From positions 7,367 to 71,366 of the forward strand of contig PMYE01000174.1 of assembly GCA_003171315.1 (NCBI GenBank): 64,000 nucleotides of DNA. The letters run 5' to 3'. The stretch is from Acidobacteriaceae bacterium (GTDB taxonomy: Bacteria; Acidobacteriota; Terriglobia; Terriglobales; Acidobacteriaceae). The notes beneath the pieces were generated by a model. It ran no database searches, had not been told where the DNA came from, and saw nothing but the letters and a program-made list of their open reading frames with translations. Of this stretch, positions 1 to 64,000 are shown piece after piece (the stretch's first letter is position 1; each line of letters starts with the position of its first letter). Made by a program: the position numbers and the translations under genes.

Positions 1-136
1 CGGCCAGCGCCTTGCCGACCTCCTGCGGGGAACGCCCCGGCGGCCAGTTGCTGAAGTAGTCCCGTTGCGCGCAAACGGTGACGGCCGCGGCCGGCAAGAG
101 TAATCCCCAGGCAGCAATCTTCAAGAGGGCGCTCAT
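1..136 (-). CDS. exported protein, N-terminal fragment (gene continues past window start)
   Basis: ATG at 136-134 on the minus strand, followed by MSALLKIAAWGLLLPAAAVTVCAQRDYFSNWPPGRSPQEVGKALA, a signal-peptide-like start. The frame stays open to base 1. Too short for the ORF track; family not assignable. Confidence 0.4.
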   Translation of the reverse strand, partial: MSALLKIAAWGLLLPAAAVTVCAQRDYFSNWPPGRSPQEVGKALA

Positions 137-288
137 TTGCATTCCTCCAGAGTGCGATGCGTTACGCGAAGCCATTCTATAGCGGGTCTCCTGTAGATGT
201 AGACCAAGGCACAATCGCGCGGCTCGAGTCATAACCATGCCTTGATACTCCACGGGCTCATGCCGGTCAACCGCATCCGAAGCGAACC

Positions 289-2034
289 ATGCGTACTTTC
301 CTTTATGAAGAAGCGCTGGCCAGCCGGTATCCTGTTCGAGACATGCGGTGGAGCAGGCTGATTGTCGTCTTCCGGTGGCTCTTCGACGGTCGCCGCGGCC
401 CGCGGGGGCAAATGGTTCCGCGGTGGATCTTCCTGCGCGCGCTCGCGCTTATCTACTTCTCCGCGTTCTATTCGCTGCTGTTTCAGATCAAGGGCTTGAT
501 CGGCCCGGACGGAATTCTGCCCGCGCGGGATTATCTGGCCGATGTCGCGCAGCAATTGGGCCTGGAGCGCTACTGGTACGCGCCGTCGCTTTACTGGATC
601 TCGTCGAGCTCCGCGACGATGATGACGGTGACGTGGATCGGCCTCATTGCCGCCGTGATTGCCTTCCTGAACGTGTGGCCGCGGTTGAGCTTTTTCGTCT
701 GCTTTGTGTGTTTCCTTTCGTATGTCGGCGCGAGCAGCGTGTTCTCGAGCTATCAGTCAGACGGCATGCTGCTTGAAGCGGGATTCCTGGCGCTGATTTT
801 CGCTCCGCGCGGGCTGTGGCCGGGATGGGGCGCGCACGATCCGCCCGCGCGTATGAGCTGGTTTCTGCTGCAATGGGAGTGGTTTCGGATTTATTTCGAA
901 TCCGGCATGGTGAAGCTCGCCAGCGGCGACCCGCAGTGGCGCAACTTCACGGCCATGGACGAGTATTACCAGAATGGCCCGCTGCCCACGTGGATCGGCT
1001 GGTACGTGCAGCACCTGCCGCATTGGTTCCAAGCGGCCACCGTTGGAGGAACCCTGGCGCTCGAATTGGGCCTGGCGTTCATGATGTTCTTTCCGCGCCG
1101 CGTGAGGCTGATCCTTTTCTTCATCGTCACGCCTTGGGAGATTGGCGTCATCCTCACCGCCAACTATGCGTTTCTGAACTACCTGGTGCTGTCGCTTGGC
1201 TTCCTGCTGCTGGATGACAAGTTCCTGCTCCGCCTGGTTCCCGCACGCTTTCGCCCGCACCAGCCGGAACGGATTTCAGCGCCGGCGCAGGAATTGCATG
1301 AGGAGCAGCCATTATCGATTCTGGCCGCGGGCGAGGCCAGCGTGACAACGGCGGACATTGAGGCGCACGAGCATGTCCCCAGGCGCCGCGCATTTCTCGA
1401 ACATTTCGGATTTTCGTGGTGGGTTGCCCGCCTGGCCGCAGCCGCATTCATGCTCACATGGATCGCCTACAACACGATTGTGGAGATGATCGGAATTCCT
1501 CTGCGCGACGTTCCGCTGCCGGTGAAGCCGCTCGTCGCGCTCGAGCCTTTTCGCATTGCCAACCAGTACGGCCTCTTCGCGGTGATGACCCGCGGACGCT
1601 ACGAGATCGAATTTCAGGGTTCCGACGACGGCACAAACTGGACCGCGTATCCGTTTCGGAACAAGCCGCAGGCGTTGAACGAAGCGCCAGGCATCTATGC
1701 GCCCTATCAGCCGCGCTTCGACTGGAACCTGTGGTTTGCTTCGCTCGGCGGCTGGCGCGACAACGAGATTGTGCCGCTGACAGAGGAGCGCCTTCTCTTG
1801 GGCGATGGCGATGTACTCGCGCTTTTCAAAAGTAATCCCTTCCCGCAGATTCCGCCGCGCTATGTGCGCGCAGTGCTTTGGCAATACTGGTTCACATCGA
1901 TGGATGAAAAGCGGCGAACCGGCAACTGGTGGCGCCGCGAGTATCTTGGCCTGTACGCGCCGGAGCTGGCCATGACCGCGGATGGCCGCTTTGCTGTGGT
2001 GGAATGGCCTGAAGAGTTGCCGCCCCATGACTGA
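289..2034 (+). CDS. lipase maturation factor (LMF1-like) family polytopic membrane protein
   Basis: 581-aa ORF with many hydrophobic segments. The C-terminal soluble part contains APYQPRFDWNLWFASLG, which I recognise as the LMF family signature region. Confidence 0.75.
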   Translation: MRTFLYEEALASRYPVRDMRWSRLIVVFRWLFDGRRGPRGQMVPRWIFLRALALIYFSAFYSLLFQIKGLIGPDGILPARDYLADVAQQLGLERYWYAPSLYWISSSSATMMTVTWIGLIAAVIAFLNVWPRLSFFVCFVCFLSYVGASSVFSSYQSDGMLLEAGFLALIFAPRGLWPGWGAHDPPARMSWFLLQWEWFRIYFESGMVKLASGDPQWRNFTAMDEYYQNGPLPTWIGWYVQHLPHWFQAATVGGTLALELGLAFMMFFPRRVRLILFFIVTPWEIGVILTANYAFLNYLVLSLGFLLLDDKFLLRLVPARFRPHQPERISAPAQELHEEQPLSILAAGEASVTTADIEAHEHVPRRRAFLEHFGFSWWVARLAAAAFMLTWIAYNTIVEMIGIPLRDVPLPVKPLVALEPFRIANQYGLFAVMTRGRYEIEFQGSDDGTNWTAYPFRNKPQALNEAPGIYAPYQPRFDWNLWFASLGGWRDNEIVPLTEERLLLGDGDVLALFKSNPFPQIPPRYVRAVLWQYWFTSMDEKRRTGNWWRREYLGLYAPELAMTADGRFAVVEWPEELPPHD

Positions 2035-2063
2035 AGAACGAATGACCGGAGGACGATGACACA

Positions 2064-3485
2064 ATGAGCCGCGCCAGCGTGATTGGTTCGGGCCCCAATG
2101 GCCTCGCCGCAGCCATTGTGCTCGCCGCAGCGGGGATGCGCGTGGAGGTCTTTGAGGCCGAAGCCGAACCTGGCGGAGCAGCGCGCACGCTGCCCCTCAC
2201 ATTGCCGGGGTTTCTGCACGACTTTGGCTCGGCCGTACATCCGTTCGCGGCGGGGTCTCCATTTTTTGCCACGCTACCCCTTGGGGACCACGGGCTGGAG
2301 TGGATCCACGGAGAAGCGCCGCTGGCGCACCCGCTTGACGATGGCTCGGCCGTGGTGCTGGAGCGCGACCTGGAGCATGCGGAGCGCGCACTGGGAGCGG
2401 ACGGCAAGGTGTGGCGCGGCTTGATGCAACCGGCGGCGAATGACTGGATGGAGTTTGCCGAAGATACGCTGGGGCCCGCGCTGCGCATTCCGCATCATCC
2501 GCTGCGCATTGCGCGATTCGGACTTTCGTCGATCCAATCCGCGCAGGGCTTTGCCAAGAGCCACTTCGTCAGCGCGCGCACACGGGCCATCTTCGCGGGG
2601 TTGGCGGGCCACTCGTTCCTGAGCTTCGACCAGCCGTTGAGCGCGACCATCGGATGGATGTTCGGCATCACCATTCACGCGGTGGGCTGGCCGATTCCGC
2701 GCGGCGGCGCGCGTGCTATCACGCAGGCGCTCATCGGCACCCTGGAGGCGTTGGGTGGAACTGTGCACACGTCCTCCCGCATCGATGCGGCCGCGTTCCG
2801 TGAGTTGGAATCGAGCAGCGAGCTTGTACTCTTCGACACAACTCCAAGGCAACTGGTCTCGATTGCAGGCGAACGGCTTGCGCCCAAATACAGAACCGCG
2901 CTGGAGCGTTTCCAGCACGCGCCGGGCGCGTTCAAAATCGACTACGCCCTTTCGCAACCCGTTCCGTGGCGCGCGGCACATTGCCGGCGAGCGATCACGG
3001 TGCACCTGGGCGGGTCGTTTGAGGAGATTGCCGAGGCCGAATATGCCGTAGCCCATGGGCACGAAGCCGAAAGGCCATTTGTGCTGGTTGCGCAGCCAAC
3101 GCTTTTTGATCCATCGCGCGCGCCGGAGGGTAAGCATGTGTTGTGGGCCTATTGCCACGTGCCCAACGGGTCAACAGCCGACATGACGGAGCGGATCGAA
3201 GCGCAGATCGAGCGCTTTGCGCCAGGGTTCCGCGATTGCGTTTTGGCGCGGCACGTTTCCGCGCCCGCGGCTCTGGAAGCGATGGATGCAAATCTCGTGG
3301 GCGGAGACATCAGCGGCGGCGCGATGACGATGCGGCAGATGTTTTTCCGGCCGACGGCTAGCGGCTACGCGACCGGCGCGCCCAAGCTTTATCTGTGTTC
3401 GGCGTCGACGCCGCCGGGTGGAGGTGTGCACGGCATGTGCGGCTACCACGCTGCGCGGCTTGCGCTGCGGGCGTTCAAGAGGTGA
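2064..3485 (+). CDS. NAD(P)/FAD-dependent oxidoreductase, phytoene-desaturase (CrtI-like) family
   Basis: 473-aa ORF with an N-terminal dinucleotide-binding motif VIGSGPNGLAAAIVLAAAGMRVEVFE. Length and layout fit CrtI/amine-oxidase-like flavoproteins. It starts 29 nt after the LMF gene. Confidence 0.75.
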   Translation: MSRASVIGSGPNGLAAAIVLAAAGMRVEVFEAEAEPGGAARTLPLTLPGFLHDFGSAVHPFAAGSPFFATLPLGDHGLEWIHGEAPLAHPLDDGSAVVLERDLEHAERALGADGKVWRGLMQPAANDWMEFAEDTLGPALRIPHHPLRIARFGLSSIQSAQGFAKSHFVSARTRAIFAGLAGHSFLSFDQPLSATIGWMFGITIHAVGWPIPRGGARAITQALIGTLEALGGTVHTSSRIDAAAFRELESSSELVLFDTTPRQLVSIAGERLAPKYRTALERFQHAPGAFKIDYALSQPVPWRAAHCRRAITVHLGGSFEEIAEAEYAVAHGHEAERPFVLVAQPTLFDPSRAPEGKHVLWAYCHVPNGSTADMTERIEAQIERFAPGFRDCVLARHVSAPAALEAMDANLVGGDISGGAMTMRQMFFRPTASGYATGAPKLYLCSASTPPGGGVHGMCGYHAARLALRAFKR

Positions 3486-3572
3486 TTTGCGGAGCACGGG
3501 AGGGATCTGGGCCGCGCTTTGGCAACGCCATGGATGCGATGGTTCATAGAATTCGGGGATCGCACGTGGAAC

Positions 3573-4244
3573 TCAGGAAGGCCGCGCCTGCTCGGCGAGG
3601 TACGCTAGCCATCCATCCATCCCCGCGCCGGTTTTGGCCGAGGTTTCGAAGATCCGGATACCGGGGCGGATCTCGTTGATGTTTCCGAGGGCCAGCTCGC
3701 GGTCGAAGGCGCAGGGAACGGCGAGATCGATCTTGGTGATGACTGCGGCGTCGGCAGAGTTGAACAGCCCCGGATATTTGAGCGGCTTGTCCTCGCCCTC
3801 GGTCACGCTCAGCAGCACCACCCGGATGCGTTCGCCGAGGTCGTAGCTCGACGGGCATACCAGGTTGCCGACGTTCTCGATGAAGAGATAGTCGAGTCCG
3901 GCGAGCGCCAGGCTCTCCCACGCGTCGAGATGCTTCGCGACCATTTCCGCGTCAAGGTGGCAGATGCCGTGAGTATTGATCTGGCGCACAGGCACGCCGC
4001 TTGCAGCCAGCCGGCGAGCATCGTTGTCGGTCTCAAGATCGCCCACCAGCGCCGCGGCGCGCGCCCCACGGGCGTGGAGCTCGCGCAGCGTGCGCTCAAG
4101 GAACGCTGTCTTGCCCGTTCCGGGGCTCGACACCAGGTTCAGCACCAGCACCCCGGCCGACGTGAAACGCTCGCGCAGCCCCGCCGCCAACTCGTCGTTC
4201 TTCTTCAGGATTCCCCGCCGCAGCTCAACAATCCGGGTGGTCAT
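3573..4244 (-). CDS. hypB: hydrogenase/urease nickel incorporation GTPase HypB
   Basis: P-loop SSPGTGKT and ENVGNLVCPSSYDLGE, typical of HypB G3E GTPases. It overlaps the hypA stop by 4 nt. Confidence 0.9.
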   Translation of the reverse strand: MTTRIVELRRGILKKNDELAAGLRERFTSAGVLVLNLVSSPGTGKTAFLERTLRELHARGARAAALVGDLETDNDARRLAASGVPVRQINTHGICHLDAEMVAKHLDAWESLALAGLDYLFIENVGNLVCPSSYDLGERIRVVLLSVTEGEDKPLKYPGLFNSADAAVITKIDLAVPCAFDRELALGNINEIRPGIRIFETSAKTGAGMDGWLAYLAEQARPS

Positions 4245-4642
4245 ATGTGCTCCTCCATGGGTTCCGGCGCGCCACTCTCCGGTTGTTTCGGCTCCGGTTC
4301 TTCCAGCTCAATCGATTCGATCTCCAACTCGCGTCCCTGGCGAAGATCGGCAGCCAGCTCACCGCAGCGCGGGCAGCGAAAGCTCTGCACGCCGCCGATC
4401 TCGGAGTCAACGCCGCAGGCGTCGCAGTGCACGATGACCGGTAGCTTGTTGATGACGAGCGTTGCGCCGGCGAGCGGCGAGCCTTCCGTAGCCAGCTCCC
4501 AGCAGAACTGGAGCGAATCTTCAATGACCGAGGCCAGCGCGCCCACGCGCAGCCGTACCTGCTTGACGCGAGCGCCGGGATAGGCGGAGGCGGCTTCGCT
4601 GACTGCTTCCACAATGCTAGTCGCGATGGAGAGCTCGTGCAT
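4241..4642 (-). CDS. hypA: hydrogenase maturation nickel metallochaperone HypA
   Basis: Canonical MHELSI N-terminus at an internal ATG (4642) of the 243-aa ORF. Zinc site CDACG...CPRCG. The upstream 110 aa of the ORF look non-coding. Confidence 0.9.
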   Translation of the reverse strand: MHELSIATSIVEAVSEAASAYPGARVKQVRLRVGALASVIEDSLQFCWELATEGSPLAGATLVINKLPVIVHCDACGVDSEIGGVQSFRCPRCGELAADLRQGRELEIESIELEEPEPKQPESGAPEPMEEHI

Positions 4643-4731
4643 CGATTCTGTCTGCAAGATACTACGCCCGCGCCGTCTTTGGCTGCGAGCGGCTACGCAA
4701 GCTTCGAGCTCCTTGGCCGGAACCAGGCCGC

Positions 4732-7347
4732 TTATGAGCCGCTCTGGCTCGCCAGCCACGTTTTCAGATTCGGCTCCTGCAGGCGGCGCAGTTCGATGCA
4801 GCCATCGATATGTTCGAGGGCGTGCTTGAGCGCCACGTCGGAGGCAGGAACCGGATGCGCGGTGAAGAAGCTCTTCACATCGTCGCGGGCCTCGGCGCTG
4901 CAAAAGCTCCCCGTAGAGCTTACAAGATCCGAGCCGAGGTCGGTGGTTAACTCCGCCTGGACCTGATCCCAATGCGTTTTGATGAAATTCCAGGTGGCAT
5001 CGCGGTTCTCGGGGATTTCGAGACCGATGGCGAACTGAATTGCGGCGTCCTGGTTGCGCACGTTGCTTGACACCGAATACTCGAGAGCGCGCTCAAGCAG
5101 GGCGGGCTTGTCAAACACAACCAGCAGACGCAACGCAGTCTCCTGTAAATCGGGATCTTTGGAGGTCTTGTACACGTCCTCCATGCGGTCGAAGAGAGCG
5201 GCGTCGCCGTTCTCGGCGGCCACTTGCAGAGCGGCCTGTCCGAGCGTCGGATCGACTGACGCGGGATTGGAAAGATACCGATCGGCGATCTTACGCGCCT
5301 GGGCGATGAGATCGGCGTCGTTGCCGCGATCGGCAAGCAGCGAGAAGAGGTGCGCGCGCAGTTCACGCGTGTTGGGCGAGTCGCCGGGCGCGGGAGGGCC
5401 GAGCTTGGCGTACTCGGGGGCAAAGGTGCGGCTGATCCACGCGGCAAGCGCATCGCGCTCCTCTTTCGTTGAGGCCACGCGGTCGGCAACAACGCCAACA
5501 TTCTCAAATGCATTCGAGAGCACGCCGGCGTTGGGATCGGATTTGAGCGCGGCGGCCAGATTCAGATAATCGCCCACGGTGGCTTTGCCGGCGCGCATCT
5601 GCGCCCACTCGTCGCCGATCAGGCTGATGCGCTCCGGCGGCGTCAGCCCGGACTCGGCGCGGGCGACCAGCGCGGCGTACAGCGCAGGCGCGTACGCGCT
5701 GCGGTAGTAGCCCTTGCCGCCCGCGTTGGCGAAGAAAAGGCCGGCGGACGGAGCCTTCAGGCTGGCTGTTTCAGGCGTCGCAAGCTCGCAGTCGAGGGCA
5801 TCCGCGGTCTTGAAGCAAACCGGCAGCGTCCATTTCTGTTCTGCGTTCGGCTCCACGCCGGGGCTGAGAAAGAATCGCTTCTGCACGACGGAGGCTGATC
5901 CGTCCGCGGGCGTTCCGAAGCTGAGGATGGGTTCACCGGGCTGCACTACCAGCGACTCCATGATCTTGTCCACCGGTTTGTGGCTCACGGCCGTTTGCGC
6001 GTTCCAGAAATCCTGCGCCGTGGCGTTCCCGTATTCGTGCGCGGCCAGATACGCATGAACGCCCTTGCGGAAGGTTTCTTCGCCCAGATAGTTCTCCACC
6101 ATGAGCAACACGTCACTGGCCTTGCCGTAGGCGATGCTGTCGAACATCTGGTCGATCTCGGCGGGCGTCTCGGCCTTGGCCCGGATGGCGCGCGTGGTGG
6201 GCTGCGCATCGACATTCAGCGTGTCCTGTTCGTCGCCGGTGACCACCTGCGGAATGTTCCACTCGGGATGCATGGCGGCCACGGGCTTGTTTTCCATCCA
6301 AGTGGCAAAGCCCTCGTTGAGCCAGATGTTGTCCCACCACTGCATGGTGACCAGGTCGCCGAACCACTGGTGAGCCATCTCATGCGCGATGGTGAGGGCT
6401 ACGTTTTCCTTGTCGGCGACCGGCGCGGTCTTTGGATCGAGCAACAGGTCGGTTTCACGAAAGGTGATGGCGCCGAAGTTCTCCATGGCGCCGGCCTCGA
6501 AGTCGGGAATGCCAATGAGGTCGAGCTTCTTGAGCGGATAGTGAATGCCGAAGTAGTCGTCGTAGTAGTGCAAAACATACTTGGCGATGCCGAGCGCGTA
6601 GGGCGTGAGCGCGACCTTATCGGGAGTTGAGCAGACACGCAAATCGACGTTGTCCTGGCGCCCGCCGGTGCACTGGAAGTCGCCCACCAGGAAGGCGACG
6701 AGATAGGTGGACATTTTGGGCGTGGTGGCGAATTCAAGCGTGTGCTTGTTGATCCCGGGACCGGGCGTGTCGGCCACGATGGCGGTGTTCGAGATCGCGG
6801 TGTCGCCGGCGTCGATGACCAGCGAGATATCGAACCTGGCCTTGAAGGCCGGCTCGTCGAAGCAGGGGAAGGCGCGGCGGGCGTCGGTGGCCTCAAACTG
6901 CGTAACGGCATAGCGCCGGCGGGCGGTCTTGGCGAGATAGAAGCCGCGCAGCTCGTTGTTCAGAATGCCGGTGTAGCGGATCTTGATGGTGGCGTTGCCT
7001 GCGGGGACGATCTTGGGAAATGTGAAGGTGGCCTGCTGCTTTTCCGGATCGAGGCTTACCGTGCCCGTCTGCCGGGGACCGTTGGGGTAGATGGTCACCG
7101 ACTGGAACGCGATCTCAATGGCGTTCAGAGTGATCGATCGCGTGGGCTGGCCGATGTTCATGTCGATCGCTTCCACGCCGGAGAAGGAGGCGGCTTTCAA
7201 GTCGGGCGTGAGCCTGAGAGTGTAGTGCGTGGGCACGACGGTTGACGGCAGGCGCTGGGCGCGGGCGGCGCAGGGACAAAAAAGAACAAGCGCGGCAACG
7301 GCGCTAAAGGCAGCGCGCGGCGAAAAGGCAAAATGGAGAGATTTCAT
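4732..7347 (-). CDS. pepN: M1 family zinc aminopeptidase (aminopeptidase N-like), secreted
   Basis: GAMEN motif (EAGAMENFG) and HEMAHQWFG...NEGFA zinc site. Signal peptide MKSLHFAFSPRAAFSAVAALVLFCPCAARAQ begins at the ATG at 7347. Confidence 0.9.
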   Translation of the reverse strand: MKSLHFAFSPRAAFSAVAALVLFCPCAARAQRLPSTVVPTHYTLRLTPDLKAASFSGVEAIDMNIGQPTRSITLNAIEIAFQSVTIYPNGPRQTGTVSLDPEKQQATFTFPKIVPAGNATIKIRYTGILNNELRGFYLAKTARRRYAVTQFEATDARRAFPCFDEPAFKARFDISLVIDAGDTAISNTAIVADTPGPGINKHTLEFATTPKMSTYLVAFLVGDFQCTGGRQDNVDLRVCSTPDKVALTPYALGIAKYVLHYYDDYFGIHYPLKKLDLIGIPDFEAGAMENFGAITFRETDLLLDPKTAPVADKENVALTIAHEMAHQWFGDLVTMQWWDNIWLNEGFATWMENKPVAAMHPEWNIPQVVTGDEQDTLNVDAQPTTRAIRAKAETPAEIDQMFDSIAYGKASDVLLMVENYLGEETFRKGVHAYLAAHEYGNATAQDFWNAQTAVSHKPVDKIMESLVVQPGEPILSFGTPADGSASVVQKRFFLSPGVEPNAEQKWTLPVCFKTADALDCELATPETASLKAPSAGLFFANAGGKGYYRSAYAPALYAALVARAESGLTPPERISLIGDEWAQMRAGKATVGDYLNLAAALKSDPNAGVLSNAFENVGVVADRVASTKEERDALAAWISRTFAPEYAKLGPPAPGDSPNTRELRAHLFSLLADRGNDADLIAQARKIADRYLSNPASVDPTLGQAALQVAAENGDAALFDRMEDVYKTSKDPDLQETALRLLVVFDKPALLERALEYSVSSNVRNQDAAIQFAIGLEIPENRDATWNFIKTHWDQVQAELTTDLGSDLVSSTGSFCSAEARDDVKSFFTAHPVPASDVALKHALEHIDGCIELRRLQEPNLKTWLASQSGS

Positions 7348-7589
7348 CGGGCTCCTCGCGGGGCGTCGGACGAAGCAGCAGAACAATGTTTCGGGCCAAC
7401 TGCGCGGCTTTACGATGTAGCTGCGCGGAACGAGCCCTCAACGGCCATCCCTTCGATTCTTTCATACCGTGTGTCAGCCAATGCGCGCGGGCGCCAGCAT
7501 GGCCACAGCGGATTTGGGAATCCTGCCGGAGGGCAGCGTAAATCAATTCGCTGGCCGGCCCTGGCGCCCGGCGGACCGCGCCTACGAGG

Positions 7590-8105
7590 TCAGGATTCGG
7601 TTTTCCTGCGCGGCAGCGTCGAGTCGAGGAACAGCAGGCACGCTCCGATGACGACGGAGGAGTCGGCCACGTTGAAGTCGGGCCAGTGGTAGGTGAAGAT
7701 GTGGACCTCGATGAAGTCGATGACCGAGCCGTATGCGATGCGGTCGTGGGCGTTGCCGAGGGCTCCGCCGAGGATGAGGGCGAGAGCGACCGTGGCCAGC
7801 GTGATGCGATCGCCGAGCCGCAGCAGGACGATGAAGATGACCAGCGCGGCAAAGAGGGTGAACGCAACCAAGCCCCAGCGCACGGCGTTGGGCGAGGCGG
7901 TGTCGGCGAACAGAGAAAAGGCCGCGCCCTCGTTGGTCCAGTGCGAGATGCGAAGAACGTGGTCGATGACGGGGATTGCGCCTCCCAGAGGAATGTGCCT
8001 GGAGACCCAGTTCTTGGTCAGGCGGTCGGCAGTAATGACCAGCGCGGAGATAAGTAGAAGCCACGGCAGGCGGCGGGGGCGTGGCCAGTTATGTAGCCAG
8101 GTCAC
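7590..8105 (-). CDS. lspA: lipoprotein signal peptidase II
   Basis: Membrane protein with an LspA-like NWVSRHIPLGG...HWTNEGAAFSLF region. GTG at 8105 overlaps the ileS TGA (GTGA) and is preceded by GGAGG. The ileS-lspA order is conserved. Confidence 0.85.
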   Translation of the reverse strand: MTWLHNWPRPRRLPWLLLISALVITADRLTKNWVSRHIPLGGAIPVIDHVLRISHWTNEGAAFSLFADTASPNAVRWGLVAFTLFAALVIFIVLLRLGDRITLATVALALILGGALGNAHDRIAYGSVIDFIEVHIFTYHWPDFNVADSSVVIGACLLFLDSTLPRRKTES

Positions 8106-11100
8106 TTTTCGGCCTCCGGTTGTGGGGGCGCGATGCCCATCTCGCACAGGGCCGACTGGCAGCGGGTGCAGACGTTCTGCCAGATGCCATAGTTCGCCGT
8201 GTCATGCGTGTAGCGCCAACAACGGTTGCACTTCGTTCCGATGGCACGGCTGGCGAACGCCCTAAATGACCTATTCGCAAACGTGCTTTTGATCAGATCG
8301 TACGCCTGGTCACCGAGCAAATTCCGTAACTCTCCAGAATCTGCATACAGATCGCCCACAAAAACAGACGAGACATTGAGAAACTCTTGCATCCTGTCCT
8401 TCGAAATGGATCGTAGGAATTGCGTGAAATCGCCACTTGCAACAATAGTTACAGATGCTTCAAGCCCTTTGCCCACCGACCCCTCCTTTCTCCAGTCCTC
8501 GATAGCCCGAAAGACTTCGTCGCGGAGCGCAAAGAGCTTTTGCCACTCGGCGAGAATGGGCGCGGGGTCGCCGGAGAAGATCTCTTCCGGCTTGGGAAAC
8601 AGCGCTAGATGCACGCTGGCTTCGCGGCCTTCGACGGCAGGCAGGTGCTCCCAAATCTCGTCGGCGGTAAAGGTAAGGATGGGCGCGACCAGCCGCACCA
8701 GCGCCTCGGTGACCTGCCAGAGCACGGTCTGCGCGGAGCGGCGCGCCGTGCTCGTGGGCGCGAAGGTGTACATGCGGTCCTTGAGCACGTCGAGGTAGAA
8801 GGCGCTCAGGTCCACGATGGCGAACTCGTTCACCGCCTGGTAGACGCGGTGAAACTCGAAGGCCTCGTACCAGGCAAGAATTTTCTCGGTCAGGTCGCGC
8901 GTGCGGGCCAGCATATAGCGGTCCAGAGGCAAAAGCTCGGCCTCGGGAACGCGATCGCGGGCAGGCACAAATCCGTGCAGATTGCCGAGCAGGAAGCGGA
9001 ATGTATTGCGCAGCTTCTTGTAAAGCTCGGCGCAACGCTGCATCAGGTTCTCGCTGGCAGCCGTGTCTTCGCGGAAGTCGACCGAGGCCACCCAGAGGCG
9101 CACGATTTCGCCGCCCATTCTGTTTGCAATATCGATGGGATCGACGCCGTTGCCGAGCGACTTCGACATGGCGCGGCCCTGTTCGTCGAGCGTCCAGCCG
9201 GCGGTAGCGACGTGGGAGTAGGGCGCGCGCCCGCGCAGCGCGACAGAGGTCAGCAGGGAAGAGTGGAACCAGCCGCGGTGCTGGTCGCCGCCCTCCAGGT
9301 ACAGAACCTCCGGGACTTCTCGCCCCTCCCCCTTTTGGAATAGGGAATAGGCTTGGCTAAGATCGGGATCGGACTCGCAGACGGCCAGCCAGCTCACGCC
9401 CGAGTCGAACCAGACGTCGAGGATGTCGGTTTCCTTGCGGAAGGCCGTGCCGCCGCAGTGGGCACACGCGGCGGCGGCGGGCAGCAGCACTTCGAGCGGC
9501 GTCGTGTGCCATGCCTCCGCGCCCTCGCGCTCGAAGAGATCGACGATCCCGCGGTTCAGCGCGGCGTCAACGATGGGCAGATTGCAGCCTTCGCACAGGA
9601 AGACGGCGATGGGCACGCCCCAGATGCGCTGGCGGCTGATGCACCAGTCGGGGCGTGTGGCGATCATGTTGGTGATGCGCTCCTTGCCCCAGGCCGGGTC
9701 CCAGATGACCTTGTCGATCTCCTCAATAGCCACCTGCCTGAATGTGGTTTCAGAGCCGTCGGCGCGCTTCACCGGCGTTTCCAGGCTGATGAACCACTGC
9801 TCGGTGGCGCGGAAGATCACGGGATGATGGCAGCGCCAGCAGTGCGGATAGGAGTGCTCCAGTTGCCCGCCGCCCAGCAGCGCCCCGCGCTCTTCGAGCA
9901 TGGCGACGATGATCGGGTTTGCCTTCCACACATTCAGCCCGTCGAAAGCCGGAGGCTGGGCCAGATGCCAAGCGGCGGGATCGACGTGGATGTGCCCGCC
10001 GGCATCGACGCGGCAGGTGGGGTCCAGACTGTAGCGCTGGCCGGTATAGAAGTCGTCAGCGCCGTGTGCGGGAGCGGTGTGGACTGCGCCGGTGCCCGTG
10101 TCGGCGGTGACGTAGTCACCCAGTACGCCGAGGATCGAGCGTTCCAGGAACGGATGCTGGAAGGTTAAACGTTCGAGCAGGGCGCCCTTGAAACGGGCAA
10201 GTTGTTTCGTGTGACCAAGCCGGCAGGCCGCGGCCACCTGCTCTGCCAGCGCAGCAGCGACAAGATAGACCTCGCCGGACTCGGCCTCCAGCGCCACATA
10301 GTCGAAGTCGGGGTGGAAGGCGACGGCCAGCGATGCGGGCAGCGTCCAGGGGGTGGTGGTCCAGACGATCGTTGAAACCTGCCGCCCGGCGAGCGCCGGA
10401 GCGATCGCCGCGGGATCGGAGGTGAGCCGGTAGCGGACGTAAATCGACGGGCTGGTGTGGTTCTCGTACTCGACCTCGGCCTCGGCCAGGGCGGTGCGAT
10501 CGTGGATGCACCAGTAAACCGGCTTGAGGCCGCGGTAGACGAAGCCTTTTTCGAGAAAGCCGTAGAAGGCCTCCAGCGTGCGGGCCTCGTAGCCGCGAGC
10601 CATGGTCTTGTAAGGCGTTTCCCAGCGGCCGAAGCAACCAATACGCTCGAACTGTTCGGTCTGCAGGCCGACGTACTTCTGGGCATAGGCGCGGCAGGCT
10701 TCGAGAACCGCGGGAACCGGCATTTCCAGCTTCTTGTGGCCCAGTTTCTCGTCTACTTTGATCTCGATGGGCAGCCCGTGGCAGTCGTAGCCGGGGACGT
10801 AGGGGGCGTCGAAGCCAGCCATGGTCTTGGACTTGACCACGAAGTCCTTGAGGCCCTTGTTCAGAGCGTGGCCCAGGTGGATGGGCCCATTGGCGTAGGG
10901 AGGGCCGTCGTGAAGCAGGTAGACGGGCCGTCCGCGGCCGGCTTTGCGCAGCTTTTCATAGAGGCCGAGCGAAGTCCAGCGGGCGAGCCGAAGCGGCTCA
11001 TTCTGCGGCAGATTGGCTTTCATCGCGAAGGCAGTCTGGGGCAAAGTGAGGGTCGCCTTCAACTCCGGCGCAGGGGACATCGGGACTCCGTTCTGGGATG

Positions 11101-11113
11101 CAGACTTGTTCAT
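8102..11113 (-). CDS. ileS: isoleucine--tRNA ligase
   Basis: 1003 aa with HLGHALNK (HIGH-type), MSKSLGN (KMSKS-type) and a C-terminal CNRCWRY...CTRCQ zinc finger. The exact start could be the second Met (MSPAPELK). Confidence 0.95.
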   Translation of the reverse strand: MNKSASQNGVPMSPAPELKATLTLPQTAFAMKANLPQNEPLRLARWTSLGLYEKLRKAGRGRPVYLLHDGPPYANGPIHLGHALNKGLKDFVVKSKTMAGFDAPYVPGYDCHGLPIEIKVDEKLGHKKLEMPVPAVLEACRAYAQKYVGLQTEQFERIGCFGRWETPYKTMARGYEARTLEAFYGFLEKGFVYRGLKPVYWCIHDRTALAEAEVEYENHTSPSIYVRYRLTSDPAAIAPALAGRQVSTIVWTTTPWTLPASLAVAFHPDFDYVALEAESGEVYLVAAALAEQVAAACRLGHTKQLARFKGALLERLTFQHPFLERSILGVLGDYVTADTGTGAVHTAPAHGADDFYTGQRYSLDPTCRVDAGGHIHVDPAAWHLAQPPAFDGLNVWKANPIIVAMLEERGALLGGGQLEHSYPHCWRCHHPVIFRATEQWFISLETPVKRADGSETTFRQVAIEEIDKVIWDPAWGKERITNMIATRPDWCISRQRIWGVPIAVFLCEGCNLPIVDAALNRGIVDLFEREGAEAWHTTPLEVLLPAAAACAHCGGTAFRKETDILDVWFDSGVSWLAVCESDPDLSQAYSLFQKGEGREVPEVLYLEGGDQHRGWFHSSLLTSVALRGRAPYSHVATAGWTLDEQGRAMSKSLGNGVDPIDIANRMGGEIVRLWVASVDFREDTAASENLMQRCAELYKKLRNTFRFLLGNLHGFVPARDRVPEAELLPLDRYMLARTRDLTEKILAWYEAFEFHRVYQAVNEFAIVDLSAFYLDVLKDRMYTFAPTSTARRSAQTVLWQVTEALVRLVAPILTFTADEIWEHLPAVEGREASVHLALFPKPEEIFSGDPAPILAEWQKLFALRDEVFRAIEDWRKEGSVGKGLEASVTIVASGDFTQFLRSISKDRMQEFLNVSSVFVGDLYADSGELRNLLGDQAYDLIKSTFANRSFRAFASRAIGTKCNRCWRYTHDTANYGIWQNVCTRCQSALCEMGIAPPQPEAEK

Positions 11114-11353
11114 GGATCAGTGTAAATGGCCGAGAGAGATTTTTTCCGGTAACAAACCGAATGGAGTAAGCGTCTATTGTCTATGGAAGTGTTGAAGCTG
11201 GCGGGATATGAAACCGCGGAGGGCCAGGCCGTACCTGCATCCAGTTGTGGAGCCGAGACAAATGCGGGCGCGGTCAAGCATAATGGACCTATAGGCCTGT
11301 TTATGGGCCTGCCTGCGTCCCAACGCCCAGCAACAACCGGACCATCAGAACTT

Positions 11354-12361
11354 ATGACAAACGATCTCTCGATACCGGCTGAAATGGGCTCCCAGGGAGC
11401 TGCGGCGGCGATGGATGGCCACGAGCTGGATGCGTTCCTTGGACGGGCATTCGAGGAGAAGCCCATTTGGCGGGGCCTCTGGGAAAGCATCCGGGACGTG
11501 TTTTTCCCGGTCAAGCTGCCCCCTTTGGAGCTGACCTCGCAGCCGATTCCAGTGCCCGACCGGATGGCCGTGAAGCCGAACCCGTGGGCTATCGGGCTCT
11601 CGACGACCTTGAATATTTCCGTCTTGCTGCTGGCGATCTGGCTGGGCATTCACATGGTCCACAAAATCGTGAATGAGCCGCTGCAGGCGATGAATATCGA
11701 TGTGGGGGAATACCAGGGGCCGAACGCTAAGGTGAAGGCTGGAGGGGGCGGTGGCGGCGGCGACCGCAGCCCCATCGAAGCGAACAAAGGCAAGCTGCCC
11801 GAGAGAATCAAGGATCCGATTACTCCTCCACAACCGCAGACGCTTGAGAAGCCCCTGCTGCCTGAGCCTGCGGCCATCAACGTGCAAAAGAACATTCAAC
11901 TGCCCGATAACAATATGCCGATGATCGGGATGCACGAGTCAACCAATGTGACGTTGGCCTCGGCCGGAACGGGCTCGGGCGCAGGCATGGGAACAGGCAG
12001 CGGCGGCGGGCTGGGCTCGGGCCAGGGCAATGGATACGGGCCCGGCTACGGCGGCAATGTGGGCGGAGGGTTGTATAGGATCGGCGGCGGGATCTCGGCG
12101 CCAGTGGTCATCCACAGCGTGGAAGCGGAGTTCTCCGACGAGGCTCGGCGCGCCAAGTATCAGGGCGTTTGCCTGATTTCGCTCATTGTCGATGCGCAGG
12201 GCAACCCGCAGAATATTCGCGTGGTACGCGCGCTGGGCATGGGGTTGGATGAAAAGGCGATTGAAGCGATCCGGCAATACAAATTCAAGCCGGCGATGAA
12301 GGACGGCAAGACGCCGGTGCCGGTGATGATTACCATCGAGGTAGACTTCCGGCTCTATTGA
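11354..12361 (+). CDS. energy transducer TonB family protein
   Basis: Single TM helix, Gly/Pro-rich linker and a TonB C-terminal domain (PVVIHSVEAEFSDEARRAKYQGV...KFKPAMKDGKTPVPV). The start is ambiguous: ATG at 11354 versus the ORF-track start at 11177. Confidence 0.8.
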   Translation: MTNDLSIPAEMGSQGAAAAMDGHELDAFLGRAFEEKPIWRGLWESIRDVFFPVKLPPLELTSQPIPVPDRMAVKPNPWAIGLSTTLNISVLLLAIWLGIHMVHKIVNEPLQAMNIDVGEYQGPNAKVKAGGGGGGGDRSPIEANKGKLPERIKDPITPPQPQTLEKPLLPEPAAINVQKNIQLPDNNMPMIGMHESTNVTLASAGTGSGAGMGTGSGGGLGSGQGNGYGPGYGGNVGGGLYRIGGGISAPVVIHSVEAEFSDEARRAKYQGVCLISLIVDAQGNPQNIRVVRALGMGLDEKAIEAIRQYKFKPAMKDGKTPVPVMITIEVDFRLY

Positions 12362-12405
12362 GACTTGAACGTAGATTAGGGCCTGCATCTGTTGGCGAGG
12401 CAGGG

Positions 12406-12435
12406 AAGCGGAGCGCGAATCGCTCCGCTTTTCTT
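12406..12435 (+). terminator. rho-independent terminator after the TonB-family gene
   Basis: 10-bp stem AAGCGGAGCG / CGCTCCGCTT with loop CGAAT, followed by TTTTCTT. Confidence 0.65.
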
Positions 12436-12530
12436 GTGGTTCCCATTGACGGCGGATTCCCGGCGTACAGCGGCGTCTGAAGCGGCTCTTCCGCGCTCTC
12501 CCTGAACTTGCCGGATCCGCTGGCCGCTCT

Positions 12531-13307
12531 TCAAATCTCTCTCTTCTTGTAATCGCCGCGGCTGAGGTGCTTTTCCAGCCACAGATAGAGACAGATGAAG
12601 AGATACCGGCTGCCCATCTCCTGGATCTTCAGCTTGGCCACGCCCGCCCTGCGGTTGCGCCAGGTAATCGGGATCGTGGTCCAGGAGTAGCCGCGGATAA
12701 TCGTCTTGAGCGGCAGTTCTACAGTGAGATTGAAGTGTGCCGAGAGCATGGGCTTGCAGCCCTTGATCACGGTGCGCCGGTAAGCCTTGAATGCGTTGGT
12801 GGTGTCGTTGAGCGAAATTCCGAAGAGCATACGGATGAAGAAATTCGCCAGCCGGTTCAGCCGCAGCTTGAACCAGGGATAATCGATCACTCCGCCGCCT
12901 TTCATAAAGCGGGACCCGAAGACCGCGTCCCATCCCTCATTCAGCTTCTTCCAGTAACGAACCACATCGCGGCAATCGTCCGACTCATCGGCCATCATCA
13001 CCACTGCGGCGTCGCCGTGGAAATGCGTAAGTCCGGCAGCGATGGCGCGTCCAAAGCCATGCGGAGGTCCTTGGGAAAGCAGGCGCGCCTCCGGGATGCG
13101 CTGACTCAACCGGGTCACGATCTCCACGGTGCGGTCTGTGCTTCCGTCGTCAACCACGACGATCTCGTGCGGAATGTTGTTCAGCCGCAGCTCCACGTGC
13201 AGATGTTCGACGGTAGACGCTATGCAGCCCTCTTCATCCCGTGCGGGGATCACCACTGAGAGCAGCTTCAGCTCTTCTCCCGCGGCCGACGGCGCAGGAC
13301 TCTTCAT
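12531..13307 (-). CDS. glycosyltransferase family 2 (polyprenol-phosphate sugar synthase-like)
   Basis: LSVVIPARDEE...VVVDDGSTDRT GT2 signature plus a C-terminal TM segment. ATG at 13307 forms an ATGA overlap with the upstream epimerase stop. Confidence 0.85.
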   Translation of the reverse strand: MKSPAPSAAGEELKLLSVVIPARDEEGCIASTVEHLHVELRLNNIPHEIVVVDDGSTDRTVEIVTRLSQRIPEARLLSQGPPHGFGRAIAAGLTHFHGDAAVVMMADESDDCRDVVRYWKKLNEGWDAVFGSRFMKGGGVIDYPWFKLRLNRLANFFIRMLFGISLNDTTNAFKAYRRTVIKGCKPMLSAHFNLTVELPLKTIIRGYSWTTIPITWRNRRAGVAKLKIQEMGSRYLFICLYLWLEKHLSRGDYKKREI

Positions 13308-14365
13308 GCGCCGCACCTTTCCAGCCAGTCGGGATGTTCGGCAACATGCACGGCGATCTCCTCGAGAATCGCGTGGATTTCTATGCTGGGCCGCCAATCG
13401 AAACTGTTCGCCGCAAGCGTCGCATCCAGAATCAGCCAGGGAACATCGTAAGGCCGGTCGGAACCGTCAGCCAGGGGCGCATTGGGGCCGAAGCGATCGT
13501 CGCACCAGGCCGTAAGCTGGGCCAGCGACATCGAGTTCTGTTGCCCGCCGGAGACATTTTGCAGGCCGCCCCGGCCGGGGTTGCGGAGTTGCATATCCAC
13601 CAGGCGCGCCAGGTCCCGCGGGTGCAAAGCGTCCCTCACCTGGTACCCATGACCTCCGAAGCCGAGATACTTCAACGTTCGCCGCGCCGCGTGCGCGTGC
13701 AGCCAATAGGAGAAGATGCCCTGCTCCGCGGTGCCGAACTGGCCGGCTCCTGCCAGCACGCCGCAGCGATTGATCCAGACCGGTACCCCAAATCCTGCGG
13801 CATACTCCTGCGCCAGACACTCCGAAGCCAGCTTCGTTGCCCCATACAAGGAGATAGGAGCCGCAGTGCTGAAAGCTTCGGTAACGCCGGCCGCACTGAC
13901 GTCTGCCGGCCACGGCCGTGCCGGATCCAATGTGAACATGGAGGAAACCGGCGCCAACGGCAACTGTCCCAGCACGGCAATGGAATACACGCGGCTGGTG
14001 CTGAGCAAGATGAAGCCTGCCCGCAAGCTCCTGCAGTACTCGAGCAGATTGATGGTGCCCAATAAGTTATGTTCCAGCAACTGGCGCGCACTCGTTTTGC
14101 CGTCGCGGCCCGCCAGAACGCTGGGCTGAGCTGCCGCATCGATCACCCAGTCCACGGCCGGAAGCGCCTCTACATCGCTGGCCATACGCAGATCGCCGTG
14201 CACCAGTTGCACGCCAAGCCGCTTCAGCGCCAGCCGGTTGGTTTCGCTGCCCTGGCGCGCCAGGTTGTCCAGCCCCACGATCTCGATCCCCTCGTGAGAC
14301 TCCAGAAGGCAGCGAACAAGATGGCTGCCCGCAAGCCCGCATACGCCTGAAACTAAAACCTTCAT
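13304..14365 (-). CDS. NAD-dependent epimerase/dehydratase (CDP-paratose 2-epimerase-like SDR)
   Basis: MKVLVSGVCGLAGSHL Rossmann start at the internal ATG at 14365. Extended-SDR layout. Confidence 0.85.
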   Translation of the reverse strand: MKVLVSGVCGLAGSHLVRCLLESHEGIEIVGLDNLARQGSETNRLALKRLGVQLVHGDLRMASDVEALPAVDWVIDAAAQPSVLAGRDGKTSARQLLEHNLLGTINLLEYCRSLRAGFILLSTSRVYSIAVLGQLPLAPVSSMFTLDPARPWPADVSAAGVTEAFSTAAPISLYGATKLASECLAQEYAAGFGVPVWINRCGVLAGAGQFGTAEQGIFSYWLHAHAARRTLKYLGFGGHGYQVRDALHPRDLARLVDMQLRNPGRGGLQNVSGGQQNSMSLAQLTAWCDDRFGPNAPLADGSDRPYDVPWLILDATLAANSFDWRPSIEIHAILEEIAVHVAEHPDWLERCGA

Positions 14366-14613
14366 GCGAACGTTATTTCGCCTCTTGCACTTTCCCTGTT
14401 CCGGCCTCCGCATTGTCGTCGCCCCAAGCCACGACAACGGCGCCGGGTTCAGCGTCCGGGACCCCCGTGGGCCGCGAAGCACGCGCCATGGCGCGCCGCG
14501 GGTTCTCCTCAGTATCGCAAACAGAGGCGCGCCGCAAAAACAAATTTAACTGTCCCGGTTGCAGGATAATCCTTCTCTCGCGTCAAAGCAGGGCCGAACG
14601 GCCGTATTCCTTC

Positions 14614-15768
14614 TCAACCGATCCGCTCGCCGATGGCTTGCATGGCGCTTGCGGTCGCCACCGTCCAGTTCAATCTGGTCTTGTACTCTTCAAGTGCGGA
14701 GTTTCCAAGCTGGCGGTAGAAATCCGGCGCGCTCATGGCGCGGAGAACCAATTCGCAATATTCCTCGGCCTCCGCCCTTTGATCCTGAATAGGCACCATA
14801 AATCCATTCTTTCCCTCACTGATCACAGTGGGAATCCCGCCAACGTTCGAAGCGAGAACGGGAACACCGAACGAATTCGCCTCGGCGAAGACAATTCCGT
14901 AACACTCGGCTCGGGAGGGAAGAATGAGGAAGTGGCTATTCGCGAGGAGATCCTTCACCCGATCCATACCGGCCGGGGTTCGCTTGTCAACGAACCCGAT
15001 GATTTTCACACACTCCGGAAGAGCCATGCCGGAAGGCGGCGTGCACCCGGCAATCGTCAAAGTCGTAGGCATCCCCCTGCGGTTAAGCTCCCGTGCCACA
15101 TCCACCGCGACGGCGCAGCCCTTGCGGACCCAGTCCACGCCCAGCAGCAGCAGCTCGCAGCGATCTCCGGGCCGGTTCGCGATCCTCCGCGCAACGTCAA
15201 CCTCGCTGGCATCGCCGCAAAGATTCGCTCCCATCGGTACTACGCGAACCTTATTGGGATCGGCGCCATGACAGTCGATTGCCGTTCGCGCGGCCCACTC
15301 GGAGGCATACAAGGCAAGCGTGCACCGCTCGAATGCAGCCTGTTCTGCCGCGTCGCCTTCGGCTATCGCCTGAGCACTTACGTGGAAATACCCTGGGTAG
15401 AAATCGAGGAGCCCGCGAAAGGTCGAGTCCGTCCAGATCGCAATTGGAATATCCGTGTCGAGATAGGCCACAGGAAGCGTGCTGGGGCAGACAATGACAT
15501 CCGGGCGCATTCTCTTGGCGATCTCCGCAATCTGGCGGGCGTAATGCGCCAGACGCTTTTTATGCCGGAAGGAGGAGTAATTCTCGTGCAGAACTCGAGT
15601 CCGAAACAGATCCCGGCCGCGAAGGTAGACGCTTCTGGCGCCGCGCAAATTTTGTATTCTGACGACATCCGCTCCATTGCGGGCGAAGCCCCCTGACATG
15701 AAAAATGGAATTCCCGACCATTCTTTGACATCGTCAGACGCGCCAATCGTCAAATAGGCGATCTTCAT
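14614..15768 (-). CDS. glycosyltransferase family 4 (GT-B, GT1/GT4 type)
   Basis: C-terminal ...LPSRAECYGIVFAEANSFGVPVLASNVGGIP... is typical of retaining GT4 enzymes. The start is taken at MKIAYLT (15768). Confidence 0.85.
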   Translation of the reverse strand: MKIAYLTIGASDDVKEWSGIPFFMSGGFARNGADVVRIQNLRGARSVYLRGRDLFRTRVLHENYSSFRHKKRLAHYARQIAEIAKRMRPDVIVCPSTLPVAYLDTDIPIAIWTDSTFRGLLDFYPGYFHVSAQAIAEGDAAEQAAFERCTLALYASEWAARTAIDCHGADPNKVRVVPMGANLCGDASEVDVARRIANRPGDRCELLLLGVDWVRKGCAVAVDVARELNRRGMPTTLTIAGCTPPSGMALPECVKIIGFVDKRTPAGMDRVKDLLANSHFLILPSRAECYGIVFAEANSFGVPVLASNVGGIPTVISEGKNGFMVPIQDQRAEAEEYCELVLRAMSAPDFYRQLGNSALEEYKTRLNWTVATASAMQAIGERIG

Positions 15769-15923
15769 GCTGACATGATATAGGCATCGCTTTGCGCCTA
15801 GGCGGTACTCAAGAAAATTCAATCCTGTCCGGACCTCCGGACACGAGTACCCAATCGCTCAGCGGCAATCCGGCGATTATTGGCCTGCGGCCCCCTTGTA
15901 GATATCGCAATCGTCACATACCG

Positions 15924-17078
15924 CTATTGCGCATCCGACGCTGCTTCCATGGTTTCGCGTGGCCTGACGGCCATGCGGTGCAGCAGCCATTTGCGGGTCG
16001 GCGTCTCGAGGAAGTAAAAACTCAACACGCTGAGGCCAATGCAACTGCAAAGGTAAAAGGGATACCAGATCCGAACCTTCTCGAAACCAAATATCCAATA
16101 GAAGTACCACCAGACGGGCCCATGGATCAGGTAGAGGCCATAACTCGCCTCACCCAGAACCACCAGCCAGGGAAGGCTGAACAGGCGGGCGATCAGCGAA
16201 TCGGCAAAGGAAAGCGACCAAATGATGCAGGCAAATACAGGGGCCAGCAAGCCATCGTAGACCAATAGGATCGGGATGTGTGTCCCCACGTTAGCAACCA
16301 CAAGGACGTATCCGAGTAAAGCAACCAGCAAAACGCCGTATTGATGCAGATTGGGCGCCGGCGTCCCTTGCGGGCGCTCGCGTACCTCCTGCTGCCAGCG
16401 GGCCAAGAGGATTCCCAGCAGGAACGTGGGAACATGGAGGGGCGGAAAGACACCCGCAGAAAACTCGTCGAGGCGCCCGCCGGCCGCTCCCGCAACCGCA
16501 AGTCCGGCGGCATAGATGGCCAACGCCGCCAGCCACAGCTTCTTCCCGCGTAGCTTCCATAAAGCAGGCCCGGCGAAGGGAAACAGCAGGTAAAACAGGG
16601 CCTCGACGGAAAGTGACCAATTGGCGCCACAGATCATGCGGAAATGAGGCGCCCACGCCTGCAGCATCGACAGATCGAACAAGAATGTCCACCCGGTCAG
16701 GAGAACTGCTTTCTTCAGACCGTAAACCGGAATGCGCCACAAAATGACGTCGGGAGTATCCAATACCAGCGTGGCAAAGAAGAGCGGATAGATGCGCGCG
16801 AAACGCGCCGCCCAAAAATTGCGCCGGTTCACCGGCTGCCCATGACGCAGGTAGACGACAGACAAAATGTAGCCGCTAAGGAAAAAGAAGAAACTGACGG
16901 AGACAGACCAGGTGGACAACCATCGCTGGCCAAGAGCGCCGGGAGGGAACCCCGGGAGCGCAACCGGAAACGAATGGAAGAGCACAACCATCAACGCCGC
17001 AAAGAATCGCACCGAAGTCAGCGGATGGATCCTTGCAGCTTGTATCTTCGAGGCTGCGGCCAAGCCGTGCTCCTTCAC
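15924..17078 (-). CDS. acyltransferase family 3 membrane protein (O-acyltransferase)
   Basis: About 10 TM segments. N-terminal RIHPLTSVRFFAALMVVLFH is typical of acyltransferase_3 proteins. Confidence 0.8.
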   Translation of the reverse strand: MKEHGLAAASKIQAARIHPLTSVRFFAALMVVLFHSFPVALPGFPPGALGQRWLSTWSVSVSFFFFLSGYILSVVYLRHGQPVNRRNFWAARFARIYPLFFATLVLDTPDVILWRIPVYGLKKAVLLTGWTFLFDLSMLQAWAPHFRMICGANWSLSVEALFYLLFPFAGPALWKLRGKKLWLAALAIYAAGLAVAGAAGGRLDEFSAGVFPPLHVPTFLLGILLARWQQEVRERPQGTPAPNLHQYGVLLVALLGYVLVVANVGTHIPILLVYDGLLAPVFACIIWSLSFADSLIARLFSLPWLVVLGEASYGLYLIHGPVWWYFYWIFGFEKVRIWYPFYLCSCIGLSVLSFYFLETPTRKWLLHRMAVRPRETMEAASDAQ

Positions 17079-17632
17079 CTTCGATCCCTGGCCGAAGGTT
17101 CTTTCGCTTTCTATATCGTTCCGTCCGCCAACTTATTCCCAGTGACTTTATCGGGAAATTGAACTCCCGCCTTGCCGCTGGAGCCGAGGGAAACACAGGG
17201 CATCGCAGGTCCGTACGGCGTTATACAGAAGAACAGCCGGGCACGTCCGCACTCCATGTGCTGTATCTTCAGGGTCACCGTTCCGGCTGCTCTTCCGCCA
17301 CCACGCCGAAATCGTTGAGCTTGTGGATGAAGGTTTTGACGTTGCGGCGCTCCTTCGGCCCGTCCGTCGTCGCGGCGGAAGTGACTCGGCGACGGCGATG
17401 GCGCGGCCATAGCGCCATGCGCCATCACCCGCCCGCTTTTTCATCTTCTCATGGCTCGCCAGACCGGGCTTCAGCGCCATTGCGCCGTGGCATTGCCATC
17501 CTCAAGAGACGCCTTCGAAGGCGCCGTTCGGGAATCTGCCGGGAGGGTGTGCGGAATCGGGCGAACCCTCCGTTGCCCGCACAAAGCGAAAGCGGCGCAA
17601 TGGCCGCTCGAAAAGATCGGTTGAGAAAGGAA

Positions 17633-17709
17633 TGGTGCGCCCGGAGAGATTCGAACTCCCGGCCTACTGATTCGTAGTCAGTCGCTCTATCCAGCTGAGC
17701 TACGGGCGC
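17633..17709 (-). tRNA. tRNA-Arg (anticodon ACG), CCA encoded
   Basis: The reverse complement reads GCGCCCGTAGCTCAGCTGGATAGAGCGACTGACTACGAATCAGTAGGCCGGGAGTTCGAATCTCTCCGGGCGCACCA. It folds by hand into a cloverleaf with a 7-bp acceptor stem, GCTC/GAGC D stem, ACTGA/TCAGT anticodon stem, loop CTACGAA, and a GTTCGAATC T loop. Confidence 0.95.
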
Positions 17710-17794
17710 ACTCACGCGGGCTTCAGAACGAGGCCCAGCAGACGAACCTTACCCAGAGTATCAAGGTTTCAAGCATCGGCGCAACGCGGGCGGC

Positions 17795-18058
17795 TCAGAA
17801 TTTTGGCGTGGCTGTTACCGGTTCGGCCGAAGGAGTCATAGGGGTTTCTGCGGCGATTTCCAGCCCGGTCTCGCGAACCAGCTTGGTGACATCGGCGGCG
17901 TTCAGGCGCGTGGCGTCGAACTCGACACGGAGGGTATGAGCCGCGCGATCGAAACTGAGGCGCCGGATGCCGTAAACGTCGCGAGCGCGAGCCAGCGCCA
18001 ATGCGGCCTGCTCCGTGGGCGGCGCGCCGTAGCGATAGACAATCTCGACCGAAGTCAT
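17795..18058 (-). CDS. hypothetical small protein (87 aa)
   Basis: Clean ORF with protein-like composition (MTSVEIVYRYGAPP...RLSFDRAAHTLRVEFDATRLNAADVTKLVRETGLEI). No family recognised. Confidence 0.45.
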   Translation of the reverse strand: MTSVEIVYRYGAPPTEQAALALARARDVYGIRRLSFDRAAHTLRVEFDATRLNAADVTKLVRETGLEIAAETPMTPSAEPVTATPKF

Positions 18059-18100
18059 GAGTACAGGATAGCAAGGCGCAGGCGCGCCGAATCTTCGTCC

Positions 18101-18592
18101 TCAAAGGCTCTTGAGATAGGCAACGATCTCCGGGCTGGTCCAGTCTTGCGGGCCGACGAACTTGCTGCGGATGATGCCCTTGCGGTCGATCAGATAGGTT
18201 TCCGGCCACATCTCCGTGTGGTAGAGCTTGGCGGCCGACTGGCTGGGGTCGCGGACGGTGATCAGGTCCACGCGATGTTGCGCGATAAAGTTTGAGTAGG
18301 CCTCGGGATCGTCATCAATGCTGACAGCGAGGATGACGAGATTGGGCTGTTCGTGGTGGAGCGCGAGAAGCGAAGGAAGTTCGGCCACACAAGGCATACA
18401 CCAGCTTGCCCAGAAGTTAAGCAGGACAACGTGGCCGCGGTAGTCGGCGAGGTGGACCGTGGATGTGCCGTCAGAAACCGTGAAATCGGGGGCAACCTTG
18501 CCGGTTTGGGCGGGATGCGAGCCGCGGTTGCACGCAGACAGCGGAACCAGAGCCAGAAGGAGGGACAGAATGAGGCAACGAGGGAACCGCAC
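18101..18592 (-). CDS. TlpA-family thiol:disulfide oxidoreductase (redoxin), lipoprotein
   Basis: Thioredoxin-fold motif NFWASWCMPCVAELP (CxxC) and a lipobox-like LVPLSAC. The start is uncertain. GTG at 18592 sits directly after AAGGAG, and the 244-aa ATG ORF would overlap the divergent GT2 gene. Confidence 0.8.
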   Translation of the reverse strand: MRFPRCLILSLLLALVPLSACNRGSHPAQTGKVAPDFTVSDGTSTVHLADYRGHVVLLNFWASWCMPCVAELPSLLALHHEQPNLVILAVSIDDDPEAYSNFIAQHRVDLITVRDPSQSAAKLYHTEMWPETYLIDRKGIIRSKFVGPQDWTSPEIVAYLKSL

Positions 18593-18641
18593 CTCCTTAT
18601 AATACGGAGCGAAAGGGCGGGAAGTGAAACGGTGAGGCGCG

Positions 18642-19838
18642 ATGAGCAAGAATGAGCCGGAGCAGGACAGAGATGGCGGTTGGAAACCGGTGCTGGGCCT
18701 TGCCGAACCGGCTGAGGCTCTATCTCCGGCGGCGGATTGGCGAGACTGGGCCGGCAAGACCGTACCAGGAACCGTCTTTGACCAGCCGGAACCGGAGGAA
18801 TTGATGGACCTGACAGTGATCGTCCCGGCGCGCAATGAGGAGGCGTGCCTGGGCGATTGCCTGCAGTCGCTGGTCAGCCAGTCGGAGGAGATCTTCGAAC
18901 TGGGCCGCGACTGGGAGTTGGTCGTGGTGGACGATCACTCCACCGACCGTACCGCCGAGATCGCGCGCGGCTTTCCTGGCGTCACGCTGCTCGAGGCGGA
19001 CAAGCTGGAGCCGGGCTGGACAGGCAAGGCCAACGCCGTGTGGACGGCGGCGCGGCGCGCGCGGGGCCGCTGGCTGCTGTTTACCGACGCGGATACGGTC
19101 CACGAGCCGGGCAATTTGCGCCGGGCGATGCACGAGGCCGAGCGGCACAAAGTGGGTATGTTGAGCTATTCGCCGCGGCAAATCGTACATGGGCTGGCAC
19201 AGCGCTCGCTCATGCCTCTGGTATTTTGCGAGCTGGCGCAGGCCTATCCGCCGGCCAAGGTCTCGGACCCCGCGCAGCGGATCGCGGCCGCCAATGGGCA
19301 ATTCCTGCTGGTGGAGCGCGAGGCCTACCGGCGGCTGGGTGGGCATCCGAGTGTGGCCGGCAAAGTGCTGGAGGATGTGGAACTGGCTTTTCTGGCCAAG
19401 AGGCGCAAAGTGGGCCTGCGCTTCCGCTACGCGGATGATGCTGTTTCCGCGCGCATGTACCGCAGCACGACGGCAATGATGGAGGGCTGGACCAAGAACC
19501 TGAGGCTCCTCTTCAACAACGCGCTCCTGCTGGCGGTCTTCAGGGCACTGGATATTGCATTGCTCTTCGGTCTGCCCATCCTGGCCTACGAGCTCTGGAA
19601 CGCGCGGCTGGGCGCGCACGGACTGGAGTGGCTGGGGGCGGGTTGGATTCTGGCGTTGCTCTGGCTGCGGACGCTGTTCCGCTTCTATTCGCGGGTAGCG
19701 AAGTCGAACTTTCCTTTCCGGGATTGCGCGCTTGCGCCTCTGGGACTGCCTCTGTTTGTGGCGCTGCTCTATCGCAGCTGGTTTCAGCACCGCATCCTGA
19801 AGCGCGTAAGCTGGAAGGGGAGGGAATACGCGGCCTGA
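18642..19838 (+). CDS. glycosyltransferase family 2 with C-terminal membrane domain
   Basis: LTVIVPARNEE...VVVDDHSTDRT...FTDADTVH GT2 catalytic signature, followed by several TM helices. Confidence 0.85.
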   Translation: MSKNEPEQDRDGGWKPVLGLAEPAEALSPAADWRDWAGKTVPGTVFDQPEPEELMDLTVIVPARNEEACLGDCLQSLVSQSEEIFELGRDWELVVVDDHSTDRTAEIARGFPGVTLLEADKLEPGWTGKANAVWTAARRARGRWLLFTDADTVHEPGNLRRAMHEAERHKVGMLSYSPRQIVHGLAQRSLMPLVFCELAQAYPPAKVSDPAQRIAAANGQFLLVEREAYRRLGGHPSVAGKVLEDVELAFLAKRRKVGLRFRYADDAVSARMYRSTTAMMEGWTKNLRLLFNNALLLAVFRALDIALLFGLPILAYELWNARLGAHGLEWLGAGWILALLWLRTLFRFYSRVAKSNFPFRDCALAPLGLPLFVALLYRSWFQHRILKRVSWKGREYAA

Positions 19839-19980
19839 GGAAACCAGGACCGAAAGCCTGGCGCCGGTTTTTGAGCAGGTCACGAATAACCCGAAGATTT
19901 TTCGATCAGGCGTTACTTTCTCTCGATTGCGTGAAGCCCGGAAGCAGACTGCGGCATCTTTTTTTAAGTGAGGGATCGAA

Positions 19981-20442
19981 ATGGTCTTCCTGACGCGGCG
20001 GGCGGTGTTTTCCGCATCGCACTATTACTGGAACGAGTCCTGGACCGCGGAGAAGAACCGGCAGGTCTTCGGCTGCTGCGCGAATCAGAACGGGCACGGG
20101 CACAATTACACGCTGGAGGTGACGGTTGCGGGAGAGCCGGACCCGGTGACCGGCTTCGTCGTCGATCTCAAGTGGCTCAAGGACGTGATGGAGCGGGAGG
20201 TTCTGGCAGCCTACGATCACAAGCACCTGAACCTGGACGCGCCGGAGTTTGCCCGCGCGATTCCGACCACGGAGAACATCGCCATCGCCGCATGGAAGCG
20301 GCTGGAACCGGCGATTCCAGCGGCGGGAGGCGCGCGGCTGAGCCGGATTCGCGTGTACGAAACGCCGGAGATTTTTGCGGAGTACCGGGGTCCCCACGAA
20401 CAGGTCTTCGTTCGTGGGGTGAAAGACAGGGGTGAGGCGTGA
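19981..20442 (+). CDS. 6-pyruvoyl-tetrahydropterin / 6-carboxytetrahydropterin synthase family protein (PTPS/QueD), copy 1
   Basis: FSASHYY...CCANQNGHGHNY (Cys-x5-HGH spacing) and DHKHLNLD motifs. Confidence 0.9.
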   Translation: MVFLTRRAVFSASHYYWNESWTAEKNRQVFGCCANQNGHGHNYTLEVTVAGEPDPVTGFVVDLKWLKDVMEREVLAAYDHKHLNLDAPEFARAIPTTENIAIAAWKRLEPAIPAAGGARLSRIRVYETPEIFAEYRGPHEQVFVRGVKDRGEA

Positions 20443-20849
20443 AAGCGTACTTCGGCCGCCGCTACCTGCTCAGCGCCAGCCACCGGCTGCACACGGCGGC
20501 GTTCACGGCCGAGCAGAATCGCGCGGTGTATGGCAAATGCAACAACGAGCATGGGCACGGCCATAATTATGTCGTCGAGGTTCTGGTGGGCGGCGCCGTG
20601 GACGCGGAGACGGGGATGGTGGTGGATCTGGTGAAGCTGGATGAGACGGTGCGCGCACGGGTGTTGGATCGATTCGACCACGCCAACCTGAATCTCGATC
20701 CGCTGTTTGCCGATCGCGTTCCCACGACGGAGAATTTCTGTAAGGCGATCTTTGCTCTGTTGCGCGATGCCTTGCCGTTGGGCGAACTGGAGCACGTGCG
20801 GGTGGAAGAGACGGAGAACAACTACTTTGAGTGTTCGTTGGGAGGTTGA
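20439..20849 (+). CDS. 6-pyruvoyl-tetrahydropterin / 6-carboxytetrahydropterin synthase family protein (PTPS/QueD), copy 2
   Basis: LSASHRL...[12 protein letters not shown] and DHANLNLD motifs. The GTG start overlaps the stop of copy 1 (GTGA). Confidence 0.9.
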
Positions 20850-20854
20850 AAAGT

Positions 20855-21481
20855 ATGGCGCATCCGATGATTGTGAGTAAAGCCGTGCGGCGCGCGGTTG
20901 ATGCGGACGAGGGGCTGAACGGGTTCAGCACACAGGAGATGTATCGCGAGATTTTGAGCCGCCTGGGCGAGGATCCCGATCGCGACGGGCTGCGCTCGAC
21001 GCCGGAGCGCGTGGAGAAGGCGCTGGCTTTCCTCACCAAGGGCTACGGCCAGGATCCGGCGCGGATTCTGCTCGGAGCGCTCTTCGATGTGGATTACGAC
21101 GAGATGGTCATCGTCAGGGACATCGAGATGTTCTCGATGTGCGAGCATCACATGCTGCCCTTCTTCGGCAAGGTACACGTGGCCTATATCCCCAAAGGCA
21201 AAGTCATCGGCTTGAGCAAGATTCCCCGGCTCGTCGAGGTGTTCGCGCGCCGCCTGCAGGTGCAGGAGCGGCTCACGCGCCAGATCGCCGACGCCATTCA
21301 GGACGCGATCGCGCCGCAGGGCGTGGGCGTGGTGATTGAGGCGCGCCACCTGTGCATGATGATGCGCGGCATCGAGAAGCAGCATTCGTCCACGGTGACC
21401 AGCGCCATGGTGGGCTGCTTCCGGCAGAAGGAGACGCGCGCGGAATTTCTCTCGCTGGTGCGGCAGGCGGGCAATGGCTGA
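20855..21481 (+). CDS. folE: GTP cyclohydrolase I
   Basis: [14 protein letters not shown] zinc/active-site motif. The ATG at 20855 is preceded by GGAGG at 20841-20845. Confidence 0.92.
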
Positions 21482-21532
21482 GCCTGATGCCGGAAAAGGG
21501 CCCCGATGTCCTCACTCTGTCGGTGCTGACCC

Positions 21533-22363
21533 TTAGATTCCCGCCGCAAATGGCATGGCAAGATAGCGCCCGCGCAGGGCGTTGGCGGTGGTGAGCGCCT
21601 TGTCGAATTTTCGCTTGGCCGTCTCATCGATGCGCTCCAAAAGCGCGAGGTTCCGTTCCGGGGTCAGAATCTCGCTTGCGATCTCATGCAATTGCTGCCA
21701 GTCGTGCCAGTCGCCGACGCGGCGCTGCACGTCACTGAGCGCGGCCATCATGCCCGAATCGGCGTCCGCTGAAAGCTGCAGGACGTAGCGCAGCTCCTTC
21801 ACCTTCAGGCGGAAGGCGTGAATGTTGTCTGCATTCAGCGGCGGCCACGAGCCCAGCTCGCGCACCGCATCCATCGCCGCTGTATGGATTCCCTCATTCG
21901 TCTGCCCGGCTTGCCCGCCTGTCGGCTCGGCGCCTTTTGCCGGGGCCAGCGCGGATCGGACCATCCTGGCATATTGCTTCAGGTCTTCCCGCGCTGCATC
22001 GCGCCGCCGGGCGAGGATACGCCGTAGTTTTTCGGCATTCTGCTGCCGGGCGATTTGCAGATGATCGAGCAGGCGGGTAAGGGAATCGCCGGCCGAGCGC
22101 CGCGCCAGCCTGCGCGCGTTCACAGTCAATACATCCATGTCGCGCACGCCGCCGGCCGCCTTGCGCACTGGCTCAATCGATTTGAGGAGGCGCCGCGATC
22201 TTTTCTCGTCGCTGCGCGCCAGCATGGCGGCAATCGCCTCCACCCGCCGCGCGGCCGTGCGCAGCTTGTGCACCTCTTTGGGCGCGGGATCATCGATCAA
22301 GCTCTTGAGCGTCTTGCTCAGTTCACGCATCGCTTTTCGAGCGCGTTCCAGTTCGTCTGCCAT
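21533..22363 (-). CDS. CHAD domain-containing protein
   Basis: All-helical, Arg/His-rich repeats (HKLRTAARRVEAIAAML, HAFRLKVKELRYVLQL) typical of CHAD domains. Confidence 0.8.
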   Translation of the reverse strand: MADELERARKAMRELSKTLKSLIDDPAPKEVHKLRTAARRVEAIAAMLARSDEKRSRRLLKSIEPVRKAAGGVRDMDVLTVNARRLARRSAGDSLTRLLDHLQIARQQNAEKLRRILARRRDAAREDLKQYARMVRSALAPAKGAEPTGGQAGQTNEGIHTAAMDAVRELGSWPPLNADNIHAFRLKVKELRYVLQLSADADSGMMAALSDVQRRVGDWHDWQQLHEIASEILTPERNLALLERIDETAKRKFDKALTTANALRGRYLAMPFAAGI

Positions 22364-22428
22364 CTCTCCTTAGCTTGGAGCGTTTGGCCCGGGTTGGCAA
22401 GGGCGCATACGGCGGCTAAAGTGATGAT

Positions 22429-23319
22429 GTGAACGGGCTTCTTGTAATCGACAAGCCGGGCGGCATGACCAGCCACGACGTGGTGAACCGGCTGCGACGC
22501 ATTACGGGAGAGCAGTCGATTGGCCATCTGGGCACGCTGGACCCCATGGCCACCGGCGTGCTGCCGCTGCTCGTGGGTAGGTTTACCCGGCTGGCGCAGT
22601 ACTTTTCCTCAGCCGGGAAGAGCTATACCGGAGTGATCCGTTTTGGATTCTCGACCGACACCTATGACGCCGAGGGCGAGCCTGCCGGGCCTGACCAATG
22701 GCCCGAAGTTGCGGGGAAGTTGACACTGGAACGGGTGCGCGAGGCGGCTGCGCGGTTCCACGGCGAGATCGAACAGATGCCTCCGCCCTTTTCGGCCAAG
22801 AAGATCGCAGGCAAGCCCGCGTACAAGCTGGCCCGCGAGGGCAAGCCGGTGGAGCTCAAGCCGGTTCGGATCCGGATCGATGCCTTTGAGATCGTGGCGA
22901 TGGTGGGCTCCGAAGTCAGCTTCACCATCGGCATCAGCTCCGGCGGCTACGTGCGCTCGGTGGCGCACGAACTGGGCTGCGGCCTGGCCTGCGGAGCGCA
23001 CCTGAGCCGCCTGCGCCGCACGCGCGCTGGCGTTTTTACGCTGGCCGACGCACACACTCTGGAGGAACTGGAAACGCTGGCCGGAAATGTGGAGGCTCTG
23101 GAGTGCTTGTGCGTGCATCCGCGCAGCCTGTTGCCTGAGATGCCCGCGGTGACTGGCGACAGCCAGGCGCTGGGCCGGCTGCGCAACGGTGCGCAGGCCA
23201 ATCTGCCGGAGTTCTCCGCCGCCCCGTTGGTGAAGGTCTTCGCCGGGCCACGCGAGCTTGTCGGAATCGCGAAGCGGGTGGCAGGAACGCTGTTTCAGCC
23301 GGTGGTGGTGATGGGATAA
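22429..23319 (+). CDS. truB: tRNA pseudouridine(55) synthase
   Basis: LLVIDKPGGMTSHDVV and GHLGTLDPMATGVLP (catalytic Asp) motifs. GTG start. Confidence 0.92.
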   Translation: MNGLLVIDKPGGMTSHDVVNRLRRITGEQSIGHLGTLDPMATGVLPLLVGRFTRLAQYFSSAGKSYTGVIRFGFSTDTYDAEGEPAGPDQWPEVAGKLTLERVREAAARFHGEIEQMPPPFSAKKIAGKPAYKLAREGKPVELKPVRIRIDAFEIVAMVGSEVSFTIGISSGGYVRSVAHELGCGLACGAHLSRLRRTRAGVFTLADAHTLEELETLAGNVEALECLCVHPRSLLPEMPAVTGDSQALGRLRNGAQANLPEFSAAPLVKVFAGPRELVGIAKRVAGTLFQPVVVMG

Positions 23320-23477
23320 AGACAGGGAATAGGGAGTAGGGAACAGTCGCATCAGCGAAGGTGCGAGCGACAGCATCTTTGCTGTCTACGATGAGTTGAT
23401 GCGATTGATTCATGGAATAAGAGAGAGTAAATCGCCAAGCACGGCTTTCTATTCCCTATTCCCTACTCCCTGTCTTT
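23317..23477. repeat. heptamer-periodic inverted-repeat hairpin element A
   Basis: Left arm 23318-23343 contains AGGGAAT AGGGAGT AGGGAAC. Right arm 23452-23477 contains ATTCCCT ATTCCCT ACTCCCT. The two arms are reverse complements over 26 positions, with 1 mismatch and 1 wobble by hand alignment. The spacer of about 108 nt carries nested hairpins. The element begins at the truB stop codon. Confidence 0.8.
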
Positions 23478-23553
23478 CCCCTTTTCCTCACTCGCCCTCG
23501 GCCCCCACGGCTTAGACTGTTGTTTCGTTGTTTTTTGAAGGAGCAGACCCGCC

Positions 23554-23943
23554 ATGCCCTACCCGACGGAATATCGCTACACCCGCGAGCACGAATGGAT
23601 CTCGGTCGAGGGTTCCATCGGCTCCATCGGCATCACCGACTACGCGCAAAGCTCGCTGGGCGACATTGTGTATGTGGATGCGCCCAAGGTGGGCGATGCG
23701 GTGACGGCCAATGCGACCTTTGGCTCAGTGGAGAGCGTGAAGGCCGTCAGCGACCTCTATTCGCCGGCCAGCGGTACAGTGACCGCGGTGAACGAAGAGC
23801 TGAAGACCGCGCCCGACAAGATCAATCAGGACCCGCACGGCACATGGATCATCAAAGTGGAACTTTCGAACCCGGCCGAGTTGAATTCCCTGCTCGACGC
23901 CGCGGCGTATGAGGCGTTTATTGCAGAGGAAACGGAAAGCTAG
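23554..23943 (+). CDS. gcvH: glycine cleavage system protein H
   Basis: YTREHEWI start region and the lipoyl-lysine motif ESVKAVSDLYSP. RBS GAAGGAG lies upstream. Confidence 0.95.
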   Translation: MPYPTEYRYTREHEWISVEGSIGSIGITDYAQSSLGDIVYVDAPKVGDAVTANATFGSVESVKAVSDLYSPASGTVTAVNEELKTAPDKINQDPHGTWIIKVELSNPAELNSLLDAAAYEAFIAEETES

Positions 23944-24128
23944 TTGCTAGCTTCTAGCTACTTGTCGCTAGTTGCGCCTCGCAAATTTGAGTAGCATCAA
24001 ATGAGCCCGACTTTCGTCGAGCATGCCATTCCGGCTCGTACACTGGCTTTTAGCTAGGAGCTAGGAGCTAGGAGCTAGGAGCTAGAAGCTAGAAGCTAGG
24101 AGCTAGGAGCTAGAAGCTAGAGGCTACA
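23941..24128. repeat. heptamer-periodic inverted-repeat element B with a 10-copy AGCTAGR tandem array
   Basis: The left arm at 23941-23975 is TAGTTGC TAGCTTC TAGCTAC TTGTCGC TAGTTGC. The right arm at 24052-24121 is (AGCTAGG)4(AGCTAGA)2(AGCTAGG)2(AGCTAGA)2, then GGCTACA. CTAGCTTCTAGCT pairs with AGCTAGAAGCTAG. The element fills the whole gcvH-gcvPA spacer. Confidence 0.85.
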
Positions 24129-25493
24129 GTGCGCTATCTCCCAAAATCCGACGAAGAACGCCGGCAGATGCTCGCGGAGATCGGTGCGGCCACGATCGAC
24201 GATCTTTTCTCGAGTATTCCGGCCGAATACCGCCTGGCGCGCGACCTTGCCGTTCCGCGCCAGCAGGCCGAAAGCGAGATCGTTGCATACTTCCGCGCCG
24301 CCGGGCAGAAGAACGCGACCGATTACGCCAGCTTTCTGGGCGCGGGCGCGTATCTCCACTACCGGCCGGTCATCATCGACGCCCTCGTGCAGCGCGGCGA
24401 GTTTTTGACCAGCTACACGCCCTACCAGGCCGAGATTACGCAGGGAACTCTGCAAGCGATTTTTGAATTCCAGACCATGATCGCCGAGCTGACCGGCATG
24501 GACGTGGCCAACGCCAGCATGTACGACGGGTCGACCGGCGCGGCCGAAGCCGCGATGATGGCGGTCCGCGTGACCGGTCGCCACAAGGCCGTCGTTGCCT
24601 CAACCGTGCATCCCGAGTATCGCGAGGTGCTGGCCACTTACGCAAAGCATAAGGGCCTGACAACCGCTCTGGCTGGATACGACCAGGAAACCGGTCGCGT
24701 CGACTTAAAGGCGCTCGCCGCTGCGGTTTCCGCGGAAACCGCAGCTGTCCTTGTCCAGAGCCCGAACTTTTTCGGCATCATCGAAGACATTCCGGCGATT
24801 GCGGCCATCGCCCACGCCAATGGCGCGCTGCTCATCGTGTCCATTGCCGAGGCGGTCTCGCTGGGCATCGTGCGGCCGCCGGTAGAGGCCGACATTGTCG
24901 CCATGGAGGCGCAGTCGTTCGGCGTGGCGCTCTGCTATGGGGGCCCTTTCTGCGGCGTGATCGCGGCCAAAGAGCAATTTGTGCGGCAGATGCCGGGCCG
25001 GCTTGCCGGCCAGACCGTCGATGGGGCAGGGAATCGCGGCTTCGTTCTCACCCTTGCTACGCGCGAGCAGCATATCCGTCGCGAGAAGGCCACCTCGAAC
25101 ATCTGCACCAACCAGGCGCTGGTCGCGCTGATGGCGACGATCTTTATGGCCGTCTACGGCAAAGAAGGCATGCGTGAATTGGCCGAGCACAATTTGGCCA
25201 AGGCCGATTACGCGGCGAAGACACTCGGCAGCCAGCCGGGCGCAAAGCTGCGTTTCAAGGACACGTCGCTCGGGGGCGCGCCGCGCTTCCATGAATTTGT
25301 GTTGCAAACCGAGGAAGCTCCGGCGGTCTGGAGCCGGAGGCTGCTCGAAAACAAGATTGTGGGTGGCGTCGAGTTGAGCCGCTGGTATCCCGAGCTCGGC
25401 AACTGCACCCTCTGGTGCGCGACAGAAGTCGTCACGCGCGAACAGATCGAAACTGCGGCCAAAGTGCTGGCGGGCGTAGAGGTGGAGGCGTAG
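24129..25493 (+). CDS. gcvPA: glycine dehydrogenase (aminomethyl-transferring) subunit 1
   Basis: 454 aa with [15 protein letters not shown] start and [14 protein letters not shown] motif. GTG start. Confidence 0.93.
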
Positions 25494-25498
25494 CTTTT

Positions 25499-25837
25499 AT
25501 GTTCCGCGGAATCAGATGGGGCGGGAGCGAACGCGGCCGTCTACGGTGGGAGGAGGCTCGCAAAGTTGGCAAGCTTCGTTTCCTAATCGTTCACAGCTTG
25601 CTGATTCGCGGGGGTCTCTTGTTTGCCGGCGCCATCTTGTATGAGTTGTTCATTTGGCACAAACAACTCAGCCTCCACTTGATTGAGGCTGACGCGTTTG
25701 TGTGTTTTATCGGAGCACTTATTTTAGGCCTTTGGTCTTGGGACCAGAACGAGGTTATCCATCGCGCTTTTCAGATCGCTCCCATCAAGCCGGGTCAATT
25801 GGGCAGCGAGATGACCCAAAAGAGAGCTAAAGAATGA
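25499..25837 (+). CDS. small 2-TM membrane protein inserted between gcvPA and gcvPB (hypothetical)
   Basis: The ATG lies 5 nt after the gcvPA stop, with GGAGG upstream. The stop overlaps the gcvPB ATG (ATGA). Two hydrophobic helices are present (LIVHSLLIRGGLLFAGAILYELFIW and AFVCFIGALILGLWSW). G+C is visibly lower than in the flanks. Confidence 0.55.
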   Translation: MFRGIRWGGSERGRLRWEEARKVGKLRFLIVHSLLIRGGLLFAGAILYELFIWHKQLSLHLIEADAFVCFIGALILGLWSWDQNEVIHRAFQIAPIKPGQLGSEMTQKRAKE

Positions 25838-27342
25838 TTTCCGACACTGAGAAGAACGGCCCCCGCACCCTCGGCAAGGTCCGCACACACCCGACGCAGA
25901 ACGAGGCACTGCTCTTCGAGAAGTCCTCGCCGGGCAAGCGCGCCTACAAGCTGCCGCCGCTCGACGTGCCGGCTGTCAACTCCGCAAAACTGCTTGGCGC
26001 CGCGCACCGCACCACGCCGGGCCTGCTTCCCGAGCTGAGCGAGATCGAGATCATCCGCCACTTCACGCGGCTCTCTACCTGGAACTACGCCATCGATCTC
26101 GGTATGTATCCACTCGGCTCCTGCACCATGAAGTACAACCCCCGCGTGAACGAGTTTGTCGCCCGCATCGAGGGTCTGGCCGAGGCGCATCCCTACCGGC
26201 CCGAGTCGCTGTCGCAGGGCGCACTCGAAATCATCGATCTGCTCCGCCGCTGCCTGCTCGAGATCACCGGTATGGACGCCATCACGCTGCAGCCGGCCGC
26301 GGGCGCGCACGGCGAGTTCACCGGTATTCTGCTCACGCGCGCCTGGCACGAGTCGCAGGGCAACCCGCGCAGGAAAATCCTGATTCCCGACTCCGCGCAC
26401 GGCACCAACCCGGCCACGGCGGCCATCGTCGGCTACGCAGTCGAGAACCTCAAGTCGAACGCCGATGGCGGCATTGACCTCGACGCTCTCACGCGCCAGG
26501 TGGACGAGGAAACTGCGGCGCTGATGCTCACCAATCCGTCCACGCTCGGCGTCTTCGAGAGTCAGATTCATAGAATTGCCGACATTCTGCATGCCAAAGG
26601 CGCGCTGCTCTACATGGACGGCGCCAACATGAACGCGCTGGTGGGCAAGGTGCGGCCCGGCGACTTCGGCGTGGACGTGATGCACCTGAATCTGCACAAG
26701 ACCTTCTCCACGCCGCACGGCGGCGGCGGACCCGGCTCCGGCCCCGTAGCGTGCAAGGCTTTTCTGGAGCCGTTTTTGCCGACTCCGGTACTCGTCCAAA
26801 ACCAGGACGGCGCGCTGCGCTGGGACTACGACCGCCCGCAATCGGTCGGGCGCGTGCGAGCCTTCTACGGCAACACAGGAATGTTTATCCGCGCGCTGGC
26901 CTACATCCTGGCCAATGGGCCCGACGGCCTGCGCCAGACCACCGAAGACGCGGTGCTCAACGCCAACTACATCCGCAAAAAGCTCGAAGACGTGTATGAG
27001 CTGCCGTACCAAACGGCCTCGATGCACGAGGTGGTCTTCAGCGACAAGCGGCAGGCGGCGCGCGGCGTCAAGACCGGCGACATCGCCAAGCGCCTCATCG
27101 ATTACGGCTTCCATCCCTACACGGTCAGCTTCCCGCTCATTGTGCATGGCGCGCTGATGATCGAGCCCACCGAGAGCGAGTCGCGCGAGGAGCTGGACCT
27201 GTTCATTGACGCCATGCGCTCCATTGCGCGCGAAGCCGAAGAGAATCCCGACCTCGTGAAAAGCGCGCCGCACTCCACGCGCGTCTCGCGTCTCGACGAG
27301 GTGCAGGCGGCGCGAAAGCCGATCCTCCGTTGGAGGCCGTAA
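25834..27342 (+). CDS. gcvPB: glycine dehydrogenase (aminomethyl-transferring) subunit 2
   Basis: 502 aa with the PLP-lysine motif HLNLHKTFSTPHGGGGPG. Confidence 0.95.
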   Translation: MISDTEKNGPRTLGKVRTHPTQNEALLFEKSSPGKRAYKLPPLDVPAVNSAKLLGAAHRTTPGLLPELSEIEIIRHFTRLSTWNYAIDLGMYPLGSCTMKYNPRVNEFVARIEGLAEAHPYRPESLSQGALEIIDLLRRCLLEITGMDAITLQPAAGAHGEFTGILLTRAWHESQGNPRRKILIPDSAHGTNPATAAIVGYAVENLKSNADGGIDLDALTRQVDEETAALMLTNPSTLGVFESQIHRIADILHAKGALLYMDGANMNALVGKVRPGDFGVDVMHLNLHKTFSTPHGGGGPGSGPVACKAFLEPFLPTPVLVQNQDGALRWDYDRPQSVGRVRAFYGNTGMFIRALAYILANGPDGLRQTTEDAVLNANYIRKKLEDVYELPYQTASMHEVVFSDKRQAARGVKTGDIAKRLIDYGFHPYTVSFPLIVHGALMIEPTESESREELDLFIDAMRSIAREAEENPDLVKSAPHSTRVSRLDEVQAARKPILRWRP

Positions 27343-27477
27343 AGACAGGGGTCAGTGGTCCGTCTTGAAAGCTGCGGCACAGCATGCGCAGGGCGTGACC
27401 CGCAGCCACAGGTAGGCACAAGGTACCAAACCCGCCATATGCCGCGCTGAACGGGCTCGCCTACACTCGTCTTCAGA

Positions 27478-28413
27478 ATGGCCAGCGCTCCTCCATCGCC
27501 GTCTTCGGGCTATCGCGGACGGCTGGCGCCTTCGCCCACCGGCTACCTGCACGTGGGCCACGCGCGCACCTTCTGGACGGTATTCCAACGCGCGCGCGAA
27601 ACCGGCGGCACGCTCATCATGCGCATGGAGGATCTCGACCCCGACCGCTGCCGCCCCGCCTACGCCGACGCGGTGCTCGAGGATCTCCGCTGGCTGGGAA
27701 TCCGCTGGCAGGAGGGCCCCGACAAGGGAGGGCCGTTCGCTCCTTATCTGCAGAGCAAGCGCCGCGCCATCTACCTTGAGGCTTGGCGAAAGCTGTTGCG
27801 CACCGGCCGCCTCTTCCCCTGCCGTTGTTCGCGCAAGGACCTGGAAACTGCGCTCGGCGCGCCCCATGAGCGCGTGCAGACGGCGGGCGGAGGCGGGAAG
27901 TTCGACACGCTCGACGACGAACCTCTCTACCCCGGCACATGCCGGCGCTTCATGGGCGGTACGCCGCAGCTTCCCGGCCCCACGGCGAGCGTGTATGAAG
28001 ATCCGGGCGGCACGAACTGGCGCTTCCGCGTTCCCGACGGCGAGGCGATCGAGTTCGTCGACCGGAACCTGGGTCCGCAGCGCTTTGTGGCCGGCGTGGA
28101 TTTTGGCGACTTCGTGGTCTGGCGGCGCGATGGCGTGCCCAGCTACCAGTTGGCTTGCGTGGCCGACGATGCGGCGATGGGCATCACGGAAGTTGTTCGC
28201 GGCGCCGACCTGCTGAAGTCCACCGCTCGCCAGATCCTGCTCTACCGCGCGCTCGGCCTCCCGGCCCCTGCCTGGTACCACTGCCGCCTAGTGGTGGACC
28301 ACAACGGCCGCCGCCTGGCCAAGCGCCACGACGCGCTCAGCCTGCGCGCCCTGCGCCAGCGCGGCCTGACGCCCATGAACATTCTTTCGGCGGACCTGCC
28401 CGTCGAGGTGTAA
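27478..28413 (+). CDS. gluQ: tRNA glutamyl-Q(34) synthetase (GluQRS)
   Basis: A truncated GluRS-like catalytic domain of 311 aa with no anticodon-binding domain. Motif: RLAPSPTGYLHVGHART. Confidence 0.88.
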   Translation: MASAPPSPSSGYRGRLAPSPTGYLHVGHARTFWTVFQRARETGGTLIMRMEDLDPDRCRPAYADAVLEDLRWLGIRWQEGPDKGGPFAPYLQSKRRAIYLEAWRKLLRTGRLFPCRCSRKDLETALGAPHERVQTAGGGGKFDTLDDEPLYPGTCRRFMGGTPQLPGPTASVYEDPGGTNWRFRVPDGEAIEFVDRNLGPQRFVAGVDFGDFVVWRRDGVPSYQLACVADDAAMGITEVVRGADLLKSTARQILLYRALGLPAPAWYHCRLVVDHNGRRLAKRHDALSLRALRQRGLTPMNILSADLPVEV

Positions 28414-28547
28414 GAACCTGATCGGGCCTGCCGCCGCGGGGTTGCGGCGCCAGACTGCGTCCCGTGGGTTCCATGCTTTACCATCGTGGGAGAGAGAAGC
28501 GCTTCCAGCCGCGCTGCGGCCTGTCGCCAGCCGCTCGACAACCAGCA

Positions 28548-29144
28548 ATGCCCCAAGAGCCGAACCACCGATTCAACCCCTTGCGCGCCGCCCCGAATCT
28601 GCTTACGCTTCTGCGCATCTGCCTGGCGCCGTTTCTCGTGGCCGCCATCATCGAGGGGCACTACCTGCTGAGTTTTTCCCTCTTTGTGGCCGCCGGGCTC
28701 ACCGACGCCTTCGACGGCCTGCTGGCGCGCGCCCTCAAGCAGCGCTCCATGTTTGGCCACTATCTTGACCCCGTGGCCGACAAGCTGCTGCTCAGCACCC
28801 TGTTCCTGGTTCTTTTGTACAAGGGCTTGATGCCGGTGACCGTGACCGTGTTGGTCTTTGGCAGGGATGTGGGCATCCTGATGGTTGCGGCCATTCTTTA
28901 TGCAGCCGTAGGGCGCAGGGAGTTTCGTCCCAGCATCTTCGGCAAAGCCAATACCCTTGCCCAAATCGCCGCTGTCGCGGCCGTCCTGCTGCATCAACTC
29001 ACGACGGCGTACTGGGTTGCAGCGGTCCGCGCTGTGGCGCTGGACGCCACCATCGGGCTCACCATCGCATCGGGCCTGCACTACGCCTGGCTGGTCTCGC
29101 GCCGGCCTGGCGCCACGGCGGCTAACGGTAACCAAGCCAAATAA
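28548..29144 (+). CDS. CDP-alcohol phosphatidyltransferase family protein (PgsA-like)
   Basis: Motif DAFDGLLARALKQRSMFGHYLDPVADK (DGx2ARx8Gx3Dx3D) and multiple TM helices. Start chosen at MPQEPNHRF; the ORF-track start is 28464. Confidence 0.85.
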   Translation: MPQEPNHRFNPLRAAPNLLTLLRICLAPFLVAAIIEGHYLLSFSLFVAAGLTDAFDGLLARALKQRSMFGHYLDPVADKLLLSTLFLVLLYKGLMPVTVTVLVFGRDVGILMVAAILYAAVGRREFRPSIFGKANTLAQIAAVAAVLLHQLTTAYWVAAVRAVALDATIGLTIASGLHYAWLVSRRPGATAANGNQAK

Positions 29145-29157
29145 AGCAGGCCAGGCC

Positions 29158-29322
29158 CTAGGAATCCTCCGGCAGATTTTCCGTTTCAGCCGTGTCTTCA
29201 ATTTCCATGTCGCGAAACTCTTCGGAGTCGAAGACTTCGCCGCACTCCAGGCACTCGACATACTCGGTGTCGTCGTGCCGGGAAACGATCCGGACCTTGG
29301 GGTGTCTGCAGGCGGTTGCCAT
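29158..29322 (-). CDS. small acidic-tailed protein with possible zinc-ribbon (hypothetical)
   Basis: 54 aa from the internal ATG at 29322: MATACRHPKVRIVSRHDDTEYVECLECGEVFDSEEFRDMEIEDTAETENLPEDS. It has C-x-H...C-x2-C followed by an acidic tail. Confidence 0.4.
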   Translation of the reverse strand: MATACRHPKVRIVSRHDDTEYVECLECGEVFDSEEFRDMEIEDTAETENLPEDS

Positions 29323-29567
29323 CGTTCTTTGAGCCTGTCGCTCCTCCGCCGATTCCAAAGCTGCTTTTCCCGCTCCGGATGGGTGGAGGACCGCCGCTCC
29401 CATGTGTCTGTTGCCACTTGAGAGTGCTGGCTTTCGGGTATGGCCGCTCGGGAATGGCTATAGGTGCTCTTCCCGCCAGATTGTAGCTGTCTTTTGGCCG
29501 ATTGCAAACCGAAATTTTGTTGAAACTTGCAGCCCAAAGGCAATGATTGGGGCCACAGGCCCGCGCT

Positions 29568-30053
29568 CTACTTCAGATCGCGCTTAATCACCTCGGCCAA
29601 AAAGCGCCCGGTATTTTTGGCCTTGACATCATCCGGGGGTACGCGCCCGCCATTGTTGAGCGGTAGCTTCCCGGTATTGAAATGCTTAATCATACTGTGG
29701 TCGCTGCGGCTCGATAGCGTGACGTCTGCAATGATGTAGGGCGGCATCATGACTCCGGTTTTGTAGTCGGTGATGTTGCACTCCAGCACGACCGCGTTGG
29801 CCGCATCGGGTTCGGAAATCGTGGCGCCATCCTCGACCACTGTCCCGAAGATGCCCGTCTTGGCCAATTCCTGGCGCAGATCGTCATAAGAATAGTTCAG
29901 ATATTCGGCCGACAGGGACACATTGTCGGCCTTGGTCAGGTGCTTTACTTCAACGACCGTGTATTTCGCTTGGGCGTTTCCCTTGGTTGCGGTCAGAACC
30001 GAGGCCGTGAGCAGCAGGGCGGACAGAATAAACCATGAAGCATAGCGTTTCAT
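29568..30053 (-). CDS. secreted hypothetical protein (signal peptide)
   Basis: MKRYASWFILSALLLTASVLTATKGNAQA signal peptide, 161 aa. G+C is somewhat lower than the neighbours. Family not recognised. Confidence 0.65.
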   Translation of the reverse strand: MKRYASWFILSALLLTASVLTATKGNAQAKYTVVEVKHLTKADNVSLSAEYLNYSYDDLRQELAKTGIFGTVVEDGATISEPDAANAVVLECNITDYKTGVMMPPYIIADVTLSSRSDHSMIKHFNTGKLPLNNGGRVPPDDVKAKNTGRFLAEVIKRDLK

Positions 30054-30299
30054 TACAATCTCCCGGTAGGCTCCTGATCCCCACGAAGTTTTGGATTTGG
30101 AGCCGGTTACGCAAGGTCAGACCTGCAACTTCGGACTGCAGCCGGCAAGCGCCAGATCCTTGCTGGTGGGCGGACGTAGGAACATTTTCGTTTCCGCGTT
30201 CCCGCAATCCTTCACGAAAGATAAGCCAGTTTAGTGATGAGAAGAGCTGTTCTGGTGTGACATTTGTCACGCCTGGGGGATGGCAATTCTGGCGAGAGC

Positions 30300-30329
30300 T
30301 TGAAAGCCCGACAGAATCGGTCGTATACT
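30300..30329 (+). promoter_or_regulatory. candidate sigma70-type promoter of the isc operon
   Basis: TTGAAA (30300-30305), an 18-nt spacer, then TATACT (30324-30329). This sits about 30 nt upstream of the iscR ATG at 30359. Confidence 0.35.
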
Positions 30330-30358
30330 AAATGCGGACCGAACAAGTCGCATATTGT

Positions 30359-30817
30359 ATGCTAAGGCTCACGAAGAAAGCGGATTACGGGCTCATGGCG
30401 CTGAAGTATCTTGCCGAGCACCCCGAGACCCCCGCACTCAGCGCCAAAGACGTCGCGGACGCCTATGGAATTCCCGCGCAACTGCTCGCCAAAATTCTGC
30501 AGCGGCTTACCAAGACGGGGTTGCTGCGCTCCCATGCCGGGATGAACGGCGGGTACGCCTTGGCCAGGGATCCGCGCCAGATTTCGGCCTTCGAGGTCAT
30601 CCGCGCCATCGACGGGCCGCTGTTCATCACCTCCTGCACCAAGGGCACGAAGGCCTGCGAACTTACGCCAAGCTGCACCATTAAAGAACCGCTGGCGCGC
30701 GTCAATGAAACCATCGCCGGAGTCCTGAAAAGTATCAGTATCCAGGATCTGGCGGAGCAGGAACATGCCGCGGGAAAGGCGCGCGAGGCGCATGGACTGG
30801 TGGCCTTAACGCCGTAG
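30359..30817 (+). CDS. iscR: Rrf2 family transcriptional regulator (IscR-like)
   Basis: MLRLTKKADYGLMALKYLA winged-helix start typical of Rrf2. The Cys cluster CTKGTKACELTPSC could ligate Fe-S. It is the first gene of the isc operon. Confidence 0.88.
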   Translation: MLRLTKKADYGLMALKYLAEHPETPALSAKDVADAYGIPAQLLAKILQRLTKTGLLRSHAGMNGGYALARDPRQISAFEVIRAIDGPLFITSCTKGTKACELTPSCTIKEPLARVNETIAGVLKSISIQDLAEQEHAAGKAREAHGLVALTP

Positions 30818-30886
30818 CAAGCGGAACTCGCGTGGTGAACGGAGCTAGCGGCGCCGGCAAATCGCGCTCGCTCCGCTATTAGAACG

Positions 30887-32152
30887 ATGGAGACGGGAAT
30901 GAACGAGGTTGCGAGCCAAGTCGAAGCGCCGGCAGGCGTAAACCTGCCCATTTACATGGACAACCAGGCCACCAGCCCGCTGGATCCCAGAGTGCTGGAG
31001 GCCATGATGCCTTACTTGACCAGCAAGTTCGGCAACGCGGCCAGCCGCAACCACTCCTTTGGATGGGAAGCCGAGAAAGCCGTAGACACAGCTCGCGAAC
31101 AGGTGGCAAAGCTCATCGGCGCTACGGCCAAGGAGATCGTCTTCACCTCCGGCGCCACCGAGAGCGACAACCTGGCCATCAAGGGCATTGCGGAGATGTA
31201 CCGCGAGCGCGGCAACCACATCGTCACCCAGGTCACGGAGCACAAGGCGGTCCTCGACACCTGCAAGCGCCTGGAAAAGTACGGCTATCGCGTCACCTAT
31301 CTGCCCGTCAAGGCCGACGGGGTGATCGATCTCGAAGACCTGAAGCGCGCCATTGACGAAAAAACGATCCTGGTGACCATCATGGCCGCCAACAACGAGA
31401 TCGGCGTGCTGCAGCCCATACGCGAAATCGGCTGGCTCTGCCATGAAAAGGGCGTGCTCTTCCACTCCGATGCGGTGCAGGCCATTGGCAAGGCGCCGTT
31501 CCACGTGATCGACGACTACGTGGACGTGGCCTCGATCTCCGCACACAAGATTTACGGCCCCAAGGGTGTAGGCGCTCTTTACGTGCGCCGCCGCAACCCC
31601 CGCGTGCAAATCGCCGCGCAGATCGACGGCGGCGGCCACGAGCGCGGCATGAGGTCGGGCACCTTGAACGTCCCCGGCATCGTTGGATTGGGCAAAGCCT
31701 GCGAGATTGCTCTGGCTGAAATGGACACAGAAGCCGCCTATCTGCGCGGGCTGCGCGACCGGCTCGAGGCCAGGATCGAAGCGGATCTCGATTTTGTTCA
31801 TGTGAACGGATCGATGGAACACCGCCTGCCAGGCAACCTGAATATGAGCTTTCTGTACGTGGAAGGCGAGTCGCTGCTGATGGGCATCAACGACGTCGCG
31901 GTCTCGAGCGGCTCGGCCTGCACGTCGGCCACGCTTGAGCCCTCGTACGTGCTGAAAGCGTTGGGTCTTGGCGACGACGTGGCTCATAGCAGCATTCGCT
32001 TTGGCCTGGGCCGATTCAACACTGAGGCCGAAGTGGACTACGTGGCCGCCAGGGTCGTCAGCATTGTCAGGCATCTCCGCGAGCTGTCGCCGCTCTACGA
32101 GATGGTGAAGGAAGGCATCGATTTGACCAAGGTCGAGTGGCAGGCGCATTGA
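30887..32152 (+). CDS. iscS: cysteine desulfurase IscS/NifS type
   Basis: PLP-lysine motif [10 protein letters not shown] and catalytic loop SSGSACTS. Confidence 0.95.
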
Positions 32153-32169
32153 GGCTGATAAAGCGGGCT

Positions 32170-32412
32170 ATGAAGAAAGACACAAAATTACGGCTGGCGC
32201 GATGGATCGCGATTCCGGCGATCATCCTTGGCCTGCGCTTCATCGGCGGAGGCCGGGTCTGGGAGTACATGGTCGATCGTGTTTGGCTAACGGCCATGCT
32301 GCCTCTCGTGGTGCTGTTTTTGGTGCTGTTCGTTCGGGGAACGATGGTTCAGCGCCGGCGGCGGCTCGGCGAGAGCGCGAATGTTGGCGGCGTGCAAGGC
32401 GCGAAGCCTTGA
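32170..32412 (+). CDS. small 2-TM membrane protein between iscS and iscU (hypothetical)
   Basis: 80 aa: MKKDTKLRLARWIAIPAIILGLRFIGGG...WLTAMLPLVVLFLVLFV, followed by a basic tail. The RBS is weak and the start is uncertain (the track starts at 32137). Confidence 0.4.
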   Translation: MKKDTKLRLARWIAIPAIILGLRFIGGGRVWEYMVDRVWLTAMLPLVVLFLVLFVRGTMVQRRRRLGESANVGGVQGAKP

Positions 32413-32489
32413 TGGGATGCATCGGCGGGTTCGCCTGCCGAATCCAATGAATGGGAACGCGAGTACGGCGGGAGGAAACACGGAGAACG

Positions 32490-32906
32490 ATGGCTTACAG
32501 CGATAAGGTAGTGGACCACTACAACCACCCGCGGAATGTGGGCACGCTCGACAAAAACGCGGCCGAAGTCGGCACGGGTTTGGTGGGCGCGCCGGAGTGC
32601 GGCGACGTGATGCGCCTGCAAATCCGCGTAAACCCCGAGACGCAAGTGATCGAAGAGGCCAAATTCAAGACCTTTGGCTGCGGCTCGGCCATCGCCAGCT
32701 CCTCGCTGGCCACCGAGTGGATCAGAGGCCGCACCGTGGATGACGCGCTGGCCATCAGGAATACCGACATCGTGAAAGAGCTTTCGCTGCCGCCCGTGAA
32801 GATTCACTGCTCCGTGCTTGCCGAGGACGCGATTCGCGCGGCCATCGGCGACTGGAGAAAGAAGAACGGTGTCGCGGACGCTGCGCCGGGATCGGCCGCA
32901 AAGTAA
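32490..32906 (+). CDS. iscU: Fe-S cluster assembly scaffold IscU
   Basis: MAYSDKVVDHYNHPRNVG start and three cluster cysteines (GAPECGD, FGCGSAIASSS, IHCSVLAEDA). RBS GGAGGAAACACGGAG lies upstream. Confidence 0.95.
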   Translation: MAYSDKVVDHYNHPRNVGTLDKNAAEVGTGLVGAPECGDVMRLQIRVNPETQVIEEAKFKTFGCGSAIASSSLATEWIRGRTVDDALAIRNTDIVKELSLPPVKIHCSVLAEDAIRAAIGDWRKKNGVADAAPGSAAK

Positions 32907-32939
32907 GTTCGCGAACAGGACGGAGGAAAGTCAGGAATT

Positions 32940-33362
32940 ATGGCGAATTTCGTCACCATTGGAACCAAGCCCTCCGAGGGGGCATCTGCGGCAGAGTCGC
33001 AGCCTGCTGTACCGCAGGCTTCTCCCGTGGAGGGCCTGCATTTAACCGCGAACGCCATCCAGCGCGTCCGCGTAGCCCTGGCCAAGGAAGGCATTTCGCC
33101 TCAGGAGGGCGGCTTGCGGTTGGGCGTAAAGGGCGGCGGCTGCTCCGGGCTCTCCTACTCCATCGGCTTCGATACGCATCCTCGCGATCGCGATCGCATA
33201 TTTGAATTCGAAGGCGTGCGCGTCTTCGTCGATCCCAAAAGTTTTGTCTATCTGCACGGCATGACGCTGGACTACGAAGAGACGCTGATGCGCCAGGGAT
33301 TCAACTTCGTCAATCCAAATTCCACGCGCTCCTGCGGCTGCGGTACGTCGTTTTCCGTCTAG
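32940..33362 (+). CDS. iscA: Fe-S cluster insertion protein, HesB/IscA family
   Basis: GGGCSGLSYS and C-terminal SCGCGTSF motifs. Confidence 0.9.
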   Translation: MANFVTIGTKPSEGASAAESQPAVPQASPVEGLHLTANAIQRVRVALAKEGISPQEGGLRLGVKGGGCSGLSYSIGFDTHPRDRDRIFEFEGVRVFVDPKSFVYLHGMTLDYEETLMRQGFNFVNPNSTRSCGCGTSFSV

Positions 33363-33386
33363 AGTGCCGCGCGTAAGGCCCGTCTC

Positions 33387-34115
33387 ATGTTGAAAGTTGT
33401 CGATACCGCGGTTCCGCTTGCCTGCTGGTCCTGTTCCGTCGCCCACAACGAATCCACGCTCTTCTGCCCGCATTGCAGCAAGATTCAGCCTCCTTCCGGT
33501 GGAGATTATTTCTCTGTCTTTGGGCTGCAGCCAAACCTGAATCTCGATCTGGCGGCTCTCGAGCGAGAATTCCATCGTCTCAGCCGCAAATTGCATCCTG
33601 ACCGCTTCGCCCGCGCCGGCGAAAGCGAAAAGCAATGGAGCTTGGCCGACACGGCGCTGCTCAACGACGCTTATCGCACGCTCAAAGATCCGCTGCGCCG
33701 CACCGAGTACCTGCTTAAGCTGCAAGGCGCGGAGATTGGCGAATCCTCCGCGGCGGGCGCCGGGCCTGCCCGCGGTGGCGAGGGGAAAGGCGGGAATCGC
33801 AAAGATCCTTCTCGCGTGCCCGCCGATCTACTGGAAAAAGTCTTCGACTTGAACATGCAGATCGAAGAGATGCGCATGGCGAAGAAGATGGGCCGGGAAG
33901 ATCCGGAGCTGAGGGAGAGCCTGGGCAAGGCCAAGGAAAAATTCGACGCCCTGGTGGCTGCAGTGGACCGCGATCTGCGCGCGCAGTGGCAGGTTTGGGA
34001 TGCAGGCGATGCCGCGGCGCGCGAGCCCGCGCTTCGCGCCATGGCCGCGCTGCTCGATCGCCGGCGCTACCTCGGCAATGTGGTCCGCGACGTAAGCGAG
34101 ATTCTGGGAGTTTAG
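33387..34115 (+). CDS. hscB: Fe-S co-chaperone HscB with N-terminal tetracysteine zinc finger
   Basis: J-domain (DYFSVFGL...LHPDRF) preceded by CWSC-x12-CPHC. It lies between iscA and hscA. Confidence 0.9.
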   Translation: MLKVVDTAVPLACWSCSVAHNESTLFCPHCSKIQPPSGGDYFSVFGLQPNLNLDLAALEREFHRLSRKLHPDRFARAGESEKQWSLADTALLNDAYRTLKDPLRRTEYLLKLQGAEIGESSAAGAGPARGGEGKGGNRKDPSRVPADLLEKVFDLNMQIEEMRMAKKMGREDPELRESLGKAKEKFDALVAAVDRDLRAQWQVWDAGDAAAREPALRAMAALLDRRRYLGNVVRDVSEILGV

Positions 34116-34124
34116 GCAGCAGAC

Positions 34125-36065
34125 ATGGCGGAAAGTCGCATCGTCGGCATCGATCTGGGAACCACGAATTCGCTTGTCGCCTACATGCAAGGCGGCAAGC
34201 CGGTAGTCATTCCGGGTGTGGACGGCTCGAATCTTGTGCCCTCCGTCGTCGCGCTCGATCCCATCTCGGCCAATGGCGGACGGCCCACCGTCACCGTGGG
34301 CAACAGCGCGCGCAAGGCGCTCATCGAGACCCCGGAGCGCGTCATCTACTCTGTGAAACGCCTGATGGGCCGTGGCCTCGAAGAGGTCCGGAAGGAGCTC
34401 AAGTATTTCCCCTTCCGGCTGGCCGGCGGCGTGGAAGAGAGCGAGGTCCCGCGCATTCAGCTCGGCGAACTGCGCTTCACCCCGCCTGAAATCTCGGCCT
34501 ACATCCTGCGCCAGTTGAAGCGCAACGCCGAGCGCTTCTTCGGCGCGCCGGTCAAGCAGGCCGTCATCACCGTCCCGGCCTACTTCAACGATGCGCAGCG
34601 CCAGGCCACGAAAGACGCGGGCCGCATGGCCGGGCTCGACGTGTTGCGGCTGGTGAACGAGCCCACCGCGGCGGCGCTGGCCTATGGACTCGACCGCGCC
34701 AGGGAAGGCACCATCGCCGTTTACGACCTCGGCGGAGGCACCTTCGACATCTCCATTCTCAAATTGCGCGACGGCATCTTCGAGGTGCAGTCCACCAACG
34801 GCGATACGCATCTGGGCGGTGACGACATCGACAATCTGTTGCTGGCCATCGCCCTCGACGAGATTCACGCCGAGCACGGCGTCGATCTGCGTGCCCATCC
34901 CGGCGCGGTGCAGGCCCTGCGCAAGGCCGCCATCGACGCCAAGATTCGCCTGTCCTCCGAATCGGCAGCGCACTTCGATATTGAACTGCCCAACGGCGAT
35001 CGCTATCAGCGCGAGATTCCCCGCGGGGTCTTTGAGCTGCTGATCGAGCCGGTCCTGGCGCGCACGGCAGGCCCGTGCAAGCAGGCCATGGCCGACGCCG
35101 GCATCGCGCCGGAGCAGATCGACGAAGTGGTTCTGGTGGGCGGATCGACCAGAATCCCCGCCGTGCGCGCGCTGGTTGACGATCTTTTTCGCCTGAGCGC
35201 GCGCGGCAAAAAGCCGCACATCGAGCTCAACCCCGATGAAGTGGTCGCGCTGGGCGCTGCCGTACAGGCCGACATCCTTGCCGGCGCTTCGCAGGCCACC
35301 GGGGAACTACTGCTGCTGGATGTGACGCCGCTCTCGCTTGGCATCGAGCAACTCGGCGGGACCGTGGCGCGCATCATCCAGCGCAACTCCACCATTCCCG
35401 CCTCGGCCACCGAGCACTTCACCACCGGCGTCGACGGCCAGACCAACGTGGCCATCCACGTGGTGCAGGGCGAGCGCGAGCTCGCCGCCGACTGCCGCTC
35501 GCTGGCGCGCTTCGACCTCAAGGGCATTCCGCTCATGAGCGCCGGCCTGCCGCGCATCGAGGTCAAGTTTCTCATCGACGCCGACGGCATCCTGCACGTC
35601 TCCGCGCACGAGCAGCGCAGCGGAAAAGCCGCGCGGATTGAGGTGAAACCCACTTACGGTCTCACCGACGAACAAGTGGAGAACATGATTCTGGACTCCT
35701 TCGACCACGCCGAGGAGGATTTTGCCAGCCGCCTGCTCATCGAGGCGCGTAACGAGGCGGATTCGATCCTCGCCGCCGTCAGCCGCGCTCCGCAAAACCC
35801 CGCGTGGAACGAGTTGAGCGCGGAGGAACAGGCGGCCATCGCCGTGGCGCGCGACCGGCTCCTCGCGGTCAAGCAGGGCAACAATCTGGCCGCGATCAGC
35901 CAGGCCATTGTCGCGCTCGATCAAGCCACACACCGCTTTGCCGAACTGATGATGGATGCGGCGGTTGCAAGCGCCATTCGCGGCAAAACCATGAGCGAGG
36001 CTGGCAAAGAACTGAACGAAGCCGTCACCGCGCCCCACGCCATGGCGCCGGCGGAGTTCAAATAA
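34125..36065 (+). CDS. hscA: Fe-S protein assembly chaperone HscA (Hsp70 family)
   Basis: [11 protein letters not shown] and DLGGGTFD Hsp70 motifs, 646 aa. Confidence 0.95.
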
Positions 36066-36079
36066 CAGCGGAGTTAGCG

Positions 36080-36541
36080 ATGCCAGCGGAGTTAGCGGAG
36101 CTAGCCGGCGAAAGCACGAGAACGATGTGTGAGACAGCCAAGAACGAGATTCCGCCGGACAAGCTGGTTCGTGTCACCTTCCTCCCTGAAGGCCGCACGG
36201 TTGAGTTTGAGTTCGGCACGATGCCTTACGATCGCCACGGCAAGCCCATGTCGTTTCTCGACGTGGCGGAGAATTTCGGTATCTTTCTCGACCACGCCTG
36301 CGGCGGGTCCTGTGCCTGCACCACCTGCCATCTGTGGATCAAGGAAGGCACTGCGGGCATCAGTGAAGCGGAAGATGACGAACTCGACCGCCTCGACATG
36401 GCCGCCGATCGGCAGTTGAACTCGCGCCTGGGCTGCCAGGCCGTCATCGCGCGCCCCGGCAATTACGTCGTCGAGATTCCCAGTTGGAATCGCAACTTCG
36501 TCTCCGAGGGCAAGCCGCCGGCGCTTGCCGAGCAGAAATAA
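36080..36541 (+). CDS. fdx: ISC-type [2Fe-2S] ferredoxin
   Basis: CGGSCACTTCH...SRLGCQ adrenodoxin-type cluster motif. Start taken at the ATG at 36080. The longer track ORF overlaps hscA in another frame. There is a short N-terminal extension; an alternative start is 36125. Confidence 0.88.
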   Translation: MPAELAELAGESTRTMCETAKNEIPPDKLVRVTFLPEGRTVEFEFGTMPYDRHGKPMSFLDVAENFGIFLDHACGGSCACTTCHLWIKEGTAGISEAEDDELDRLDMAADRQLNSRLGCQAVIARPGNYVVEIPSWNRNFVSEGKPPALAEQK

Positions 36542-36551
36542 GGAGCGCCCC

Positions 36552-36770
36552 GTGCAGAAAGAACTCTACTGGACCGACGCCGAAGAAATCGGCATGCAAT
36601 TGGCGGAGAAATTCCCCGGCCTCGATCCACTCACCGTCCGCTTCACCGACCTGCACCGCTATGTGACCGAGCTTGAAGGCTTCGCCGACGACCGGAAAAT
36701 GTCCAACGAGCCGCGCCTTGAGGCCATCCAGATGGCCTGGCTCGAAGAGTTCCAGGACGCGCAGAATTAA
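36552..36770 (+). CDS. iscX: Fe-S assembly protein IscX
   Basis: LYWTDAEEIGMQLAEKFPGLDPLTVRFTDLHRYV is typical of IscX/YfhJ. The GTG at 36552 is preceded by AAGGAG. Confidence 0.85.
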   Translation: MQKELYWTDAEEIGMQLAEKFPGLDPLTVRFTDLHRYVTELEGFADDRKMSNEPRLEAIQMAWLEEFQDAQN

Positions 36771-36893
36771 CCAGACGTAGCAAAGAGCTCGGCGGTTGCG
36801 GAGCGGGCGCCGCCGGTTGCAGGCAATTCCACGCCGCCGGGCCACGCATCTTCTCGAAAGCGGCGCACATGCGTCCCGCGCTAAAATCCGAAT

Positions 36894-38369
<1,476 letters not shown>

Positions 38370-38449
38370 GGCTCAAGGCGCGCGCTCCGCTGTCTCGTCT
38401 CACCCCGCCGCGTTGCAAATCTTGCCCACGAAACGCAATCTGCGACTGC

Positions 38450-38827
38450 CTACTTAAGCTTCAGATCCGAGATGAAGTCCTTGCGCGCATCCCACGAGCT
38501 TACGGTCTTTACCGCGCTCTTCTTGCCGTCTTTCTCGGCCCATAGGTCGAAGTCTATGCTCATATCGATCTGGGCGAAGTGAAAGTGGCCGTCGGCCGTT
38601 GAATCATAACTGCGGATGGCCTTCGTCTTCTCGTTCTTCAGGTAGACGGTAGCGCCGGCGACCGGCTTGGAACTCTCATCCAGCACGGTGCCGGAAACTG
38701 TGCGCATGCCGATGTTCTGGCTCCACGCGGCGGCCGGCGCAAACAGCGCGCAACGCGAATGCGATGGAACCACTCCCAAGGCCAGTAGACTGCACACGGT
38801 TGCTGCCAGCCAGTTTGTCCGGCTCAT
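38450..38827 (-). CDS. secreted carboxypeptidase-regulatory-like (CarboxypepD_reg) domain protein
   Basis: Signal peptide, then VSGTVLDESSKPVAGATVYLKNEKT...DGHFHF, typical of the Ig-like CarboxypepD_reg fold. Confidence 0.75.
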   Translation of the reverse strand: MSRTNWLAATVCSLLALGVVPSHSRCALFAPAAAWSQNIGMRTVSGTVLDESSKPVAGATVYLKNEKTKAIRSYDSTADGHFHFAQIDMSIDFDLWAEKDGKKSAVKTVSSWDARKDFISDLKLK

Positions 38828-38829
38828 TC

Positions 38830-39021
38830 TTATCCCTCCTCGTCCTCTTCGTTGAGATCGTCTTCCTCTTCCAGGCCTTCTTCGACACGCGCCAGTTCCA
38901 GCGGCTCGACGCCGACTACCTCAAACTCCGCTCCACACTCTTCACAGGTGATTACATCGCCTTCTTCCACTTCGTCGACTTCAATGTCCAGTTCGCTTTC
39001 ACATTCAGGGCAGCTGGGCAT
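38830..39021 (-). CDS. LysW-like zinc-ribbon protein with acidic C-terminal tail
   Basis: 63 aa from the ATG at 39021, with RBS GAGGAGG 6 nt upstream: MPSCPECESELDIEVDEVEEGDVITCEECGAEFEVVGVEPLELARVEEGLEEEDDLNEEDEEG. The CPxC...CxxCGAEFEV layout matches LysW/amino-group carrier proteins. The stop lies 2 nt before the next gene. Confidence 0.7.
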   Translation of the reverse strand: MPSCPECESELDIEVDEVEEGDVITCEECGAEFEVVGVEPLELARVEEGLEEEDDLNEEDEEG

Positions 39022-39335
39022 GGCAGCCTCCTCACTTTCCAAACAGAATCGCATTGCGGGATGATAAGACCGATTTCCGCGGCCATCGCTAGTTTTAGTG
39101 AGCACCCGGCCTCAGGTCAAGAGGCCCGCGCCGCGCTCCGCCCATGCATGCTCTTTGCAGGGAACAGACCACCCTCTTCCTGAAACGCGGCCTATTCCCA
39201 CAGTGGCGTTGACGGCGCTGAGTTCCTGGTGCAAAGTGCTTTGCGTCTAGCCGTCCGGCTTCGCTCGCCGCTGCGTCGGCATCGCCCCAGACGCCATGAC
39301 ACGAGCGCGCTTGAGCATTTACCCTGTTGACTGCA

Positions 39336-40163
39336 ATGCCGAGAATTGGCTCCAGCCCGTTCGCTTTCCCCGACTTCCGCGGCGCTACACGCCGGCTGAT
39401 TCTCATCAATCTGGCCGCCTACTTTGTGCTGTTGCTGGCGAGCCTGGTGTTTTCCTCCACGGCGCAGATTGCCGGCGCATTGACGTTCGATCCCTATTCC
39501 TTTTTACATGGATTCCTCTGGCAGCCGGTCACTTACAGCTTCATCCACCCGCCGGGAATGATCCTTGGCACGCTCTTCGAGCTGCTCTCGCTTTGGTTTC
39601 TGGCCGGATTCCTCGAGAGCTTTCACAACGCCAACTGGGTCACGAGCCTCTATGCGGTTTCGGTGCTGGGAACAGCCGCGGCGGCGCTGGCTCTCTACGC
39701 AGTCTCGAGCACGCTGGCGCCCTCGCTCGCTGCGAATCCATTTCCGCTCTTCGGTTGCTTTGGCGGTATCTTCGGTCTGCTGGCGGCCATTGGGCTTCTC
39801 TACGGCGATGTGCAGTTCATGCTATTTCCCCTGCCCATGGGCATCAAGGCGCGCTACCTGGTCGCAATCTATGCGCTCGTTGCCGTCGCCATGCTCTTCG
39901 GCCAGGAGCGGCTCTACGCCTTCGCGCAACTGGGCGGAGCGCTGGCCGGCCTCCTCTACGTGCGCATGGCGCCGCGCCGCGGAGCCTCCTTCCTGCTCAG
40001 CGAAAGCTGGTACGGCCTGCGCAACCGCTACTACCGATGGAAGCGCCGCCGCGCCGCCCGCAAGTTCGAGGTCTACATGCGCTCGCAGGGCCGTACCGTC
40101 AAGTTTGACGGCCAGGGCCGTCCGATGGACGAAGACGCCGACGACAAGAAGCGCTGGAACTGA
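39336..40163 (+). CDS. rhomboid-fold membrane protein, predicted catalytically inactive
   Basis: Rhomboid topology and landmarks (WQPVTYSFIH, LFELLSLWFLAGFLE, GCFGGIFGLL, AQLGGALAGLL). The Ser/His/His/Asn positions are substituted. Start taken at the ATG at 39336; the track uses TTG at 39327. Confidence 0.8.
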   Translation: MPRIGSSPFAFPDFRGATRRLILINLAAYFVLLLASLVFSSTAQIAGALTFDPYSFLHGFLWQPVTYSFIHPPGMILGTLFELLSLWFLAGFLESFHNANWVTSLYAVSVLGTAAAALALYAVSSTLAPSLAANPFPLFGCFGGIFGLLAAIGLLYGDVQFMLFPLPMGIKARYLVAIYALVAVAMLFGQERLYAFAQLGGALAGLLYVRMAPRRGASFLLSESWYGLRNRYYRWKRRRAARKFEVYMRSQGRTVKFDGQGRPMDEDADDKKRWN

Positions 40164-40198
40164 GTCCGCTCGCACCGGCGCGTTAAAATTGTTTAGAA

Positions 40199-41146
40199 AT
40201 GTCCACAAAAATTGCCTTTCTCTTTCCCGGGCAGGGTTCGCAGGCTGTTGGCATGGGCCGCGAACTGGCCGAACGATTTCCCGTAGCTGCGCAAACCTTC
40301 GCCGAGGCCGATGCCGCGCTCGGCTTTCCGCTTTCGCGGCTTTGTTTCGAGGGTCCGGAGCAAGATCTGCGTCTTACTGAGAACACGCAGCCGGCCATCC
40401 TGACGGTCAGCGTCGCGGCGGCCCGAGTCCTTGCGGAGCTCGGCGTGGAACCGGCTCTCGCTGCGGGCCACTCTCTCGGCGAGTGGTCGGCGCACGTCAT
40501 CGCCGGGACGCTCTCCTTTGCCGATGCGGTGCGCGCGGTCAAGGCGCGCGGCGCGGCGATGCAAAAAGCGGTCCCGGCTGGCCAGGGAGCCATGGCCGCC
40601 GTCCTCGCGCTCGATGCAGTCGAGGTGGCTGAAGCCTGCCAGGAGGCCGCGCGCGAAACCGGGTTGACGGTGCAGGCCGCCAACCTGAACTCGCCCGGCC
40701 AGACCGTGATCTCCGGCGCGGCCGCGGCCGTTGAAAAAGCTTCGGCACTCTGCAAAGCCAGGGGCGCGCGCCGCACCGTCATGCTTCCCGTCAGCGCTCC
40801 CTTTCACTGCGCGCTCATGCAGCCCGCGCAAGAGGAAGTAGCGCGCGTGCTCGCGGCCATCGCGATCGGCGACCCGAGCATTCCCGTGGCCGCCAACGTC
40901 ACCGGCCAACTGGTGACTACAGCCGATGCCGCGCGCGACGCGCTCATCCGTCAGGTGACGGGTACGGTGCGCTGGGTCGATTGCGTGCAATCGCTAAAGG
41001 CCGCCGGCGTCGAACTGTTCATCGAAGTCGGTCCGGGCAAGGTGCTCTGCGGCCTGCTCAAGCAGATTGATCCCGCGCTGAAAGCGTTGAATGTGGAAGA
41101 CGCGGCGAGTTTAGAGACTACGCTGACGGAATTAAAGAGCGCCTGA
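40199..41146 (+). CDS. fabD: ACP S-malonyltransferase
   Basis: FPGQGSQAVGMG and GHSLGEWSA active-site motifs. Confidence 0.95.
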   Translation: MSTKIAFLFPGQGSQAVGMGRELAERFPVAAQTFAEADAALGFPLSRLCFEGPEQDLRLTENTQPAILTVSVAAARVLAELGVEPALAAGHSLGEWSAHVIAGTLSFADAVRAVKARGAAMQKAVPAGQGAMAAVLALDAVEVAEACQEAARETGLTVQAANLNSPGQTVISGAAAAVEKASALCKARGARRTVMLPVSAPFHCALMQPAQEEVARVLAAIAIGDPSIPVAANVTGQLVTTADAARDALIRQVTGTVRWVDCVQSLKAAGVELFIEVGPGKVLCGLLKQIDPALKALNVEDAASLETTLTELKSA

Positions 41147-41252
41147 GCTTTCTTTTTGATTTTGAACAGAGTGCCTTCCAGCGCGCGCCGGAGAGCGAAG
41201 ATATAGCTAAGGCAATTCCGCAACGGCTATACCCACTGCTTCCGTGCCCCAT

Positions 41253-41277
41253 CCTTTTCGCGTCTTTTGCGAAAAGG
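41253..41277. terminator. hairpin between convergent fabD and TonB-C genes (possible bidirectional terminator or REP-like unit)
   Basis: CCTTTTCGC-GTCTTTT-GCGAAAAGG stem-loop, flanked by C-rich and G-rich runs. Confidence 0.35.
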
Positions 41278-41319
41278 GCGGGAAAGCAAAAAGTTGGGTG
41301 CATCTACTCTGGATCGCTC

Positions 41320-41820
41320 TTAGAAAAGCATGGGTTTCATCTCAACGGAAATGCGATAGGCCACTGGCTTGCCATCTTTGGTCGCAGGTTCGAATTGATA
41401 CTGCTGGACGGCCTTGAATATTTCCGCGTCCATGCCATAGCCTGCGGACTTCATCAGGCACACATTCTGCGGCTTGCCATTCGCATCGACGACGAGGCCG
41501 ACCACGGCCGTAAACTCCAAAACTCGACCTTTGTGTTTTTGCCGCCTCGCCTCATCTGAGAACTCGGCTTCTGGAGTATATTTCGGTTTCGGCAGCGTTA
41601 CGCCTTCCTTGTCCTTGCCTACGATACCGTCCGTTGCAAGACTGTCATTGAACGTTGCGGGACACAACGGGACTGCAAGATCAGCAGTAGTCGAATGAGG
41701 ATCGCGAACGTGTGCCGCGGATTGCGGTTGCGTCAATTCGGCGGGCCTGTTTTGCTGTCGGGAGCACGCGGCCGAAACCGCGAGAATCAGCGTGACAAGG
41801 GACCATCTGGCGTATCGCAT
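41320..41820 (-). CDS. TonB C-terminal domain lipoprotein
   Basis: Signal/lipobox (LAVSAAC), then PKPKYTPEAEFSDEARRQKHKGRV...YQFEPATKDGKPVAY, a TonB_C fold. Confidence 0.8.
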   Translation of the reverse strand: MRYARWSLVTLILAVSAACSRQQNRPAELTQPQSAAHVRDPHSTTADLAVPLCPATFNDSLATDGIVGKDKEGVTLPKPKYTPEAEFSDEARRQKHKGRVLEFTAVVGLVVDANGKPQNVCLMKSAGYGMDAEIFKAVQQYQFEPATKDGKPVAYRISVEMKPMLF

Positions 41821-41862
41821 TACATTGTCACCACTTGCAAAGACGCAATTGTTCCCAATTCG

Positions 41863-44037
41863 TCATATCCCCAGCTCCCTCAGCAGAAACGCATAGTCCA
41901 GCGCAATCTCCTTCAGGTAGTCGTAACGCCCGCTCGCCCCGCCGTGCCCGGCCTGCATATTTGTCACCAGCAGCAGCGGATTCGAGTCCCTCTTGAGCGT
42001 GCGCAGCCTGGCTACATACTTAGCCGGCTCCCAATACATCACCTGGCTGTCGTGCAGGCTTGTCTTGACTAACATCGCCGGGTAACTTGCCGCGCGTAAG
42101 TTATCATACGGCGAGTAACTCAACATATAGCGAAAATACTCCTCCTGGTTCGGGTCGCCCCATTCCTCGTATTCGGGAACGGTCAGGGGCAGGGAGGCGT
42201 CGAGCATCGTATTCATCACGTCCACGAACGGCACGTGCGAAACCACCGCGCGAAACAGCTCCGGCCGCATGTTCACTACCGCGCCCATCAGCAACCCGCC
42301 TGCCGATCCGCCCTCTGCCGCCACGCGCTTCGGATCGCCGTAGCCTGCGGCGATCAGGTGCTCCACGCAGGCGATGAAATCGGTGAAGGTGTTACGCTTC
42401 ACCAGCATTTTGCCCGCGTCGTGCCAGGGCTTGCCCAGGTCGCCGCCGCCGCGGATGTGCGCGTAAGCCATCACCACGCCGCGGTCGAGCAGGCTCAACC
42501 GGTTCGAGCTGAATCCAATCGGCAGCGAGTACCCGTACGACCCGTAGCCGTACACATAGAGAGGATTACCGGGTGCCCCAGGTCCCGATTCTGGGACCTG
42601 GGAAATCGCTGACCTTGTCGCGCTCCGGTCTTTCCCTGCGAATTTGTCCCGGCGATAGACGATCGACACCGGAATCTCAATGCCGGCAGGAGCCTTTGCT
42701 CCGTCGCCGCCGGGCGCCGTAACGTGAATGCGTTCGCTCGCGTACTGCGTCCGGTCGAATCCGCCCGGTATTTCAAGCTGCTTGAGCAGCGTTGACGCGC
42801 CGGTCGTAACGTCGTACTCATAAACCGAACTCGGCGTAACCAGCGATTGGTACGAATAACGGAACGTCGTGGTCTCGAAGATGCGATTGATGTGCGGCTG
42901 TGCGCTGTAGGCCGGCTCGGGAAAAGCAATCTCTCCGGCGGGCACGGCCCCGTTTCCGATTCCGGTCCCGTCGCCCGCGAACTTCCACAGCCGCAGCCGT
43001 GGCAACCCATCCTCGCGCTCGCAGGCGATAAAGAACCCCGCGAACAGGTCCACGTCCTCGAGCATCACCGCATCGCGATGCGCGATTCGTTCCGTCCAGT
43101 GCTCGCGGCCCGGCGTGGCCACGGGCGCGGTCACCAGGCGGAAGTTGCGCCCGCGGTCGTTGGTGCGGATGAACCACAGCCCATTGCGGTGGTCGACCGA
43201 GTACTCGTGTTCCTCCTCGCGCGGCGCAATCACCGTGAAGTTGCCGGTGGCGTCGTCCGCTGCTAGAACGCGGCACTCGGTCGTCGTATGGCTGCCCGAT
43301 TCCAGCACGATGTACTTGCCGTCGCGCGTCCGGCCCGCGGCCAGGTTGAAGCGCTCGTCGTCATCCTGGAATACAAACACAGCTTCAGAGAGCTGCTCTG
43401 CGCAGCCGCGCCAGAGCTGAAATTGCCGCTTCTGCTGCTCGTCCTCCACGGTGTAGAAGAGCGTGCGGTTGTCCGCGGCCCAGACGACGGAGCCCACGCG
43501 CTCCACCTCGCCCGCGAGCGTCTCGCCCGTCGCCAGGTCCTTGATGCGCAGGGTGTATTGGCGGAAGCCCTTGGTGTCCGTCGTATAAGCCAGCCACCGC
43601 CCGTCGTCCGTAATGTCAGTGTCGCCGATGGCGAAGAATGAGCGTCCCTTGGCCAGCTCGTTGCCGTCCAACAGCACTTCTTCCGCTGCCTCGGCGTCAG
43701 GCCCCGCCAACAAGCCCTGCTTGCGGCAATGAATGCCGTACTGCAAGCCCTCCTCGGTGCGCGTGTAGTACCACCAGGCGCCGTCCCGGTAGGGAACCGA
43801 AACGTCGGTCTGCTTCACATGGCTCAGCATCTCCTGGTAGAGTTCTTCGCGCAGACCGGCCAATGGAGCTATCACCGCTTCGGCATAGGCATTTTCGGCT
43901 TCGAGGTACGCGGTCACATCCGGGTTTTCCTTGTCGCGCAGCCATGCATAATCGTCGGCGAGCACGACCCCGTGTAGTCTGGTTTCCGTATGCACTTTGC
44001 GGGCAACAGGGGGCGAAGGAAGCGGATTTTGGCTCAT
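41863..44037 (-). CDS. S9 family serine peptidase, oligopeptidase B / prolyl oligopeptidase-like
   Basis: N-terminal beta-propeller region plus catalytic GGSAGGLLMG and a C-terminal ...AGHGG region. Start at MSQNPLPSPPVARK (44037). Confidence 0.9.
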   Translation of the reverse strand: MSQNPLPSPPVARKVHTETRLHGVVLADDYAWLRDKENPDVTAYLEAENAYAEAVIAPLAGLREELYQEMLSHVKQTDVSVPYRDGAWWYYTRTEEGLQYGIHCRKQGLLAGPDAEAAEEVLLDGNELAKGRSFFAIGDTDITDDGRWLAYTTDTKGFRQYTLRIKDLATGETLAGEVERVGSVVWAADNRTLFYTVEDEQQKRQFQLWRGCAEQLSEAVFVFQDDDERFNLAAGRTRDGKYIVLESGSHTTTECRVLAADDATGNFTVIAPREEEHEYSVDHRNGLWFIRTNDRGRNFRLVTAPVATPGREHWTERIAHRDAVMLEDVDLFAGFFIACEREDGLPRLRLWKFAGDGTGIGNGAVPAGEIAFPEPAYSAQPHINRIFETTTFRYSYQSLVTPSSVYEYDVTTGASTLLKQLEIPGGFDRTQYASERIHVTAPGGDGAKAPAGIEIPVSIVYRRDKFAGKDRSATRSAISQVPESGPGAPGNPLYVYGYGSYGYSLPIGFSSNRLSLLDRGVVMAYAHIRGGGDLGKPWHDAGKMLVKRNTFTDFIACVEHLIAAGYGDPKRVAAEGGSAGGLLMGAVVNMRPELFRAVVSHVPFVDVMNTMLDASLPLTVPEYEEWGDPNQEEYFRYMLSYSPYDNLRAASYPAMLVKTSLHDSQVMYWEPAKYVARLRTLKRDSNPLLLVTNMQAGHGGASGRYDYLKEIALDYAFLLRELGI

Positions 44038-44105
44038 TTCCTTTTCAGTGTAGAGCCTGCAGCTTCTGGAACCTCCCCGGCCCGCACACGTACAATGAAA
44101 GAGGA

Positions 44106-44927
44106 ATGAGAGGTCTTCGCCGCGCATATTTTGCCATGATCCCGCCGTTACTCGCGGGTCTCATGGCTTTTCTCGCCATCCCCTTGCGCGCCGAACCCGT
44201 CGCAAGCCTGCCCCAGCCCACCGATTACGTCAGCGATTTTGCGCACGTGCTCTCGCCGCAGGCCATTGCGCAGTTGGATTCGATCTGCCAGCAGCTTGAC
44301 CACTCGCAGGCCCGCGCGCAAATCGCCGTGGTCACCGTACACGATCTCAACGGCGACGACGCGGCCGACTATGCCGATCGGCTTGAAGACCACTGGAAGA
44401 TGGGGAACAAGGGCGACAACAAGTACGCCATGGTGCTTCTGGCCGTCGCCGACCACAAATACCGCATTGAGGTTGGCTACGGTCTGGAAGGCATCCTGCC
44501 CGATGGCAAAACCGGCGACATCGGCCGCGGGATGGTGCCTGACCTGAAGGCCGGCGACTATGACGGAGCGGTCACGTTAGCCGTCGGCGAGGTTGCCCAG
44601 GTGATTGCCGCCGATGCAAACGTCACGCTGAACCAGGACGAGCCGGCGCCAGTGAGCCAGCCCGAACAGCACGGCGACGGCTTTGGAAAACTCATTCTAC
44701 TCATCCTTCTCCTGGTCTTTTTCGGAGGAGGCTCGCTACTCCGCATGCTCTTCGGCTTCGGTCTGTTCTTTGGGGGATGGGGCGGAGGCGGTTGGCGCGG
44801 AGGGCCTATGATCGGCGGGCCCGGGATGGGCGGCGGATTTGGCGGTGGTGGGGGTGGTTCGGGCTTCGGCGGATTTGGTGGCATGGGCGGCGGATTTGGC
44901 GGCGGCGGCGCCGGAGGAAGTTGGTAG
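44106..44927 (+). CDS. TPM domain-containing protein (YgcG-like) with Gly-rich C-terminal tail
   Basis: Signal peptide, TPM-type DYVSDFAHVLSPQAI...IAVVTV...YRIEVGYGLEG, a TM helix, and a GGWGGGGWRGG...GGFGGGG tail. The N-terminal part of the 429-aa track ORF is antisense to the peptidase gene and is discarded. Confidence 0.85.
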   Translation: MRGLRRAYFAMIPPLLAGLMAFLAIPLRAEPVASLPQPTDYVSDFAHVLSPQAIAQLDSICQQLDHSQARAQIAVVTVHDLNGDDAADYADRLEDHWKMGNKGDNKYAMVLLAVADHKYRIEVGYGLEGILPDGKTGDIGRGMVPDLKAGDYDGAVTLAVGEVAQVIAADANVTLNQDEPAPVSQPEQHGDGFGKLILLILLLVFFGGGSLLRMLFGFGLFFGGWGGGGWRGGPMIGGPGMGGGFGGGGGGSGFGGFGGMGGGFGGGGAGGSW

Positions 44928-45043
44928 CGCATCGAGCTCTCAGCCTTCAGCTCTCAGCTTTCAGCAGGTGCCGCGAAGCTCGGAGCCGTATCGTAAATGC
45001 CAGAGGGCTAAGCTGAAAGCTGACGGCTGATTGCTGATAGCTG
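44925..45043. repeat. heptamer-periodic inverted-repeat hairpin element C
   Basis: The left arm at 44932-44965 is TCGAGCT CTCAGCC TTCAGCT CTCAGCT TTCAGC. The right arm at 45007-45043 is GCTAAGC TGAAAGC TGACGGC TGATTGC TGATAGC TG. An 11-bp perfect core CAGCTTTCAGC/GCTGAAAGCTG extends to about 30 imperfect bp, with a 46-nt loop. The element begins at the TPM gene stop. Confidence 0.8.
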
Positions 45044-45068
45044 TTTCGACGGAGGAGGGTCAAACTTT

Positions 45069-45647
45069 ATGAGCCGTGGACTTGGAATTACGCTGGCTGT
45101 TGTGGCCGTTCTTTTGCTGGTAGTCTTCATGGTCTTTGGCAGTTACGTGAGCGCCAGGAACCAGATGGTGGCCAAGGACCAGAATGTGAAGTCGGCGTGG
45201 TCGGAGGTTGACGTGCAACTGGAACGGCGCGCCGACCTGATCCCCAACCTGGTATCGACCGTGAAGGGCTTCACCAAGGAAGAAAGCAGCGTGTACGCCG
45301 ACATCGCGCAGGCCCGGGACGGGTTGATGAACGCCCAGACCCCGGAGGCCAAGATCGCAGCGAACGGCCAGCTCGATAGCGCCCTCGCCAAGGTTCTCGT
45401 CCTCACCGAGAACTACCCTCAGTTGCGCTCCAGCGATCAGTTCATGCGCCTGCAGGACGAGCTGTCGGGGACCGAGAACCGCATCGGCGTGGCGCGCAAA
45501 CGCTACAACGACGCGATCCAGGATTACAACACGTTCGTGCTACAGTTCCCCAACAACATCTGGGCGGGGATTGCCGGCTTCCACCAGAACAATGCCTACT
45601 TCACAGCCAGCCCGTCGGCACAATCCGTACCCAACGTGCAGTTCTGA
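45069..45647 (+). CDS. lemA: LemA family protein
   Basis: N-terminal TM helix, then YVSARNQMV...AWSEVDVQLERRADLIPNLV...YNDAIQDYNT, a typical LemA sequence. RBS GGAGGAGGG. Confidence 0.9.
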   Translation: MSRGLGITLAVVAVLLLVVFMVFGSYVSARNQMVAKDQNVKSAWSEVDVQLERRADLIPNLVSTVKGFTKEESSVYADIAQARDGLMNAQTPEAKIAANGQLDSALAKVLVLTENYPQLRSSDQFMRLQDELSGTENRIGVARKRYNDAIQDYNTFVLQFPNNIWAGIAGFHQNNAYFTASPSAQSVPNVQF

Positions 45648-45677
45648 ATTCCGAGCCGCCGGCAACAAACGCAAAAA

Positions 45678-45703
45678 GGCCATTCCGCCATGGCGGAATG
45701 GCC
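45678..45703. terminator. bidirectional terminator hairpin between lemA and the STAS gene
   Basis: Perfect 26-nt palindrome GGCCATTCCGCCATGGCGGAATGGCC, preceded by AAAAA. Confidence 0.6.
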
Positions 45704-45760
45704 TCGTTGGCTAGGGCTGACTTAGCGTTGCACCCGATCCGGCGAAGCGGCCGATTCAGG

Positions 45761-46105
45761 CTACTTGAAGGAAGCGATGGCGCTGGCCTCGTCATCGTAG
45801 ATGTCGAAGACGGTATACAGCTTGGTCAGTTGCAGCAGATCGTGGACCTTCTTGGTCAGTTTGAGCAGTTTGAGGCTCGCGCCCTGGTTTCTGGCCGTGG
45901 TGTAGGCGCTCACCAGTTCGCCCAGGCCCGAACTATCGATATAGGTCACTTCGCCCAGATCGAGCAGGATGCTCCGCTGTCCTTTGGCGATCAGGTCGCG
46001 AATGGCGTCGCGCAGTTGCACGCTACCCTCGCCCAATGTGATCCGCCCGCTCAATTCCAAAACAGTCACCCCATCCACTTCACGGGAAGTTAACACAAGT
46101 GCCAC
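45761..46105 (-). CDS. STAS domain anti-sigma-factor antagonist
   Basis: VTVLELSGRITLGEG...LLDLGEVTYIDSSGLGELV, with the phosphorylatable Ser in DSSGLG. The GTG start has AAGGAGGG 7 nt upstream. Confidence 0.88.
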   Translation of the reverse strand: MALVLTSREVDGVTVLELSGRITLGEGSVQLRDAIRDLIAKGQRSILLDLGEVTYIDSSGLGELVSAYTTARNQGASLKLLKLTKKVHDLLQLTKLYTVFDIYDDEASAIASFK

Positions 46106-46227
46106 GGAAAAACCCTCCTTATCGGTACTTCGGTTATAGCACCTTTGCCCGCGGCGGCCGGCGGAAAACTTTGCCCCCCGCCCCGCAAGAAAGGGGACCG
46201 TCTTCCGGTTCCCGCCTTCCCGCCATG

Positions 46228-46668
46228 CTAGCTTTTCTCGTCCTTCGGCCCCAGATGCTTGATCAGCGTTAGCTCGGTCCCGGGATGCAATTGTCGAAAG
46301 TGTACCTCATCCATCAACGACCGGATGAGGAAGATGCCGCGGCCCGTGCCGCGAAGAAGGTTTTCGGCGGCGAGCGGGTCGGGCAAATGGTCGGGATCGA
46401 ACCCGCTTCCCTGGTCGGCAATGGTAAAAACCAGGTCTGCGCCCGTGTTCTCCAGTGAAACTTCAATTTGCCGGGCGGGATCGTACTCGTTGCCGTGTAG
46501 CACCGCGTTGATCGCGGCCTCGCGCACGGCCATGCCGATGTGAAAGCGCTGCTCCTCGTCGAGACCTGCCTCGGTGGCCAACTCATCCGCGGCCGCCTCC
46601 ACCTCGCCTACGCTTTCCATGGTGGAGCTGAACCGGAAACTCTGCCGTCCTCGAATGGGTGCGCTCAC
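46228..46668 (-). CDS. anti-sigma regulatory factor, Ser/Thr protein kinase (RsbW/SpoIIAB-like, HATPase_c)
   Basis: N-box EAAINAVLHGNE and G-box DQGSGFD...GRGIFLIRSLMDEV. The start is uncertain (GTG at 46668 or ATG at 46620). The upstream part of the 222-aa ORF looks non-coding. Confidence 0.82.
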   Translation of the reverse strand: MSAPIRGRQSFRFSSTMESVGEVEAAADELATEAGLDEEQRFHIGMAVREAAINAVLHGNEYDPARQIEVSLENTGADLVFTIADQGSGFDPDHLPDPLAAENLLRGTGRGIFLIRSLMDEVHFRQLHPGTELTLIKHLGPKDEKS

Positions 46669-46865
46669 CGGGCTGCTTTCCGCCTCCGCCGGAGTGGGCT
46701 GGAAACCTCCTCCCCCTGCTCCATCAACCTTGCTGGCAGTTTCACGTCTGGATGCGTTTGTGTCAAGCGCGAGGGAATGATTCCTCCTGGTCCTGAAACG
46801 GATTCTGCCGGACAATCGCCGCGCTCGAGAGCATAAACTGCATTCCAAAGGTCTACACTCAACCC

Positions 46866-48134
46866 ATGGAGCCGCGAATGGACCAGCGCGCCTCAACCCG
46901 TGTCAGCCTTACGGCGCTGCTCGGCGCCCCGGTGGCCGATGCGCAGGGGCAGTTGCGCGGCAAACTCCAGGATATTGTCGTGGCCACAGGACCGGATGGC
47001 GGCAAGGTAGCAGGCCTTGTGCTCAAGACGCGCACCGGCCTTTGCCTGGTGCCTTCGCAGGAGGTGAGGGAGACCCCTGCCGGCACTCTTGAATTGCGCT
47101 CGGCCGAAGCGCTCGTCCCTCTCAAGGACGAAGGCGGCTATCTCTTCCTGCAGCGGGATCTCGTCGACCGGCAGATTATCGACATCAACGGCCGCAAGGT
47201 GGTCCGGGTAAACGATGTGGATATGGAGTGGACGGACCAAGGCGCGGCCCGCCTGCTGCGCGTGGCCGAGGTCGAGGTGGGGCTGCGTGGCGCGTTTCGC
47301 AGGGTTTTCAAAGGCGTATTGCCCCGGGCCCGGCTCGAGTCGATCTCACGCAAGTTCAGCGCGCGCGCCATTCCCTGGCAGTTTGTCGATGTCATTGAGC
47401 CGGATCCCGCGCGTCGCGTCAAACTGCGTATCGAACACGAGCGCCTGGCCGGGATCCACCCCTCTGAGCTGGCCGACATTCTGGAAGATCTTGCGCCCGC
47501 CGAGCGCGAAGCCGTCTTTACCTCGCTCGACCAGGAGGTGGCCGCCGAAACCCTGGAAGAGGTCGAGCCCAAGCTGCAAAAGGCCCTGCTCGAAAAGCTC
47601 GACGAAGAGCGCATCGCCGACATCGTGGAAGAGATGGATCCGGGCGCCGCGGCCGATCTGCTCGGCGAACTGCCCGAACACCAATCCGACGCTATCCTGG
47701 AAGAGATGGAGCCGGAGGAGCGGCAGGAAGTCGAGGAATTGCTCGAGTTCGACGAGGACTCGGCTGCCGGCTGCATGACCACGGACTACGTCTATTTGGG
47801 CGTAGACGCCAATGTTGCCCAGGCAGTGCAGGCGCTGCGCAGCTTTGACGGCGATCCTGAGACCGTCACCGAGATCTTCTTGCTTGACGACAAGCGCGTA
47901 CTGCGCGGCGCCGTCTCGCTGGCGCGGCTCGTCATGGCGCAGCCCGAGACGCGGCTTGCCGTGCTGGCTGAGCCCCGCGTGCTCTCCTGCCCGCCCGACC
48001 TGAAGCAGAACCAGTTGGCCGAGATGTTCGACAAGTACAACCTCCACGCGCTTCCCGTCGTGGATTCGCAGGGCCGCATGGTCGGCGTCGTGCAGGCCGA
48101 ACAGGTGATCGGTTTTTTGCGTGAGAAGCTGTAA
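46866..48134 (+). CDS. soluble PRC-barrel / MgtE N-terminal domain / CBS-pair protein (no transporter domain)
   Basis: MgtE_N-like acidic helical repeats (ELADILEDLAPAEREAVF...DIVEEMDPGAAADLLGELP...) are followed by two CBS motifs. There are no TM helices and the protein ends at 422 aa. Confidence 0.8.
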   Translation: MEPRMDQRASTRVSLTALLGAPVADAQGQLRGKLQDIVVATGPDGGKVAGLVLKTRTGLCLVPSQEVRETPAGTLELRSAEALVPLKDEGGYLFLQRDLVDRQIIDINGRKVVRVNDVDMEWTDQGAARLLRVAEVEVGLRGAFRRVFKGVLPRARLESISRKFSARAIPWQFVDVIEPDPARRVKLRIEHERLAGIHPSELADILEDLAPAEREAVFTSLDQEVAAETLEEVEPKLQKALLEKLDEERIADIVEEMDPGAAADLLGELPEHQSDAILEEMEPEERQEVEELLEFDEDSAAGCMTTDYVYLGVDANVAQAVQALRSFDGDPETVTEIFLLDDKRVLRGAVSLARLVMAQPETRLAVLAEPRVLSCPPDLKQNQLAEMFDKYNLHALPVVDSQGRMVGVVQAEQVIGFLREKL

Positions 48135-48269
48135 CGCCTCGAACACGGGCTGCGAGGACAGACCTCAGTTTGCCGCTCTTTGGGCAAAATGGCCCGTTTC
48201 CCCATGCTCCATGCGCGGGATGCAAGAGAAAACGCACAGTTGGAGCGGAATCTGTGAAACAATCTATGG

Positions 48270-49754
48270 GTGATCCAATTTCCTAAAATCATTCAGGGCG
48301 GAATGGGCGTCGGCGTGTCGAATTGGCGTCTTGCTCAGGCCGTCTCAAAACTCGGCCAGTTGGGCGTCGTGTCGGGCACGGCGCTGGATTCGGTCTTTGT
48401 GCGCCGGCTTGCGGACGGCGACCTGGGCGGGTACATGCGCCGGGGGCTGGATGCGTTTCCGTTTCCGGACATGGCGAAACGCATCTGGCAGGAGTATTTC
48501 GTGCCCGGCGGCAAGGCTGCCGGCGCGCCGTATAAGGCGCTGCCCATGCACCAGAAGAACGATACGCGCAAGCTCGTCGAGTTGTGCATGGTGAGCAACT
48601 TCGTCGAAGTTTTCCTGGCGCGACAAGGCCATAAGAATCCGGTGGGGATCAATTATCTTGAAAAGGTGCAGATCCCGCACTTGGCGTCGATTTATGGCGC
48701 CATGCTGGCCGGCGTGGGCTATGTGCTGATGGGCGCTGGGATACCGCTGCACATCCCCGGTGTCTTGGGCGCTTTTGCCGCGCAGCAGGCAGCAGAATAC
48801 CGCTTGGCTGTGACCGGCGCGGCGCAGGCGCAGTTTGCGAATTTGGACGAGCTGATGCGGCTCGATCCGGCGGAGTACGCGGAGGGACCGCTGCCGGCGC
48901 TCGACCGGCCCAGGTTTCTTGCCATCGTTTCGTCCAACACGCTGGCCGCAACCATGCTGCGCCGGGCCAACGGGCGCGTCGACGGGTTTGTGTACGAAAG
49001 CCCAACCGCGGGCGGGCACAATGCGCCGCCGCGGGGCAAGCTGCAACTCAACGCCGCCGGGGAGCCGCTCTATGGCGAGCGGGACCGGGTGAACGTGGCC
49101 GAACTGCGGGATCTCGGTGTTCCCTTCTGGCTGGCCGGCGGGTACGGCAGCGCAGTCAAGCTGCGCGAGGCGCTGGACCAGGGCGCCGCGGGAGTCCAGG
49201 TAGGAACCGCGTTCGCCTTCAGTCGGGAATCGGGCCTGAGGGCCGACCTGAAAGCGCGGCTGATCGGGCAGGCGATTGCCGGCGCCGGCGAGGTGTTTAC
49301 CGATCCGCTGGCTTCGCCTACCGGATTTCCTTTCAAAGTAGCGCAGCTCGATGGCACCACTTCGTCGGTACATGTTTACCAGGGCCGCAACCGGGTCTGC
49401 GATCTGGGTTACTTGCGCGAGCCGTATGCGTTGGGCGAAGGCGAGATCGGCTATCGCTGCTCGGCCGAACCGGTAGAAAACTACGTGGCCAAAGGCGGCA
49501 AAATCGAGGACACGGTGGGGCGTAAATGCCTGTGCAACACGCTGCTGGCGAATATCGGGCTCGCGCAGACGCGCAAGGATGGCTCGGTTGAGCCGGCTCT
49601 GGTGACGGTGGGCGACGACCTGAATACGATTGCGCAGTTCCTCGCGCCGGGACGCGAGAGCTACAGCGCGGCGGACGTAGTCGCTTCGCTGCTGAGCGCC
49701 CTGCCGGCCGAGCAGTCCGTCGAGTCCGGGAAATTGCTTGTGGCGTCTGCCTAG
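48270..49754 (+). CDS. nitronate monooxygenase / NPD-like FMN oxidoreductase family protein
   Basis: IIQGGMGVGVSNWRLAQAVSKLGQLGVVSG N-terminus, typical of 2-nitropropane-dioxygenase-like TIM barrels. GTG start. Confidence 0.78.
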   Translation: MIQFPKIIQGGMGVGVSNWRLAQAVSKLGQLGVVSGTALDSVFVRRLADGDLGGYMRRGLDAFPFPDMAKRIWQEYFVPGGKAAGAPYKALPMHQKNDTRKLVELCMVSNFVEVFLARQGHKNPVGINYLEKVQIPHLASIYGAMLAGVGYVLMGAGIPLHIPGVLGAFAAQQAAEYRLAVTGAAQAQFANLDELMRLDPAEYAEGPLPALDRPRFLAIVSSNTLAATMLRRANGRVDGFVYESPTAGGHNAPPRGKLQLNAAGEPLYGERDRVNVAELRDLGVPFWLAGGYGSAVKLREALDQGAAGVQVGTAFAFSRESGLRADLKARLIGQAIAGAGEVFTDPLASPTGFPFKVAQLDGTTSSVHVYQGRNRVCDLGYLREPYALGEGEIGYRCSAEPVENYVAKGGKIEDTVGRKCLCNTLLANIGLAQTRKDGSVEPALVTVGDDLNTIAQFLAPGRESYSAADVVASLLSALPAEQSVESGKLLVASA

Positions 49755-49959
49755 CCGGCCAACACGGCGCCGCTCCTGCTGCCGCGGCATCTCCGCCAGA
49801 GCTTGGTTCAGCTCCGCGATGGCCGCCAACTCATTCCGCACGCTCGGTGTCAGAAAATACGCTTGATTCGGGTGTAAACCTGGAATCGCGACACGCTTCT
49901 CATGTCGCCCGATTCTCCCGTGAATAACCAGTTCCTCGTGCCGTTCTCGCGCGGATACT

Positions 49960-52074
49960 TTAGCCGCGCACCGCCGGGAAAATGGTTACCCGCAACTGCG
50001 TCGAACCGTAAGGAACGAGAGACACCCGTTCGACAGTCTCGCTGACTTTGCTCACGCTCAAATCCGGCAGCGGCGGTGTGAATTTCTGGCTCGCATCATC
50101 CGGATTGGGGAGAAGTTCCCAGTCCTCGATCCTTCTTGCCGGCGCCGTAAGCGTGATGGGCGGATTCTCCCATGGGTCGTCCGCTCCATGCTGCGTCAGC
50201 GGTTTTCTCCTGATTTCAATTTCGCCGGCTAACTTCGTGGGATCAAACGCGATTCCGTAGTTCCACGCGCTGGCCGGCGTGGCCTCCCAACTGGGAAACT
50301 CGGTCGTTGTATACTTCGGCTCGACGAGCGAAGTCCAGTTCTCCTGGATCGGCAAGGAATACACAAGGGGCCCGCGTTCGATTGCGATGCCGTTCTGCGG
50401 CCATTGCGTAATCGCCACTTTCATCGGCAGAGTCAATGTCACCACGTCGCCGGGGTTGAAGCTGCGCTTCAAAACCAGAAATCCTTTGTGCGTCTTCGAC
50501 GCGGCAGCCGGTGCGCCATTCACCGTGAGTAGCGGCTCATTGCACCATGCGGGAATCCTCAAGGAAAGAGGGAACGTTACCGCGCGGCTGGTATTGATCC
50601 TGAAGTTGATCTGCTCATCGAATGGATAGTTCGTCGTTTGCACAATCTCAATCGGCTCGCGATCGGGTCCCACCGTGGCATTCACCTTTGATGGGCCATA
50701 GAGAACCGCCGCCAGCCCGCCGTCTTCGCCTTTCATCCACATGCGGATGACATAGTTGGGAAAGATGCGATGAACATTTCCGCCGCAGCAGGCAATGTCT
50801 TGTCCGGGATTCGGCTGATAGGCCATCTTGCGGCCGCCGAAATCCCTCGTATGGGGGTCGTTGTGGTCGGAGTTGAGCGTGGCCAGGAATTGGTTGGGAC
50901 AGGAGAAGTATTGCACCGCTTTCCAGTCGTTCTTGATGGCCCCCGGCGCAGCATTGAAACAGGCCCGCTCCACGCGATCGGCCCAGATTGCATCTCCAGT
51001 GGCCATCAGCATGTAACCCCACGACCAAGTGTGGTCGGAGATGTCGCAGGTTTCATGGGAATCGCGCGAGGTGACGGTGCGGTACCACTCCGTAGTGGAG
51101 GGGATGCCGTCGATCAGCATATGGTGGTCGAAGATGCGGCGTTCGGCTGCGAGCGCGAACTTGAGATACTCATCCTTGCCTGTATAGAGATAGAGAATGG
51201 CCGGCAGTTTCATGGTCTCGGCGTAGGTGCAGCCGTGGGCAATGATGGGAGTGGCGCCAAAAACACGCAGCGCCGACAGGTCTCCATGATCCGGGTCGGC
51301 AGCCACCTTCATGTACTCCTGCCACGCATTCTCGGCCAGGGAAAGCAAACGGGGATCGCCGGTGCGCCCGTAACACCACAGAATAGCTTCGATGTTGGTG
51401 ACATTTCTGACCGGCGTTCCGTAAGAAGCCTTGTCGCCCAGGTAGTGACTTCGCATTTCCTCGGCGACGCGCGCGGCGGTTGCCCCTCTTAATGGTGACT
51501 GGGCATCCGAGTATGCAGCCAGGCCCCGGAAGAAGACGTTCTGCGGCCAGCGATGATCATCGCCCACCGGATCTTTGAATAACATTGGTCCGAGATACCC
51601 GTCGGCGGCAGCGTGGGACAGCGTGTAGTCGATGGGTATTCGCACCTGCGCCATGAGCTGTTCATCCTGAAGGACGATGGCTAAGCGGGTCGCTCCATCG
51701 ATCCAATAGCCCTTCTGCTCCCAAGGCCCCCAAGATAGGTCGCTAGGCACCTCGGTTTCGCCGTTTTCGCTGCCGGCCCAAAACGCCTCGGTAAATGGCT
51801 GCGAGACTTGCGGCAGCTTCGACCCCAACTGCGACGCCTGTTTTTCCATGTACCCGCGCAGCCATCCTTCAGGCTGAACGGCTCCAGGCGGCAACGGGCG
51901 CAATACACCATAGGTATGCGAAGCCGAATCCGCCTCCACCCCCTCTACCACCCGGCTCGATCCCGCGATTAGCGCGGAACTCATTAAGGCGATGCGAATG
52001 AATTCGCGGCGGTTCAGTTCATTTTCTTGAAGATTGAGTTCTGGTTTCATCGCGGCCTCTTTTGCGGATACCAT
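49960..52074 (-). CDS. glycoside hydrolase family 127 (beta-L-arabinofuranosidase, DUF1680) with Tat signal
   Basis: Twin-arginine leader NRREFIRIALMSSALIAG. GH127 zinc/nucleophile signature SHETCD and IACCGGN. Start may be MKPELN (52050). Confidence 0.85.
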   Translation of the reverse strand: MVSAKEAAMKPELNLQENELNRREFIRIALMSSALIAGSSRVVEGVEADSASHTYGVLRPLPPGAVQPEGWLRGYMEKQASQLGSKLPQVSQPFTEAFWAGSENGETEVPSDLSWGPWEQKGYWIDGATRLAIVLQDEQLMAQVRIPIDYTLSHAAADGYLGPMLFKDPVGDDHRWPQNVFFRGLAAYSDAQSPLRGATAARVAEEMRSHYLGDKASYGTPVRNVTNIEAILWCYGRTGDPRLLSLAENAWQEYMKVAADPDHGDLSALRVFGATPIIAHGCTYAETMKLPAILYLYTGKDEYLKFALAAERRIFDHHMLIDGIPSTTEWYRTVTSRDSHETCDISDHTWSWGYMLMATGDAIWADRVERACFNAAPGAIKNDWKAVQYFSCPNQFLATLNSDHNDPHTRDFGGRKMAYQPNPGQDIACCGGNVHRIFPNYVIRMWMKGEDGGLAAVLYGPSKVNATVGPDREPIEIVQTTNYPFDEQINFRINTSRAVTFPLSLRIPAWCNEPLLTVNGAPAAASKTHKGFLVLKRSFNPGDVVTLTLPMKVAITQWPQNGIAIERGPLVYSLPIQENWTSLVEPKYTTTEFPSWEATPASAWNYGIAFDPTKLAGEIEIRRKPLTQHGADDPWENPPITLTAPARRIEDWELLPNPDDASQKFTPPLPDLSVSKVSETVERVSLVPYGSTQLRVTIFPAVRG

Positions 52075-52317
52075 TTTAGCAGTTGGATTGCCAGAGGACG
52101 AATCTTAGCATAGGGGTTCGCCTACGGGATACAGTTCACAAAAGCTTGAGCGCCCGCACGTCGGCCCGCGTGGCCATGCCGGACCTGGCAACCGGAACTT
52201 CGACTGGCTTTCCACGCCGGTTCGCATCCCCAGGCCCAGGCCTGTTATGGTCAGTGAGGAATCCGTTTCCGAACATCCCAAGAGATCAATGAACCCACCT
52301 TAGGAACTCGCATCGAC

Positions 52318-53568
52318 ATGTGGAAGCGCTGGCGAATCCGGATCCTGCTCTTTCTGGCCGTTCTCGGCCCCGGGTTCATTACCGCCAATGTCGATAACGA
52401 CTCCGGCGGCATCCTCACCTACTCCCAGGCCGGCGCGCAGTATGGCTACACCCTGCTGTGGACCATGATTCCCATCACCATCGCCCTCATTGTGGTGCAG
52501 GAGATGTGCGCCCGCATGGGCGTGGTCACAGGCAAAGGCCTCAGCGACCTCATCCGCGAGGAGTTCGGCCTGCGCCTCACGTTCGTGCTCATGGCGTTGC
52601 TGGTGGTGGTCAATTACACCAACGTAGTCACTGAGTTCATCGGCATCACCGGCTCACTGCACCTGTTTCATGTCTCCAAGTTCATCTCCGTGCCCATATG
52701 CGCCATGCTGGTGTGGGTTCTGGTGCTGCGCGGCGACTACAAAAGCACGGAAAAAATCTTCCTCACTGCCTCGCTCGTCTATATCGCCTACATCTTTGCC
52801 GGCATTCTCGCCCAGCCTGACTGGCACGAGTCGCTCCGCGCGACCATTACGCTGCCCGCCAAATCCGTCTGGAGCGGCAAGGCGTACGTCTATATGGCTA
52901 TCGGCGTCGTCGGCACCACCATCGCTCCGTGGATGCAGTTCTACCTTCAATCGTCGATCGTGGAGAAGGGCGTTCCCGTGAAAGATTATCCCGCTTCGCG
53001 GCTCGACGTGATCGTTGGCTGTTTCTTTACCGACATCATTGCCTGGTTCATCATCGTAGCTTGCGCGGCCACGCTCTACGTGCACGGCATGGGAGCCATC
53101 CAGGTGGCTTCCGACGCGGCCGAAGCCATGCGTCCGCTGGCTGGCGATTATGCCTTCGTCCTATTTGCCTTTGGGCTCTTCAACGCCTCGATCTTTGCTG
53201 CCTCCATCCTTCCCCTCTCCACGGCCTACACCGTCTGCGAAGGGCTGGGCGTCGAATCGGGCGTCGACAAGAATTTCCGCCAAGCGCCGTTCTTCTACTG
53301 GCTCTACACGCTGCTCATCGCCGGCGGAGCCGTCACGGTCCTGCTGCTGCCCGATTCGCAGTTGATCAATGTCGCGATTCTCTCCCAGGTGCTCAACGGC
53401 GTTCTGCTCCCGGTGGTCATCATTCTCATGCTGCTCCTCATCAACCGCACCGACCTGATGGGCGAACACAAAAACTCGCGCCTGTGGAACTGGATCGCTT
53501 GGGCCACCAGCATCATTGTCATCGGGTTGACGCTGGCCATGCTGTGGGGTCTGATGCCGGGACACTGA
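52318..53568 (+). CDS. Nramp (SLC11) family divalent cation transporter, NRMT-like metal site
   Basis: 11-12 TM protein. The TM1 motif is VDNDSGG in place of DPGN, and TM6 is GTTIAPW in place of GATIMPH. QAGAQYGYTLLW is conserved. Confidence 0.88.
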   Translation: MWKRWRIRILLFLAVLGPGFITANVDNDSGGILTYSQAGAQYGYTLLWTMIPITIALIVVQEMCARMGVVTGKGLSDLIREEFGLRLTFVLMALLVVVNYTNVVTEFIGITGSLHLFHVSKFISVPICAMLVWVLVLRGDYKSTEKIFLTASLVYIAYIFAGILAQPDWHESLRATITLPAKSVWSGKAYVYMAIGVVGTTIAPWMQFYLQSSIVEKGVPVKDYPASRLDVIVGCFFTDIIAWFIIVACAATLYVHGMGAIQVASDAAEAMRPLAGDYAFVLFAFGLFNASIFAASILPLSTAYTVCEGLGVESGVDKNFRQAPFFYWLYTLLIAGGAVTVLLLPDSQLINVAILSQVLNGVLLPVVIILMLLLINRTDLMGEHKNSRLWNWIAWATSIIVIGLTLAMLWGLMPGH

Positions 53569-53579
53569 GGGGCTTTAGG

Positions 53580-54293
53580 ATGGACGCATTTGTATTAGGA
53601 ATAGACGGTTGCCATTCTGGTTGGCTCGTCTGCCGCTATGAAGTCTCGACGCAGCGCATCGGCTTCCGAGTATTCTCAAGTTTTGGAGAGGCTTTGAAAT
53701 GCAATGAGAGCGCCAAATGTGTCGCTGTTGATATTCCCATTGGTTTATGGAACGACGGACAACACCGATGCTGTGATATTGAAGCACGGCGACTCCTTGC
53801 ACCTAACCGAAGCAGCAGCGTATTTCCAGCTCCATTTAGGAGCCTGCTTGACGCACGCAATTACGTCGATGCCTGTGAATTGTCGCGCAAGCTTTTCGGC
53901 AAGGGCGTCACGAAGCAGTCATATGCAATCTATCCGAAGGTTGCTGAGGTGGATACTCTGATGACCCCGAAACTTCAAGAGTGGGTCTTTGAGGTTCACC
54001 CTGAACTCTGTTTTTGGAGGTTTAACCGCCTGCCGATGTTGCATCGGAAGAAATCTCGGGAGGGTTACGATGAGCGGCGCCTTCTGCTGAGCGCTTGTGG
54101 AATAGAACTCCCGCAATGCTCTAATTGGCGAGAGGCTGCACAGGGTGGGCTCGTCGGCGCAAGTCGGGACGATGTCCTCGACGCGGCGATCGCTGCTCAA
54201 ACTGCTTACCGAAGGCACTGCGGAAAGACCGAGAGCCTCCCGCGTCAGCCCGTAGTCGATGAAAAAGGCCTACGAATGGAGATGATTTACTGA
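53580..54293 (+). CDS. DUF429 domain-containing protein
   Basis: MDAFVLGIDGCHSGWLV...VAVDIPIGL...DVLDAAIAA layout typical of DUF429. Low G+C. The ATG lies 11 nt after the Nramp stop. The upstream part of the 454-aa track ORF overlaps the Nramp gene out of frame and is discarded. Confidence 0.75.
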   Translation: MDAFVLGIDGCHSGWLVCRYEVSTQRIGFRVFSSFGEALKCNESAKCVAVDIPIGLWNDGQHRCCDIEARRLLAPNRSSSVFPAPFRSLLDARNYVDACELSRKLFGKGVTKQSYAIYPKVAEVDTLMTPKLQEWVFEVHPELCFWRFNRLPMLHRKKSREGYDERRLLLSACGIELPQCSNWREAAQGGLVGASRDDVLDAAIAAQTAYRRHCGKTESLPRQPVVDEKGLRMEMIY

Positions 54294-54388
54294 TTCCGTG
54301 TCGGGCGCACGGGTCGAGATTCTCGGACCAGAAAAGAATCACGGAGTCCTACCAACCATGCCGAAGGCACCCGCCCCACAGCAGGTGG

Positions 54389-54940
54389 TTACAGCAGCTT
54401 CCCCGCCGCCAGATCCCGAATCAGCCCGCGGTCCGCGGCCAGAAACTCGTAGCCGGTCAGGTCCTCAAGCTTCACCCAGCGCACCTGCTGGTAGATCCGG
54501 TTATCGATCTCGCCCGTAAACTCGCGCACCGCAAAGAACTGCAGGTCCACAGCGCCGCCACGGCGATAGTTGTGCCGGATGCGCGTTACTGCGGGACCCA
54601 CTTCGGCGCGAATGCCGAGCTCCTCGCTTAGCTCGCGAACCAGCGCTTCCTGAGGGCTCTCGCCGGGCTCGATCTTTCCGCCCGGAAACTCCCACAACGA
54701 CCCCATGGGCTGTTCCGCCCGCCTCTGTCCGATCAATACCTCTCTGTCGCGCACAATCAGTGCGGCGGCCACAAAGCGGAGGGCGGGACCGGGAGTGTGC
54801 GTTCTTGTCTTTGGCGGCTTCTCATTCACGCCTTCCAGTGTAAATGACAGAAAAGAAGGTGCGAACTGAAGAATTCGCCCTTCGGATTCTGCCCTCCGCA
54901 TCCGGCGGCAATCATTGCTTGAATGCTGGGGAACCGGCAA
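54389..54940 (-). CDS. NUDIX hydrolase (MutT-like)
   Basis: Nudix box GGKIEPGESPQEALVRELSEELG. The N-terminal extension and start are uncertain. Confidence 0.85.
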   Translation of the reverse strand: MPVPQHSSNDCRRMRRAESEGRILQFAPSFLSFTLEGVNEKPPKTRTHTPGPALRFVAAALIVRDREVLIGQRRAEQPMGSLWEFPGGKIEPGESPQEALVRELSEELGIRAEVGPAVTRIRHNYRRGGAVDLQFFAVREFTGEIDNRIYQQVRWVKLEDLTGYEFLAADRGLIRDLAAGKLL

Positions 54941-54948
54941 TTCCAGCT

Positions 54949-55725
54949 CTATTCCCCTCCCACAGCGGCTTCCACGCCCTCGGCGCCCTGCGGCTTGAAG
55001 TAGCCCCAGCCCCTCTTTGCCGCCTCCGCAAGCAGCGCCGGAGACGGGTTTACCGGGAAGGGGCAGCGCGCCATCTCCAGCATCGCCAGGTCGTGGATCG
55101 AGTTGCCAAACACCGCATCGGGAGCGGGCACTCCCACGCGCCTCAGCGCTGTTGCTTTGGCCTCGTCCGTGGGCACGTCAACAAGCTCGCTGGAGATCAT
55201 GCCGTCCTTGACGCGCACTTCGGCCGCCAGAATTCTCTCCTCTGGGATGCCGAAATCGCGCAGCCCCTCGGCGACCACCCACCGGTTTGTCGAGCTCACC
55301 GCCCAAAGCTCGATCCCAGCCTGCCTCATCTTTTCTATCAGCGCCAGCATCTCAGCAAAGATGCGCCTGCGCACGAATTCGTCCACATAGCGTGCGGCGG
55401 CGGCTTCGAGTTCGCTGTCCCGCAAGCCCGCGTACATCTGCACCATCTCGCCGCACATGGTCTCTTCGCTCACGCTGCCCGCCCGGTAGGCGCGATAGCG
55501 CGTATCGATCCAGTCGTTGGTCGAGCGAGACACCAACCCCTGTTCCAGCGACCAGGCCATGAATCCGTACCCCGCGTCGCCGCTCCAGAGGGTTCCGTCG
55601 CAATCGAACACTGCGGCCTTCGGCTTGCACTCGAAGACCAGCCGTTCAAACTCATTGGCGGTCCATGGGTGAATTCCAGTCTGGGTGGGCGTCAATCGTT
55701 TTTCAGCCTCGTCTGAAGGATGCAT
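54949..55725 (-). CDS. HAD-IB family hydrolase
   Basis: DxDxT motif VFDCDGTLW, cap-domain length consistent with HAD-IB, and C-terminal GNSIHD. Confidence 0.8.
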   Translation of the reverse strand: MHPSDEAEKRLTPTQTGIHPWTANEFERLVFECKPKAAVFDCDGTLWSGDAGYGFMAWSLEQGLVSRSTNDWIDTRYRAYRAGSVSEETMCGEMVQMYAGLRDSELEAAAARYVDEFVRRRIFAEMLALIEKMRQAGIELWAVSSTNRWVVAEGLRDFGIPEERILAAEVRVKDGMISSELVDVPTDEAKATALRRVGVPAPDAVFGNSIHDLAMLEMARCPFPVNPSPALLAEAAKRGWGYFKPQGAEGVEAAVGGE

Positions 55726-55813
55726 CCGATTCTATTTTCGTCCATGCAGGCCGGGTTTAGCATGTACGCGAGGGTAATGGATCGTGTACCTGCGCGAACG
55801 AGTCTGCTCTGTC

Positions 55814-56698
55814 TCAGGCTGAGCGGCCCTCCGCCTCCCAGCGCCGCCGCGCCTCGCTGAAGCTCTCGCGCGCGATGCGCACTAAAACCAGCGACTGCTC
55901 CCAGCGATCGGATTCTTCCTTGCCCATGAAGGTTCGCGCATAGTAGATATCCGGCCCCAGCAACTCCGGCGCGAAGCAAAACCGATCCGCCTGCAGCCTT
56001 CGGCGTAAGAACCCGAGAAACGACTCGGTCCAGAGAGCGCGAAAGTGGCTCACGTAAGGGCGCCCGTCCGCGCTTCCGTCGCCCACATCCACCTGCATCG
56101 AGCCGGGATTCCCGATGCGTCCGTGGAGAAACGCAACGCGGCCCAGAACGGGGCGAATGAACTCCATCTTGTTCTCGAAGCCGCCGTAGACCATCTCCAA
56201 TCCCGTGTACCAGTGCGAAAAATCGCCGTTGAATTCGAGGCTCGGAAATTTCTTCAGGAATCCAACCGTTCGCCATGGATCCTGAAAGATCGTTGCGCGG
56301 TGCGTCTCCGGATAGAGTGGGACGGAATACTTCGCTTGCGCTTCCAAAACGGCTCCGATCAGCGCCGCCGCCTCCGCATCGCCCTCCAGGCCCCAACCCA
56401 CGTGAAGCGTCAGGCACTCCAATCCCTCATCGCGCGCTTCCTTGGCCAGCGGCCCGGCTTCGGCCGGCGTGTTCACGCGTCCGCTGCCGCAAACGCCGAG
56501 GCCCATGCGTAGCGCCTCGTCCTTCAGCGCGCGCTCCAGCGGCTGGATGAACTGCACGCCGTCATATCCCGCGCCGCGAATCGCTTGCAGCGGATCGCGC
56601 GTTTTTTGCGGCAGTCCGTTGAGCGCCAGGATGTTCATGAAGCAGCGCAGGCGCGGATCGCGGGCGATCGATACGTTATTCTCATCGGCAATCGTCAT
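55814..56698 (-). CDS. sugar phosphate isomerase/epimerase (xylose-isomerase-like TIM barrel)
   Basis: 294 aa with an AP-endonuclease-2/XI-like TIM-barrel pattern (...GYDGVQF...LTLHVGWG...). It starts 2 nt after the upstream gene stop. Confidence 0.75.
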   Translation of the reverse strand: MTIADENNVSIARDPRLRCFMNILALNGLPQKTRDPLQAIRGAGYDGVQFIQPLERALKDEALRMGLGVCGSGRVNTPAEAGPLAKEARDEGLECLTLHVGWGLEGDAEAAALIGAVLEAQAKYSVPLYPETHRATIFQDPWRTVGFLKKFPSLEFNGDFSHWYTGLEMVYGGFENKMEFIRPVLGRVAFLHGRIGNPGSMQVDVGDGSADGRPYVSHFRALWTESFLGFLRRRLQADRFCFAPELLGPDIYYARTFMGKEESDRWEQSLVLVRIARESFSEARRRWEAEGRSA

Positions 56699-56700
56699 CG

Positions 56701-58983
56701 TCAGAACTCGTCATACGCAATTTGCCCCGCCGGTACGCCGATCGACCCGAGCATCCGGTTGCAGGCTTTGATCATCATGGGCGGCCCGCAAAGGTAATAT
56801 TCAACTGCTTCAGGGTTGGGGTGATCGCGCAGGTATTGTTCCAGCACGACCTCATGAATCATGCCCACATGGCCGGTCCAGTTGTCTTCGGCGAGCGGCG
56901 ACGAAAGCGCGAGATGGAAGGAAAAGTTCTTATGGCCTGCCTCCAGAGTACGGAAGTACTCTTCGTAAAAAATCTCTTGCCGCGAGCGCGCGCCATACCA
57001 GTAGCTGATCTTCCGCGCTGTGTTTCCGTTTTCAAGCAAGTGCGAAAGATGCGCGCGCAGCGGAGCCATGCCCGCCCCGCCGCCGATGTACACCATTTCG
57101 TGTTGCGTCGGCTTGATATGAAAGTCGCCGAACGGGCCGATCGCTGAAACCGTGTCGCCGGGCTTGAGGCTGAAGGCGTAACTCGATCCCACACCGGGCG
57201 CGCAGTCCTGTCCTGGCGGCGGCGTCGCGATGCGCACATTGAACCTCAGGCATCGCTCCGTGAGCGGGTTGCCGGCAAGCGAGTAGTTGTTGCGCCGGCC
57301 CGGTTGCGGATTTCGCGCCGCCAGATCGAAAACGTGCTGGTTCTTCCACACCGTGGCGAACGGCTCGGGGATGTCGAACTCGCGGAAGCGGATCGAGTCG
57401 TAGGCGGGGATGTCGAGCTGCAGATAGTCGCCCGGCGCGAACGCCACGGCGCCGGCGCCGTTCTCCGGCTCCAGCACCAGTTCCTTGATAAACGTCGCCA
57501 CGCTGTTGTTGCTCACCACGCGGAACCGGAAGGTGGTCTGCGCGCGAGCTCCGTCGCCGCCCGCATGAATCACATCCACCAAGATGCGGCCGTCGCGCTC
57601 CGCCACCGGATACGTCGCCAATCCACGGCAGATCGGCGCGCGGGCCGGCGAGCCATCGATCAGATGGAACCGCCCGTTATGCTTCGGGCACTCGATGATC
57701 CCGCCCTTCACCAGGCCGTCGGCGAGATGTGTGTTGCCGTGCGTGCAGTGCCCGTCGGTGGCGTAGAGCCGTCCGTCTTCATCCCTGTAAACCGCGTAGG
57801 TTTTTCTCGCATGATCGAACCGCACCACATCCGCGCGCCGCAAATCGCTCGCGACGCATACTTGAACCCAACCCGCTGCGTCGGGCTGGGCCTCGGACGC
57901 AAAGCACGCCTCGCGCGTGCGCGCCTTCGGCTCCGGCAGGCGCCGCTTTACGTGATACGCGGGGTCCTTCATCTGCTTTCTTATCGTCGGAATAATCTCG
58001 CTCCATGCGTTAAAGATGCTGGAGTATGGTGTCGGGCAGTCATCCTTGACTACCTCGTGCAGCCGCGGCAGTGCGTGGTAAGGCACCAGCGGAAACATGT
58101 GGTGCTCCACGTGGTAGTTCATGTTCCAGTAGAGAAACCTGTGCACCGGATTCATGTACACCGTGCGGCAGTTCAGCCGGTGATCGAGCACGTTCTCCGC
58201 CAGCCCCGCATGTTGCGTGTACCCGTACACCGGCATCAGCCAACTGCCGAAGAAATTCGTAAACCCTACCAGGAACAGCGGCAGAAAACTGCGCTCATAA
58301 ATCGAAAACGCAATTACGCTCAAATAAATCGCCGCATACACCCGCGCTGTCCAGTAAATGCGGTTGAACTGGCTCTCCGGAATGAACGTCTTTTCCACGA
58401 CCGACATGCGCCCGAAGCAATGCATGACGACCGCCTTGAAATATGCCGGATAACTTTGCACATTGAAGAACGGCGCAATCACTTTCCACAAAACCGGCGG
58501 CCGCGGCACCGCGATCTCGGGATCGCGGCCCACGATGATGGTGTCGCTGTGGTGCCGGTTGTGGCTCCAGCGCCACACGGTCGACTCGCGCATCACCATG
58601 AACGAGGCGATCTCGTACAGCGCGTTGTTCATCCAGTCGGTTTTGAACGCGGTGCCGTGCCCGGCCTCGTGCCAGCGCGAATCGGAAGTCGAGGCGTAGA
58701 GCACGGCGTAGATCGCGTACGGCAGAATCGCCCACCACGTGCCCCACAGCGCCCACGTCGCGTAGCCCGCGCCCAGGATCAGCGCGAACCACAAAATCGT
58801 GTCGCGGATGGCGGGCCCGTCGCGCCGCACCAGCAGTTCGCGCATGGCCTGGCGCGGAACCGCGCATTGGTACCAATCGGCCTCGGCGAGTCCCTTCTCA
58901 ATGGCCAAAGTGGCATTCACGCCGGTCAAACTGTAGTCGGGGTGGGGAATTGGCTTATCGAGAATCGCAGCGTTGTGACTCAT
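56701..58983 (-). CDS. fusion protein: membrane fatty-acid-desaturase-like di-iron domain + Rieske [2Fe-2S] domain + NqrF-like FAD/NAD(P)H reductase domain
   Basis: His boxes HEAGH, HNRHH and HVEHH with 4 or more TM helices. Rieske CTHGNTH...CPKHNGRF. FNR-type RNNYSLAG (RxYS), GGGAGMAPLRAH, WYGARS and CGPPMM, closely resembling the NqrF C-terminal domain. Confidence 0.9.
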   Translation of the reverse strand: MSHNAAILDKPIPHPDYSLTGVNATLAIEKGLAEADWYQCAVPRQAMRELLVRRDGPAIRDTILWFALILGAGYATWALWGTWWAILPYAIYAVLYASTSDSRWHEAGHGTAFKTDWMNNALYEIASFMVMRESTVWRWSHNRHHSDTIIVGRDPEIAVPRPPVLWKVIAPFFNVQSYPAYFKAVVMHCFGRMSVVEKTFIPESQFNRIYWTARVYAAIYLSVIAFSIYERSFLPLFLVGFTNFFGSWLMPVYGYTQHAGLAENVLDHRLNCRTVYMNPVHRFLYWNMNYHVEHHMFPLVPYHALPRLHEVVKDDCPTPYSSIFNAWSEIIPTIRKQMKDPAYHVKRRLPEPKARTREACFASEAQPDAAGWVQVCVASDLRRADVVRFDHARKTYAVYRDEDGRLYATDGHCTHGNTHLADGLVKGGIIECPKHNGRFHLIDGSPARAPICRGLATYPVAERDGRILVDVIHAGGDGARAQTTFRFRVVSNNSVATFIKELVLEPENGAGAVAFAPGDYLQLDIPAYDSIRFREFDIPEPFATVWKNQHVFDLAARNPQPGRRNNYSLAGNPLTERCLRFNVRIATPPPGQDCAPGVGSSYAFSLKPGDTVSAIGPFGDFHIKPTQHEMVYIGGGAGMAPLRAHLSHLLENGNTARKISYWYGARSRQEIFYEEYFRTLEAGHKNFSFHLALSSPLAEDNWTGHVGMIHEVVLEQYLRDHPNPEAVEYYLCGPPMMIKACNRMLGSIGVPAGQIAYDEF

Positions 58984-58992
58984 GGTGGTGGC

Positions 58993-60108
58993 TTACTCCT
59001 GAGATGCTCGGCCTGCAGTCTGCGCAGGCCCGTCTGCCGGCGAGGCCTCTGCAACGTCCACTGAAAATGCATAGGCGGTCGCGTGGCGCTGCGTTTTTCC
59101 CGGATGCAGAAGGATGCCATCGCGAAGCGAAGCATTCGACGCATCGGGGTATCCGTGGCACTCCAGGCAAAGGCCCGCGTAGGGTGCATACGCGGCACCC
59201 GATTTTCCGGCGCGATTCCCGTTGAGTTTGCTGCCGGTGTAAAGCTGCAGGTAGTCTTCCGTGGTCGATACGGTCAGCACGCGCCCGCTCGCCGCATCGC
59301 GAAGGCGGGCAGCCGGCGCCGGTACTCCCGGCGCGCGTGCCGGCAGCGCGTACAGATCCCCGTGTTGCTGGAACAGCAGCGGAATCGCGTCGCCAAGCCG
59401 CCGCGGCCGAAGGAAATCGTTGCCTTGACCGGCCGTTGCTTCAAGCCGTCCGCTCAGCGTCAGATGCTCGTCGGTGGGAACAAACTTGTTGGCGAAGATC
59501 TCCATCTGGTGGTCGGCGATTGAGCCGGAGCCTTCGCCCGCAAGGTTGAAGTAGGAGTGGTGCGCCAGGCTGAGCGGAGTCGTTCGATCGGCCGCCGCCT
59601 CCGATTCGATGAGAAACACATTCTCGTTCGTGACGGTGTAAGTGACCGTTACATGCACGTTTCCCGGATAGCCTTCTTCGCCATCGGGGCTGAAATACGC
59701 GAGACGCAACGATGGTGCGCCGTCCGCTCGTTCCAGCATCGACGCGTCCCAGATGCGCTTGTCGAACCCGCGCACTCCGCCGTGGAGATGGTTTGGCGGG
59801 TCGTTGCGGGCGAGCTGATACATCCGGCCGTCGAGCGTAAACGCAGCGCCGGTGATCCGTCCCGCCACACGGCCCGTAATCGCGCCGAAATACGGATGGC
59901 CGGCGGCGTAAAATGCAAGATCGTTGAAACCCAGCACCACGTCCTCGGCTCTTCCATCGCGCCCCGGTGCGAGCATCCGCGTCACGATCCCGCCCAGGGT
60001 GATCACTTCCAGCGCCAACCCGCCGCGGCCTTTGAGGGACCACGCAACGACTTCCTGGCCGTCCGATAAAACTCCGTAAGTTCGCGAGCTGATAGGGGAA
60101 ACCATCAT
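58993..60108 (-). CDS. galM: aldose 1-epimerase (galactose mutarotase family)
   Basis: NDPPNHLHGG...GFDKRIW...GYPGN...SLAHHSYFNL motifs typical of mutarotases. Confidence 0.85.
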   Translation of the reverse strand: MMVSPISSRTYGVLSDGQEVVAWSLKGRGGLALEVITLGGIVTRMLAPGRDGRAEDVVLGFNDLAFYAAGHPYFGAITGRVAGRITGAAFTLDGRMYQLARNDPPNHLHGGVRGFDKRIWDASMLERADGAPSLRLAYFSPDGEEGYPGNVHVTVTYTVTNENVFLIESEAAADRTTPLSLAHHSYFNLAGEGSGSIADHQMEIFANKFVPTDEHLTLSGRLEATAGQGNDFLRPRRLGDAIPLLFQQHGDLYALPARAPGVPAPAARLRDAASGRVLTVSTTEDYLQLYTGSKLNGNRAGKSGAAYAPYAGLCLECHGYPDASNASLRDGILLHPGKTQRHATAYAFSVDVAEASPADGPAQTAGRASQE

Positions 60109-60195
60109 GCAGGAACCTGCGCACTCTCACGTTACTCCCGGGTTGCCCCCGATGTCTACTCGACAAATGCTCAAGAGTTATCGTATTTTGTCCAT

Positions 60196-61101
60196 ATGTT
60201 GGCGGATTTGAAACTGAGCCGTGGATATGACGGGTTCCTCTTTCTGGCCGAATCGGCGCGCAACGTGCCCAAGCTCGATAGTCATCATCACGTGGAACTG
60301 GAGCTGAACCTTGTCGTTCGCGGATGGATCACGTATATGGTTGGCGAGCGGTGCTTCACGTTTCCTTCGCGCGCGCTGCTCTGGCTGTTTCCCGAGCAGG
60401 AACACCAATTAGTAGCGCGCTCGGCAGATGCGCAATTCTATGTCGCGGTTTTTAAGCCTTCGCTCATCGCAAAGACGTGTCGCACGCCCGCGTATGCTGA
60501 TCTCAAGCGCGGAAACTACCAGAGCCGGGCGGTTCTCAACACGCGTCTCGCGCCGGATGCCTTCGATCTCATTCGCGGCACCATGGATTCGCTCATGCAG
60601 GGCTCGCTCGATCCGGACCTGTTGAACCGCGAAGCCGGCTATGGATGGCTGTCGAGTTTTTCCTACAAGCACGACGATCCCGACGCCCTGAATGCGGGGC
60701 TGCGCCACCTCCTGCTGCTGTGTTGGCGCAGCCAGAGGACCGGCAAGGTAGAGGGCGATGCGGCGGCTCTGCACCGGGCGGTACGGCGCGCGATCCAACT
60801 CATGAGCGACGGCGAACAGGAGTTGAATCTGAGCCAACTGGCCAGGGCATGCGGCGTCGGCGAAGCGTACCTGAGCCGGATCTTCCGTAAGCAGATCGGA
60901 GTTCCGCTGAGCCACTACCGGAACTCCCTGCGTTTATCGCGATTCTGGGAAGAGTTTCACCAGTCCGAGCGGAAAACGGTGGCGGAAGCCGTCTATGCCG
61001 CCGGATTCGGCAGCTACGCGCAGTTCTACAAGGTTTTCACTCAGGCCTATGGCCAAGGCCCGCGCGCGTGCCTTGCCGCCGCTGCGCCACCGGCTCAGTA
61101 G
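60196..61101 (+). CDS. AraC family transcriptional regulator (cupin N-domain)
   Basis: C-terminal double HTH (LSQLARACGVGEAYLSRIFRKQIGVPLSHY...AGFGSYAQFYKVFTQ). It is divergent from the galM-desaturase operon. Confidence 0.88.
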   Translation: MLADLKLSRGYDGFLFLAESARNVPKLDSHHHVELELNLVVRGWITYMVGERCFTFPSRALLWLFPEQEHQLVARSADAQFYVAVFKPSLIAKTCRTPAYADLKRGNYQSRAVLNTRLAPDAFDLIRGTMDSLMQGSLDPDLLNREAGYGWLSSFSYKHDDPDALNAGLRHLLLLCWRSQRTGKVEGDAAALHRAVRRAIQLMSDGEQELNLSQLARACGVGEAYLSRIFRKQIGVPLSHYRNSLRLSRFWEEFHQSERKTVAEAVYAAGFGSYAQFYKVFTQAYGQGPRACLAAAAPPAQ

Positions 61102-61143
61102 CACCGCACACGCCGCGCATCCGACAAAATACGAACACTCTCC

Positions 61144-62505
61144 TCACACGCTCTGCTCCGGCGCCGGCTGCTGCTTCACCTTCTCCACCTGGATTTTTGC
61201 GATACGCCGGGCGTCCATCTCGACTACCGTCAGCCGCCGGTCCTCGAAGACCAGCGATTCGCCCGGCTGGGGAATGTGCCCGAGACGCGCCAACACGAAC
61301 CCGGCCAGCGTTTCCACGCCGCCGTCGCGCGGCAGGCTCCATTGCATTTGCGTTTCCAGATCGCGCAGATTCACGCTTCCATCCATCAGCACCTCCCCGC
61401 CGGCACTGCCCAGAACCGGATGCGAGGGGGTGTCGAATTCGTCCTCAAGCTCGCCCACCAGTTGCTCGATCGCGTCCTCGGCGGTTACCAGGCCCACGGT
61501 TGAGCCGTACTCGTCCACCGCGATGGCAAGATGCCTCCGGTGCTGCTTGAAGTCGCGCAGCAGGTCCAGTACGGATTTGGTTTCAGGCACAACCAGGACC
61601 TCGTGCATGATCTGCGCCAGGCGAAGCTCGGCCTGGGGCGCTGCGGGCGCGGCCGGTGACGTTCGGAAGAAAAGCAGCCGCGCCAGGTCCCGCGCATAGA
61701 CTGCGCCGACGATAAACTCAGGGCCGCGGGTTTCGTCGTAGACGGGAATGCGCGAATGGTTGCGGCCGAAAGCCCGCGAGCAGGCCTCCTGAAAGAGCAT
61801 GTTGGAAGGCAAAGAATAGATCTTCTGTCTCGGGGTCATGATCTCGCGCACGGGGACGTCGCCGAGCTCCAGCGCGCGGTGTACAAGCATCTCCTGAAAC
61901 TCGGGCAGCAGGCCCAGCCGGCGCGCCGCCGTTGTAATCAGTTTCAGCTCCTCGGCGGAGTGGATCGACGCCGCGCGCTCCGTCTTGGGAATATCGAAGC
62001 CGCGCAGCACCGCAGCCGCGGACCGGCTCAACAAGCGCACTGCGGGACGGGTCACCGCCATAAAAACCAGCATCGGCGGCGCGATGGCCACAGCCAAAGC
62101 CTCCGCGCGGCGCAGGGCCAGCGCCTTGGGCACCAGCTCGCCGGCGACGACGTGAAAATACGTGATCAGGGCAAAGCCGAGCGCTACGGCCGCCACATGG
62201 CCATAAATTTGTGCGTAAGGCAGCCCGCTCATCCAGCCAGCCAGAATCCCTGCCGCCAGCGGCTCCCCCAGCCAGCCCAGCGCCAGCGAGCAGAGCGTCA
62301 CGCCGAGCTGAACGGCAGGCAGCAGGTCGTCGAGATTGTTCTGCAGCCGCCGCACTGCCCGCGATCCGGGAACCCGCGCCGCAAGAAGCTGTTCCACGCG
62401 CGTGTCGCGGATGGAGACAAGCGCGAATTCGGCTGCCACAAAGTAGGCGTTGGCCAGAATCAGCATCGCCACGGCAACCGGTTTGAGCAGCAGAAGTTCG
62501 TGCAT
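61144..62505 (-). CDS. hemolysin/CorB-type CNNM (DUF21)-CBS-CorC_HlyC family protein
   Basis: N-terminal DUF21 membrane domain (ANAYFVAAEFALVS), CBS pair, and C-terminal CorC_HlyC (...LAGFVLARLGHIPQPGESL...). Confidence 0.88.
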   Translation of the reverse strand: MHELLLLKPVAVAMLILANAYFVAAEFALVSIRDTRVEQLLAARVPGSRAVRRLQNNLDDLLPAVQLGVTLCSLALGWLGEPLAAGILAGWMSGLPYAQIYGHVAAVALGFALITYFHVVAGELVPKALALRRAEALAVAIAPPMLVFMAVTRPAVRLLSRSAAAVLRGFDIPKTERAASIHSAEELKLITTAARRLGLLPEFQEMLVHRALELGDVPVREIMTPRQKIYSLPSNMLFQEACSRAFGRNHSRIPVYDETRGPEFIVGAVYARDLARLLFFRTSPAAPAAPQAELRLAQIMHEVLVVPETKSVLDLLRDFKQHRRHLAIAVDEYGSTVGLVTAEDAIEQLVGELEDEFDTPSHPVLGSAGGEVLMDGSVNLRDLETQMQWSLPRDGGVETLAGFVLARLGHIPQPGESLVFEDRRLTVVEMDARRIAKIQVEKVKQQPAPEQSV

Positions 62506-62635
62506 CTGGGTGAGAGGATAGCATTGGACGGCGCGTAAGAGTCACAGAGCAAAGAGCGGCTTTGCCCGCGGCGATTTTTTTGAACTGGAGAACGCTTGTG
62601 TCCGTAATACGGGTGTGGAAGAGGTAAGGATCGCT

Positions 62636-63478
62636 ATGAGACGTTTTTTTGCGGTAATGACGGTCGCTTTGGCAATGGCAATTTTGCCGGCAGCCATGGC
62701 GCGGGCAACCGAGGCAACTTTTGAACGCGACCTGGTGGTGAGCGGCAGAGTGGATCTGACCGTGACCACCGGCTCAGGCTCCATTCATCTCACCAGCGGC
62801 CCCGCGGGGCGCGTGCACGTCTTCGGGCGCGTGAAGTCGAACTGGGGCGGAAGCGACGAGAAGGTGCGCGAAATCGCCGCGCATCCACCCATCGAGCAGA
62901 CCGGCAACATCGTGCAAATCGGTGACAAACACCGGAATCTCGGCAACATCAGCATCGATTATGAAATTCAGGCGCCCCCCGGCGCCTTTCTCGACGCCGC
63001 GACCGGCTCGGGTAACCTGGCCGATGACGGCGTCGGTACGGATGCCAGGCTGAGCACGGGCTCGGGCTCGATTCGCGCTACCGGCCTGCAGGGTGGGTTC
63101 TCGCTCGAAACCGGCTCAGGCACCATCGAAGCAGAGCAGTCCGGCGCAGGCGATGTGAAGGCCGAGACAGGTTCGGGTTCGATTGCGCTGAAAAACCTGC
63201 ACGGTGGGCTGCGCGCCCGAACCGGTTCGGGCAACATCAACGTGGGCGGTATCCCGGCCGCGCCGTGGCGGATTGAAACCGGCTCGGGCAGCGTCGAGCT
63301 CGAGACAGGCAATGCCGGCCTCACGCTGGACGCCGAGACCGGCTCAGGCAGCGTTCAATGCGACCGCGAGATCGTGCCGGAGGGTACGGCGGAACGCCGC
63401 CACCTGAAGGGCAAGATCGGCGGCGGCGGGCCGATGGTCCGCGTCGAAACCGGATCGGGCAACATTCGCATCCATTAG
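62636..63478 (+). CDS. DUF4097 (putative adhesin, beta-helical repeat) domain protein, secreted
   Basis: Signal peptide MRRFFAVMTVALAMAILPAAMARA. Reiterated [TE]TGSGS[IV] strands about every 20 aa. Confidence 0.8.
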   Translation: MRRFFAVMTVALAMAILPAAMARATEATFERDLVVSGRVDLTVTTGSGSIHLTSGPAGRVHVFGRVKSNWGGSDEKVREIAAHPPIEQTGNIVQIGDKHRNLGNISIDYEIQAPPGAFLDAATGSGNLADDGVGTDARLSTGSGSIRATGLQGGFSLETGSGTIEAEQSGAGDVKAETGSGSIALKNLHGGLRARTGSGNINVGGIPAAPWRIETGSGSVELETGNAGLTLDAETGSGSVQCDREIVPEGTAERRHLKGKIGGGGPMVRVETGSGNIRIH

Positions 63479-63486
63479 CGCCCTCG

Positions 63487-64000
63487 TTACGGAATGAAGT
63501 AGTACGGGTCCGGGTACTTCACCGAGTATTCCGCCTCGGGTTTGCCCTTCAGGTCGCTCCACTGGTCTCCCACGTTGAGCGCCAGTGTGTATCCCTGCGC
63601 GGCAATCTGTCCGCGAATCATCGCTTTGAACGCGCCGGCGGTCTCCGGGCCGTGATCGGCGCAGCGCATCGTCAATTGCTGCCATTTGTGGAATCCCTGG
63701 GCGTTCAGGTTGCGTTCCGTGGCGGTGCGCTCCGTCTCGGAGCGGCCGGTGATAAAAAAGATGCTCACGCCCAGCCGCTGTGCTTCCTTGTAAATTCGCA
63801 ATGTGCCCGGAATTGCCGGAGCCTGTGCCGTTTCCACCCACGCATTGAAAATGGCAGCGTTATATGCGAAATCCGCGCCAACCTCTTCCTGGTAGTTCGA
63901 CAGCGTCGTCTCGTCGATGTCCAGAATCAGCGCCAGTTTTTCCTGTGGGCGGCGATGAGCGGCGCGCTGGCGCAGATACGCGATGGCGCGGTCTGCCTGC
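63487..64000 (-). CDS. HAD superfamily class B acid phosphatase (partial, continues past window end)
   Basis: The minus-strand frame reads ...LALILDIDETTLSNYQ...FFITGRSE...NVGDQWSDL...YYFIP. The DxDxT motif lies upstream of the Met used in the ORF track, and the frame is open to base 64000. Confidence 0.8.
   Translation of the reverse strand, partial: QADRAIAYLRQRAAHRRPQEKLALILDIDETTLSNYQEEVGADFAYNAAIFNAWVETAQAPAIPGTLRIYKEAQRLGVSIFFITGRSETERTATERNLNAQGFHKWQQLTMRCADHGPETAGAFKAMIRGQIAAQGYTLALNVGDQWSDLKGKPEAEYSVKYPDPYYFIP

Follow-up and report, generated by a model that had tools for sequence, protein, structure and literature searches.

Tandem repeats of heptamers occur in excess in many bacterial genomes, and to our knowledge this excess has never been explained. 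One of the systems closest to the hairpin described here is that of the inverted pairs of (GGGANTN)n heptamers in Xanthomonas campestris and X. axonopodis (Rehm et al. 2015, PMC4692102). These repeats are 89-93% intergenic and lie mostly between co-directional ORFs, 28 nt from the 5' neighbouring ORF as against 160 nt from the downstream ORF, and each genome holds 70-75 "convergent" pairs that could form stem-loops (PMC4692102). Between species the position of the repeats is kept but their length is not, and they have been read as G-quadruplex motifs, as have the related GGGGAYT heptamers of Nostoc, which are likewise proposed to form G4 structures; neither PF05635 genes nor other families of heptamers were linked to them (PMC4692102). 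The hairpin that follows truB in a metagenome-assembled genome of Terracidiphilus, a peat acidobacterium, compares closely with these pairs. The Xanthomonas unit GGGAATC is nearly identical to the GGGAATA and GGGAGTA of the truB arm, and this arm fits the GGGANTN pattern (with GGGAACA off by one position), is intergenic, lies near its 5' ORF and forms an inverted pair. The modal unit number is about 4 both in the Xanthomonas repeats and in the arrays of this genome, and the GGGAATC inverted pairs look like the same kind of element as the truB hairpin. Unlike the Xanthomonas report, however, the present genome has several unrelated unit families that share one anatomy. The STRR heptamers of cyanobacteria are also related repeats.

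Three further systems bear comparison. In Coxiella burnetii, the intervening sequence (IVS) in helix 45 of the 23S rRNA carries an S23p ORF and has a 28-bp terminal stem that is cut by RNase III (PMC4990558). The family described here resembles the IVSs of Coxiella and Leptospira in its terminal inverted repeats, in a stem close to 28 bp (the outer stem of the truB copy is 29 bp) and in the PF05635 gene found in the loop of its full form. The truB copy differs in being located between the protein-coding genes truB and gcvH rather than in rRNA helix 9, 25 or 45, in having no ORF and in having arms made of tandem heptamers, and any excision from the RNA would be argued by likeness. TAACTGA heptamer direct repeats have been described in Beggiatoaceae, Cyanobacteria and Bacteroidetes (MacGregor 2015, PMC4679880). 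They too are intergenic arrays of 2-6 heptamers that abut ORFs, contain stop triplets and are patchily distributed across phyla, but nearly all are single direct arrays just upstream of start codons (with one inverted case), one unit dominates and a four-helix-bundle gene has not been reported with them. Abundant intergenic hairpin-forming repeats that are tolerated inside operons are also found in proteobacteria as the REP/BIME and REPIN-RAYT systems, where the REP is a single imperfect palindrome and the partner is a Y1 transposase. The present family is similar in that it has an "autonomous" form with a gene between inverted repeats together with many gene-less doublets, but here the repeats are tandem heptamers, the enclosed gene encodes a four-helix bundle and the Y1 genes are not associated.

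Anatomy of the truB-gcvH hairpin

The window (the whole stretch of DNA analysed, 64,000 nucleotides) holds the truB hairpin and two others of the same class. The features that matter here, all on the plus strand, are as follows.

22429-23319, plus strand: truB ORF, tRNA pseudouridine-55 synthase (ORF list)
23318-23346, plus strand: 5' arm of the truB element (repeat search, inverted pair; TRF period 7, 2.9 copies)
23347-23448, plus strand: loop or spacer of 102 nt (genome search, self-match only; MFE structure)
23449-23477, plus strand: 3' arm of the truB element (repeat search, inverted pair; TRF period 7, 3.3 copies)
23478-23553, plus strand: conserved gcvH leader, outside the element (28 orthologous spacers)
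23941-24128, plus strand: second hairpin, in the gcvH-gcvPA gap, with AGCTNCT / AGCTAGR arms
44925-45043, plus strand: third hairpin, with CAGCTYT / AGCTGAR arms

The whole truB element is 160 nt long (23318-23477), starting at the truB stop codon and ending 76 nt from gcvH. The TAA of truB (23317-23319) covers the first two bases of the outer A-run of the element. The 5' arm runs from a head AAAGAC through AGGGAAT, AGGGAGT and AGGGAAC to AG, and the 3' arm from CT through ATTCCCT, ATTCCCT and ACTCCCT to a tail GTCTTT, such that AAAGACAGGGAATAGGGAGTAGGGAACAG (23318-23346) and CTATTCCCTATTCCCTACTCCCTGTCTTT (23449-23477) are 90% complementary, with 26 matches over 29 nt. The inward topology and terminal motif that characterise the family (see below) are present as AAAGACAGGG ... 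CCCTGTCTTT. The conserved leader that separates the element from gcvH contains the motifs CCCCTTTTCCTCAC ... TTAGACTG ... AAGGAGCAGAC.

The structural description given in an earlier note on this DNA held up throughout. It had paired the arms over 26 positions with one A/C mismatch and one wobble, and the same A/C mismatch and a G/T wobble were found; the 7-nt periodicity that it reported was recovered by TRF in both arms, and direct reading of the sequence places TAA at 23317, TAG at 23330 and TAG at 23337 in three different frames, as it had said. Both of the nested stems that it proposed within the spacer occur in the MFE fold, namely TCGCATCA (23347-23354) with TGATGCGA (23397-23404), and GACAGCA (23369-23375) with TGCTGTC (23380-23386) around a TCTT loop. 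The structure also exceeds chance: the predicted fold has -84.8 kcal/mol, whereas 200 dinucleotide shuffles averaged -46.7 and none was as good (z = -8.3), and the minus strand gave z = -10.3. A search of positions 22000-25000 against Rfam 15 returned nothing above the gathering score, and a match to plant MIR408 (33 bits vs 64, both strands) was dismissed as a sub-threshold artefact of the hairpin shape.

A dispersed foldback family with changing occupants at the truB slot

Tandem arrays of period 7 number 454 in this genome, as against 157 of period 6 and 157 of period 8, and by the crude gene calls used for the genome intergenic arrays make up 315 of these 454, while arrays of other periods are mainly coding. 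A reverse-complement partner (score of at least 11, within 450 nt) was found for 120 intergenic heptamer arrays compared with 10 in a reverse-only control. The genome contains 68 inverted pairs around a loop, for 63 of which the termini were refined. With its two inverted 7-nt arrays around a loop, the truB element is a member of this dispersed intergenic foldback family, in which the loop is specific to the copy. The shared grammar proposed in the earlier note, of inverted heptamer arms, a structured loop and a start at the upstream stop codon, is real and extends genome-wide. The note had also called the truB arm unrelated to two other elements, B and C; this is correct within the window, but the arm is not private, with about 60 matching places across the genome, and its AGGGART family, which reads inward from both ends, comprises about 40 further arrays. 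The truB loop, on the other hand, is single-copy, with a self-match only, and among 60 elements practically every loop is unique, the loops being mutually unrelated. By unit, AGCTTCT accounts for 51 arrays, CAGGGAA/TTCCCTG for 39 (the second most common), CAGCTTT for 29 and CAGTGGT for 14. As for the possibility raised in the note that the arms are ordinary copies of a known repeat family, they do derive from an abundant dispersed family, and comparable pairs have been published from Xanthomonas (PMC4692102); the accompanying suggestion that the element might be private to one strain did not hold, as shown by the related genomes described below.

All arm families have in common a terminal motif, (T)AAAGRCAG...CTGYCTTT, and 46 of the 47 classifiable hairpins have the inward topology (YAGNNNN)n ... 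(NNNNCTR)n (p = 7e-13). Since an inverted repeat reads alike on both strands, topology alone is informative about orientation, and an apparent co-orientation of a "U arm first" pattern with the genes was dropped for this reason. The one-sided topology favours a mechanism that generates or copies the arms, and together with the common terminal motif it argues against free convergence and for copying or descent. No target-site duplication was seen at the 63 refined termini, and a search of a plasmid collection gave no match.

The history of the truB copy can be followed in relatives by means of 80 truB orthologues at 75-94% identity. In no fewer than 33 of these 80, a hairpin starts 0-27 nt past the truB stop, and although its units vary between genomes, the arms are complementary inside each genome. 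The window genome and its sister L001 (support 100/98) have near-identical flanks but unrelated arms and loops, and the same pattern is found between L003 and L006. Arm types do not group together on the TruB tree, with 16 changes over 17 rows and a shuffled mean of 15.7. In L005 the site is empty and an intact gcvH leader directly follows the truB stop, while in several genomes one arm or the head motif alone is left at the slot. Older orthologous copies decay, as seen in type-B arm scores of 15, 10, 16.5, 10 and <9, and the position of the truB stop codon is identical with or without the element. Local alignment of the window loop with the loops of type A (L003/4/7/12) or type B (L001/2/6/8) gave scores within the shuffled range, and a 23-nt match to L001 (p ~0.013, uncorrected, in nine tests) was rejected as it was unsupported by MAFFT alignment. 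The truB slot is filled by a hairpin in many Terracidiphilus genomes and its occupant has been exchanged between lineages; since the flanks are conserved, it is replacement that is visible at this slot rather than gradual drift.

Four-helix-bundle genes between the arms

The only gene found consistently between such arms encodes a four-helix bundle of 118 aa with no known catalytic motif. All five PF05635 (23S-rRNA-IVS protein / Avd-like) genes of this genome are located between inverted tandem arrays, and two or three of these five cassettes have AGGGAGT-type arms; those at C176:20647-21124 and on C24 have the same arm unit as the truB copy. The gene in the C176 cassette spans 20736-21089, and another of the genes, at C78:4394-4744, has AGCTTCT arms. 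In the sister genome L001, a full PF05635 cassette is found at the gcvH-gcvPA site where the window has its second hairpin. Among 121 Acidobacteriota genomes 71 have a PF05635 gene, and 29 of 30 sampled copies were flanked by inverted tandem arrays, with a period of 7 in 21 copies, 8 in 6 and 9 in 2. Dense heptamer arrays were present in 5 of 10 PF05635-positive genomes and in 0 of 7 PF05635-negative genomes, a borderline association (about p = 0.04) across 17 genomes that takes no account of kinship. In the literature we found nothing that links PF05635/S23p with heptamer repeats.

A search for remnants of the PF05635 gene, by blastn against the five full cassettes and by hmmsearch of six-frame translations, gave matches at chance level only, whether in the truB loop, the 60 other loops or the 18 orthologous spacers searched. 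Since the loops are unique and have no remnant of the four-helix-bundle gene, the description of the hairpins as gene-less derivatives is based on the anatomy of the arms. It could also be that the hairpins are the primary element and the four-helix-bundle gene merely a coloniser.

Origin and possible role of the truB hairpin

We consider it probable, at roughly 0.6, that the truB hairpin is a gene-less copy in a dispersed family of DNA-level foldback elements that turns over after truB. The lack of a wobble bias in the stems (see below), the one-sided topology and the occurrence of dense arrays in PF05635-positive genomes only, among the 17 compared, together point to elements copied at the DNA level, and not to a selected RNA. 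The truB element would then be selfish or near-neutral rather than a locus-specific regulatory RNA. It would start out with near-perfect arms, whether because arms had been copied or inserted or because recombination in the conserved flanks had replaced the whole allele, and would later decay by point mutation and array slippage until lost or replaced. Its presence between truB and gcvH may be tolerated because the stem of about 29 bp would loop the insert out of the transcript and join the flanks. By analogy with the ORF-bearing 23S rRNA intervening sequences, this type of stem could be a substrate for RNase III, and the genome encodes an rnc (RNase III) gene. The likeliest molecular consequence would be that the truB and gcvH transcripts are uncoupled, by cleavage or by protection of the 3' end. 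The least secure step is that the heptamer arrays may be putative binding or recognition sites at which the four-helix-bundle protein acts in trans.

This last step can be extended to a more specific proposal, which we put forward tentatively and against the odds, that the hairpin after truB serves as a non-autonomous partner site for the PF05635 Avd-like proteins, which would recognise the 7-nt units and copy or exchange the hairpins. Each PF05635 gene lineage would be matched to its own heptamer unit, and the protein, along with a host or further enzyme, would act on heptamer-armed hairpins at gene ends.

Among other explanations, it is possible, although we think it unlikely, that local selection keeps the hairpin as an RNA structure at the 3' end of the truB mRNA while its sequence drifts. 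The hairpin would then act as a terminator, as a barrier to 3' exonucleases or as a site at which RNase III processing insulates truB from gcvH. The recurrence of hairpins with differing units and complementary arms just past the truB stop in the relatives would be consistent with this, as would the very stable fold on both strands, the A-rich head and T-rich tail of the hairpins (T 33-49% vs 19% background) and the use of TAA as the adjacent stop in 20 of 40 cases compared with 25% genome-wide. Lasting occupancy of the slot, TAA enrichment and the T-rich tail could indeed reflect a selected role at gene ends instead. However, mismatches in the sense-strand stems give no support, at the RNA level, to the selection on structure that the earlier note considered, since G·U pairs are not in excess of A·C (71 vs 78 pooled; 44 vs 48 in the window genome and 27 vs 30 at the truB site of relatives). 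Furthermore, older orthologous copies visibly decay, L005 dispenses with the element while keeping its gcvH leader, the loops of sister genomes are unrelated and the 46:1 topology would not be expected if any stem sufficed. A consensus scan of 23250-23600 found no canonical promoter or terminator, and an intrinsic (Rho-independent) terminator was rejected on this basis and in view of the 102-nt loop and only moderately T-rich tail. The multi-copy, dispersed arms, the common terminal motif, the presence, absence and replacement at orthologous sites and the five Y1 (IS200/RAYT-type) transposase genes of the genome would also fit a non-autonomous transposable element of the classical kind (MITE- or REPIN-like), whose arrays would be terminal inverted repeats bound by a transposase encoded elsewhere. 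We give this little credence, given that the interiors differ between copies, target-site duplications were not seen and the gene consistently enclosed encodes a four-helix bundle with no known catalytic motif. A heptamer array lies within 700 nt of just one of the five Y1 (PF01797) genes, compared with a random expectation of 17%, and the Y1 genes are not flanked by arrays; a RAYT/Y1 association was rejected.

Two proposals that focus on the repeat unit itself appear very improbable. In one, the G3 tracts of the AGGGART arm would fold into a G-quadruplex that affects transcription or translation. The GGGAATA and GGGAGTA units do fit the published (GGGANTN)n pattern (PMC4692102), and a GGG in the final truB codons brings the three G3 tracts of the arm to four, but hairpins of the same anatomy have arms free of G-runs (the AGCTTCT, CAGCTTT and CAGTGGT arrays) and the hairpin always sets the G-rich arm against its complement, so that G4 formation fails to explain the class. 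In the other, which we rate just as low, a stop triplet in each heptamer would halt ribosomes in any frame and on either strand at gene ends. This agrees with the three stops in three frames at truB, with a TAG or TGA every 7 nt in the AGGGART, AGCTAGR, AGCTGAR and CTGATCC families and with the abundance of TAA at adjoining gene ends. Frame-independent stops, which the earlier note took as part of the grammar at one per unit, are nevertheless not general: direct reading finds a stop triplet on neither strand of the CAGGGAA/TTCCCTG family with its 39 arrays, many units across Acidobacteriota are stop-free (GGGACCT, CAGGAGG, GGGAGAC and GCGAGAC among them), and truB ends at the same native stop codon whether the element is present or absent. 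Integron attC sites were also considered on account of their structure-not-sequence grammar and post-stop position, and were rejected since in 28 genomes the element is flanked by housekeeping genes in synteny and the AAAGAC/GTCTTT termini differ from the RYYYAAC/GTTRRRY core sites of attC.

Returning to the reading that we favour, of a gene-less copy in a DNA-level foldback family, the truB locus offers a clean comparative view of a fixed slot after a stop codon in which the hairpin changes and the flanks are conserved. Annotation should accordingly mark spacers of this type in Acidobacteriota operons as repeat elements, and not as riboswitches, small RNAs or terminators. The results also make a link to the IVS/Avd-like protein family testable. 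If the hairpins were in fact partner sites of these proteins, they would represent a transposase-less class of foldback elements. This would account for the excess of heptamers in bacteria, including the cyanobacterial STRR, the Xanthomonas GGGAATC and the TAACTGA arrays, for the origin of the ORF-bearing rRNA intervening sequences and for the allele-like swapping of hairpins after truB.

The truB element within a dispersed hairpin family

The hairpin that the earlier note had described directly after truB stands as observed, its arms, seven-nucleotide period, nested stems and stops all being re-found in the sequence. These include three stop triplets in three different frames and two nested inner stems, both of which are in the minimum free energy (MFE) fold.

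Features of the truB region, in window coordinates
22429-23319: truB ORF, with its TAA stop at 23317
From 23318: 5' arm of the truB element, AAAGAC AGGGAAT AGGGAGT AGGGAAC AG
23449-23477: 3' arm of the truB element, CT ATTCCCT ATTCCCT ACTCCCT GTCTTT

By repeat search the arms are 29 nt each, 90% complementary and separated by 102 nt, and TRF gave a period of 7 in both. The MFE fold reaches -84.8 kcal/mol compared with -46.7 ± 4.6 in shuffles (z = -8.3), and the fold of the minus strand is equally good (z = -10.3). A consensus scan found no canonical terminator at the element. An Rfam match to plant MIR408 was rejected as an artefact of hairpin shape, being sub-threshold and present on both strands.

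The window is C125:7367-71366 of an assembly of 3.29 Mb in 204 contigs, 61% G+C (G000), which TruB relatives identify as a Terracidiphilus (Acidobacteriaceae) MAG. According to TRF, this genome contains 454 period-7 arrays, whereas periods 6 and 8 have 157 apiece. By our own crude gene calls, 315 of the 454 are intergenic, while most arrays with another period fall in coding sequence. The modal array has four units, and a few unit families predominate, by array count AAGCTAG (51), AACAGGG (39), AAAGCTG (29), AGGGATC (29), ACTCCCT (23) and AATAGGG (18). A reverse-complement partner lies within 450 nt of 120 intergenic arrays, against 10 in a reverse-only control, and these paired arrays merge into 68 hairpins, 63 of them with refined termini, at which no target-site duplication is visible. 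The genome's Y1 transposase genes show no association with the heptamer arrays.

The truB element is one copy of this genome-wide family of heptamer-armed hairpins. Its arm sequence, said in the earlier note to be unrelated to those of the window's other two heptamer hairpins (elements B and C), does differ from both but is not private: the arms have about 60 matches in the genome, while the loop matches only itself. The outcome that the earlier note named as refuting its reading, arms copied from a common repeat family, is in part what the genome shows. When 60 hairpin loops were compared, essentially all were mutually unrelated. The longest array in the genome, (CAGGGAR)17.4 at C55:35486-35607, stands alone, no inverted partner having been detected for it, and at window 9337-9351 the AGGGART-type unit family has a minimal array, GGAATAG x2.1, inside an apparent minus-strand coding sequence.

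Both ends of 46 of the 47 classifiable hairpins read inward as (YAGNNNN)n and never as its complement (p = 7e-13). Co-orientation of the hairpins with transcription was discarded as trivial, since an inverted repeat is identical on both strands. On their outer side all arm families carry (T)AAAGRCAG ... CTGYCTTT, together with a T-rich tail; this terminal motif is lineage-specific and absent from the gene-bearing cassettes (see below) elsewhere in Acidobacteriota. The genome's hairpins start 0-10 nt past the upstream stop, and "solo" arrays adjoin the upstream stop when of the 5'-arm type and the downstream start when of the 3'-arm type. The adjoining stop is TAA in 20 of 40 cases, compared with 25% genome-wide. 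One stop triplet per unit, proposed earlier as a shared rule, is not general, since the CAGGGAA/TTCCCTG family is stop-free on both strands.

Association with PF05635 genes

Two long-looped hairpins, at C176:20647-21124 and C78:4362-4804, contain ORFs matching PF05635 (23S_rRNA_IVP; E = 3e-34 and 2e-38), a four-helix-bundle family; both also match TIGR02436, and the bAvd match is weak. The assembly has five PF05635 genes, each flanked by inverted tandem arrays, an arrangement here called a cassette; the arms are heptamers in four cases and octamers in one, and two or three of the five have AGGGAGT-type arms like those of the truB element. The octamer arms, TTAGCGGR / CCGCTAAC, surround the gene at C35:11400-11950 (L083). 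At C24:3078-3434, a PF05635 pseudogene with two in-frame TGA codons lies between AGGGAGT/AGCCAAT arms that are still long (>13 units on one side). Two further long-looped heptamer hairpins, C179:38521-38982 and C196:7493-7839 (L203 and L204), have in common an 84-nt core of 92% identity, which is not a PF05635 gene, matches no Rfam family and might be a second type of cargo.

PF05635 occurs in 71 of 121 Acidobacteriota genomes, and inverted arrays flank 29 of the 30 copies sampled, the period being 7 in 21 cases, 8 in six and 9 in two (8 or 9 in 8/29 cassettes); the unit sequences are all different. In random samples of 40-234 kb per genome, dense heptamer arrays were found in five of 10 PF05635-positive genomes (the window's own, G017, G112, G064 and G050) compared with none of seven negative ones, a co-occurrence that is suggestive only, at about p = 0.04 by a statistic ignoring phylogeny. 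The distant genome G017, which has five PF05635 genes, carries 43 period-7 arrays per 100 kb (sampled loci L144 and L146), with many different units side by side and at far greater density than the window's genome. Since no remnant of a PF05635 gene is detectable in the truB loop or any other gene-less loop, the label "gene-less derivative" rests on arm anatomy.

The slot after truB in related genomes

The order truB then gcvH is kept in 28 of 80 related genomes, and the element's position is constant, with the truB stop on one side and a conserved gcvH leader (CCTTTTCCTCAC...) on the other. A heptamer-armed hairpin lies 0-27 nt past the truB stop in at least 33 of the 80, and in many others only one arm or a AAAGGCAG head is left. 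L005 represents the empty site, in which the leader comes straight after TGA and the spacer is 74 nt. The leader itself (window 23478-23553; CCTTTTCCTCAC ... CTTAGACTGGAATTTCGCTGTC ... AAGGAGCAGAC) is strongly conserved in 28/28 syntenic genomes, has no match in Rfam or to a sigma-70-type promoter, and could represent an unconventional promoter or an element of the 5' UTR.

Units vary between genomes (AGGGART, CAGGGNT, CAGTNNT, AGCTNCT, TTCGTGR, AGGGRTT and others), with the arms complementary within each, and arm type is unclustered on the TruB tree (for AGGGAR, 16 changes over 17 rows, where shuffled data average 15.7). The window's genome has L001 as its sister (support 100/98); the flanks of the two are near-identical, but their arms and loops are unrelated, and the pattern is repeated in L003 and L006. 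Two loop "alleles", type A (L003/4/7/12) and type B (L001/2/6/8/14/16), are each found in genomes that are not sisters, which indicates whole-element replacement, probably through recombination within the conserved flanks. At L050:3887-4050, in another Terracidiphilus, the truB slot has the longest hairpin observed there, with 54-nt arms of AGGGGTT/AGGGATT units resembling TTAGGG-type telomere repeats.

The gcvH-gcvPA slot behaves like the truB slot. At exactly the site where the window has an AGCT-armed gene-less hairpin (23941-24128), L001 carries a complete PF05635 cassette (4498-4945) whose arms are TAGGGAC / AGTCCCT, and therefore both adjacent slots differ between the sisters.

Origin, published relatives and possible effect

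If the structure were kept by selection on a sense-strand RNA stem, G·U mismatches would be expected to outnumber A·C mismatches. The counts are 44 G·U and 48 A·C in the co-directional hairpins of the window's genome and 27 and 30 in those that follow truB in 36 relatives, so that the excess is absent in both sets. Together with the one-sided topology, the replacement pattern and the decay series, in which arm decay is plain in the older orthologous copies, this argues against RNA-level selection and favours a DNA-level origin of elements that are near-perfect at first and erode later. The earlier interpretation, which offered selection on structure and frame-independent stops or a mechanism templating heptamers, is supported in part.

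The closest published description is that of the (GGGANTN)n heptamers of Xanthomonas, whose unit pattern the truB element arms fit. These mostly have four units, are about 90% intergenic, have a mean distance of 28 nt to the ORF on their 5' side, include 70-75 convergent pairs per genome and were interpreted as G-quadruplex motifs (Rehm et al. 2015, PMC4692102). As an explanation of the whole class, G-quadruplexes fail, since the window's genome has AGCT- and CAGT-type hairpins with the same anatomy. TAACTGA arrays adjoining ORFs have been described in three phyla (MacGregor 2015, PMC4679880). Our literature search found no published link between heptamer repeats and PF05635. The truB element belongs to a class that is already known yet unexplained.

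On the truB transcript, the stem of about 29 bp would loop the insert out. By analogy, RNase III cleavage or 3'-end protection would be the likeliest molecular effect and the reason that the insert is tolerated, since the stem is like that of the Coxiella IVS, a 28-bp terminal stem cut by RNase III (PMC4990558), and the window's genome encodes RNase III. The truB element is a member of a dispersed foldback family linked to PF05635, and the truB stop is a permissive slot in which elements turn over by replacement; the main interest of the truB element lies in the bearing of this orthologous-slot comparison on the class.

Follow-up and report, generated by a model that had tools for sequence, protein, structure and literature searches.

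A heptamer-armed inverted repeat between gcvH and gcvPA of a Terracidiphilus-like bacterium: a probable ORF-less member of a hairpin cassette class

Introduction

Why should the gap between gcvH and the housekeeping gene gcvPA be filled, from stop codon to start codon, by an inverted repeat whose arms are tandem heptamers? The question is raised by a 64-kb stretch of DNA (hereafter the window) from a Terracidiphilus-like Acidobacteriaceae bacterium of peat origin. An earlier note, made from the sequence alone, had put forward four roles for this spacer, among them a structure-gated ribosome site and the empty shell of a hairpin-borne element. Here, we follow the spacer within the window, through related genomes and into other phyla, where similar arrays flank genes for S23p (PF05635), the protein encoded in the intervening sequences (IVSs) of 23S rRNA, which is also a relative of Avd of the diversity-generating retroelements.

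Architecture of the gcvH-gcvPA spacer

The identities of GcvH, GcvPA and GcvPB were all confirmed, and the GTG start codon of gcvPA aligns with the ATG of its orthologues. The layout of the region, in window coordinates, is as follows:

22429..23319, + strand: truB, upstream neighbour of gcvH and of element E1 (TIGR00431, E = 1e-62)
23554..23943, + strand: gcvH (NCBIfam GcvH, E = 6e-48)
23941..23975, + strand: left, pyrimidine-rich arm, five heptamers (TAGTTGC TAGCTTC TAGCTAC TTGTCGC TAGTTGC)
23976..24051, + strand: non-repetitive 76-nt core (loop), with small internal hairpins and 3' end GGCTTTT
24052..24121, + strand: right, purine-rich arm, ten heptamers, (AGCTAGG)4(AGCTAGA)2(AGCTAGG)2(AGCTAGA)2
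24122..24128, + strand: decayed last unit, GGCTACA
24129..25493, + strand: gcvPA, GTG start (NCBIfam GcvPA, E = 6e-178)

The stop codon of gcvH (TAG, 23941-23943) is itself the opening triplet of the left heptamer array. Every statement that had been made about the sequence of 23941-24128 was re-read at its coordinates and proved correct: the spacer is an inverted repeat with heptameric arms, its units are as listed, AGGAG occurs six times in the right arm, and stop codons close all six reading frames. The remark that there is no ordinary sequence here is overstated, because the core is non-repetitive. TRF assigns to 24052-24120 a period of 7 with 9.9 copies, 95% matches and a score of 117, and the two arms are complementary over 32 nt at 78%, including a perfect 13-mer. 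CTAG is, as had been noticed, rare overall yet packed into the spacer: the window holds 31 copies, against ~223 expected from base composition, and 14 of the 31 lie here.

When folded alone, the element reaches -83.3 kcal/mol (z = -2.1), only marginally better than its shuffles, because AGCUAG is self-complementary and the shuffled versions fold well too. The stronger evidence that the arms would pair is the recurrence of the same arrangement in orthologous spacers of many species, rather than the fold energy. The predicted RNA duplex between the arms is imperfect and spans 25-32 bp.

The spacer corresponds to no Rfam family, in agreement with the check that had been proposed: at the gathering threshold, the single RNA gene found in the whole window is a tRNA, and at a permissive E-value the only match is a spurious, sub-threshold one to MIR408 (plant), which falls on E1 (33 bits, threshold 64). 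A terminator-like site, that is, a GC-rich stem-loop followed by a U tract, is absent from 23300-24200, and the suggested role as a 3' stabilizer or terminator gained no support. Moreover, a consensus scan found neither promoter nor terminator consensus inside the spacers, which, for that between gcvH and gcvPA, is compatible with co-transcription.

Sister elements in the window

A periodicity scan of the window at lags 4-11 gave period-specific intervals only at lag 7; lags 6 and 9 produced two weak matches each, none of them near the heptamer spacers. The lag-7 intervals correspond to three intergenic elements, namely, the gcvH-gcvPA spacer and the two sister elements below, and to one coding segment (27039-27068).

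23318..23477, + strand: sister element E1, in the truB-gcvH spacer (fold -84.8 kcal/mol, z = -8.9)
44935..45046, + strand: sister element E3, with CTCTCAG-type and GCTGAAA-type arms

In E1, arms of 29 nt at 23318-23346 (GGGAATA/GGGAGTA units) and 23449-23477 enclose a 102-nt core and are 90% complementary. E3 lies between a TPM-domain-like gene, which ends at 44927, and lemA, which starts at 45069. The cores of the elements are unrelated, and the unit families vary by locus. A candidate common core motif, TCTCCCGGC / GGCTTTT, was discarded as uninformative, the search having matched mostly coding sequence.

The same spacer in related genomes

From the two sister elements, the earlier note had guessed that the spacer belongs to a family. 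Indeed, heptamer arrays are conserved in relatives, both at this site and in other spacers. A lag-7 array occupies the gcvH-gcvPA spacer in 32 of 50 Terracidiphilus-like species and in none of 28 outgroup species, and the median spacer length is 144 nt in the former and 66 nt in the latter. The unit families at this site vary from species to species; for example, NAACTGA-type arrays precede gcvPA in three relatives (L042, L029 and L023). AGCTAG-type arms are found in relatives at no fewer than six other loci, at least, including the iscS-iscU spacer, a sigma/anti-sigma spacer and a position after gcvPB. The core of the window element aligns only with those of close relatives, such as L008.

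The element turns over by replacement and by loss. The genomes L060 and L021 are 95-98% identical in the flanks and carry different arm families, the change spanning exactly the stretch from stop codon to start codon. Import by homologous recombination was considered as the cause of this swap and rejected, as the flank identity persists right to the stop and start codons with no trace of imported flank. The element is dispensable: presence and absence differ between species, and 5 of the 50 (L053, L047, L039, L044 and L013) have lost it, cleanly or nearly so, with the gcv genes intact, leaving a spacer of 9 nt in L053, a 43-nt footprint in L047 and one arm in L013. At the swap and loss boundaries, no target-site duplication was found, and no associated transposase, integrase or mobility machinery was seen. 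IS genes nearby in L087 and L089 are unrelated neighbours.

The array had also been expected to be prone to slippage and variable in copy number. This holds between species, where the number of units ranges from about 3 to 10 (the right arm has 10 in the window and 3-6 in relatives), but fails within the population: identical arrays are found in the window and in six independent assemblies, which differ by 0-8 flank mismatches over 3.6-6.4 kb, albeit that short-read assemblies could hide minority variants.

Gene-bearing cassettes

In six relatives (L017, L026, L030, L035, L041 and L056), the order at the orthologous site is gcvH, (AGGGACT)n, a 125-aa ORF, (AGTCCCT)n, gcvPA, and the ORF matches PF05635 (E = 5e-38) and TIGR02436; close homologues (P0051, P0079 and P0093) occupy the same gcvH-gcvPA position. 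In Terracidiphilus relatives, the S23p ORF evolves under purifying selection and is preceded by a Shine-Dalgarno sequence of its own, and the AGGGACT arms are conserved between lineages whose S23p synonymous sites are saturated (dN 0.11-0.22). The ORF also decays, since L027 (E = 1.8e-5) and L060 (E = 0.033) retain just a C-terminal remnant of S23p, as judged with a custom HMM. This HMM, built from 80 S23p sequences, was run on the six-frame peptides of 88 ORF-less spacers; it recovered only L027 and L060, the positive controls, and no remnant was detectable in the other 86.

No S23p gene is present anywhere in the 64-kb window, and neither Pfam (E <= 10) nor the custom HMM detects a remnant of the ORF in the cores of its three elements. 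A visual impression of an S23p-like C-terminus in the core of E1 (VYDELMRLIHGIRESK) received no support from either search. All three arm families of the window have gene-bearing counterparts elsewhere: L153 and L117 for AGCTAG, L118 for the E3 type (AGCTGAA) and L113 for the E1 type. In L153, the order is sucC, CTAGCTN arm, S23p, AGCTAGR arm, sucD, with the polarity of the gcvH-gcvPA element, and in the L153, L098 and L102 cassettes the arms adjoin stop and start codons, as they do in the window. The same architecture occurs in unrelated settings (iscS-iscU, sucC-sucD, cas operons and rRNA).

The link between PF05635 genes and inverted arrays of 7- or 8-nt units crosses phyla. Inspection of 10 plasmid-borne PF05635 genes from four phyla showed arrays of period 7 or 8 on both sides of every one, and one of these genes sits within a 23S rRNA gene. 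Among 80 metagenomic PF05635 loci, such arrays were found upstream in 56/77 and downstream in 53/75, compared with 1/80 within coding sequence and 5/73 and 4/65 in the distal flanks, and no other period was seen beside the gene. Where both sides could be paired, the arrays are inverted without exception (43/43 two-sided cassettes). The purine-richer arm lies 5' of the S23p ORF in 33 cassettes and 3' of it in 5 (p = 4e-6). This is a bias only: a universal polarity rule, whereby the purine-rich arm always stands upstream of the next start codon, had to be abandoned, as the AGCTAG-type cassettes are reversed relative to the S23p ORF.

The ribosome-binding region of gcvPA

Five nt before the gcvPA start codon, where the AGA of the last full unit runs into GGCTACA, lies the motif AGAGG, which is likely to be the Shine-Dalgarno sequence of the gene. 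In relatives, a single G-rich unit (AGGAG, AGAGG or GGAGG) is retained 13-15 nt before the gcvPA ATG. The pairwise identity of the right arm across 13 species is 0.86, a value possibly inflated by the readiness of repeats to align in any register, whereas the left arm and the core reach 0.64 and 0.62, respectively, and the third codon positions of gcvPA 0.55. As had been supposed, the right arm probably serves as the gcvPA ribosome-binding region, to judge from this conservation. The further proposal, that the left arm gates this region structurally, found no support in silico: shuffling or deleting the left arm takes the predicted accessibility of the Shine-Dalgarno region from the wild-type value of 0.43 to 0.33, there being no gain because the right arm pairs with itself.

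Discussion

On balance, we favour the view that the gcvH-gcvPA spacer belongs, as an ORF-less member, to a class of hairpin cassettes with 7/8-nt arrays, and that it is a dispensable, IVS-like passenger, subject to turnover, whose purine-rich arm has been co-opted by gcvPA. The class is widespread, yet barely described. As we envisage it, a cassette would comprise two inversely oriented tandem arrays of 7-nt (sometimes 8-nt) units around a core, the outer ends of the arrays coinciding with the stop codon of the preceding gene and the start codon of the following one, or lying no more than a few tens of nt away; the core of a full cassette would be a PF05635 gene for a four-helix bundle of ~120 aa, and that of an empty one a mere 45-110 nt. 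The gcvH-gcvPA spacer of the Terracidiphilus-like lineage would long have been occupied by such cassettes, with quick turnover through whole-spacer swaps, array expansion and contraction, ORF decay and clean loss. Presumably, one transcript spans gcvH, the element and gcvPA; in this RNA, the arms would pair imperfectly over ~25-32 bp, giving a duplex for RNase III to cut, in the manner of rRNA IVSs and the hmw leader, and cleavage would part the gcvH and gcvPA messages. By analogy with those systems, such processing is plausible. The purine-rich right arm would have been recruited for translation initiation at gcvPA, with the element itself remaining a tolerated passenger rather than an essential regulator. 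Of the four roles originally suggested, that of a hairpin-borne element reduced to an empty shell agrees best with the data, given the PF05635 gene at the same site in relatives, its decay, the losses, and the gene-bearing cassettes elsewhere that share the AGCTAG arms and their polarity.

With regard to class membership, the window element has inverted arrays around a core and fills the gap between co-directional genes with its arms at stop and start, the right arm ending 7 nt before gcvPA. A PF05635-encoding core is found at the orthologous site in six relatives, but not in the window, for which reason we class the element as a derivative or relative lacking the ORF, not as a full member. 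Since no core homology is detectable, its link to S23p rests on architecture, arm family and position. Moreover, because ORF-less hairpins far outnumber S23p genes in relatives (~30 against 7 full genes and 2 remnants in 80 genome loci totalling 1.5 Mb), most of them may be an independent repeat class merely inhabited by S23p genes. Among stem mismatches in the elements of the gcv region, there is no wobble bias on the sense strand (33 G.U and 33 A.C), and hence no signature of compensatory maintenance at the level of RNA.

A bolder proposal, which we advance only tentatively, is that hairpins with 7/8-nt arrays make up a single class of elements, selfish or concerned with processing, that is widespread across phyla, with PF05635 as its own protein, recognizing the cognate arrays, and with the ORF-less derivatives, including those of the window, belonging to it. 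Such elements would colonize transcribed gaps that tolerate structure, such as 23S rRNA helices, operon spacers and CRISPR-cas operons, and would move or be exchanged as stop-to-start cassettes; the ORF-less derivatives would then account for the cyanobacterial STRRs, other bacterial heptamer repeats and the three elements of the window.

A host-selected function is unlikely, although several observations point that way. The hairpin would then be a cis-regulatory RNA that sets the gcvH:gcvPA ratio, whether through RNase III processing, through differential stability of the two halves or through a standby array of Shine-Dalgarno-like motifs that is presented or occluded. The right arm adjoins the start codon and is conserved beyond the level of synonymous sites, a G-rich unit is kept near the start in the relatives as in the window, the element is more stable as plus-strand than as minus-strand RNA, by 15 kcal/mol of predicted folding energy, arrays occupy the spacer in most of the clade, and the hmw leader offers a functional precedent (PMC12721329). 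However, species that have lost the element retain intact gcv genes, and a tuned regulator should not tolerate the interchange, at a single site, of unrelated arm families and gene-carrying cassettes. In addition, the identical architecture recurs in operons unrelated to gcv, the left arm is poorly conserved, and the in silico folding gave no gating of the ribosome-binding site.

It is quite unlikely that the arrays are primarily platforms for a protein that binds 7-nt units, one monomer to each, with the hairpin secondary; the candidates would be a cold-shock/OB-fold protein and an oligomer of S23p-type four-helix bundles that acts either in cis or in trans. Each PF05635 lineage does retain its own unit, the AGGGACT arms having persisted despite the saturation of S23p synonymous sites; Nostoc and Stanieria have both the gene and the units in common; and units that follow a strict period of 7 or 8, in which 5 nt form a conserved core and 1-2 positions vary, look like spaced binding sites. 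According to work cited in PMC4679880, CspB binds heptamer repeats with one protein per unit. Against this, the 64-kb window has no S23p gene and the AGCTAG units no known cognate protein, and the invariable inversion of two-sided cassettes points to pairing, not mere recognition of units.

That the array is a phase-variable contingency repeat, slippage of which switches or tunes gcvPA within populations, seems very improbable. The heptameric simple sequence repeats of hmw in Haemophilus influenzae behave in this manner (PMC12721329), heptamer number differs among Coxiella strains (PMC4990558) and the right arm of the window is longer than those of relatives; nevertheless, the arrays are identical in the window and the six independent metagenome assemblies, and gcvPA, as a housekeeping gene, is unlike typical contingency loci. 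Finally, although in many bacteria no class of long simple sequence repeat is commoner than that of heptanucleotides (Mrazek 2007, as related in PMC4679880), random slippage debris in a non-coding gap, with neither element identity nor function, can hardly be credited, being contradicted by the recurrence of paired inverted arrays at the same site clade-wide and in many other operon spacers, by their specific tie to one gene family across phyla and by the conservation of the right arm.

The favoured cassette reading bears on three puzzles that may be one: the nature of rRNA IVSs and their S23p ORFs, the frequency of heptanucleotide repeats in certain bacteria (for example, cyanobacterial STRRs and the TAACTGA repeats of Beggiatoaceae), and the role of the very large PF05635 family outside diversity-generating retroelements. 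The data yield a checkable rule, that PF05635 genes lie between inverted 7/8-nt arrays, in operon spacers as in rRNA. No description of this general association, or of such elements in Acidobacteria, was found in openly searchable full texts. The Terracidiphilus gcvH-gcvPA spacer offers a natural comparison set for processing, effects on translation, recognition of arrays by the protein and mobility, with full, decayed, empty and lost states as well as swaps between near-identical genomes. In annotation, such spacers should be recognized as elements, rather than as assembly artefacts or CRISPR-like repeats.

Comparison with known systems

REP/BIME and MITE-like repeats, for example, the Correia elements of Neisseria, are dispersed, intergenic and hairpin-forming, are co-transcribed within operons and show presence/absence polymorphism between strains; Correia elements are, moreover, substrates of RNase III. 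These families have a conserved consensus, with defined terminal inverted repeats or target-site duplications. The arms described here, in contrast, are tandem 7-mers that differ from locus to locus, and no target duplication or transposase partner was found; where AGCTAG-type arms recur at other loci in relatives, the cores are unrelated.

The STRRs of cyanobacteria resemble the window element in being intergenic tandem 7-nt units, often near start codons, with many families per genome. For heterocystous cyanobacteria, Mazel and colleagues reportedly gave, in 1990, the consensus units CCCCAGT, TTGGTCA and CAACAGT. The window units (AGCTAGR/CTAGCTN, in an Acidobacteriaceae host) share the tandem heptameric character, but not the consensus, and STRRs are usually described as direct arrays, whereas paired inverted arms here fill the spacer from stop to start. 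In Nostoc, heptamer repeats near start codons have been reported (bioRxiv 10.1101/2022.06.06.494920), and the Nostocales hold most of the plasmid-borne PF05635 genes, flanked by heptamer arrays; a link between STRRs and PF05635 genes did not turn up in the full texts searched. The TAACTGA repeats of marine Beggiatoaceae likewise form intergenic arrays, of 2-6 units, that end a few nt before a start codon, and their unit contains stop triplets, as in the window; the NAACTGA-type arrays ahead of gcvPA in three relatives are a further resemblance. The Beggiatoaceae repeats differ in being nearly always direct (169 direct sets against 1 inverted), in having one dominant unit genome-wide and in enclosing no reported gene (PMC4679880).

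The 5' UTR of hmw1A/hmw2A in H. influenzae provides a parallel for an arm in a leader: a heptanucleotide array, (ATCTTTC)n, is part of the transcribed leader of the gene that follows and forms one arm of a long hairpin, as we suppose here, by pairing with a G-rich region, and processing of the hairpin by RNase III alters expression (PMC12721329). The partner arm in the gcvH-gcvPA spacer is, by contrast, a complementary heptamer array, so that both arms are periodic, and hmw is phase-variable, with a known phenotype, whereas no within-population variation was seen here.

The 23S rRNA IVSs of Coxiella burnetii, Leptospira, Xanthomonas and Brucella, in which a long inverted-repeat stem surrounds a PF05635 gene or, often, nothing (PMC4990558), resemble the present cassettes. 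The window element sits between protein-coding genes, in the spacer of an mRNA operon, rather than in helix 25 or 45 of 23S rRNA, and is without an ORF; excision by RNase III is a feature of IVSs, whereas the window element has a predicted duplex only. In the Coxiella IVS, GACAGAT heptamers precede the S23p ORF, RNase III cuts at the first repeat, the heptamer number is strain-variable, and the ORF is thought to be unexpressed (PMC4990558), in contrast to that of the Terracidiphilus relatives, with its own Shine-Dalgarno sequence and purifying selection. IVS ORFs also decay, as does that of S23p in L027 and L060, and in a plasmid-borne rRNA copy of Azospirillum (L100), GGACAGA-type inverted heptamers surround the S23p gene.

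A repeat element between gcvH and gcvPA

The gcvH–gcvPA spacer consists of two heptamer arrays around a core, and the arrays, the coordinates, the gcvH stop codon within the first unit and the GTG start at 24129 that the earlier note had read there are all present. Its description of the spacer as lacking ordinary sequence holds for the periodic arms, but not for the core.

Features of the window (window coordinates)
23318-23477: sister element E1, truB–gcvH spacer; 29-nt arms of GGGAATA/GGGAGTA units, 102-nt core
23554-23943: gcvH; its stop TAG is the first triplet of the left array
23941-23975: left array, five 7-nt units
23976-24051: core, 76 nt, ordinary and non-repetitive
24052-24121: right array, ten units, (AGCTAGG)4(AGCTAGA)2(AGCTAGG)2(AGCTAGA)2
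to the gcvPA start at 24129: decayed unit GGCTACA, directly 5' of the GTG
44935-45046: sister element E3, between a TPM-domain-like gene and lemA; CTCTCAG/GCTGAAA units

The neighbouring genes encode GcvH, GcvPA and GcvPB, with truB upstream of gcvH. Tandem Repeats Finder assigns the right array a period of 7, 9.9 copies and a score of 117. As had been claimed, the arms are complementary (32 nt at 78%), stops close all six reading frames, and CTAG is rare: the window holds 31 copies against ~223 expected by composition, a strong avoidance, and 14 of these lie in the spacer. Elsewhere, 17 copies occur in 63.8 kb where ~222 are expected, a ~13-fold under-representation that makes the CTAG-based arm family more conspicuous. 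Sliding autocorrelation across the window reveals periodicity essentially at lag 7 only, confined to this spacer, E1, E3 and one coding segment; the last, CAGCGACAAGCGGCAGGCGGCGCGCGGC at 27039-27068 inside gcvPB, is conserved among relatives as part of that gene, and was rejected as an element because it is coding.

The predicted fold of the gcvH–gcvPA element beats shuffles only slightly (z = -2.1), because AGCUAG is self-complementary and the shuffles fold well too; a sense-strand folding advantage (-83 versus -68 kcal/mol) is seen in this element alone. The predicted fold of E1, the arms of which are 90% complementary, is far more convincing (z = -8.9), and orthologous elements are present in two relatives (L007 and L013). 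Resemblance of E1 (23303-23493, both strands) to the plant MIR408 precursor is sub-threshold (33 bits versus a gathering score of 64) and is a chance likeness of long GGGA-rich hairpins. A Shine-Dalgarno sequence of its own, GGAGGAGGG, comes after E3.

Occupancy and turnover of the site

The spacer was compared across 80 relatives (GcvPA 68–91% identical; one genome per species), the closest of which by GcvPA are named Terracidiphilus or Acidobacteriaceae. Fifty loci, the window among them, group as a Terracidiphilus-like clade on the GcvPA tree; 32 of their spacers have a strong period-7 array and a few more have period-8 arrays, as against period-7 arrays in none of the 28 outgroup spacers. 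Median spacer length is 144 nt for the clade versus 66 nt for the outgroup. The order is constant (stop codon, array, 45–110-nt core, inverted array, start codon); the unit family varies from species to species, and the families are interleaved on the tree.

Unit families of the gcvH–gcvPA arrays
CTAGCTN/AGCTAGR: window and ~13 species
CAGTGAT/ACTGATC: L018, L023, L029 and others
AGTGAAG-type octamers: L010, L016, L024
CAGGGAW/WTCCCTG: L033, L051
AGCTGAA: L015, L036, L037
AGGGACT/AGTCCCT: L017 and others

Replacement is illustrated by L060 (AGGGACT arms) and L021 (AGCTAG arms): both flanking genes are 95–98% identical, whereas the spacers are wholly different, with the difference confined to the interval from gcvH stop to gcvPA start. 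In five species, the element is lost or reduced to one arm with the gcv genes intact: the spacer is 9 nt in L053, a 43-nt footprint keeping one half-unit from each arm in L047, short in L039 and L044, and left with a single arm in L013. The losses and stop-to-start swaps together show that the element is dispensable and turns over faster than the surrounding genes. No transposase, integrase or target-site duplication was found that would account for the swaps. When other such elements were sought in the relatives, AGCTAG-type ORF-less ones were found in further operon spacers, among them iscS–iscU, a sigma/anti-sigma pair and the region downstream of gcvPB. We conclude that the gcvH–gcvPA spacer is a real element, and reject its reading as random slippage debris.

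An identical GcvH protein is encoded on 23 metagenome contigs, sampled from peat and permafrost. Six retrieved contigs are 99.8–100% identical to the window over 3.6–6.4 kb and their spacers match base for base; thus, the slippage-prone unit number suggested earlier is not borne out within the population, no polymorphism being seen in this near-clonal population (window plus six contigs, as short-read assemblies that could hide minority variants).

The gcvPA–gcvPB gap of the window is filled by a lower-GC ORF (25499-25837; ~112 aa, hydrophobic stretches, no recorded Pfam hit); in relatives, it contains an IS200-type Y1 transposase (L089) or is of another length, which makes it a second site of variation in the operon.

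The S23p gene enclosed in relatives

In six relatives (L017, L026, L030, L035, L041 and L056), a 125-aa ORF with its own Shine-Dalgarno sequence lies inside the AGGGACT/AGTCCCT hairpin, and the right array supplies the codons for its last residues (KSLVPSP*). The ORF has matches to PF05635 (23S_rRNA_IVP; E = 5e-38), the S23p family, to TIGR02436 ('four helix bundle protein') and, weakly, to Avd models; its closest database homologues (78–90% identity) occupy the same gcvH–gcvPA position on other contigs. Between species, dN is 0.11–0.22 with dS saturated, indicating purifying selection. The earlier note's option of an empty shell of a hairpin-borne element agrees with our assignment of the window element as an ORF-less cassette at a site that in these six holds S23p.

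Only a C-terminal fragment of the ORF lies between the same arms in L027 and L060, which served as positive controls in a search of 88 ORF-less spacers; no remnant was detected in the other 86, nor in the three cores of the window. Moreover, 1.5 Mb of relatives' genomes contain ~30 ORF-less hairpins versus 7 full S23p genes and 2 remnants. Given this lack of remnants and the excess of ORF-less hairpins, the empty elements could be derivatives of gene-bearing cassettes, or could form a separate class of repeats that hosts S23p genes. The two kinds share architecture, positions and arm families, which is a likeness rather than demonstrated descent.

Short-period arrays as companions of PF05635 genes

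Whether such arrays generally accompany PF05635 genes was addressed in two samples. From 38 plasmid records found by tblastn, mostly Nostocales, ten genes were inspected (Cyanobacteria, Gemmatimonadota, Alphaproteobacteria and Bacteroidota): arrays flank every one of them upstream and downstream (period 7 in seven, period 8 in three), clearly inverted in seven, and none has them in the coding region. An unannotated ORF on Azospirillum lipoferum plasmid AZO_p2 (L100) lies inside a 23S rRNA gene and is a true intervening sequence (IVS), with inverted arms of GGACAGA-type heptamers that resemble the GACAGAT units in the IVS of Coxiella. The genes on Pseudanabaena (L098) and Picosynechococcus (L102) plasmids sit with their 7/8-mer arrays inside CRISPR-cas operons, at the cas6–cas4 and cas10–cmr3 junctions. 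L098 has direct arrays, (AGCTAAA) × ~17 upstream and (AGCCAAA) × ~10 downstream. Cassettes with near-identical features in Nostoc PCC 7120 (L095) and Stanieria (L096), from two cyanobacterial orders, have ACTTCAAACTT repeats 5' of the ATG and CTTCTGC/CCTCTGC arrays 3' of the stop, implying that gene and arrays travel together.

The second sample comprised 80 metagenomic homologues (44–76% identity).

Period-7/8 arrays at metagenomic PF05635 loci
within 170 nt upstream: 56/77
within 170 nt downstream: 53/75
both sides: 43/72
coding sequence (control): 1/80
distal upstream flank (control): 5/73
distal downstream flank (control): 4/65

Of the periods between 4 and 12, none but 7 and 8 occurs beside the gene in these 80 loci. 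All 43 two-sided cassettes are inverted, with the purine-richer arm 5' of the ORF in 33 and 3' in 5 (p = 4e-6). Octamers (for example AGTGAAGN, CCTGCCCT and GGAGATAA) occur in L010, L016 and L024, in L097, L101 and L102, and in 11–13 of the 80 metagenomic loci; units of 6 or 9 nt occur in no cassette. Each arm family of the window has a gene-bearing counterpart: locus L153 reads sucC, CTAGCTN arm, S23p, AGCTAGR arm, sucD, in the polarity of the window element; L117 has AGCTAG arms, L118 has AGCTGAA arms similar to those of E3, and L113 has GGGAATA/GGGAGTA arms similar to those of E1.

Proposed mode of action

Since the spacer contains no promoter or terminator consensus and is flanked by co-directional genes, the element would most likely be transcribed within the gcvH–gcvPA message. 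The arms are predicted to form an imperfect duplex of 25–32 bp, long enough for RNase III, cleavage by which would uncouple the gcvH and gcvPA messages. RNase III cuts the stems of rRNA IVSs, which are homologous to these arms (PMC4990558), and the heptamer-repeat hairpin of the Haemophilus influenzae hmw leader (PMC12721329). On the sense strand, G.U and A.C mismatches in the stems are equally frequent (33 each), giving little sign of RNA-level selection.

Support for a function is better for the right arm, which probably serves as the gcvPA ribosome-binding region. It abuts the start codon, and across 13 AGCTAG-type species its pairwise identity is 0.86, a value somewhat flattered by the ease with which repeats align, versus 0.62 for the core, 0.64 for the left arm and 0.55 for gcvPA third codon positions. 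Relatives retain one G-rich unit (AGGAG, AGAGG or GGAGG) 13–15 nt upstream of the ATG, and the window has AGAGG 5 nt upstream of the GTG. The proposal that the left arm gates this site is not supported by the predicted Shine-Dalgarno accessibility, which is independent of that arm owing to self-pairing of the AGCUAG array. In cassettes with a pyrimidine-rich right arm, a small conserved hairpin follows that arm just upstream of gcvPA (GGTCCC-GGA-GGGACC in L018, L023, L040 and L083; GATCCC-GGA-GGGATC in L041), its loop displaying a GGAGG Shine-Dalgarno.

Because three does not divide the period, a stop triplet carried by the unit (TAG in the window arrays, TGA in several other families) falls in all three frames within three units; we conjecture that this is why periods 7 and 8 are tolerated between genes.

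Comparison with known systems

An Rfam search for a known motif, as the earlier note advised, matched no family to the window elements. Searches of openly available full-text literature found no description of heptamer-armed hairpins in Acidobacteria, nor any general statement that inverted 7/8-nt arrays enclose PF05635 genes; an earlier description may exist in subscription journals.

The closest known systems are four. PF05635 was first seen as an ORF inside 23S rRNA IVSs; in Coxiella, tandem GACAGAT heptamers of strain-variable number lie 5' of the S23p ORF, the first of them being the point at which RNase III cleaves the IVS stem (PMC4990558). Unlike these, the window element is outside rRNA and has no ORF. 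It shows none of the phase variation of the H. influenzae hmw heptamer hairpin (PMC12721329), its units differ from those of the cyanobacterial STRRs and the start-codon-proximal heptamers of Nostoc (bioRxiv 10.1101/2022.06.06.494920), and, in contrast to the TAACTGA repeats of Beggiatoaceae (PMC4679880), its arrays are inverted rather than direct. The window element fails the defining features of each known family, yet shares their working parts. It is best read as a hairpin cassette of the IVS-like class that has no ORF, is dispensable and turns over fast; rather than founding a category of its own, it is a variation on heptamer repeats and IVS hairpins. More interesting than the element itself is the wider pattern, which ties the PF05635 family to rRNA IVSs and to the heptamer repeats of bacteria.
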